Shown here: piece by piece, positions 1 to 64,000 of the stretch
How the letters are laid out: each line of letters starts with the position of its first letter
How positions within the stretch are numbered: position 1 is the stretch's first letter
Source: Klebsormidium nitens
Lineage: Eukaryota; Plantae; Klebsormidiophyceae
Direction: 5' to 3'
Length of the DNA: 64,000 nt
Assembly: GCA_000708835.1 (NCBI GenBank)
Contig: DF236950.1
Coordinates: 163,355-227,354, forward strand
Made by a program: the position numbers and the translations under genes
Notes under the pieces: model-generated
Told to the model about the DNA's origin: nothing
Seen by the model: only the letters and a program-made list of their open reading frames with translations
Databases searched by the model: none

Positions 1-345
1 AGGGGCACATGCCTTGACGGCGGAAGGTGGAAATGGAGTGGTGTCGGCTTGCAGAGAAGACAAATTCAGAGCTTTCCGGTGGCCCTGTGCAGGTGCCTTT
101 CATCAAGCAAAAGGACAATGAACAATAACGAGATGCGCACAGACAGAGGGTTGTGGCAGCTCATTTTTTGGTGCCTAAAGCAATGGTTGGCGTCAGCAGA
201 GGGCACGCCTTTCAACAAACACTTCCAGACACTCGGAGCGACAAACGGGAAGGAAGGCACTCGGTTTTGAGGTTAGAAGAGGAGCATAAAAGAGCTACAC
301 AATCATCCCTCAAGTAAGCCAGCAGAGCAGCGGTTCCGGCCTCAC

Positions 346-552
346 CGCATCATTGACTGAAGCATCTTCCAAGGAACAGACAGCGGTGGCCCCAAGTCCA
401 TACAGAAAGCTCAGACCTAAGTTGTAGTACGCCGCTTCCCCAAAAGGGGCGTCCAAGTAGATCAGAGCATCTGATATGTTATCAGCAACTTCCAAGAAGG
501 GCTTGCGAGCCTCGTCAAGCAGGTTGATGCTGCGCGCAGAGGTGGCAGCCAT
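346..552 (-). CDS. MIP3: Sec1-family domain protein (MIP3/SCFD2-like), first coding exon; the gene continues off the left edge of the window
   Basis: ATG at 552, 69 codons, GTGAG donor at 345. Peptide EVADNISDALIYLDAPFGEAAYYNLGLSFLYGLGATAVCSLED resembles the N-terminus of plant MIP3 (..DAIVYIDAG..FLELGARAVCSLE..). Confidence 0.8.
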
Positions 553-1199
553 CGCAATTGGGCAGCTCGTTAATCAAAGAAGGGCCAGTGTTGACAATCT
601 ACCTGATGCACATTTTCCACAGAGCCAGGCGCCCCATGCTTCTGATCGAAGGGCAGGGGAGCTAGCGTTTGAGAAGAAAATATGAGAAGCGAATGCAAAG
701 AAATGCAGCCAATGGATGCAAGCTATGAAGTGGCGCCCAAGGGGTTACTTGTACCGTGGTTTGGCTAACCCCGAATAAACAAAAAAAGCACGCAGTCGGG
801 TACTGGCGAAACCCCAGCTGTAACCCAGATTGGAGTTCAGGGTTTCAGGTGGCCATAATGCAGCGCTCGGCTAAAGCAGATCAGCACGCAGGCGAAAGCA
901 ATGCATGTGTGGCATTTCCTCTGATCTGCTGGCGAGCCAACTTGCGTAAGCTCACTGTGCTCTTCAGGATAATCCGTTCTCCATACAGCCATTTCTCGGC
1001 CTGTGGCCTTCTGTCAGCTGTCGCATTACGAGTACTTCAAGGGGTCAGAGGAGCGCGCAAGATGCTGAAAGAGCGGTGCCCTCAAAATGAGTGCCCCTGC
1101 ATCATGAAGGAGGAATGACGGTGGCGAAGTGCCCAAAACTCAGGGCTTGTTGGGTGTCCCTCTGACCACCGCCAGTCCTCCTGAAGAATTTGGGAGGCG

Positions 1200-4100
1200 A
1201 TGGCAGGTATGTAGAACCTTCGGGAGCAAGGTCCTCAGAAAGTACTGAAAAAGGAGTCAACAATGATCTTTCTACGATGCAAATGCCAGGAATGTGTCAG
1301 GAAGTGAGAAGATGTTTGATTGGTGATGCGTGAAGTCAAAATTAGTACTATTAGAAATTTCGGCTGGTGGTTTCTCATGTGCGGGGGTGAGGACTTCTTC
1401 ACCCCGTATTCAGACAACTTCTGTTCCCTGAAGTTGGAAAACTGATTTGCTTTTTAAGAAGCACGAAGAATGTGTCACGATGAAGGTGTCACATCCTCTC
1501 CAGTACCTGTCAAATGGTGTCCGCGTGCAAGATCTATCTGCTAATCCTCAAATGTCCTGACATCCTTCCTTGCAATTGATGTTCCATCTGTGGTGGTACC
1601 ATCAAATGTGGCAGTGTCAAGTCCCAAGGCGTAAACATATGCGGAAGAGAAAGATCTGTAAGTTTTTTGCACTGTTGTCAAATATCATCTTTTGGCCTCA
1701 CAGACGATGTACTCTCACGCGTCAGTCAGCTTGAGAAGGAGCTCGATATCTCAAAGAAAGAACTGGAGAAAAGGTAAGTTCCTGATTGCGATTGCAAACA
1801 AATTCTTCCTACTTTTCTGGATGTCCAATACTTGCTCGCAAAGATAGCTCCAGCACAGATACTGTGACTTTGTTGTCTTGACTAACCAAGGGTACTGAAT
1901 GTCAACACATTACTTCATCGGGGCGTAAATGATCGAAGCAGATATGGCTGCGTTCATCAAACTACCACTCTTCCAAAGAGGCATGTTTAAGACTTCGTGA
2001 TGCTTAGGTCTCTATCATTGGGCTCTCCTGAACATTTCTTTTGCAGGATCAAGCACTACGAGGCTAAGCTCGCCACCCTGACTGTGATCAACGGGGCCCT
2101 TCAGCAAGAGAACGATCAGCTGAAGGAGGAGGCAGAGTCCTATGAATCCCATGGGGATGATTCGAAGGCATCTCGCGCAGAACAGGAGCTGGCCGAACTC
2201 CAAGAGGAGTTCACAAAGAGGCTGGGAGTCGCCGAGAAGACGGTGTGATAGTGTTATTTGAAAGTGTTTTGGAGCCCAGTATGGCTGTACGCTTGTATGC
2301 GGTGGACTGGAGTGGAGGGGACAGAGCCTTTTGCCCAGTCCCATTTTTGCCATTCCTTTCTTGGCTGTCCTGTAACTCCTGTCCTACTTTTGTGAAGGTC
2401 TTAAAATGAAGGAGTGGCTTCTCTTTCGAGTCTTGTCATTGTCTCTTCTCGACGAAAGGGCTTTACGACCTATCGACATATTGCAAACCTCGTTTGCAGG
2501 CTGCCTCTATGAAGGAGCAAGTTTTTGGTCTTCGAGATGAGGTGAAGGTTGCAAATGGGAGGGCGGTCGAGGCTGAACGGAGAGCGGCAGAGAAAGACGT
2601 GTCCATCAAGCAGGTACTGGATGCCAAACACCCTCTGTCTTTTCCAGCACTACTCCTTTCTATTCTGTTGCACGAACGTTTGGAAATCGAGTTCGTATGC
2701 ACATGATCGTCAACACTCCTGCTTTCGAAGTGAGACTTGCTTCAGTTTTGCATTTGAGAACATCGTAGTATCCTCCTGCTTTCACCTCTTGTCTGAATCA
2801 CACTTTCTGAGTGCAGCTACAAGCGGAAGGGGTCAGTCTGTCCAAGAAGATTGGCGAACTTGAGGGTTTCCTCCGGAAGCTAAGGGCGGACCAGACCTCC
2901 TGGGAGTCTGAGCGAGAGCGCCTCAACGCACGCCTGCAGGTCATGGAGGCCTCCGCCAGGAGCGACGAGCTCAACAGGTATCGTGCATGCTCTTAAATAT
3001 AGCTGTTATGAGACTCGTTGAAAGACGTGAAAACAGAATGTAAAAGGTTCAGAAGACAATCAGTATGCTTGAACTGAATCTTTGAGTTGCATCACCAGAA
3101 CTCCCTGATGTTTGGTTTAGACGTCCAGACCGTAGGAGCCAGGGAACAGAGAACAAGACGGCTTGAAAGCGTTGAGAATATCCTCGATGTGCAGGAGACT
3201 TGCAACTTCACGGAGATTCTACTAAGAATTTAGCCTTGCTTCATCGTCGCTCTGATGGTAGTGGTCAGTCTTTCAAAGTCTGCTCGTGTCGCCAAAACAG
3301 GTTCTCATGGCGGTTTTCACCGTTGCTCCAGATCTGCCGACGTCGAAGGTTTGAGGCACGACATAGAGGCCGCTAAGCAGGCCAACACCGAGTTGAAGGA
3401 GTTCTACACAAAGGTCTGAGGCGAAGATCTTTCATCATTCCATGCCTTGGAAATCGTAGATCTCTATGGAAGGTTGCGCAGAAGCTCGCAATCACAGCGG
3501 CTCTCTTCTGCCTTTCAACACGTTCGGCGAACAACGCCTGCAGCTTGAAAGCGCTTAGGGGCTTTCCTGTGAAAACTGCCGTCACTTGCGCCATGTGTTT
3601 TGGCGGCACTTGCTGGGCAGTGGGATCAGTGGAAGTTGTATGGGCATGGCAGGCATTCTCTTGCTTTCTGGTTGACTCCAAAGCCTGCTGGTCTGGTGCA
3701 CCTCACCATGCAACAATCTGATGGAGACAATTGTTCGCAAGTGTCAGTTAATTCCCACCACCTCAGCCTCCCAGGATACCTCTTGAAAGACTTTTCTCGC
3801 CGTTTCCCGTCCAGGCATTGACTGACGCTCAAGCGCACGAGCAGCAGGAGTTGGATCGCCTGAGGCAGCAGACTGCCGCGCAGAGCGCTGCGGCCCAGAC
3901 CCGGCTAGCAGAGCAGCAAGCGTCCTACTCGGCTACAATCTCGTCACTTCGAGAGGTGAGCTCTCCACCACCGTACTGCAATCCGAGTCTCCTGGGAACA
4001 TACGACGACCTCTTAGCTCGGCTCAACATCCCTTCGCTCATTGTCAGAGAATCCTTTGAAGGACCGGTGCGGTGTGAGAGGTCCTGACTCAAGGCGTCGT

Positions 4101-7100
4101 CAATGGTGAAAGAATTGACATCATGCTCAGAATTTTACGATACTGCTGGTGCGGACGCAGAGTCTGGCGAGCGCGCAAGAGGACGCCAATCGAAGGGAGG
4201 ACAAGTTGCTGAAAGAGGTGAGAACCTGTCGTCTGTTGGTCGAGTATTTTATGGGGCTCTCGTGGAAACAACGGGTTCCTGCATGCGCAGCCTTGGCTTG
4301 TCTCTTCCTTAGCTCGTTGCTGGACTCTCTTGAGATTATTGACGGACCGCAAGTGGTCCGCTTTTTGAACATAGGATTCTGATTCCTAAGCCTCGAGAGC
4401 TTATCTGATTCCGTTTCCTGCAGTTGCGGGAGTTGGAAGCTCGCTGCCGAGCTGCCGAGGCAGCCCAAGAGGAAGCGGCTGCCAGGTTGACGGAATCCAC
4501 GAGACCGCTCGTACGGCAGGTGAGGCGCCACGTGTGCTGATCATTTTCTGCAGCCTTACCAAGTATAGTCAAGGTTTCACTGCTTGCTGAGTTCCAGATT
4601 TTATGCAGACATGCGGCATTCGGATCTAGATGACAGCCAGTTGAGTAGATGCCGCTTTTCACACTGTGCTAAGGCCCGTCCAGAATGGTTGGATAAATCT
4701 TCCCACGTGCTAGATTGAAAACAGATTTCGATGCGAAAGGCGTTGTTGACACACAGCAATACGGTCAATTCGGAGCAACCTGCCGCGTTCATCGAGATTT
4801 CGAACTCTCCGACTGAAAGCTTCGCTATCTGAAACCAGCAGATCTCAAAAAACGTCACTATCATCTGCGTTCGAACTTGGAGAAGAAGTGGTTACCTTCC
4901 TGTTGGGGCAGATGGAGTCGCTGTCGCTGCAACTGAACCAGCGGGATCACGAGGCCGATCTCAAGCAGCAGCAACTAGAAGCGCAGCTTAGCAAGGCTGA
5001 GTTGGAGGCCCGCGAAGCAGTCGAGGAGCGGAAGCGAGCGGAAGGGTTGGCAAATGCGGCGGAGCGTCGGGTACACGTGGCGGAGAAAGCGGCGGCGGCG
5101 GCCCGGGCAGAGGGGCGGGAGGCGATGGCGAAAGTGAAAGAGTTGGAGGAGAAAGTGCAGGTGGGCAAGCGAAACCAAGTCTGGGTTTGCGGATCGTTCG
5201 GCAGCGATCAGAAGTTTGGGCACGAGGTTCCGAACTTGATAATGTTTTGAAGAAGCGAAGCTCTTGCAAGGAAAAGGCTGGCAAAGCTGCGCGGGATCTC
5301 TTCACGGATAATAGATTCGTCCGGCAGTGTCAGGTCGGTGGGCGAGAGAAATTGAAAAGGACACTATCCTGACGATTTCATGGAGAAGAGAATGGCCGCA
5401 AGCGGAAGATGTTAGCATTAAGACTTTAAGCTTTTGAGACGACGTCTCAGCGATCAGGGCGTGCTGTTTGGTCGTGCAACTAAGGTGGAGCTGACTTATT
5501 CTGTCTCTGCTTTCCTTCAGACTTGGCGACGGGAGTGCGAAACGGCCCTTGAAAAAGCGCAGCAAGCGAACCGGGAACGGGATGAAGCTTTGGGAGCACT
5601 GACAGTGGCGCGTCTCGCTAAGGAGGTGAGCTTTGCGACGCTATCTCCCAGCTACTCGCAATGTAGATTCAAGTCTGCGTAGTTGACCATTGGCACTTGT
5701 GCTGGAGAAAGCCGGATGATCTGAAACCTTGCAGCTTCCCGCTCCGTAGATGCTTCTATGCAGAGTCGCGGCCATGTTTTCCTTCTTACACGGTATTGTA
5801 ACATCCAGGCAATCGTGTGCCGCAAGCACTGCTTCAAAAGTCTTCGTCTTCCCTTCTCTGCGTTTTTTTCTCGTCGCACCAGTATAGAAGGGTGTCCTGC
5901 GCTCCAAAGACTGACTGACTCTTGTCATGCAGGAGGCGGAGAAGAGAGAAAAGACTGCCAAGCTGGAGTCTCGGCTCGAGTTGGACGAGGAACGAAAAGC
6001 GCTGGAGGCCGAAAGGGTGAGCCCTCATCTTCTGAAGCAGTGACAGATCCATCTAGCGTTAAGTTGAGCATGCTTCGATGCTGCTTGCGATGCCCATTGT
6101 CAAGGGTTCTTCTGCCGTCGCGACTTTGCCCCTTCAGAGCGTACTTTTACATATGCCGACCTTCTTACTTGAGCCTTTCATGTCTCCAACTTGTCACTTC
6201 TCTTCCACAGGCTGCCTTGAACGAGCACCGGCCGAGGGGGATCCCTCTGACGGCCGATACTTCGTTTTCCAGACAAGGGTCCCGAGACTTCAACGGTAAC
6301 GCGGTGGATGAACCGCCGAGCCCCACGAGTAGCACGGCAAGCGACTACACGTCCGAAAGCTTCGGTAGCCCTAACCCGGGCTTGGTTAAGCAAGGCAGCA
6401 GGCGCTTTTCGGACGGGTTAGAAGCGCTCGGGCGGAACCTGACGGGCGGAAGTGCGGCCATGTCGGAACGCCTGATTGCAAAAATCAGGTGAGGGCGTAG
6501 AGCAGTGTCACTGGTGGTAAAGTTTGCGAAGGGCGTCCGAAAGCCCGCTATCGAAAAGGGTTCATGTCCGCAGACCTCCAAGAAGCTCCTCTGACATCGA
6601 GACGACTAGCTGAAACGGATCCCTTTCAATGAAAGGATTTCAATCGACGGGAGTAACTTCACCGTCTCGTAGGTGCTCATCTCAGTGAAAGGTGCTGACT
6701 ATCTCCGCCAAGAAGTTTTCGGCGGAGCCCCCGACAGGGCGCGTAGCCTTTGTATTCACCCTGTCCTCAACCGTGCCGGCCGACAAAGTTTAGAACAGAA
6801 CAGAATTGATGAGCTGTCGATAGCACGCGATGGTAAAGGTTGAGTAGATCAACGGCACTTGCGCATATTTCAGTATTTGTGCAACCAGGGTGGTCCGAGA
6901 TGGCCAAATTACATGCGCATGCGCGGCCAAAGGGCGAACTGCTCCGCCATGTTTTTGTGGACGTACGTCCACCGCCTACAAATGTCCGTGCAGGCAGTTG
7001 CAGGGCGAGATGGGGCAGCTCCAGCGGGAGGTGCAGGCCATGCGGGCCGCCCGCGAGCGCGAGTCCGAAGAGCTGGGCAAAGCCTTGGCCCGCGCCAACA

Positions 7101-8495
7101 GCCTCGAACAGGTGACCTACTCAAAGGCGTAGCCGTGCTGTTCTGGGTGCCGCTGTTGCAGCTATGCCGGCCCGTCGCTGTGGGTGTTGCTGCGAACTTT
7201 GGATGTCCTGGCTGCCCTGTGGAACGGCGTTAAGCATCGGAACGGTCTTGCGGAGAAGAGATCTCGCTCTAAAGCAATCTTGAGAGAACGATTTAGTTTC
7301 GGTTTGTGTTAAGGAGGCAGCAAACTTACGGGGTTTGGCAGAGCGGCTGCTCTGGTGTCACGGATCTCCCGCTGGCATTGGGTACCGTGTTGCCGCACTT
7401 GTACCCAAGTCGTTTTACGGTCAGCATTTGCCAAGTTCGGCGTTGCTTACGATCAACTTATCTGGCTCCGGTGAAGTCAGTGACACACGCGGTTGGCAAC
7501 GGCGGCTTTCCTTTTGCCGCAGGACGCAAAGGACTCTCCGCAGCTGCGGAAAGAGTACGCCGAGTTGAAGAAGCGGCACGACATGGCGCTGGTCATTATC
7601 GGCGAGCGAAACGAGCGGGTAATGTGCACGAGCCGCCTCACAAGCTCTCTTCCATTTGCTGTCAGACATCCTCTCGTCAATTCTCAGAAGTATGCTGTGA
7701 AAGGCTCTTGGGGGAAGAGCCTGTCCCCTGCCCGTACTGAGACGATGTTGCTCGGTTGATTGGAGCGCTGTCAAAAATCTGAAGGCTACCAGTACGCTTG
7801 CTTTGCAAATGTGGCGTCCGTTCTGCAGAGTGAATGCTTTTCGCCACCTTTGGTCTCCTTCGCTCGCTTTCTTTCGGTCAGAAACACGTCAATGCTGCTT
7901 ATCTGGTAGTCAGACCTCATGATTGCTAGGGCACGTCAAGATAGTGCAGTACGCTACCTGCGGTATTGGTAACCTGTGCATCCTTCCATTGACGCCCAAC
8001 GAGCCTGGTCACTTCCCATTGGCAGGAGGCTCTAGTAGTCTCGATTGTCTTCCTTACTTTTCGATTTGACCAACGTGGAGTTTGCTCTATTCCAGGCAGA
8101 GCAACTTGAGGAAGATATGAACGATGTCAAGGCCTTGTACAGAGAGCAGATCAATCTTCTTGTTTCTCAGGTGAGTCTAGATGCTTGCGGAGAGCGAGTC
8201 CATGTTCTGCCAGGGGGTTGATTGTTCGTTGCTCTTGGATCCATTGGTCGTAACAAGAGAGATGCCTGCAATGTTGCTCACAGCCTTCTTGTTGGAGTTT
8301 GCGTCACTCGCCTGAAAGCAAACACAGTCAGGAAGAAAGTCGCCGACAAGGGTGTTGATTACGTCAATTGCCTCTACCCTGGCATTGAGGCGGTATTTTT
8401 TATTCTTGCAGATTGATCCAGCGAAGTGGCCAAATGGGTACAGGATATGTCTTTTCTGCTCACATTGTGCACAGATACACAAACGCAAAGCTTGA
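1200..8495 (+). CDS. GC5: TMF/ARA160-family coiled-coil golgin (golgin candidate 5-like), 17 exons, about 670 aa
   Basis: Phase-consistent exons: 1200-1206, 1704-1773, 2047-2242, 2500-2613, 2817-2977, 3332-3413, 3815-3955, 4161-4217, 4424-4519, 4912-5160, 5521-5625, 5933-6016, 6211-6488, 6994-7111, 7523-7618, 8096-8170, 8412-8495. TMF-type motifs: LQAEGVSLSKKIGELEGFLRKLR, ESTRPLVRQME, and C-terminal LKKRHDMALVIIGERNERAEQLEEDMNDVKALYREQI. The first and last exons are less certain. Confidence 0.85.
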
Positions 8496-9951
8496 CATCT
8501 GTAACTTTGAGCTGGACGGTGCCATTGTGCAATCGGCTTTCATACTCGCTCGAGCAGTACACGTTAGCTCATGTGGCGCTGCTATGCATAACTGTGGCTC
8601 GGGAGCTTCTTCCAGCCAGTGGCGATCGGATATGGGAGGCCATCATGCAGCAAGCATGAAATCGTGAGGCGATGTTGCCCATACACGTCAGAGACGCGTT
8701 TCTGCTATTATATGTCCAGAATATTTTACTGCACGAGTGCCTTGGGCGATGTCGTTCACAAAGTCTGTTCAGTGCCATGTGTACTGACAGTGAGCATATG
8801 GGTGGTCCGAGTGGCGGCCGCCATCATTTTGTCACTCTGGTGAACTCAGCAGGGCCACATGTAATCAGTGTACAAGGATCGTCCAATTAATCGGCAACTA
8901 GAAATGTTTGTATCGTCACTAATCAACAGAAACAACGCATGCATATGCCGCTGGCTATAGGCGCTCGGGTCATGCAGTAAGCTAGCCTGCATGGCATGCA
9001 ATGCGCAGTTGCGCGCGCTTGCATCATTAATGCAGCGCACGTGCCATTCCAATAGGTATACTAAAATAAAGCTAGGATCTTTGAAAGCTAGTGCAGATGC
9101 GGCGCGGTTAAAAATTGATGAACCGTAATAAAATATGGTCACTGCAGTCTTTTATAGAGTGCACTCGCTTCTAGAGCTAGAGCTCCCATGATGAGTATGC
9201 ACCTCATGTTGATTAATTGAAGCTCCCGATTCAACACGCATATATAATGATCGAGCTATAGGCGTTCAAATCTCAAAACATTGATTCCCATGACGGTATC
9301 ATTGCCATGAAAGCCTATGGCCCATGTGGCTACGGCGTTTGAAAAGAGAACATCGAGCCCATGCAATGCATCTAAATTTCTACGTGTACAAAGAAGTAAA
9401 CCCAGGTATGTAGCTCCGAGGCTCATGGACACGACTGCAAGGATTAGGCCGTACTGGGTACGCGGTAGCACGGCATCCGTCCATTGAGATGCTTACGATC
9501 CGACCTTGTACATGCACGCCGCGCACGACTCGAGTGACATCCTTCCGGACTCTCTGATTGAAGATCCAAGCCTGCACAATACGTTGTCGTTCTTGACGAC
9601 GTGGCCAGCGAAGCATGCTAAAAAGCTAAGCGTTCAGTGCACTCCTTAACGTAGTTACCTTCACTACAAGTGGCGTCCATCCTATCTGAAACAGTGACAT
9701 AAATTAGGCGGTAAACTGTCGAGTCAAACTGTATCACAAGGACAACTCTTGCACCGTATTTCACACACACAGTTGCCCAAGCTGATCCGAAGCTTAAATA
9801 GCCTCATCCTGACCAAACCCCGTAAGATTGTCGGTGGCGGGCGTGCCCTAGGCTCTTCCGGTCGGGATCTTGGCAGCATGCCTAACGCGCGTGATCGCAT
9901 CTTTGTCTAGCTATTAGGCTAGAGCTTTATGCACTACGGCAGCTATTAACC

Positions 9952-12900
9952 TTAACCGTCGACTTTTACCTGCGCGACAGGCTGGTTGCACATGCAATCC
10001 GGCAGAGGGTTCGCAAACAGCTCCTCCGACCAACTCCTATCTTGCCTCCTCATGGGGCCACCGTCACCTGCTTCGAGGTACGTCCACTCTCTGATCTGTT
10101 TCTGGTAGTCAGCCCACGTCTTGTTGTCAAATCGATTGAAGCCCCATGCGGGCGCCTTGATCGTCTTCTTGTGGCCGTTCCATTTCCGGACCCCCTGCAC
10201 GCTCTCGCCCATCATGCCCTCGAACGTCAGCGCCGTGACGTCAGCCTGCGTCAGCACGTGCATGTCGACCGCGGCGCGCACGTTGCTCCTCCCGTCCATG
10301 AACTTCCTCTCGCCCGCCGTCGCCAGCATGTCCTTCGTGTACACAAACGGGAACCGCTGGTAGAACGGCGCCATCGCCTTCTTCTCGTCGTACATCTTCC
10401 CCGCCGCGAGATAGATCCGCGTGTTGCGCGAGAAGCCCAAACCCTTGAGCCACATGCCCACTTCCAGGGGCGTCGGCGGGCATTTCCCGATGTCCCGCAG
10501 CTCCTTATCGGGTTTGGTGATAGCCGGCCATGATCTGTCTTTGCGCATTTCCGCCCAGCGATCCTGCTCTTCTTGTCCCCCCCAGTACATGCACCCCGAG
10601 TGCGCGAGCATGTCCTCTTCAAAGCGGAGGTGGAGCGCGAGGAAGGGCCCCCCGGCGCGCTGCCTCATGCGCTCGACTATATCGTTGCCCAGCTTTAGTA
10701 TCGGATCGGTGAATCTGCGACTCAAACACTTTGTCAGCAAAGAAACTCCAAGTGGACTTCGCTGAACCAGACGAGACAGGGATGGCGCAAGTCCTTCCAG
10801 AAAGAATCGAAGATTCCGTGCGAGTTTCAGAAGCTGTTCATCCCCAGCACATGAGTTGAATTGGCGATTTACGCAAGGTAGAAGTAGATATCATATTTTA
10901 TCACACCCTTGTAGAAATCCAGCACAGACATCTTCTAGAAGTCTGCCAGCGGGGCCTCAGCTTGCCCGCGCAGAAAACATTTTCTAGACCGATCAAATCT
11001 GACAAGCTGTGACACAAACCCCAGGTGGATGGCAACCGGTCCCAAGTACCATACATGCAAGGTTTGCTTTCGAAACGAGAATAACTGGGAAACGACACGA
11101 CAAGCTAGAGCAGCCAAGTTTCGGGTGCAAGGAACTCACTTGAGAGCCTGGAATTTGGCGCGGCATGCCAGTCTGGACTCCTCAGGCGAAAGGGAATCAT
11201 CGTCAAGGGCGCCAAACATGCCCACAAACTGCACCACTCCGGCTTTCTGCGGAGAACGACCAATGGAACGCTGTTGTTTTCGGGAAATAGTGGCATGACA
11301 GCATCAACCGTTCATGCAACTTTTCGTTGGATTGAAGATGTCGTCTCCCCGGCTCTATGCCGAAGCTTCCAGAATTGATGTGCTCTCAACAATTCTGCTC
11401 TGACACACAAGCGTAGTGTTCAAGCGAGAAAAATTCTGCACTTGCGGCGGCATCCGCGACTTCTGCACCAGTCGGGACTTACCTTGGCGACTGGAAGAAC
11501 CTTTTGCCGGTAGTCGTCCGGCGTGCCCTTGTAGATTGCCGAGAAGTCTTGCCACTTGGTTTCAGGGAGGGGGGGCGGTGCCTGCAGTTCAACGGGCAGG
11601 GCAGTGCTGGCTGTCATGTTGATGTCATCCTTGAGGGTGGCCACAAAGTGGGATATGTTGAAGATGTCGTTGAACGTCCTGCGTAGAAAAGGCGCACATT
11701 GGTGAGATTTCAAACCAAACCTGGAGGGGGGGCGCCGAGTATCTTCAATTTCAGCAATCGCCCAGAAACTGTCGTGACAAGGGGCCATGTTCAGGCCAAA
11801 GCAGGACGGAGAGACTGCCGAAGGAGAGGATTTTCCGGAGATGGCAAAGCGCACGTCCTTGTACAGAGGCTGGAGTACAAGGTTTCCCCCCTCTGTGTCT
11901 CCCGTGGTGCAGCAGAATTGGGTGGTAAGCTGGTGAGTATCAATTGGTCTGGTCGTCCAGTCTCAACACGCAAAGGATCTCTTGTACATGGTGCACAGAG
12001 ACCTCTTTTCAAGCAGATAGGTCCAACAACTCCAGCAACAACTGGAGCGCAAAACCATATGATTGGCATTGGATGCAGAACTAGCGTTCCTGCTACTCAT
12101 CAAACACACTTGGTAAGACGTAGCCAGCGGTGAAAATTATGCATGCGCAGACTGCACAGGTACTTGAGCAGCATACCAGCTTGGCGGACACCTCTTCGTC
12201 AGGCTTACTACAAAGAAGGATGCTACGATTTGTGAACGGCCACCCAAAGCTGCTCAGAGGGCGAGATACCTCACGTTTTGTCTTGCCAATACGGGTCAAC
12301 GGTTAGTGACGGCAGGATGAGGGTCATGTTCAGGATCTTTGCCAGGACAACCCCGTGACACAGCTGCATATCAGAGCAAGGCGTCAGCATTTCTTGCGGC
12401 GCTCACTGGGGCCTAACCGATAAAAGTGCAAAAGAGAAGGTGATTGCAGAACTAAGCCTAAGAGGATTCGCATCCTTTGCAAACAAGAGCTTCCAAAGGG
12501 GGGGCGTGGAAGCCACTTACATTGGCAGCCCTGGCAATGGCAAGAAAAAGGGGATGCGCTCCAAGTGGACCTAGCTTCAAAGTAGATTGAAATGGCGGAT
12601 AGCATACTTGTCAACAATCTACAGCAATTTGAAAGTGCACATTTTGACAACTTCAGCGGCTGAGCAGACCTTGAACTTGTAATCGAGTGATGTGTGACGG
12701 GTCAGAAGGGGAGGGACAATTTGAGACGAAGGAAGGTGACATCTGCAGGGATTGTTTTCTGAGAACTCTTCATTGACCATTTCATAGATCGTCTGATCCG
12801 ACTGCGGATAGACTGCCTATGGATGACTCAACATGTTGGCAATCTGCAGCTGCCAAGGAACACGGAATGAATGCGACGCATTTTTAGATGCAGGAATCAT

Positions 12901-13858
12901 TGGTTATTGACAACGAGGAGCGAAATTTTACCTCCCATGCTTGCTGTCCTAGGCCTCCGTCCAGGTAGAAATATGCAATGCCATTGTTTTGAAAGAGCGG
13001 GGACGGCCCTGCAACGCCAACCTTTTGTTCACATCCTCTGCCAAATTGCACTTAACGTGGCCCTAGCAAACAACAGGCCTCAATTTGCTAAGCAGATTGA
13101 GGCGTCAGAATAGGTACATCTGGTTTCCAAATGGACGCCCTCTTCATCCAGACCACTTAGGACTGCCAAGGTCCCACCTTGCAAAAATCAAAAAAACGAT
13201 GAAAAGCGCAGCATTGCCCAGGGCACATAAGCCGACAAACAAACAAACAATCAATTCTGAGCACAAGGAAGAACGCAACGGCAATGATCAGTGGCGCGGC
13301 ATTGTCAAGGACCCTTGACCAGACTAATAACAATTTCTTGTGACAATAGAATATCATAAACAAGATTGATGATGAACAATCTCTGTAAACTGCCTTCTCA
13401 TTCCCAGTTGTGAATGTTTCAAGACATAAAAAAAGCCGCCCAAGCATTCCGATTGTTTTGGCAAGTTCGCTCGGAAGCACACCGTTCGCGTCACATCAAA
13501 GTGCAAAACAAAGCCAGCAAATTCAGAGTAGATCCAAAGGCATCTTGTGTTGAAGGCGACGCCCCTCACTTGAATCCCCTTCTTTCCTTTTCACGCATGG
13601 TTTCCAGCTTGGCCCTCCCTCAGGAGGCAGCCACAGCTCAGGTGCAGTGGTGCTGGCATGAACCGTTGTGCGCAACTGCAACGTGAACGGTATATCCGCC
13701 TGCCACCCAAAAATAAGCAGCAGCGAGATCCCAACCACAGCGGCTGTCACCATTCTAGTTCTGTCCGTCATTGCTGGTCCTTGAGGGACGGTGACATTGA
13801 TGAGTTTCATGGTGGGAGTAGGGGAGAGCAGTCCGGAGGGCGGCCGGGAGGAGGCCAT
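9952..13858 (-). CDS. Plant-type O-fucosyltransferase family glycosyltransferase (type II membrane protein), 6 exons, about 506 aa
   Basis: Phase-consistent exons: 13858-13570, 13008-12932, 12363-12275, 11678-11483, 11246-11140, 10714-9952. N-terminal transmembrane helix VTAAVVGISLLLIFGW. Family motifs: NGIAYFYLDGGLGQQ, LCHGVVLAKILNMTLILP, FNDIFNISHF, ACRAKFQALKF, FLALHLRFEEDMLAHSGC, GKCPPTPLEVG, RIYLAAG, AAVDMHV, final CMC. Alternative start codons at 13810 and 13771. Confidence 0.9.
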
Positions 13859-15144
13859 CCCTCTGCAAAGGTCACCTTTGGTGTGTCATATGCTTAGCGA
13901 TCGTGCGCTTCTTCTTCTTGCAAACTCGAGATTGGTGCTTGCTCCAGATCTCAAACCACCGGATGCAATATCGCCAAAGAAGGAGTATAACTACGCAAGA
14001 ACCTCAAAGGAGATCAAAACCTGCGTTTCTCTAGGGGCTAGCTGGAGCTTTTGATGAAGCTATGCCCTTCAACTACACAACCTACTAGTCTAGAGCTCAA
14101 ATAACGATAATGCGGCGCACTTGCAACAAATCGCGACCCAGCCTGCCAACTCTCGAGTCTCGTTGCCCGCCTGGAACGATATTGCAATTTGCAGGCGGGC
14201 CCCAGCTCTGTAGCCTCTCTCTGACCACCTCTCTGACTCCCGAGTCTGCGGGGCCGCATCTCGCCCTAGCTAGCTCTTCAAGTTTGCTGTGCACAGTCCA
14301 GTGTGCACACTGCACAGTACCGTACTGACTCCTGAGTACTGAGTGCACTGGTGACATCAGAGTCGCCTGCCAAATTCAGTGGGCTCGGCTCAGCATGACG
14401 ACATTCCCCCGATGAATGGCAAATGTCCAGAATGTCCCCGGGGTACCTCTTCTGACACTATTACATGCTGCTCATATTGCAAGGAGAAAGCGTACACTCA
14501 TTGGTGTAGAGCACCGTGTGACGGCATTGGGTTCCTCATCGGCCGGGGCAAGCTTTGGGCTTTGGGCCCACGAATCCCGATTGGGATTCTGCTTCTGTGC
14601 TTCCGTAAAAGTTGCAGCCAATGAAGAAGCAACATTTGATGCACGTGTCAAGGCTTTGCCATTTTCGCCCGTACAACGTGCTTCCATCGTACACGTGGTC
14701 AAGATCTGCGGGTTCCAACTTCCGAGCAGTTCCGGCTGTGCAGATTTTGTTCCGGTTGCCGGATCCCGGATCTCAAACCTCCAACCCCCATATAGCGCTA
14801 GGGTGACCGGATCGCGGCCACGGCCGCGTTTCGCTAAAAGCGCGCTGCGCGCGTAAATGTCGAAGCTTCGAGCATGGCATGCATGATGCATTGATGCAGC
14901 CTGCACTGCAAGCCACGCCGTCGCCATTGGCATTGCCTTGCGATGGCTGCCGCAGACTTTGAAAACACAAGGAATGCGCCACGAGGAGATCTTTCGTCTC
15001 ACGAGGAATTGGTCAGAGGCGACAAATTCTTCTCCATTGGTGCATTCTGGTCTGAAGTTTAGGAGGGAGGGACGATATGAGCTACTAACGGGCACCTGAC
15101 AGAAAACCAGCTCAAAGCAGAGCGGCATGCATCCAACGCAGCCA

Positions 15145-32371
<17,227 letters not shown>

Positions 32372-33002
32372 CACGTGGCGGGGTATGGTTCGTTTCGTAT
32401 GTGATTAGCAGAGCCTCATTGAGGAATTTTGTGCTGTAGAGTACTGGGCTCGAGTCCATCTATCTAGTTGTGACCTGCCTCGTCGAGGCTTTAGCCCGAA
32501 CGGCTTCAGGCGACAAACACATTATTTGTTCAGGTCTTGGGTACGAGTCTACATTATCTTTGTTACCGACCATCATTCTGATCCGAAGAGTGTCCCTAAT
32601 ATCTGTGCGGAGTACGTTTAAGATTGCCGTATCAAGCTCCCATTCCATCAACAGCTTCTATAGTACCACTGGACTGCATCTTCCCATGGTCTGAACGTAT
32701 GAACATCTCTTGGTTCACACGATTTTAGACATTGCCTTCTGCATGGCTGCCATGAACGATTCTAGACTCCACATGCTTAAAAGGATTCGTGCGACGCAGA
32801 TTTCGTGCTAGGATCACACGCGAACTTAATCCTAGGTTTCGTGCGGACCAGCTAGAGTGAATCAGATCACCATGCCATGTTGCAGCTGCAGCCCGGGCAT
32901 GTGCCAAAGATCTCAGTACACAGATTATACCCATCCCTAATTCTATAGCTCGTTGCAAAAGTGGTCATATGTGTGAAGCTAGACACTTGTACGATCCGAT
33001 CA

Positions 33003-33049
33003 CACGGGGCAGTTATGGTGCTTTTCAGCCCGGGGGGAAATCGCGGCAG
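33003..33049 (+). repeat. Left terminal inverted repeat
   Basis: CACGGGGCAGTTATGGTGCTTTTCAGCCCGGGGGGAAATCGCGGCAG; pairs with 41678-41724. Confidence 0.85.
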
Positions 33050-33738
33050 GTTCCGCGCGCAAACCGTGCAAATATCGCACGAATAATTACTTGCCGGTGC
33101 GCCGTGCTCCCGCCAGTACTGCGCCCGAACTTTTGATGCGGCGCGCAGAATTGCCGGGGAAATGGGGCAAAATTCGGCCGAAACCGCGCCGGTTCCGACG
33201 ATTGCAATTTCCTAGGAAGTAGTTTCGTACCGAAAACCACCTGCTTTCAGCCTCGTAACATGCAGGCGAGAATGCCCGTAATGTTACTGACGGGTGACAA
33301 ACACTGCGAACTTCGAGGAGTGTTCGGGCCAAATTGACAAATTTACACTGCCCAGTAAAGGCTACGGACCTACAGTACCTATGGTAGTACCGTACGTAGC
33401 TTTGCGCTAGCCTAGGCAGCTAGGTAGGTACCGTAGGCCTGGTACCTCGCTTCCAGGTAGGTACGCGGGCCACAGGCAGTACCGTACCTACCTAGGTACT
33501 AGTACTAGGTACCTACATATTACCTACCTTATGAACCGGTCGATGCTTTGAAATCTGGGGACCGTTGGATTCACCGGGCGGCCCGTCAGTATGGGTAAGT
33601 GGCTTGAGGAAGGTCCCGGGCGGGACGGATCTTGTAAGTTACGTACTACGGTACGTACCGGCTCTGTTCTTAAAGTCCTATGTTGGGACCCCCCTTCCGG
33701 CCTAGTGGAATGTGCCCCCACCTTCGACCACCTTCGAC

Positions 33739-36700
33739 ATGATGGAACCGAAGTGTCAATTGACCATCTTCCCACGAAATTCAAGAAGAATAGTGGTTCA
33801 CCACCAAAGCTATTATAAAGAAGAATGGCTCAACTTTCTTGACAAAAGCTTAGGAGAATGCTTTGCAAATCTCAGCTTGTGTTGTCGATATCAAGATGGA
33901 CCTACTGTATAAGTTTCCCACATACATGTCTCTTAAATTTGCAGTTCTATAGCCATCTTTTGAGGCCTTTTTTAGGGCAATCAAGAGTGAGGGGGCTAGA
34001 CTGCGAGCATGCGAGCCGTGGATAGGGGTGGCCCTGTTTCCAGCCGTCCGATATGGAGCACTGACCCCCGAGGTCCTAGACATCTGGATACACGAAGGCA
34101 GTCTCAAATGGGGCTTGAAGAACAACGATCTGCGTGGGCAGCGCGTGAAGCGCGTCGTCGTGGGCCTCGACAGGCTGCGCAGCTTAGTGAACACAGATTT
34201 GCGGAGTACAGCGCGTGGGTGCCTTAAAGGCCAGGACAATGCAAATTACTTCAATGCCCGCCTGCGCTGCCATCTAGCGAACCAGCGTGTCGAGTTCTCA
34301 GAAGCGAAGCTGCTGGTCAAGGGTAAAGAACAGACGAGGGTCAGCGTTCTGGTCCTGCCAGACGGCACTCCCCCGCTGCTGACGGGCGCGGTCTTGAGCC
34401 CACTGCTGTTTCTGAACTGGCGTGCGCGCCCCGTGCACACAGCGGAGCCGTCGGGCAAGAAGGCCAAGACCTGCAAAGCACCAGATCAGGTAAGCTTCTG
34501 AGCTGGACACACACTGCAGTGCGCGCAACTCAAGCGCGATGGTTTGCAATGCAGGCTGAGACGATCTTTGATCGCGTCTCAAGAAGCTGCTGCTGTGTTA
34601 GAATGCTCATGCTCTGCTCTCAAACTAGGCAGTGTTGCATTACCACTGGTCATTTTCAATCATGCTAGCTTTGGATCGTTGGAACCAATGTGCATTTGCT
34701 CGCTGCATTGTAGGCGCGCTCTGCGGCAGCTCCCATGGAGCAGAACTTGGGCGCCGGAGCGGCCCCGGCCTTGGAGAGGCCGCCCTNNNNNNNNNNNNNN
34801 NNNNNNNNNNNNNNNNNNNNNNNNNNNNNNNNNNNNNNNNNNNNNNNNNNNNNNNNNNNNNNNNNNNNNNNNNNNNNNNNNNNNNNNNNNNNNNNNNNNN
34901 NNNNNNNNNNNNNNNNNNNNNNNNNNNNNNNNNNNNNNNNNNNNNNNNNNNNNNNNNNNNNNNNNNNNNNNNNNNNNNNNNNNNNNNNNNNNNNNNNNNN
35001 NNNNNNNNNNNNNNNNNNNNNNNNNNNNNNNNNNNNNNNNNNNNNNNNNNNNNNNNNNNNNNNNNNNNNNNNNNNNNNNNNNNNNNNNNNNNNNNNNNNN
35101 NNNNNNNNNNNNNNNNNNNNNNNNNNNNNNNNNNNNNNNNNNNNNNNNNNNNNNNNNNNNNNNNNNNNNNNNNNNNNNNNNNNNNNNNNNNNNNNNNNNN
35201 NNNNNNNNNNNNNNNNNNNNNNNNNNNNNNNNNNNNNNNNNNNNNNNNNNNNNNNNNNNNNNNNNNNNNNNNNNNNNNNNNNNNNNNNNNNNNNNNNNNN
35301 NNNNNNNNNNNNNNNNNNNNNNNNNNNNNTTGGAGAGGCCGCCCTCGCCTCTCGTCGCCGTGCCATTCTCCCCGGGGTACCAAGCTGCCGCCGTGCTCTC
35401 CGGGGTGGCGCCTCAGTTGCTCGAGACCCCGGTGCGCCCATTCTGTGCATTGAAAGCTTCTGCAAAGTTGAACTGCCATCTTCGTTGCTCCACTCAAAAT
35501 AGCCACCTGCTTTTCTGCAGTGCGTCGAGCTGATGCGGTGAGCGACGCTTGCAATCAGAGCAGCACATGTGACACAGCTTTTGCAGGGACTCCTCTGATC
35601 ATGCATGTTTTGCTGGCACGCAGGGGATTGGCGCCTTGGGTCTAGAAGCACCTGTGCAGGCCGGCCCGGCGGGAGGTATGGTAGCCATGCTCACCGGTGA
35701 CGCCTCCCCTTTGCACGAACCCCCGGCTTTCTCCCCCATCGACGACCCAATGCCGGACAGCCCGCCGATCGCGGTGAGCTAGCCTACATGAGCACTTCGG
35801 AATCATCAGGAGCACGATGGTATATGTGAAGGTTGCGAATGCTGTTGATGTGACGTTGCGCCTGTGTCTAGCAGTGACTCGCCCGGTCAATTGAAATTTG
35901 TGTGAAACTTAGAGACCTCATTGTGTGCTCTTTGGCAAATGCAGGCGCCCCTGGACTTGCTGCAGACTGCCACCCTCGAGACTGCGGCGACGATGGCTTT
36001 TTACGCGACATCTGCCAAGGAGCTGCCTGGCCCTTCTGTGGATCCTGGCAAGGTCAGCATTCGTGCCGGAAGCCCTAGAAGGTGCTTGGATTGATGCAGT
36101 CTAGCGGCTTCTGGCAATTGTCCGTGCCAAACGTTAGCTGCGTGCTTGCTTCAAGCTCGACAACTCTTCCAAGTACAGCCAAGGAGCGCTGAGCACTGCT
36201 CTTCATGTGTGCAACGCACTGATCTGGCGACAGCGGATCACACAACTGTGCATGCCCATCTCAGTGTGCGAACTCTATGTTTGCAGCCTCAGAGCTTTGG
36301 CCAGGGCCCCGAAGCGACTATCCCCATCCTAGGCAGCGACCCGCCCGTTTCCATCTCTTTCCGAACCTCCAAGTGGTACACGGCGAACGTCGAGGTCCTG
36401 CAGGATCCGGACTGCCCGCAGAAGAAGAGGTAGGTGCTGACAGCCTTGCAGCTTNNNNNNNNNNNNNNNNNNNNNNNNNNNNNNNNNNNNNNNNNNNNNN
36501 NNNNNNNNNNNNNNNNNNNNNNNNNNNNNNNNNNNNNNNNNNNNNNNNNNNNNNNNNNNNNNNNNNNNNNNNNNNNNNNNNNNNNNNNNNNNNNNNNNNN
36601 NNNNNNNNNNNNNNNNNNNNNNNNNNNNNNNNNNNNNNNNNNNNNNNNNNNNNNNNNNNNNNNNNNNNNNNNNNNNNNNNNNNNNNNNNNNNNNNNNNNN

Positions 36701-39700
36701 NNNNNNNNNNNNNNNNNNNNNNNNNNNNNNNNNNNNNNNNNNNNNNNNNNNNNNNNNNNNNNNNNNNNNNNNNNNNNNNNNNNNNNNNNNNNNNNNNNNN
36801 NNNNNNNNNNNNNNNNNNNNNNNNNNNNNNNNNNNNNNNNNNNNNNNNNNNNNNNNNNNNNNNNNNNNNNNNNNNNNNNNNNNNNNNNNNNNNNNNNNNN
36901 NNNNNNNNNNNNNNNNNNNNNNNNNNNNNNNNNNNNNNNNNNNNNNNNNNNNNNNNNNNNNNNNNNNNNNNNNNNNNNNNNNNNNNNNNNNNNNNNNNNN
37001 NNNNNNNNNNNNNNNNNNNNNNNNNNNNNNNNNNNNNNNNNNNNNNNNNNNNNNNNNNNNNNNNNNNNNNNNNNNNNNNNNNNNNNNNNNNNNNNNNNNN
37101 NNNNCTATACGTGGCACTCATCGGACGGTGCCAGCCCCAGCCAGCGGAAAGTTCGGGACCCCGAAATGTACCTAGTTAAAGTGCGCTTTTTGACAACGGG
37201 ATGGTCAATGTAGTGTCCGACTGCGCTGCCTTGTGGCACGTTCCAGGCAATGCAGCTGAGGGGCCAAGTGGATGCTGATCCTGCCATTCAATTGATATCG
37301 TGATCCTAGGTCCAGCATGTGCCTGCGTACGGCCCGCTGACAGAAGGCCGCCGTTTTCTGTGCAGCGTCAGGGGCGACCATCTTGCGGACCTGTCCAACG
37401 ACATTCTGCTCTGCATGAAAGGCAAGCCGGTCGGCAAACACGTCGTCTCCGTCAAGGAGAGGCCCTCTGTGGACGGCGGCGGCGAGAAGTTCATCGAGCA
37501 CTTCGCGGAGCAGCACATGGGCGCCAGTGTCACGCACTCGGCTGGCGATCTTCTGAACGGGCTCTGGTGGGGCCCCAAGGGGCCGCGGGAGGGGGCCAAG
37601 TTCGTTGTCGACGTGCAGAACGTGGCCCGTGTGGGTGCTTCCAAGGAGTACGGCCAGCCGCTCGGCCCCTACTTCAAGGACGTGGATGCGGCCTTGTTCC
37701 TGCCGCCGGAGATCATGGACGCGCTGGTCGTAATCTACCGCATGATTGCGGGGGACGACGACCTGTTGCGCTTCCACCCCCCGCTCCTGGGGGTTGCAGG
37801 CGACCGGGTGAGTTACTGAGAGCTCTGTGTGCCTGGACGGATCATTCAAATGGACAGCCACTTCGACTCGAGCCCTGCTTGCGACTCGCCTCGACCGGCG
37901 GCGTGCACATGTTAGACTCTTTGTCTCGAAGCAGCTCTGCTATTTGTGCTTCCAGTGGCGAGGCTCGAGCAAGCTTTGCTCTGTCTGCCCGACTGCGCTG
38001 CTTTGTCGTACAAGCGCAAATTGTGCAATCAGGACCCCGAGCTGAATCTTGTCGTCTTGTCCTGCGTCGGCTGCAGATCCTGCTGTACTTGCCGGGCTTC
38101 CTCAGCATCGCCATCTTCCATTGCGAGGAGTGGATGTTCAAGGCGTACAACCCGAGCCTGTGCGACGTTCTGGGGCCGATGCTGAAGCGAGCCGAGGAGG
38201 ACGTCTCCGTGTGGACCTTTCTGGAGACCACCGACACCGAGGTGCTGGCGCGCATCGCGCGGGATGCGGCTCCCATCATGGGCATGTCCAAGGAACGGTC
38301 GTCTCTCGAGGCGTTCTGCCACGACAAGGACCGCATGCTGAAGGTAAGCGCACGGTGCCTATCAATGTTGTTGCTCAGCACTAGACAAGGTCTCAGAGCT
38401 CTGCAAAGGATTTCTCATGCTTCCAAGCCTGCGGTCTGTGGACTGAGGTTCGTTCAAAGCAGCACGCCGATCCTGATCTCGAGCGCAGAGACACACTGAA
38501 ACATCGCGGCCCGCTTTTGCCCATTGCAGAAGTTCCGAGGTCGACGCTGCCATTGAGAAGGTTGCACCCGAGCAGGCACCGCGCCCAACTCGGAAGGGCA
38601 GGAGCAAGCAGGCGGCCGCGTCGAGGCGCTCTGTGCTTGGCGACGTCCCGCTCCGCGTCGTGGTCCAGAGGGTGATGGAGATCATCGACACCAACGTCCC
38701 GCACGCTGTCTTTATTCTGGGGGGCCTGCGTGTCAGCTGCAACCACGCGACCCCGCAGCACATCGAGATCTTCGGGCTGAAGCACCGCTACACGATCCGC
38801 AGTCAGCGGCAGGAGGTACGGCTCGAAGTCCTGAGCAAGTGCTGCGATTGCGTTGCGGCCATAATGTGCTCCCTTGAAGCGATTTGCTTTCTGCCCGCAG
38901 CCTAATCTCGCTTTGTCGCCTCGGATCGATCTTAGGCTGCACTCGACTTGCTGGCCAAAGTTATGAGTCCTGATCACAAGTCTTCTGAAAGGCTTAAGAA
39001 AGTCCCCAGCGCTGCGTCACTGTGGGAGGTGAAACAAGTGGGTTGCAAGAGCTTTGTCGTGCAGCACTTGACCCTTCAAATTCGTCATATGCAGGCCTTC
39101 AAGAACACTTACAGCCCAGACCCCGGTCGACAAGCTGCTGCCAAAGTTCCACATGGAGAACAAAACGTTCTTCATCCTGTTGAAGGCGCTGCTCAACGCG
39201 ATGGACCGCAAGCATGTCTGGAAGGCTCGGGAGGAGTTCGAGGCCTTCGAGCGGCTGGTGCAGATCTACATCGACGACGGCCGCCGCACGCTGGAGCTCG
39301 CTGCAAAGGACCCCGATTTCTATGTGAGGCTGCAGCTGAACTGGACCGAGTCAATCTTGCTCATTAGCCTAAGTTTCGACAACCTTTGACTAGAGTCCCT
39401 TGGCATTCAGAAGGTGGCAACAATGAGCACTGTGATAAGCGTCTGAGGCGGCGAGCCACGTCTGCGATTGTCGATGCTTGTGGTTTTTAATCGCATGTCG
39501 TCACGAGCCGGCCTGAATCGTTTTAAATGGAACTTGCCACTCGGACCTTCATCTGGAGCTTGAGGGTTGCAAGATTTTGCACTACTCAGCTATTGTGCAA
39601 AACCGCTTTTGCGCTTACACAGCTAAATTCCGAGCATCGTGTTGTTGTCGGCTGCAGGAGATCGTCGAGCCGCTCGTCGCGGCGCTGGAGCGAGCGCGGT

Positions 39701-40035
39701 TGCCCATCGACACATGCGACGATTTTGTCAACTTCTCGCGCACGTACCTCTGCAACATCTGCGGCTTCGACATCCAGCACATGAAGTCGGTGTTCAACTT
39801 GGACATCTCGGACCCCGAGCCGCCGGAGTTTGAGGGCGGGCCCGAGGACCCGGCGCTCTGGGATTTTGACGTGTGCTTTGACTGCATGGAGACAGTTAGG
39901 GATCTAGGTTCGAGGAGGCGGCCGATTACCATACTCCCTAAGAAGGTGCAGTTGGTGGTGTTCTTCGGTCCGGATGTGTTGCAGGCGAAGTTGTCAGAGC
40001 ACAGGCGGATCAATAGCTGCCATTGTGACGCTTGA
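33739..40035 (+). CDS. Divergent JmjC-domain 2-oxoglutarate/Fe(II) dioxygenase (KDM4/KDM5-like fold) with an unknown N-terminal domain and a degenerate C-terminal zinc finger, roughly 900-950 aa
   Basis: Exons: 33739-33906 (tentative), 33953-34489, 34714-35431 (spans a gap), 35660-35773, 35945-36052, 36287-36429, 37366-37807, 38077-38343, ~38489-38815 (acceptor uncertain), 39120-39323, 39658-40035. LLYLPGFLSIAIFHCEEWMFKAYN aligns without gaps to KDM5-type [46 protein letters not shown]..SCNHA aligns to VPVHRCVQ..EFVLTFPRAYHAGF..AVNVA, followed by DKLL. C-terminal CNIC..CFDC. The alignments are by eye. Confidence 0.75.
34787..35330. other. Assembly gap (N run), probably spurious
   Basis: The 15-mer TGGAGAGGCCGCCCT lies on both sides (34772-34786 and 35331-35345). 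Collapsing the overlap gives the continuous frame ALERPPSPLVAV. Confidence 0.8.
36455..37104. other. Assembly gap (N run) inside a predicted intron of the JmjC gene
   Basis: The flanking donor (36430) and acceptor (37365) are phase-compatible. Confidence 0.9.
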
Positions 40036-41228
40036 AACTCAGCGGACTTGCTTGCATTTCATGATAACATTCGGGCCATTGTAATTCGAGCGAGGCAATT
40101 GATGCGCGCAGCACGCGTTTGAAGATCGTCTTAGAACATCGTTCATCGTGGATGCTTGCGTTTATACGACGATCAAAGATGACTAGGGGCTCGATGTGCA
40201 CGCCGTTGTCCTTCATTTCCTATAGCCCGTGGGCACGCACTTTAGTATATTCGATTTAAGCATTGGGATGAGAGTGACACCCAAATGGACGGCTGTGGAT
40301 AGGCCCTGTTGGCCTCGTGGGTGCTACGGAATGCTGTGCGGGCCGTCGGATGAGGAGCCGCGCACCCCAGTGTCGCAATGATACAGCCAGATATTTACGA
40401 TTCGATGCAGTGCGACATGGGTGCGCCTGTGGGTGCAAGAGGCCTCAAGTCGACGGCTCAGATGACTCTGGATACTCGTACGGATTCGGTCGAAGATTCC
40501 CCTGCTGATTTGGGTGATCTTTTGGGTGGACGACTCACGATCGGACGGCCTTCGAAGCGACCTTGCCCGAGTCTGTGCCGTCCGATTTACAATGTAGCAC
40601 CCCAGGGCGGCACCCGAATCTAGCGGCAGAATCCTGACACAAGATCGGGTCGGGTGGACCTTTGGGTGGACGAATCAAAATCGGACGGTCTTAAAATGGT
40701 TGCGTGACTCTGAGCCGTCCGATCGCCAATGTCTCACCCCAGGTCGCAGCCATATCTTGGCACAGAATCCGTACGCAGAATCGCGAACAGCGCGAATTCA
40801 AAACCGAGTTAATCGTTCGATGTGTACACAGTGGTCGAGTACCATAGTCACCGGATTGTGTATTGTACAATCCATGGCGGACCGGTCGATGGTACCAATT
40901 GTACACCATCCATAGCAGAGCAAAATTCTGATTGTACTGCAATTGTTTGTGCAGAGGTTATCAGTCAGAGGCGGAGTGCTTATTCTCTTCTTTATCCACC
41001 AATTTTACTTCATCGGACGACTCAGAATTCTTAGATAGTCATCCGAAGGTACAAACGAGCCCAAAACCCAAGCTTTAGTTGGGTTTTTCTTCAAATTCCA
41101 ATATTTTTGGTGAATATTGGTTCAGCCTACAATCAGGCATACAATCAAGTATCATTTATAAGAGCAGCGCTGATTGTATAAGATTGTACCATCCATGGCC
41201 CGGCCACATACAATCCGGTGACTATCAA

Positions 41229-41468
41229 TAGTATCCCGGGTCCAGGTTTCAGCGCCAGTGTCAATCCGGGGTCAATTTTGACACCGCCCAAAGTTTTACT
41301 TTCGAAGTGGGTCTGGACTTGCAATCTGTGCCAATCGACACTGCAAACGGCGTTCACTAGTATCCCGGGTTCAGGTTTCAGCGCCAGTGTCAATCCGGGG
41401 CCAGTTTTGACACCGCCCAAAGTTTTGCTTCTGAAGTGGGTCTGGACTTGCAATCTGTGCCAATCGAC
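41229..41468. repeat. Direct duplication of 111 bp with a 129-bp period inside the right subterminal region
   Basis: 41229-41339 versus 41358-41468; 6 mismatches, all transitions. Confidence 0.95.
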
Positions 41469-41677
41469 CAATGAGATCGCGCAGAGCTCCAAACGCTCTC
41501 TACGATGAGCCCCCTAAAAATGCTATAAGATGGCAATATTTGGGGCCAAATGACATTTTTTCCGTGGGAATATCCTCCGAAGTACCCACCGAGTCCCCAC
41601 ATCGCCCCGGAGTTCCGCCGGCCGAAAATCACGATATCGACCGAATATGCTACGGCGCGCGCCCGAAATAAATCGGT

Positions 41678-41724
41678 CTGCGGCAAATTTCCGCCGGGCT
41701 AAAAAGCACCGTAACTGTCCCGTG
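41678..41724 (-). repeat. Right terminal inverted repeat
   Basis: Reverse complement CACGGGACAGTTACGGTGCTTTTTAGCCCGGCGGAAATTTGCCGCAG; pairs with 33003-33049. Confidence 0.85.
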
Positions 41725-42438
41725 CAACCTATTATTATAGGACTAGAGCTGTATATGCACACGCTTGTGTCGGACTCATGTTTTTGAAGTATGATGTGCA
41801 GATTTTGTAATATAACTCCACAGATTATCATCCGACATAGTAAATTCACTGGGCTAGCTATATTGGGCCGGTAGGGTCACGTTACTCACGTATGTCGCTT
41901 GCTTAGGCAATGACCGTCGGTCCCATGCAACAAAATGCAAGCCTTATATACGGGTGGATGCGATGGAAGGCTTCCACTGGCCTCAGCTGCGGGTGGCTAT
42001 GGCGCACCTTGAAGAAGATACCAGCATCGGGACAATCGTATAATGTTATTACTGAAGTAAATTTGCCCACTGGCCGGGTCATCCAAGATCCATAATGTGT
42101 ACACGAGGCTGTGCTGCGCGGCAATCAGGATGCTTACCGGTATATCATGGTCAGGCATTACCACATATACGTGCATGGGGTCAAAATTTGCAAATGCCAA
42201 CTAAATGTAGGACACGAGCCTCTCAGAGGATTTGAATAACAGAAGTTTACACCACGAAGTACAGTATTTAAATCATAAACAAGGTTGCACAATGACATAA
42301 CGTGTACCTTTTGTTTCAAAAACAATGCCAGCTTTGCAACTTACAGCTTGCAATGTTTTCTCATGCCCTCAAGATTTCTTAGACCCTTGCCTTTTTCAAA
42401 ACTTGCAACACAGAACTAACTATCTATTTACAAGGTGT

Positions 42439-44005
42439 CTACAATTGGCGGAGGAACTCGGCGGCGGTGGACACGGCAGCACCGGTGATGGCGGCAGTGA
42501 CAATGTGGTTGTTGGTGCGGGCACCAGTCTCGCGGCGCAGAGAGAAGATGGCTCCGGTGGCACCGCCAGCAACAGCAGCGTTCACCTGAGGACACGAAAT
42601 GGAACGTACTTGAGATTCCAGATCGGTCAAGTTACGAACAAAGTAGCAATTCGATGTGCAAGTAATGCGTGCTAGGAGTGGAAGTGGAAGGGCGGCCATA
42701 GCAATATGCAACTGCTAACAAAGGAAAGTCCCAAGCACAAATCTTCGTATGTCACAATTACATCAGTTGAAAAGCGAAAGCCGTGAAAAGCTATTTCCCC
42801 AGCGCTCTTCCCTAACAGCTCAACCCATCCAAATCAGGCCCGTACATCACTACATCCAAGAGGATTCGATCATTCTCAACAGATTGCTGAAGCAATTTCA
42901 ATCAACGGTACTCGGGTTATCCTTTCATTCTTGATAACCCCTAGGCTGCTCTACGGATGTGTGCAGACGGGCTTACCCAGTCCCTCCGCTCACGGACGCG
43001 CTCGATGGCAATCTGCATACCCTCGTACACTCCAGCCACAGCGCCCCACTCGAGAGCATCGCTGAAAGCCCTCTTACCCTGCAGCCCAACCATAGTATGT
43101 CAGGTTGTGGTAATCTGCATTTCAGGCATTTGCAGATGGTGGCTATCCCTTGCAAGCCTATCAACAATGATCTTCGCACTGACCAGAAGCTGGCACTGAT
43201 TGCCACAAACTCCACTGCACTGCTCATTCGGGAAGTTTAGGATCTTGGTTGTCTCTTGCACGCCTATAGAAAGCTGACATCCACATTGACCAGAAGCTGA
43301 CGCTGAGTGCACGACGAGCAGTTTCTCTATCTTGAGTTAGGCATAAGACAATGAGTGTCGGTCAGAACCAAGCATGGTAACAAAGCTAGCGCAGTGCAGT
43401 AGCCTAGACACTTACCGCGTTCTCAAGGTGGTGCTTGGTCACTCCCTCCCGTCTGGTAGCATCATAGGCCTCGTGTGCCAGAGCCTGAGAGGCGCCCACT
43501 GCAGAACAAGAAAGGAAAGGTCAGCCCAACAATGTTCTAACTTTCTAGAGTCAAGGTTCTTCCACAATGTCGTTCTTACTACAATCGCAGCCTGCAAGCC
43601 TGTTTCCATTTACAATCGCTTGATCTGTCTGCGTGGACAGGAAGTTAAGGTAATGAAGAGGACTTTCACAAGAAGTACTGACTCAAGCACATGGCACTAG
43701 CTTACCTAGGCCGACATTGATAAAAGCTTCCAACACCGAGTTCGCAGTTGAATTGTCCGTGTTCAGTCTGATACGAGTAGGCAGCGCGACCGCTTTATCT
43801 GTGCCCCTGGAGTACACCATGATTGCTAGGGGTGAATCTGCAATAGGAAGAATGAGCGGAACCCCTCAGCTCCAAGTTTTCTTGACTCACCTAGACCAAC
43901 ATTGACAAAAGCCTCTGCAATGCTGTTGCCAACACTTGAATTTGTGTTCAATCTGATCCTGTTCGGGAGTGCAATAGCTTTGTCGGTTCCCCTGGAGTAG
44001 ACCAT
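42439..44005 (-). CDS. OEP16: Plastid outer envelope pore protein OEP16 (Tim17/22/23-PRAT family) with a duplicated first coding exon
   Basis: First coding exon 44005-43891 or 43820-43706, then 43498-43416, 43078-42977 and 42585-42439, all in phase. Peptides EAFVNVGLVGASQALAHEAY..HLENA, LEWGAVAGVYEGMQIAIERVRERRDWVNAAVAGGATGA and AAITGAAVSTAAEFL are collinear with plant OEP16. Likely upstream 5'UTR exon with GTAAGT donor at 44595. Confidence 0.88.
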
Positions 44006-46070
44006 GACTGCTACGAAAGGAGCTGCACCCATAGGTACAATGAGATCAGTAGACTACTACCTAACTTAGAATTACAATGTGACCTCCAACAGACCCGATC
44101 AAAGGACACCTTGAACTGTGCCGAGAGTTCTTGGCTGCAGCTGGATGTACCCTGCTTCCAATTTCGATGACCAATATAAAGGAAAGTAGACTGTCCCCGT
44201 GGATCAAATTGCCCATCCTGTTGCAGACCATAATGCCAAGAGGCAAGCTTGACTGCCACCAACTTGCCTGAGATTATCGAAACAAAATAAATATGCGGTA
44301 AAAACTTGAAAAAAGCAGAAACCCCCCAGATCAAACCAAGAACCCAAGACCTGGTCAATTGTGCCAAAGGAGCAACAACTAGCGGAGTCTCCAAAAGCTA
44401 GCTTCCATCCCCCCATCTCTTTTTCACTCAAACTCGCATTGCATATGGTAGAGTCCACCTGCTCATCCAGTACATGCGCCGATTGCATTCAGTATTTAAA
44501 GTCTCAACTCAATCCCTCCGCGCCAAATTGGCAACCACAGAGTCCTGAGCGCAGAACCGGCGAGAATCTCAAGCAAACCACGGAGCTCAACTTACCTGAA
44601 GCTGAGGGAGGCTGAAGGAGGGAATGGGTACGACTCGGAGGGCGCAGGTGCTGAAGTGAGTTGTGCTGTAGAAAAGTCTTGGAAATGAGAAAACCGATGC
44701 TCGTCCAGCAGCCCACATGGTCTTGAAAGCAGCCGTTGAAGGTGCATCTCTCCGCCCCTCAATTGCTAGGCCAGCATGGGAGGAGCATACGTGGCATGCA
44801 GCCAATGACAGTGCCAGGTGTCTCTCACATGGCCGATCCGAATCAAGCTTCACGAGTCTCCTGGTGCCACTTGGCAGCACGGAAGTAGGTCCTGCAGATT
44901 CAGTCGCGCGCGCGTAACTTCTAAGTAGATTCGGTACTACCGTTGCAAGAGCCTTGCCGCCCCCCTGGGGGCCTCAGGCTTGCCAGCCTGCGCGCCAATG
45001 AAGAGCCGGTGAGGCCGCGGCCTCGCCGTCGAATCATGGCACACCAGTGCCGTCCTATCGTCCTAGTTGCCGACTTCAGCAAGGCCCAAGAACTCAAGCA
45101 TATTCCTCATTGTGGAGACGAGCGCAAACCTCAGTAAACCGATGCCATTGAATGCTGCCTGGGATCTGCGGGGGATCTGCCCAGCTGTATTCAAAGGCTA
45201 CATGGACGGGATTCGCCTTGGGGGACATTGCGACATGCAGCGGATGGAGTCTTGAAGTCTCCAAGAGGGTCGACGCCAGCCAGAATCGCAGGCAATCTCT
45301 CATGTTGTTGCACATTGTCCGCGGGGTTTATGCATATACTGTTTTTGTATGCATATACAGGCTTTAATGCAATAATCCGTTCGTATATGCAAACGTTAGA
45401 GCTAAACTAGACCAGCGCAGCTATATAGTGCATGGCACACGTGCGATGTTAAAGCTTGACTAGCTGGCATTGTTAAAGTGGACTAGCTGGCACTAGGGGC
45501 ATGGGTCACAATCTAAACGAGCCTGCCAGGACTTAATTTCTACGCGATCGAAAGCAACCGTGTATAGTCTCAGTCTGCTTTCAAGCGTGAACCGTCCGCA
45601 GGCCGGCATAATCATGGATCAAGGGAATCGAATCAACGATCGACCATCTTGCTGAGCATTATGTGACAGCCGAGCATGATGGCAGTCAATGGAAAAATGT
45701 TCAGGTCGTTTGCTACTTTAAGCGTTTCGGTTTGCTGAAGAACTCTCAATGGCTCCGCTCCTTCAGATATTAAACAAAAGCCTTATGATTATGACCGCTA
45801 TCTATCTGATTATCATAGGCTAACGATAATGTAGAGCTAATTTTCAAGAAGCATCGCTTCCTCGATTTGCCCAGCCCACCTTCAAATCTGTCCAAGTCAA
45901 CGCGACTAACTAAGCACCTAGGCTATGAGTCAAACAGACCAAGCAAGCTAGGTCACGAAAACTGCCGCGTGCAAATGCAGATTGTGCCATATACAGAACA
46001 ATAACTGCTATAATAAATACAGTTAACAATACCTTCAAAGACGGCATTATCACCTTAGAGTGAGGCTACG

Positions 46071-49000
46071 TCAACCTGTGCATCCGAGTCTCCCCGAAAG
46101 TCTGAGCACAGCGAACACAATAACAACTAGCGCAGCAGGAACTGCAATGACAATGTACAGCGTGGAAAACATGTGCCAATCGTTCATCGCGCGTAGAATA
46201 AACGACGCACTGGACGACAAGAGAGCAGTCGTCCCAAAGACGATCATGTCGTTAAACCCATTGACTATCTCCTTTTCCCCGGCTCGAGAGAAGCTTGCGA
46301 CCAGGGTCGTTGCGCCAACGTACGCTGGAGCAAAGGAGTACAACCATGATAAAGAAACGAGTCCGAGGGCAAGCTGGTGCATCATCGCTTGACGAGGCAC
46401 ACAGATGCGTTAATGTCAGGATCTGTTCCCATCGTTCTTCCGGCTCCGCAACAGGGAATCCAATACAAAAGCAGATTGAAGTGATTGAAAAGGGTTTCTG
46501 AAAACGAAGGACCGTTGAGTCGTTGGAACAACGGAATTGGCTCCTACGTTTCAAATTCACACGAGACCGCCTCTCACTGTGCGGGTCGACGAGATTTCCC
46601 CCTCTTCGGCTTCAAAAGAACTCAGAATACCATTTTGCCCGTGCTAGTCCACTGCAACGAATAATTAAGTCTGCCAACAATTACTTTCTTTCGGTCAGCA
46701 AGATACAATAATTTTTATCGCAAACACTTTCTTACGATCCAAGCTCACGGGCAAGGCAACGGACCAAGACTGGTGCTCACCTAGATTCCATGCAATCCCC
46801 AGCGAGACGAAGCCAAAAACAAAGACGATGTACGAAGTGTTGGCGTAGAAGATGGCCGGCCCTGCTAGAAGAAATGCAAACCCGGCCACCATTGTGCCCT
46901 CGGCCGTCATGCGCTTTATGATGTACCCCGTGAAGAAGGAGGGCAGGAACATGGCCTGCGCAAAAACGGGGGATGAAGGATGACACTGCGAACGTCCTCA
47001 CATGGATTGTTTGCAGAAGATACGGCACGTCGTCAGAAGACCCTTGGCCTTTTCACCCTCGGGGCGCAATACATGAGGGGACGAATCACGAGTACATGAG
47101 GCCGTAAGATTGTTCTCTAAAGGTAAGATCCTGCTTTGTTGGCCCGTAAACATTGATGCGCCGAGGATCTCTGCTGACGTTAGAATCGTCCGCAGTGACT
47201 TGTTGAAAGTGCCTGAGAGACACGCTGATTTGAAAGCGAAAGGAGGGGCTATACATCGGTCGAGGAAGACGGGGGGAACGAACGTTGTTTCTCATTAGAT
47301 CGACCACCGTGTTCTCAGTTTGCCGACAAAATTGTGCGATAAGTCTGGCTTTTGTAATCTGTTGGAGCGGGGGGGGCAGAAGAGATGCCGCTCACCTCGT
47401 AATGAAAGATGGAAATCAGCGACGTGTCGCTGAAGTCGTAGACCAGGTCTGCCGGCCCCTTCGTATCAACGCGTCTTGATCCTGCCAAACGAGACGGGTT
47501 CTAAGTGACTGATAGATCGAAACGCCCTATGAACTCAGATTAGATGCGCTATCCGCCTTTCAACCGAGCGTTCGAACGATCCTGGCAAGCAAGGCAAACG
47601 GAGACTGCACCGCTCTGACCTGCCAAGTCTCCTCGAAGACGTTTTATATGATCCATTTCGCGATTGTATAAAGGGGTCCAACAGTGACCATTTTCTCATT
47701 GCCGGCTCACTTCTGGAGCGTTCTTTGGACACAAAGAAAGCGGAAGGTTTGCTTTCAAAACGACTCGGTAAATTTACCCGGTTGGACTGCCCGCATGGCC
47801 ACGGGGACAACGACCATCATACCCGCCATGATCCCGAAAGAGATGGCGCCAGCCAAAAGCGCAACTAGGAATGGCGGCTGTCGGACGATCTTGACGAGGG
47901 GACGGACGTCCTCCTTGTGGAGCTGCACGGGAAGAAGTGCGGCTGCGATTATGATGCGTCGCGGCATTTAGCTTGGGATCGAGTTTTGCACGTGACTCGA
48001 CCTCGATCAGGCTTTTGAAACGGTGCGAGTCACTAAAATCAAGAGTCAGGGTAAATCTAAGCGTCGGATACAGGGAACGATAAACCTGCAAGCTCCTTGA
48101 GATGTAGCACTGCATCAGATCTACTTACAGAATGTGCTACGTCAAGCGATGGTCCGTCATAAAATTTCAAGCGCCGACAGCAACAAAGATTACTGAACTC
48201 TTCGACCTTTCGTCTGATGTTCGAAGACGCGAATGCGCTTCCGTTTACAATCGGAGCCACGGACAGAGCAGCTCACCGCCGCATGCGCTCGGGCGAGGCT
48301 CACGGACTGGAAGTCGATGCAACACAGCGCTGCCACTTCAAGCAGCCACATGACGGTCATGAGCATGTACGTGCACGAAAACTCGACGGAGAACGTGTGC
48401 CTCGTGAATCTGCGGACGATAAAAAGCGCTCCTTTTATGCACCATTCGAAGTCACAGAACCGCGCCATCCTGAAAGCATTCGACCTTCTGCCGCCCTCCT
48501 TTTGTCCCAAACTTTTCGTGTGGGAAAGATTCATGGTTTCCTAGGGATGGGCACATAGGCGGTCTCCCATCATTTCGCAAGCCACACAACCTCCGAGACT
48601 GTTCATCCAGAGCTGCCCTACTCCATGTTGAAATGGACAAGGCTCGGCAGATGATACAACCTGGTTTCGAAAACAAAGTGACGAAAGGGTTTACCTGCTG
48701 ACTAGCGGGCCAGTAAAGCCTGCAATGACCCCTCCCCCCAGCACGGCCGACACGGCAAACGAAATGTACTTCCGATGGACGAACTGCGTCACCTGAAGAA
48801 ACGAACGATGTGTTTTGAAGGGTGACCTTCAGAGCACGGGTGAATAGTCGCCTTGGCCGCTTGTTTGAGCCAAAAAAGGTTAACAGCGGATATTAAGTTA
48901 CAGGAGGTGATTGGAAGAAGGGCCTTTCAAATTTATCAGTCTTTTAGAGACAACTGACATGTTTGATCTCTCTTATACGAGTCAAACGGTTTTATCAAAC

Positions 49001-50576
49001 TGACTGGCCCTTACCCTTAGGTGAACATGAAGGTTATTGTGCACGGCAGTCAACAAACGTCTGCAAATGTTAGCGTGTCATGACTTGCTGTCCGCTGCCT
49101 GTTAGAATTCCCTTTCGTTGCCTCAGGTTCCGTCTGGTGATAGACGATTGCGGCGACTTTGCTGAACCGCTGGCAGAGTCCAGACAACCTTTGGCAAAGG
49201 CAGACCCTTATCTTGAACTGCCCTAATAAGCAAGGTCGTCTGTAATCCGGTTGGAATTTTGAATCGCAAAGGGCACGCACCGCAGACCATATTCTGTGGG
49301 CTATTTTGACAAAGATTGAGTGTCTCTCACCTCAAAGCGCAAAAAATTGACAAGGCTGTTTGCGGCACCCGCAAAGATTGCCCCAACGCACAACAGAATG
49401 AACGACCTCTCAACGCTCGCGGTGATGTCGATAATGCCGGAGAGGACACCGCTGAGTCCCCCTAGGACGTACAGTACTTTCTGTCCAAAGCGCCTCTTTG
49501 CATATTGAACGGGCAGCGACAAGAATGTCTGGACAACGAGCATCAGGCCTGTAATTGTAGAACGTTGGGGTTAAGAAGTGGGTCAAGGTGTGGACTACTG
49601 AGGGAGTTCACATGTAAGTTTCATTGAGGATCTGAAGACGAATGGATGCATGTTATCAGCGTCGAGTGTGCCAGGGAAGGCCATTGAACAGGAAAGAGTT
49701 AAGGGTAAGGTTACTCCTCCAGGGAATACTTTGTTGCATTCTTGCAGTCTATGGGCAAAAGTACAGGCAATGGGTCAAAGATTAGAGGAATGCATCGAGT
49801 AGTGGAACCAGGTCAGTGACGCAGACTTTTCACAATTCACAACCATTCTGACAAGTTTTGAGTGGAGCGCCGCAACCAGACATTAGGACCGCTGTTTCTA
49901 CAGAAAAGACAAGCGGAAAATAAACAATCACCCACTGCAAAGGAAGACTTACAAAGTCGCTTGACAAGTCCGACTAAAGAGAATTTTGGCTTGTCAAAGA
50001 AACACAGATCTTGGGTTAGATTTGTCTGAATACTGCTTTCAATGAGAGATTTCGAGGGCTTGACTACTCCACTTTATTACCAATTCTTCAAGCTTCGCAG
50101 TGCACCCGGTTAGAAGTCAAAGTCTCACCAAAGGGCAGAGTGGCCGCTGCAGTGGACTGGAACTCCTTTGCAGCCAGCGTCGTGGTCCCAACATGAATGA
50201 AGAGGACAGACATGCCCATCCCAAAGCAGAAAGAACAGAGAGCAGTGTTTTTGACCATGTGAGATGCAGTCTTTGGGGGTTCTCGGTCGAGAATTGACCC
50301 CTCTTCGATCTTGTTGAGCTCTGGGTCTGGAGCTATGGCTCCGTCAAAGGACAATGCTGCTTCTCTCAACGAATCTGCTTTGTGCCCCACACTAGCAGCG
50401 GTTGCTGAGATGCTGGCAGCATTGTCCGCGTCAGGCATGATGACGGCTGTCTTGCCCTTGGAGAGGCTTGAGCTCGAATTGCGCCTTTCAAGCTTCGAAC
50501 CAATCATGCCAGCTCGCTCTGTGGCAATCCCACTGATGCTCCCGTCCGCCTTACCCCCCGCCACAGACCTCTGCAT
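46071..50576 (-). CDS. Major facilitator superfamily transporter resembling the bacterial RfnT-like MFS group, 8 exons
   Basis: Phase-consistent exons: 50576-50129, 49548-49331, 48792-48695, 48409-48304, 47922-47778, 47481-47396, 46955-46781, 46324-46071. Motifs: AATLPFG, NFLRFEV, AVSAVLGGGVIAGFTGP, RPLVKIVRQPPFLVA, HYEAMFLPSFFTGYIIKR, LGIAWNLAYVGATTL, GFNDMIVFG. Confidence 0.88.
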
Positions 50577-50831
50577 TACTGCTTTCAAAAACGATAATCA
50601 ATGCAGTTCCGAAAGCTGTTCGCTTCTCAAGGGACAACTCTGGCAACAGGATGCTTGAGCTCGTTCTGTTCTCCCCAGGGCCAATCCTGCCCCTACCACT
50701 ACTAGTACTAGTACAGAGAAACATCCTCATGCGCAGATGCGACAAGGAACATCTTTTCGAGCGTAGCAGCCTGAGAACACCTTGTGCCGCGGCGCCCCCA
50801 TCTCATGGATACTTCAGGCATGAATGTAAAT

Positions 50832-50861
50832 TAGGGTTTTGAGAGAGGGCTCCTAGGGTTT
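50832..50861. promoter_or_regulatory. Two telo-box-like motifs (TAGGGTTT) in the divergent MFS/CAAX-protease promoter
   Basis: TAGGGTTT at 50832-50839 and 50854-50861, between ATGs at 50576 (-) and 51060 (+). Confidence 0.4.
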
Positions 50862-51059
50862 CGTTGAGCGCTGTCTCTGTTCATTGGCAGTTCTGCAGTA
50901 CGTACTACTACTGGCCTGAGGCTGGGGATTGCAGTGCAAGTTGGGAACTTGGGGCACGCATGCAGGAAGAACCTGTGGCATCTGTCTCCCACCTAGCAGA
51001 GCCTGGAGCTGCCTCGAGGGAGGCCTTGGCAAGGTGCACTTTGCAGGGGGCTGTTTCAG

Positions 51060-54000
51060 ATGGCCTCAACCGCTGCATTCAGGGGCGCAAGTTGCCCCTG
51101 CTCTGCGCACTTAGAAAACGTCACGCAAAAGCGAGGGAACCTTTCGGGGGCCGGAGCGCCTACTTCGTTGGTGCAGCCTTTTACTTCCACCACCGCGCGC
51201 AGTGGCCACGTTGTGCAGCGAGTGCGCCAAACATCTGCTGAAACACCATTCAATGAACGCCGTGCTTTGCACCGGCAGGTCTTCTGCGGGCAGCGTTTGA
51301 AACAAGTATCTTGCATTCAATCTGAGCGGACAGCATGCCGGCAAATAGTGACAGCACAGAACACGAGGGGGGAGCACAAAGCAGGGAGGGAATTGGCACA
51401 TCTGACAAATGTAGCCAGGCCAGTGAAGGGGGCTTCCGGGGCACCGAGGACGTCGGTGGTAGCCTCCGCTTTGAAAGAGAAGGAGGTATGCACAGCGTCT
51501 GTTTATTCAGTTCTTTGCTTCGTCTGGTTGGTCTTCATATGGTGAGGTCTTGGTGTTTTAGCAACATCGGCTGATGCGTTGTTGCAGTGGTTGAAGAACT
51601 GGGCTCTTGCAGCCTGTTGCACGAATTATCGCAAAAACTTTTGGACACGTCGATTGTGCGATGATCTGCATGCATTGCTATTTTGATCAGGCAGCACCGG
51701 GCTTCCTTCAAGTCCGCCATGAGACTCTCACCACTACAATCGAAAAGCCCCAACCAACGTGATTTGTTAAGGATTGCAATCTATTTTGCCTCACACATGC
51801 AGTCCTTCATGCAATCTTTCAATCATTCCCCATGGTATGTAGTAAACCATTGGCTGTTTTGAAAAGTTTTCGCTTTTGATTTGACGTACTTTTCATGCTA
51901 TTATCATTATGCTCACAACTACGGTACTTTCCTTTGAGTCCTACTGTGCTTGTTGTAATCAGATGTCTATGTTCCAGGAGACTGCCAGAAAGGATTCACT
52001 TGAGCCGGATGACGATACCTTCTGGCGATTAAGCGAGCCATGGGACATCCCATGGACTGGAAAGACGACTGCCTTCACCATGACAGCCTGGCTCATTGGG
52101 TGAGAGGACCAGCATCAAAAGAGTCTGCAAATCAGGCAGTGTAGGCTATGTAGAACATCAGATAGTTGCCTGTACATGACAGCGCAGCACCACACCGCAG
52201 CACCAGAATAACCAGTTTGCAATGCATGATAGCCGCATTTGCTGTCTAGTTTCAAGGACGTCTTTCTTCAAATGTCTTGTGCGCCCTTAACTTTGTAAGC
52301 TCTGCCAGTTCAAATGCATCTCTTCTGCCATTTTGCCCCTCGATCGGTGCTTTTCTCCACGAGATGCGAGATGTATACCGTCCTGGAAGTTTCCCCAAAT
52401 TGGGTGCAGGTTCGTGTTGACTGGGATTGCGGTACCGCTGGGTGCTGTCAAGCTGGGGTATGCTCCAGGAGATGATGCAGATTCAAAGGCCCTCTTCGTC
52501 CTGGCATACGAGTTGTAAGTCCACTCCTTTGAGGTCCAGGGAGCGACTTTACTTCTGACACGTCAGTTATCGAAGTATAAGAAATCCGATCTGTATTCTG
52601 GGACATCAGCGACGGTCAACTTCGTGAACATAACAGCGGTGGGTTTCAAGCAGAAGTCAAGGATATACATGTGCTTTTCAATGGGTAGGCTTTATTCAAA
52701 TTAGCAGTCCTCCTTAAGTAGAGATTTCGAGGATCTGCATTTCTGTGGAACACGTTCCAAACAAAGTGAGGGACTCTTGCTTGAAAGCTCGCTTTTCCGG
52801 GAGGACAAATGGTTGGTTGTCTGCCGGAAAGCTGAATCGGACGCTTTTAAAATGTTTGATAGCAGGCCCTGTGTTAAAGAATGACACACAGACTGGGTGC
52901 TGTTCAACAAGTAGCGTGATGAATTCAACGGATCCAACCTATTACGCATCCTGAACCCTTTTGCCTCCACGATCCCTTAGCAGAATGGCATAGAGATTGT
53001 CAACGAAGCTCTCCTTGGCTTAACGAAAATGCATCCTATAGCAACACGATCAGGGAGTCGAACAACTTAAGAACATGTAATGCTTCCTCCGTGCAGGGCA
53101 CAGACAGCCATTGGGCTGACCATCATCTGGGCTTTCACAAAACCATTTCAACCTTTGGGGGACGAGCTATTTAAGTTCGGTAAGCCTTTCAATCAGCTGT
53201 CTCTTTGAATTGTCTTAGGAGCTCGCAACATTTCGATTGCAGGGCGGAGGATCCCTTCCTGCACTCGAATTTTTTTCGTTTTGTTGTTACATGACGTTTA
53301 CGATCCCCTTTCATTCCCCAATTCTGAAGAAAGCCCCTGGCTGATGAAAGTACTCCGCGCCAAAACGTGTCCCCATCCGAGTTTCTCACTGGCGCAATAA
53401 TCAGGTCGGTCATCGTTCTTTGGAACATGCAATCCTACACTAGGACTGCTTCACATATTGGCACGCCTGTCGAGAAAAGTTCCAAACCGGCTTGACTTCG
53501 TTCCAATTCTCGGACGAAGTCAAGCCTCGAAGTGCCCAGAATAACCCGTCCTGTTGTTCGTTTCTTAGCTCCACTGTTGACTAAGACTGAGGTCCGTGTT
53601 TCTGCAACTGCAGAGCTTCAACGGACATGACAACGCCGCACCCGCATCGTGTTTGCGTCTCCACTGTTCAACAACCAGAAACTTTTCATCTTTAAGACGT
53701 CAAAGAACGTTTCCCTTGTGTCATTTTCAGATCTTCGACGGCCGCTAGCCCGAAAAGACGGCTGGGCGCTTTACGCGCTCGGGGGATTCCTATTGGCGTT
53801 CGGGGCAGTGCAAGCGGCCGCCAGCGCCACCGGGGTCGGACAAGACCCGGACGCTCCTCGTGACGTACGTGGTTGGACGCCTATACTGCAACCTTTTCTC
53901 CATTAGAGGAATTCAGACGTCTCGGAAGCATAGTGCAAGTGGCATGTCCTTTCTAGACTCGTTTTATTTTGAGTTTCAGGCCAGACGGCTTTGTTTGCAC

Positions 54001-56032
54001 CGACGTGCTCTCGTTTTGATCTTGCCAGTTGGACTCCGAATCTTGTGTCGAGATTTGCGCATTGGCTCTTCCAGCGCAACGAACGGCTCACTGGCGACCA
54101 GAAGAGTCGGACCGTCAAGCAAGATTACGTGATACAGCTAAGAGTATTGGCTGTCGTGAAAAGTTCGATGGCACCGTAGCAGGAGGCCCTGTTTTTGCTG
54201 ACGTTGTCCGCCGCTCTGCAGGCTGGCGACGCTTTAATGCAGCTGCTGCCAATCATTGGGGCTTCCCCGCTGGGCACTGCGTCACTGATCGTGGTCACGG
54301 GGGTCTGCGCGCCGCTGCTCGAGGAGACGGTCTTCCGGGGCTTCTTCCTGCCGTCTCTCACGAAATGGTGGGTTTCTGGAATTCGTTCCCGCTCTCGTTT
54401 GCCTTCCCTTAATTCTTGGTCTGCTGGGGCTTCTTCCTGCGTCCCGGGTGAGCGCTTATGTTGCTGTGCGGATTTTGCCCCCCGCTGTCGTTGGCCTACT
54501 TTTGTTTGTGGATCTGTCGAGGCTTTTTCCTGCCGCTCCGGACGAAATGGCGAGGGGTTTTATTGCTGTGGGAGTCCTGCATCCGCTCTCGTGTGCGTTT
54601 CTATTTGTCGAGTCGGGATTTCTGCACTAGGATTCTCAAAGTGTCTCCTCTCGGGCTACACATGTTGAAGTAAAGCGAGTATTCTGGCGCCGAAGTTGCA
54701 GCACGAACGGGAGTGTGATGCTGAAACGAAATGTCAGAAGGACGTGCATCGTGCTACTGAGACGTCCCGCATCGCTGGTGCAGACCCATCGCAGTGCATG
54801 AATCTTGCTTCACAAGTAAGGGCCAAGTGTCCCCTTTCGTACAGGGTAGCTTTGTCCAATCCACACCAGATTGGAATCAATAAGATCCCTGTCGCTGCCA
54901 AAAGTTCCTGCTTGCGTTGCTGACGCCATGCCCGATTTTTGTGGTGAGTCCAGGTTACCAACATGGGCGGCGATTCTTATCAGCGCCTTCGGTTTTGCTG
55001 CCGCGCACGTGACCCCTGGGGAGCTGCCCCAATTAACCGCCCTAGGTGAGGTTTAACCCGAATATCTTTATGGTGACAATTTAAGGAAACCTGCCTGCAA
55101 TGGCCGGTTGAGATTCACGACTACTCTACCAATTGTTTCTTTGCTTGAATCTCGTGGAATTGTGCTGTTGCACGGTCATTTTCACCCAGCGGTTGCCGAA
55201 GTGTTAGTCTCTTCGATCGGAGCTGGCGAATCTTTGCGCGGGGTTTTTACGAAGACTCCGAATGTCCTCGTGTATTGTTTCGGCGAGACTTTGTCCACGT
55301 AAACCTAAGACCCTTCATTGATTGTGGATCCAAGACCCTTTCTGAGAGCGGCAGAAATTTAATGCAGGTGTTGTGTTGGGTATCACGTACACACAGACGC
55401 GGAATCTGGCATGCCCAATGTTGATACACTCGCTATGGAACTCGGGTGTCATCATAGTGTTGACGGTACTCAAGGTGAGAAACGAGCACCTATCTTATTC
55501 TGCATCAAAACACAGATCGTGAATGAAGAGTCCGACCCTGACTGTCCGGCTTGATGTTGATTCCGTTCAGAGCACACGAGGAACGTAATCTGTGGAGATA
55601 TTTTAAAAGACAAGGAAGTCCAGACGCTGTAGACTGCCACGGTGGGTGGCCATCGACGGTGGGAGTTATCACACGTAGGATTTCTGTTTTTACAAGCATG
55701 GGGCGCGTCACGTGTTGGCTTTGGTTGAACAATCTTGCCTTGATGGGTCTTGGAGGCGACACCGCGGAAGAGTCAACGAAAAAGTTGGTGCGGATATTGT
55801 CCTGAATCCTCTCAGGACCATGAGCGACTCATAAATCCAACTTGCGTTAAATGGTGAAAGCTGGGCTGGGTCTGGTTTAGGATAAAGGTTATGGATGGTT
55901 GAATCTGAAGCACACCTCTCGCTTTTCGCACGAGTGCTTCCTAATGCAAGGAACAACAGACCTTGACATATCTATGATCCCTCCGAATCTTCTTTGCAGG
56001 TCAACGGGGTTGACATCAAAGAATTTGTGTAG
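51060..56032 (+). CDS. CPBP-family (CAAX type II/Abi) intramembrane protease with a probable plastid transit peptide, 9 exons
   Basis: Phase-consistent exons: 51060-51485, 51978-52099, 52410-52514, 53097-53179, 53731-53864, 54222-54367, 54954-55045, 55368-55474, 56000-56032. Catalytic motifs EETVFRG, FAAAH and HSLWN. Ser/Ala/Arg-rich N-terminus. Confidence 0.92.
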
Positions 56033-58278
56033 CATACGAGGAGCTTGACCGTGTTGGAGATCGCACACTCAAACGCTTTCCGCATGCGAACGAGCTTCGT
56101 GCCTCAAGCTCTGCGGCGAGCATAGGAAGCTTGGTGCGAGCAGGCTGGGAAGTAGGTTTGCAATTGACGAAGACGTGGCAAAGGGGAGAGATTGTCGGAT
56201 ACAACTTGCAACAGGCCGCCGCACTGGTAACGACAATCTCACAATGTTATTGAGCTGCAAAGAAGTAGTCACGCCAGCCTTTCAACAAGAATGCCAAGGC
56301 CGATTTTCTAATTTGGTCGTTTGCAAGATGCAGCCCAGAAAGTCGACGTCCGGTCGAACCCGTGCACACATGCATCTGGCGTGCCTGTCTTGAGGATTAC
56401 ACGCATGAGGACGGTGCCCAAAAGGATTGGCATCATTTGTGAAACGAGGACGGTAGCCTTGGATTGTACTTTCTGCTACAAGCGAATGATCAGTGTATAT
56501 CAGTGCTGGCCGCCAAGTCCGACATGTAGCTCCTTGAGCTCGATCACGCGATGTTTTAATTGCACACGTGCCCCAGGACGCGGGATCCAATGATTCAGGT
56601 CCACGTGTAATGGTCACCAGGCTTCTTCTTATACATGCTTAGACACCTGGGCCTTTGGCGCAGAAACAAGCAATTTCGGAGAATTCGGGCTTCATCAAAA
56701 AATGTTTCTATTCTAGTTACCAAGCGGTTACTAACAACAAAGCAATTCATGACTGACATGACTCGCATGCTACCTCATCATGGCGTAACTACTGCAGGTA
56801 TAAAAGTCACTTCAACTAAGCAATCCTAGTCGAGGCAAAGGGTTTATCATTATCTCTGATTAAAGGCCAAGTTCTATCCAAAATAGTTTCCTTTCTTCTC
56901 CGCGCCCTTGTTGGCCTGCGGCAAGTTCTGGATCAGCAGCTGGAGCGCCTGCATATATAACCGGAGCTAGCACTGAGGCACTGCGGACGCCAAGACTTGC
57001 GCCGCAGCTGCGCGCCCCCCATTTAGCACCGCATGCCCCGTGGCGGCGTTAGGGCCGCCTGGACTGCTCGGGCTGCGGAAGAATTCCATGCAACCGGGCC
57101 CGCCGGCCAATCAAGTTTGCATATGCATGCGAGTCATGATGTTGAAGTGTCACTCCATAGTAACTCAAGCATCATTGTGCGCGGCGGCCAGACTAACCGC
57201 CTTCAGATAGGCGCCCGCCGCCCGGGGTATGGACGTGGGGTTGGCTTGGTTAATTCTTAGGGTGAGTTGGGGTGCGGAGCGTGCACATGACTTTTTAGGT
57301 AATTATAGCTTTGTAGTTTGGTTCAATTGTTCGGGGTCTCGGTCCTAATCTTAGAGCACATACGTGTTATATTGCACAAAAGTTACCACTGCCAGTATTG
57401 AAGTACTAAATCGCGAGTTGTAGCTAGGCTTAACGTCGTCCGATCTTGCGGCACTCGTAAACTCACAATTAAGTTATAATTTCGGTAATGCGCACAATAT
57501 CAACTAGATCGACGTACGTGAGCTCATGCACAGGAGACTGCTGGATTCGATCAGTACATAGACCGACATTCTTCTCCAGGCGCACCGGCCCTGTCATTGA
57601 TGCATGGCTATGCAGTGACATGCAGTATTTGCAAAAGCTAGCGAACACTCAGTGCCATGATTACAGCCAGATAATTGTAGCGCTCTCCATGCATGGCGGC
57701 ATGTGCGATTGCAACCGCGTGCGTCCCTATCAGCTACTGGACAATAACCGGTCGGATTCAAGATCAAACAAAGTCAGTGACTCGCCCAAAGTGATAAACT
57801 CGCATGCTTGTTGATCAACTCATCAACTCAACTCTGAAGGAAGACAACCCAAGTGAAAACAATAAGCGCTGATGCTAGAGCTAATACCCAAGCGTGTCCA
57901 CGTCTTGGTGCACGGCCCTATGACAGATTCTACCGTACACGTACTTCAATGGCTAGTGATCATCTACACTTCCCACTGCCAACCGTGCACTTCCACTAGC
58001 GCGTGCCCACTACAATACAAGAAAAGTTAACGCTTCGCTGTTGCGTTTGAGGACTTGCTGAGACGACTTCGAACTATACCTAGAGCCTGCCGACTCATGC
58101 TTGATGCACAGCACTAAAGTATTTGGGGCAACCGTTTTTGTCGGCTTTCGAAGTCAAATCCGTCTTATTCGGGTAGATCCGCCGATCGCTCGCTATAACA
58201 TTGGAGTACACGGTGCTCTTGACTGGTTAATAATCGCTGCCCTGGCAATGTCTCCAGCCGGAGGACGGCAGCCTGTCG

Positions 58279-61200
58279 TTAGAGAATCTTGTTGACAGTC
58301 GCTCGCCTTATGTTACTTTGGCTTTGCGGCTCGTCCTTCATTTGACTTTGCCAATACCCTCTATTGGCCTCCAACCCCTGCGAGGTGATAAGGACGCATA
58401 GTCAGTGCATACCGTATCGCGAAGACGAAAATACAGAACCGCATCACTTCTCCTGCAAAGAAGCAAGCACGGATCGTCCAAACGCTACGCCTCTTTCGAA
58501 TGCCTCGTTCAGACTGTAGTTGCCGGGCAGGACGTCATCGGCCAGCATTGAAGGCAATGGCAAAGCGCATCAATGGGCGCCAGATGAAGACGAGTGTTTT
58601 ACCTGAAGCCATTCTTCGAGAGCCGGACAGTGCTCCGCAAACATTTCGTAGAGCGGTTGTACCTGCGACATTGGACCAATAATGAACCTAACGGCATCTT
58701 TCTTGATCAAGCAGCGAACTTTTTTGCTGAAAGCAAGCAAGCGAGCACAGGAGGGGCTTGCGGCAACCACGCGTTGTCGAAGGGGCTTGCTAAAAACCGA
58801 CAATCGTATCCGGTGGTTTGTGACAGCGTGATCAGCTCTGCTAGAGCTGTTTGGCAGAGCGAGACTATCCCAAAGCAAGGAAAAGTCTTGGATGGGCATT
58901 TAGTAAAAGAGTAGCGTCTACTCACGATGAACTCAATAAACCGCAGCTGCTGCTTCGGGATGTTGGCCGCCTCCTTGTCGCACATTGGGGACACCTGGGC
59001 CAAGACGCGCAGTCAATTCTACTCCACTTATGCCATCTAAATCCTCGACCACAACTCCAGCCACATCGAACTCCTGAAAAGATGACGTCGCACCCAGGCA
59101 GCGGAGGGAGCCTGCTAAAAATCAAACGTTGACCAGTCGTGTGAGCCGACTCAGCCGAGCGAGACGAGCAAAAGTTGTCAAAGAAGCGGGGATAACTGGT
59201 AAATGCACGGTTGTGAGTGGGTCCGCAGTCGGCCATGATTGCAGATTTCGGGGGGGCGCTCACCGGCAGCCCCAGCTGCTTCTCCTTGTCCCCCTGGTTG
59301 AAGAACTCGTCCATGATCCGCCTCGCCCAGCTGCAAAAAAGAGCGTCCGTCTCTTTAAGCCACCAGCCCAGCTAGCGTTAGAACCAAGTTTCTCTGACCC
59401 AAAAGCCCATTAGTAGTGGTATTTCTTCTCAAGATTAGGAAATTCGCACGGCGGCCGAAGGCGCTGCTCGCGTTGGTTCCACAGCACTTTGCCCGCCCTT
59501 GGTCTTCGAATCGACGAACAGTAGAGGATGTGGGGTGACTATAGCGCGCGCTGAAGGTTCTTCACACTCAAGCCCTTGGCTTCGAACATTGTTGTCGGGA
59601 ATTTTCCTTCTCTATCTCAGAAACTCAGTCTCCATCCTTCCCCCCTCTCTCACTTTTCAACCCTGGTAATGCTCGTGGCCACGCCTCGACAGGACACGGC
59701 GCAATGAATACTACACGCCTTACGGAACTGGAAACAACAGGAGCGGTAAGAGGAACTCACTCGACAGCCAATTTCTGTGGCTTTGCTGCGCTGTTCAGGT
59801 CCGCGCATTTCAACACCATCTGTGGAAGAAAGACAGCGGACGCGTTGGGCCATCCTGCTACTTGCGTTTCTTAGCCCCTGTGCAGCGTTCGATTGATAGG
59901 TAATTGGAATCTATGCAGGAGCGCTCAAGGCAAGAGGAAAGTTGGCGCTTGCAATAGAAGGATAGCACGATGGAGAATCAACCAGAAGACGATAGGAAAC
60001 CTTACCTGCAAAATGCATATCCGGTTCTCCTCCTTTTCTAGGTTAAAGCCAGGACCCAGGACTCGCGTCTTAAACTGCAGATCCAGTATGACATAGTCAG
60101 TTGCAGAACACGACCAGTACACGGAACAGAAATCAGTTGCCACGCGGACTTTCAACAAACATGGCGTATTGACCGTGCAGAAGAGAGGGACGTTTGCTAA
60201 GACCGCTGCCTTCGAGAAGCTAGCTCTGATGCAGCCAACAAGGGAAAAAGTAAAAGCTGTAAAATAACGGGATCGATTGTTGAGGGGCCAGGACAGACCA
60301 CTCAGCCCAAGCGGCCAGCTTTGGCACCGAGAGGCAAATCGGTCCAGCCTTCCGCAACGGGCAGCATGATCGTCCGGAGAATCTTCGTGTGCCGACGGGA
60401 TTTCACAACATTTGACACTCAGTAGAAGGCGAATTTTTCACGCAGACTTTGCGCAGAGTCTTCAGGACAGGCGCGGCGCTCACCCTCCCCGCAAACTCGA
60501 AGTGCTCCGACATGTCCGTGATCAGTACCAGCTGTATGATCCGGGCCCGGATGGCCTTCTGCTGCTCGACGGAAAAATGGCCCAGAATGTTCTGCAAGGC
60601 AGCAGCGACGTCAGCAACTCGCTTAATGCATCATAAACGGGGCACGTCACAGTTGTACAAGAAGGGCATCTGACAAGTATGTAGAAATCAACCAGAAGAC
60701 GAGCAAGAGAAGAAAGACACAGAAACTAGCAGGCGCTCCGACCGGCACTCTTCTGGATCGCTGATTGGGCGTGCAAAAGCGAAACACGGGAAGTAGGCCC
60801 GAAACGGCTCACCTGGCCAGACTTGTACATCTCCATGAAGGCGGAAGCAAGGTGGTGGTTTTCCTGCAAGTGAGGAAAGCAAGGAATTCAACCAGTGCCG
60901 GAGGACCGAAGAAAAGAGAGCAAGGAACGGAGGAGGTTCGCATCACGAACCTTCCAGGGGTACAGCGAAAGGGCAGAACGGCTTTTAAAGAAGGTCTTCT
61001 CCGTTTCTAGTAATGATGTGAAGAGAGGTGGAGCGACCGGAGGCCCTCAGGGCAAATATGCGGAGCTTCGGACAACGGACGAGCCTGTGAGGCACGACCT
61101 ACAAGGCAGCGGATTCGAATGATGTGCGGCGACTGTATCTGAAGAACCAGCGTGTAACGGTCGTCACTGGCGATTAAATGCACCAACTTGACCGGCATAT

Positions 61201-64000
61201 TCTGCCAAGCATTGGCACAGCACGACCGTCCGCTGACGAAATGTTTGGCGCTCTAAAGTCTTTCTTAGAAGGAAAGAGGACGTGCATCAAGTGACGCACC
61301 GCAATCCAGGCAGCACGAGGCTTTGTTCTTACCAAGACTGCGCGGTCGTTGTATAAAATGGCAAGCGGGTCCTTGCTTGCGATTAGGAAGGCGTTGCTGA
61401 TGCCAGGATGCTGGAGAAAGACAAGCTGGTGTTAAATTTTACCGCAGCAAAGGACTTCCGTGTGCGTCATATTCAGAACGGACTTCGGAACACTTCTTTG
61501 ACAGCTGTCAGGGTCAAGCGAGTGGAAACTCAACGAGCAAAGCCGTTTCCATTGCGAGCAATTTCGGAAGACTTTTCTGACATTGCGTGACTCTTCAGCT
61601 CCTTGTCCAGTTCCCAGACGACCAGACACTCAGTAATGTTGCAAACCATCGACTTACCCTGAAGTCGTGGACTATTGCAGCGACCAAGAGGGAGAAGACT
61701 TCCTCGTCCGTCATCCACTCCTGCAACGAGGAGAAGCTCATCAGCTCAGAAGGCCAGACTGACCAGCATCCCATTTTAGCCCTCTCACTGTTGGAAAGCA
61801 TGTAGTACCGAATCCACACACAAGCGCTCTGAAATCAAATCCCAGCAGAGACGTACATCAACACACTCAGCTTGACACAGGCGTTGTATCCATACGAGAA
61901 GCTATTTCGAAGCTGTTGAGGGGCTCACCTCTAGGAAGCATCGGGTGATGAGAAGGTACGCAGCGTGCAGAACGTCCGCGGCGTGACAGCCGTTGTGGTA
62001 GGGCACCTGCACAGATGCACCGCAGGTCGCTATCCACTTTGAGCTGCGTCCTCCGAACTTGGAACAGCTCGCGATCCTGAGCGTTTAGAAGAGCGGTGGC
62101 TCCGTAAGCCTTCAAAGGTCAGCAGCAATTTGAGACGTTGTGAGGCCGTCTTCGGTCGAACAGAGGCGAACCTTCCAAGCAAGCGACACGCCAGTGCCAG
62201 CTAACGGCGCAATTCGAGCTCGGAAGCGGGTCGTCGATCGTAGTCCCACCCTCCGGCTTTGGTGTCTCCCTCAAAATCAACCGAACATCTGATCAGGGCA
62301 AGTCAGACAGGTTTCGGCGAGACTTGCCTGCCGGTACCCTGCTTGGATGGCCGTCAGGAACGCGTCCATGGTCCCCTTGTCGATGCCCAGCTTTTCGCAC
62401 AGGCCTAACTCGGTAAAGATGGCCGTCGCCAGGCACTTGAGCGCCTCCCCCTGGTTGGCTGCGTTCAGCCTGGCACCAGGAAAGCAACATTGACGTCAGT
62501 GGAGAGTGATGTCAGCAGGTCCGACACGCGAGCACGCAAGTGCCGTCTAATGTGTCGTTCTCTGCTCCACAACAAGGCAACAGCATGAGCTAGCGCCGGC
62601 TCTTGGATATCTGAAGCGCAGTCGCAAACAAGTCAAGATAAATAAGAGTACTGCACATATTTCTTTCGCCTGCAAAGGCGATTCCACGGGCATTTTCTAC
62701 GGAGGGGCACTCACTCAAACACGTCGAAGTCCAGGTCGTGTATCTTCGTCAGCACCTTTGCCGTCTCTGTTGCCACCAGCTCTTTCTCAACCTGGTTTTC
62801 GACCTTTTCTTCAACCTGCTTCTCAACCTCTTTCTCCACCGGACGTTCGGGAGGAGGCGTCTCGCCCTTTCCTGCCTCGAAAGTCGGCTCTTCTACTTTC
62901 TTCCGGCCCCTGGGCGATGACTGGGCAAGAGGACTCAGACCGGGACTCCTGCCACTGCAGGACGAAGCGAGAGAAAGAACTGTCACACTAGGAAAGATGA
63001 AGCGAGAGGTCCTACTAGAAAAACCAGTTGGGAAGCATTGCTGCACGCTTGTTTCTGATGCGCTGCGACTGTGCTTGGAACCTTGCTTGCTCAAAAGCAA
63101 GTTTTATAGCTATCGGATACGAGTTGGAGAGAAGTCTTACAAGGTGAAGGAGCGGCTGATGCCGGACCCAGTCTTATTCAGCTGGTTGCTGAACGCGGAA
63201 GGCAAGCTCATAGAGAGCGAGTACTTGTCAGGAACTGTGTATTGATCTGCAAGTCGGTGGAGCTTCAATGAGCTCAATGGAGCTTAGCCGTGCACGCACC
63301 TGGACGGCTTACTTCTGTACAAAACAGCAGCAGGGTGAGTGTTCCAAAATAGAGAGCCTTGCAGGTATTCAAAACTTCAATTCACTGTGCTTACAGCACG
63401 TACGAAGTGCAATTACTGCCACAAACATCACAAGAGCGCTTTTCCATCAATCCTCCAAACAAGAGGAGGTCTCCCAGAAACATTTGCATCTGAAGCCCCT
63501 CACCCAGCCGGTACTCGTGCGCCAGCCATCTCTGCGTCTCTTCATCCAATTCGAGCTTGGGAGACACCAGATTCAAAGTAGACCGCCGATTAGACCGTGG
63601 AGATGGTGGCGTGGATGGCGATTTGACAGTCGGCTCATACAAAGTCCGTGAAAGAATCACTTGCAGGGAATACTGCAGGTCGTTTCTCTGATCCGGTGTG
63701 AGGGTCGCCTGCATAAGATCCAAGCAAACCCGAAAGTCAACTATTTGAGCCTCTTCGACATCAACTATCTGCTTTGTCTTTGATGTTTCTGCTTCGAATG
63801 TTTGCAACTGTGATGCTGCTTCTCATAAGCATTGGGCATCGTTCCTCATTTCGCAGCTGCATCCATTGGACCAAGAAAGGCTGGAGATCAGACGAGTGCC
63901 AAGTACCATAACATGAGGCTTCTGCACTATCCGGACTCTATGCAAATCTGCTCACCTCGTCAAGAATTCTCTCCAGAGCAGGAACGACGTCATCCAACGC
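58279..64000 (-). CDS. Class I 3',5'-cyclic nucleotide phosphodiesterase; the 5' part lies beyond the right edge of the window
   Basis: Phase-consistent exons: >64000-63956, 63708-63504, 63246-63141, 62954-62715, 62469-62328, 62006-61929, 61720-61658, 61410-61333, 60863-60813, 60591-60484, 60074-60006, 59819-59761, 59330-59264, 58994-58926, 58662-58603, 58377-58279. Motifs: PYHNGCHAADV, HDFRHPGISN, YNDRAVLENHH, TDMSEH, LKCADL, EFFNQGDKEK, IPKQQLRFIEFI. Confidence 0.95.

What the first reader, a model, noticed from the sequence alone, without database searches (positions are those of the whole stretch)
33003..41724. TIR transposon carrying a histone-demethylase-like JmjC gene and no transposase: candidate anti-silencing cargo
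Seen in sequence: 31-bp inverted termini starting CACGGG (28/31 identical), a CA dinucleotide outside both ends, repeat-rich subtermini, and one intact spliced gene filling most of the interior. Established: CAC-starting TIRs with 2-3 bp TSDs typify CACTA/CMC elements. Some DNA transposons carry epigenetic counter-measures, such as VANC in Arabidopsis VANDAL elements and TET/JBP dioxygenases linked to fungal transposons. KDM4/KDM5-type JmjC enzymes remove histone lysine methylation. Inference: the element may carry its own chromatin eraser to escape H3K9/H3K27 silencing, or the gene may be a Pack-CACTA-style capture that stayed under selection. The two remaining gaps (544 and 650 nt) are too small to hide a full transposase.
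Basis: partly seen in the sequence, partly recalled or inferred. Interest (0 to 1): 0.92.

Follow-up and report, generated by a model that had tools for sequence, protein, structure and literature searches.

The report
Inverted-repeat-bounded segment carrying one frameshifted gene
An 8.7-kb stretch of the green alga Klebsormidium nitens is bounded by real inverted repeats like a transposon without a transposase, but its single gene could not be shown to be a histone demethylase, and its main mRNA is out of frame, so it is not an intact anti-silencing gene.

Summary
The inverted termini are real: 33003-33049 and 41678-41724, 47 nt at 83% (outer 31 nt 28/31), CAC...GTG ends, CA on both outer sides, and unique in the window. 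The segment lies between two convergent host genes, an ABC transporter and a Tim17/OEP16 gene. It holds one transcribed 10-exon gene, KFL_000010310 of Klebsormidium nitens, annotated as a 771-aa hypothetical protein.

Two claims fail. First, JmjC identity has no statistical support. Pfam, PDB sequence and profile searches and the protein atlas gave nothing, and two AlphaFold runs were unusable. Only a collinear HxE...H motif pattern, conserved in a few distant homologues, resembles KDM4/5. Second, the gene is not intact as transcribed. RNA contigs from three runs use acceptors at 38530 and 39095, not the annotated 38576 and 39186. That puts the mRNA out of frame twice and stops it after 528 aa, before the distal His. 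A sister organism lacks the two 4-nt extras but has its own 2-nt deletion.

No transposase, second copy or empty site was found, and the means to look were poor. Most likely this is a fossil non-autonomous CACTA/Transib-clade-like element, or a gene flanked by repeat remnants.

Other unverified notes of this scan report JmjC-like genes beside transposases elsewhere in this genome.

The parts
33001..33002 (.). CA dinucleotide outside the left end (possible 2-bp target-site duplication)
   Evidence: matches 41725-41726; 1/16 by chance
33003..33049 (+). left terminal inverted repeat, starts CACGGGG
33591..33594 (+). annotated first coding exon (ATGG only); the 5' exon probably starts some 200 nt upstream, inside the segment
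   Evidence: RNA runs hold 36-38% of the words of 33003-34786
34044..34489 (+). exon 2 (annotation; lineage-specific N-terminal part)
34787..35329 (.). assembly gap 1, inside the annotated intron 34490-35623; continuity not verified by RNA joints
35624..35773 (+). exon 3; its 3' end is confirmed by the loose ends of RNA contigs before 35944
35945..36052 (+). exon 4
   Evidence: RNA joint 36050->36285 in 4 runs
36287..36429 (+). exon 5; followed either by 37366 or by an exon absent from the window
   Evidence: joints and loose ends at 36429
36455..37104 (.). assembly gap 2, inside an intron; hides an alternative exon and/or a nested repeat
37105..37215 (.). edge of a repeated, transcribed element that runs out of gap 2
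   Evidence: RNA contigs carry 676 nt before 37105 and diverge from the window after 37215; C/T variant at 37154
37366..37807 (+). exon 6, the family-specific conserved region (YFKD[IV]D ... HPPxxGVxGxR); the query that found P0001-P0005
38077..38343 (+). exon 7 with LLYLPG...FHCEEW..AYN (His codon 38119-38121, Glu codon 38125-38127): the HxE motif
38530..38815 (+). exon 8 as seen in RNA (annotation starts it at 38576); carries VVVQR...VPHAVF...SCNHAT (distal His codon 38702-38704) in a frame shifted +1 from exon 7
38537..38540 (+). 4 extra nt (GAGG) relative to the sister organism's mRNA; breaks the conserved F-L-D-A-A reading
   Evidence: (loose end before 38541 in X10)
38554..38556 (+). TGA that ends the reading frame of the RNA-supported mRNA after 528 aa
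39095..39323 (+). exon 9 as seen in RNA (annotation starts it at 39186)
39124..39127 (+). second 4-nt extra relative to the sister organism; shifts the frame between the conserved AF... start and the ...FILLKALL part
   Evidence: (table 4)
39658..40035 (+). last exon, Cys/His-rich C-terminal part (CxxC ... CxxC); weak look-alike of C1/ZZ-type zinc fingers
40512..40783 (.). two ~140-bp direct repeats, 73% identical
40845..41080 (.). piece with a diverged (94%) transcribed copy elsewhere in the genome
   Evidence: X7 record 12
41225..41468 (.). 129-bp tandem duplication, 1.9 copies, 93-94%
41678..41724 (-). right terminal inverted repeat, ends CCCGTG
41725..41726 (.). CA dinucleotide outside the right end

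Best explanation
The 8,722-bp segment is most likely a fossil, non-autonomous cut-and-paste DNA transposon of the CACTA/EnSpm-Mirage-Chapaev-Transib kind. It would have been inserted between the 3' ends of two convergent host genes by a transposase supplied in trans. That step is inferred. Its only gene, KFL_000010310, is a real, spliced, transcribed member of a small lineage-restricted family. The conserved core of that family shows KDM4/5-like motifs in the right order, followed by a Cys/His-rich tail. In this strain the gene is decaying. Two 4-nt insertions put the main mRNA out of frame, so translation should stop after 528 aa, downstream of the HxE motif but upstream of the distal His and the zinc-finger-like tail. 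That much is shown. The copy therefore cannot make a complete dioxygenase-like protein from its main transcript. Any past role for the family, whether chromatin-related or not, is inferred only from motifs.
For: The TIRs are far beyond chance and unique in the window. The ends are CAC...GTG with CA/CA flanks, which fits the clade as PMC12730594 describes it. The annotated neighbours are an ABC transporter whose CDS ends at 32371 (+) and a Tim17-family gene at 42439-43820 (-). Without the segment the two stop codons would be 1,346 bp apart. No transposase domain was found. The gene's structure comes from RNA contigs of three K. nitens runs and one run of a ~97%-identical relative. The annotated model is reproduced exactly, and the RNA-supported model stops after 528 aa. 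The residues skipped by the annotated model are conserved in distant homologues: LDAAC, and AF...FILL. Between K. nitens and the relative, 18 of 34 substitutions are synonymous in the protein-like frames, against about 7 of 34 in the other frames (binomial p = 0.002 at a 28% expectation). Yet three frameshifting indels separate the two. Past constraint plus private decay is the pattern usual for transposon genes and for young pseudogenes. One piece of the 3' non-coding part has a 94% transcribed copy elsewhere.
Against: I found no second copy of the termini. The window holds none, nor do the JGI metagenome contigs, the predicted proteins or the scan's index. None of these covers the rest of the K. 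nitens genome, so the blank is weak. The 2-bp flank match is weak evidence. The subterminal regions lack the repeat arrays typical of CACTA elements. A distant homologue on a 165-kb contig has no inverted repeats within +/-10 kb and no transposase nearby. No paralogue of 424-1349 aa exists in the protein collection, so nothing shows that the gene is multi-copy.
Confidence: 0.5

Rival explanations
1. An ordinary resident host gene that happens to be flanked by two remnants of one repeat family in opposite orientation, for example truncated copies from separate insertions. The segment never moved as a unit.
For: The gene family is old: 30-47% identical homologues have the same exon boundaries in other uncultured eukaryote contigs, without inverted repeats around the one long locus. 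The gene is single-copy among annotated proteins. Only a 2-bp flank match exists. The subtermini have little in common.
Against: Each remnant would have to be cut so that exactly one outward-facing terminus survives, with no partner terminus nearby. The arms start at the same CAC on both sides. What remains outside them is just the length of two 3' UTRs.
Confidence: 0.3
2. One reading: a mobile element whose intact JmjC demethylase removes H3K9/H3K27 methylation to keep the element from being silenced.
For: An HxE...H motif pattern is conserved in homologues and collinear with KDM4/5-type cores (the comparison with KDM4/5 is from memory). The gene is transcribed. Unverified notes of this scan place JmjC-like genes beside MULE, KDZ and Transib-type transposases elsewhere in this genome.
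Against: No JmjC or cupin match appears in Pfam at E<=10 for the full model or for any homologue fragment, in PDB by sequence or profile, or in the atlas. The structure models are unusable. The main mRNA stops before the distal His. The relative's mRNA has its own 2-nt deletion 7 nt before the HxE codons.
Confidence: 0.05
3. The segment was brought in by another route, for example as a fragment of a larger mobile or viral island or by a rearrangement that created inverted ends. The gene would be foreign cargo of that event rather than of a CACTA-like transposon.
For: The family is very small and patchy: 5 clusters among 1.84 billion representatives. Other notes report viral islands in this genome (unverified).
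Against: No relative was found in viral contigs. G+C content is like the surroundings. The gene has many GT..AG introns, and their positions are shared with homologues.
Confidence: 0.1

Closest known systems
Non-autonomous CACTA/EnSpm-Mirage-Chapaev-Transib (CMCT clade) DNA transposons, including gene-carrying Pack-CACTA-type elements
   Same: CAC...GTG termini, imperfect TIRs of tens of nt, a possible 2-bp duplication within the clade's 2-5 bp range (PMC12730594), no transposase, and host-like spliced gene content inside.
   Different: No family copies, no transposase partner and no empty site are known. The subterminal repeat arrays are weak. The inside is one complete 10-exon transcription unit with its own 5' end, rather than gene fragments. 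No parent gene was found in the genome.
Transposons that carry epigenetic counter-measures: VANDAL21 VANC in Arabidopsis (from memory) and TET/JBP-encoding fungal DNA transposons (PMC12730594)
   Same: The idea of a non-transposase gene that rides inside TIRs and could act on chromatin marks.
   Different: In those systems the accessory gene sits beside a transposase in multi-copy families, and its family assignment is statistically secure. Here there is no transposase and no copies, the enzyme family is unproven, and the reading frame is broken.
KDM4/KDM5-type JmjC histone demethylases
   Same: The order of short motifs matches: LY.G....H.E(D/E)....(S/A).N, then ..W, then EAF..(H/D)K, then V.Q..G..V....H.......G.....S.NFA(T). 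The pattern is conserved in the homologues. The comparison with KDM4/5 is recalled from memory.
   Different: There is no significant profile or structure match. No JmjN, PHD, ARID or C5HC2 domain was detected. The Lys of the G.pK.W 2-oxoglutarate-binding motif (from memory) is not evident in any member ((G)DVxVW). The long N-terminal part and exon 6 are family-specific.
Transcribed unitary pseudogenes / young decaying genes
   Same: The gene is spliced and expressed. It has a premature stop 490 nt before the last exon junction, private frameshifts in two close relatives, and a residual excess of synonymous change.
   Different: It lies exactly between inverted repeats, and an annotated alternative-acceptor model would keep it open.

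Membership tests
CMCT-clade (CACTA/EnSpm, Mirage, Chapaev, Transib) DNA transposon | Termini 5'-CA(C)...(G)TG-3' in terminal inverted repeats | tested here: met
   CACGGGG... and ...CCCGTG; 47 nt at 83%, outer 31 nt 28/31; 0 expected by chance
CMCT-clade (CACTA/EnSpm, Mirage, Chapaev, Transib) DNA transposon | Target-site duplication of 2-5 bp | tested here: inconclusive
   CA/CA only; 3-, 4-, 5- and 8-bp flanks do not match; 1/16 by chance
CMCT-clade (CACTA/EnSpm, Mirage, Chapaev, Transib) DNA transposon | DDE transposase of the clade, in the element or in an autonomous partner with the same termini | tested here: not met
   No transposase domain in any ORF piece of the segment. A partner could not be searched for in the rest of the genome. 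The two gaps are unread.
CMCT-clade (CACTA/EnSpm, Mirage, Chapaev, Transib) DNA transposon | Repeated family with paired copies, or an empty site that shows mobility | tested here: inconclusive
   None in the window, in JGI metagenome contigs, among predicted proteins or in the scan's index. None of these covers the rest of the K. nitens genome.
CMCT-clade (CACTA/EnSpm, Mirage, Chapaev, Transib) DNA transposon | Subterminal arrays of short transposase-binding repeats (typical of CACTA) | tested here: inconclusive
   Shared 8-mers are at chance level in the symmetric orientation and about 3 sd above chance in the other. No array was found.
JmjC-domain Fe(II)/2-oxoglutarate dioxygenase | Significant match to a JmjC/cupin profile or to a solved JmjC protein | tested here: not met
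   Pfam gives 0 families at E<=10 for the 771-aa model and no JmjC hit in 15 family fragments. PDB phmmer and a family profile gave nothing. The atlas gave no JmjC cluster.
JmjC-domain Fe(II)/2-oxoglutarate dioxygenase | HxD/E...H iron-binding triad | tested here: inconclusive
   H446-x-E448 and H563 of the annotated model are conserved in homologues. In the RNA-supported mRNA of this copy, H563 is out of frame.
JmjC-domain Fe(II)/2-oxoglutarate dioxygenase | Double-stranded beta-helix fold | tested here: inconclusive
   AlphaFold2 mean pLDDT was 32 (single sequence) and 42 (11-row alignment). Foldseek found nothing at E<=0.001; KDM3B appears only at E = 8.9.
JmjC-domain Fe(II)/2-oxoglutarate dioxygenase | 2-oxoglutarate-binding residues | not tested
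   Needs a trusted alignment to a solved JmjC structure, and none could be made here.
Pack-type gene-capturing non-autonomous transposon | Inner sequence derived from a host gene that still exists elsewhere in the genome | tested here: not met
   No other protein of 424-1349 aa matches the model. Exon 6 finds only this protein in K. nitens.

The most novel reading that the evidence does not exclude
Klebsormidium DNA transposons of several superfamilies carry a fast-evolving JmjC-like (KDM4/5-derived) accessory gene. This segment would be a non-autonomous, decaying member of such a family: a green-lineage counterpart of the TET/JBP-carrying fungal transposons. The evidence does not exclude it. 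The motifs are conserved, the segment is TIR-bounded, the gene shows past purifying selection with private frameshifts, and other unverified notes of this scan place JmjC-like genes beside MULE, KDZ and Transib-type transposases in the same genome.
Probability: 0.12. Interest if true: 0.8.

Novelty: new member of a known kind. Interest (0 to 1): 0.35.

Why it matters
If the termini prove to belong to a mobile family, this would be a rare case of a DNA transposon moving a complete multi-exon gene in a streptophyte alga close to the land-plant lineage. Together with the other JmjC-beside-transposase notes, it could point to histone-mark erasers as transposon cargo. As it stands, the main value is corrective in three ways. 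The public gene model KFL_000010310 is kept open by two acceptor sites that RNA does not support. The 'JmjC' label is unproven. And the copy is frameshifted, so it should not be used as an example of anti-silencing cargo.

Tried and rejected
- Pfam on 20 ORF pieces, on the full model and on 15 family fragments gave no domain.
- PDB by sequence (four queries) and by family profile gave only chance hits.
- The protein atlas, run three times, gave no JmjC. The tail gave only a weak C1/ZZ zinc-finger look-alike at score 0.69.
- AlphaFold2 was run on the single sequence and on an 11-row fragment alignment. Both models were too poor to use, and the Foldseek result is meaningless.
- The TIR pattern was absent from JGI metagenome contigs.
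- A profile of translated TIR and subterminal sequence found no proteins.
- The last-exon ORF found no proteins.
- The search for related loci with the exon-6 alignment found no confirmed relative in metagenome or viral contigs.
- Exact look-ups of two ORFs next to gap 2, meant to fetch contigs that fill the gap, were not on record.
- Rfam and tRNA scans of the segment found nothing.
- TIR-like sequence was absent from the homologue loci.
- A Transib assignment was rejected for lack of a 5-bp duplication.
- Two complete MITEs flanking the gene were rejected because neither end has a partner terminus nearby.
- An assembly artefact was rejected because the arms differ at 8 of 47 positions and the DNA runs hold 93-97% of the words.
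Full report
**What is at the coordinates.**
- The 31-nt terminus has exactly two matches in the 64-kb window: 33003-33033 (+) and 41694-41724 (-), with 3 mismatches. None is expected in shuffles.
- The pairing extends to 47 nt at 83% (33003-33049 / 41678-41724).
- The arms start at CAC on both sides. Directly outside lie CA (33001-33002) and CA (41725-41726).
- No 3-, 4-, 5- or 8-bp duplication fits, so the target-site evidence is a 1-in-16 coincidence at best.
- Looser searches find no further terminus in the window. Self-BLAST of the segment finds only two internal tandem duplications.
- Beyond the 47-nt arms the two ends share almost nothing. 'Repeat-rich subtermini' is therefore weak.

**Organism and setting.**
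- A search with one exon returned the locus's own annotated protein, P0001. It is 771 aa, named 'hypothetical protein KFL_000010310 [Klebsormidium nitens]', on scaffold DF236950 of GCA_000708835.1.
- Its CDS spans window 33591-40035. I reproduced the 10-exon model exactly.
- Upstream is an ABC transporter whose CDS ends at 32371 (+). Downstream is a Tim17-family (OEP16) gene at 42439-43820 (-).
- The inverted repeats thus enclose 8,722 bp of a 10,068-bp space between two convergent stop codons. That leaves 632 and 714 bp, about two 3' UTRs. This is what an insertion between two genes would look like, but it does not prove one.

**The gene is real and spliced.**
- Logan RNA contigs from three K. 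nitens runs (X6-X8) and one run of a close relative (X10, about 97% identical in exons) were laid on 35901-41900.
- They give GT..AG joints at 36052|36287, 36429|37366, 37807|38077, 38343|38530, 38815|39095 and 39323|39658.
- The exon 1-2 region is transcribed in the same study.

**The assembly gaps.**
- Gap 2 lies in an intron. Contigs of X7 and X10 join 36429 to 37366 in frame.
- Other K. nitens contigs leave 36429 for 28 nt that the window lacks.
- A transcribed repeat runs out of the gap and ends at 37215.
- Gap 1 lies in the annotated intron. I did not verify it with joints.

**The gene is not intact as transcribed.**
- The annotated model keeps the frame by starting exons 8 and 9 at 38576 and 39186. 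No contig shows those acceptors.
- The 38530 acceptor is seen in three K. nitens runs. The 39095 acceptor is seen in two K. nitens runs and in the relative.
- With the observed joints, the frame running from the annotated ATG through the HxE exon meets TGA at 38554-38556 after 528 aa. That is 490 nt before the last junction.
- The protein-like frames of exons 8 and 9-10 are each displaced by +1.
- The relative's mRNA lacks 4 nt at 38537-38540 and 4 nt at about 39124-39127. Both deletions restore the frame.
- The residues the annotated model skips are conserved in distant homologues: F-L-D-A-A matches LDAAC, and AF...FILL is also conserved. The K. nitens state is therefore derived: two frameshifting insertions.
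- The relative has its own 2-nt deletion at 38112, 7 nt before the HxE codons.
- Of 34 listed substitutions between the two, 18 are synonymous in the protein-like frames, against about 7 in the other frames (p = 0.002 at a 28% expectation).
- Together this gives real coding frames, past purifying selection, and recent private decay in both lineages.

**Is it JmjC?**
- Statistically, no test supports it.
  - Pfam finds nothing at E<=10 in the full model, in the ORF pieces or in 15 family fragments.
  - phmmer and a family profile find no solved JmjC.
  - The language-model atlas finds none.
  - AlphaFold2 gave mean pLDDT 32 and 42. The Foldseek list is noise, with KDM3B at E = 8.9.
- What exists is a motif pattern.
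  - The motifs are LLYLxG....H[CLM]EE..F.AYN, then (G)DVxVW, then EAFCHDK, then VVxQ[RK]PGQVV...PHxV....G.VR.S.N[FY]A.
  - The pattern is conserved between the window and homologues on uncultured-eukaryote contigs L001 and L003-L005. These are 30-47% identical and share exon boundaries.
  - From memory, this order resembles the KDM4/5 core. I treat that as a lead and put JmjC ancestry at about 45%.
- The C-terminal exon is Cys/His-rich, with a weak C1/ZZ-like signal.
- The family is tiny: 5 clusters among 1.84 billion representatives for exon 6. No paralogue of 424-1349 aa exists.

**Is it a transposon?**
- For:
  - The termini are homologous beyond doubt and of the CAC...GTG type.
  - A 2-bp flank match lies within the 2-5 bp range of the CACTA/EnSpm-Mirage-Chapaev-Transib clade (PMC12730594).
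  - There is no transposase.
  - The segment sits between two genes.
  - One inner piece (40845-41080) has a 94% transcribed copy elsewhere.
- Against, or untested:
  - No other copy of the termini was found anywhere I could look. None of these sources holds the rest of this genome.
  - The homologue on a 165-kb contig has no inverted repeats or transposase within 10 kb.
- My odds are as follows.

| Reading | Probability |
|---|---|
| Fossil non-autonomous element | about 0.5 |
| Resident gene between repeat remnants | about 0.3 |
| Another insertion route | about 0.1 |
| Functional anti-silencing cargo | about 0.05 |

**Earlier notes of this scan.** All are unverified except where stated. They report JmjC-like genes beside MULE, KDZ and Transib-type transposases, and a JmjC gene spliced to a Mutator-derived gene, elsewhere in this genome. 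They keep the more novel reading alive, but I did not test them.

**Verdict.** It is not supported for 'intact JmjC under selection' or for 'anti-silencing'.

Noticed in passing
window 38537-38540 and 39124-39127: Both frameshifting 4-nt extras of the K. nitens copy create the same 7-mer, GGTCGAC. This may be coincidence, or footprints of some insertion/excision or repair process.
   Followed up: partly
window 37105-37215 and gap 36455-37104: RNA contigs carry 676 nt before 37105, match 37105-37215, then diverge from the window. There is a C/T variant at 37154. This looks like a repeated, transcribed element nested in the intron, and it probably caused the assembly gap.
   Followed up: partly
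window 36429 / gap 2: K. nitens RNA contigs continue from exon end 36429 into 28 nt (ACACAGCC...) absent from the window, while other contigs join 36429 to 37366. An alternative exon is probably hidden in the gap.
   Followed up: no
window 40845-41080: One RNA contig lies here with 14 mismatches in 236 nt. A diverged second copy of this non-coding piece is transcribed elsewhere in the genome.
   Followed up: no
window 33591-33594: The public gene model starts with a 4-nt coding exon (ATGG) spliced to 34044. The model also uses two acceptors (38576, 39186) that RNA contigs do not show, so KFL_000010310 needs re-annotation.
   Followed up: yes
window 41225-41468 and 40512-40783: A 129-bp tandem duplication (93-94%) and two ~140-bp direct repeats (73%) lie in the 3' non-coding part of the segment.
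   Followed up: partly
window 33003-34786: An air-metagenome DNA run holds 9% of the sampled words of this stretch, so this alga or a very close relative is present in airborne DNA.
   Followed up: no
L003 1529-1924 (-): The distant homologue's 165-kb contig carries a zf-MYND gene about 8 kb upstream. No transposase was recorded within +/-10 kb.
   Followed up: no
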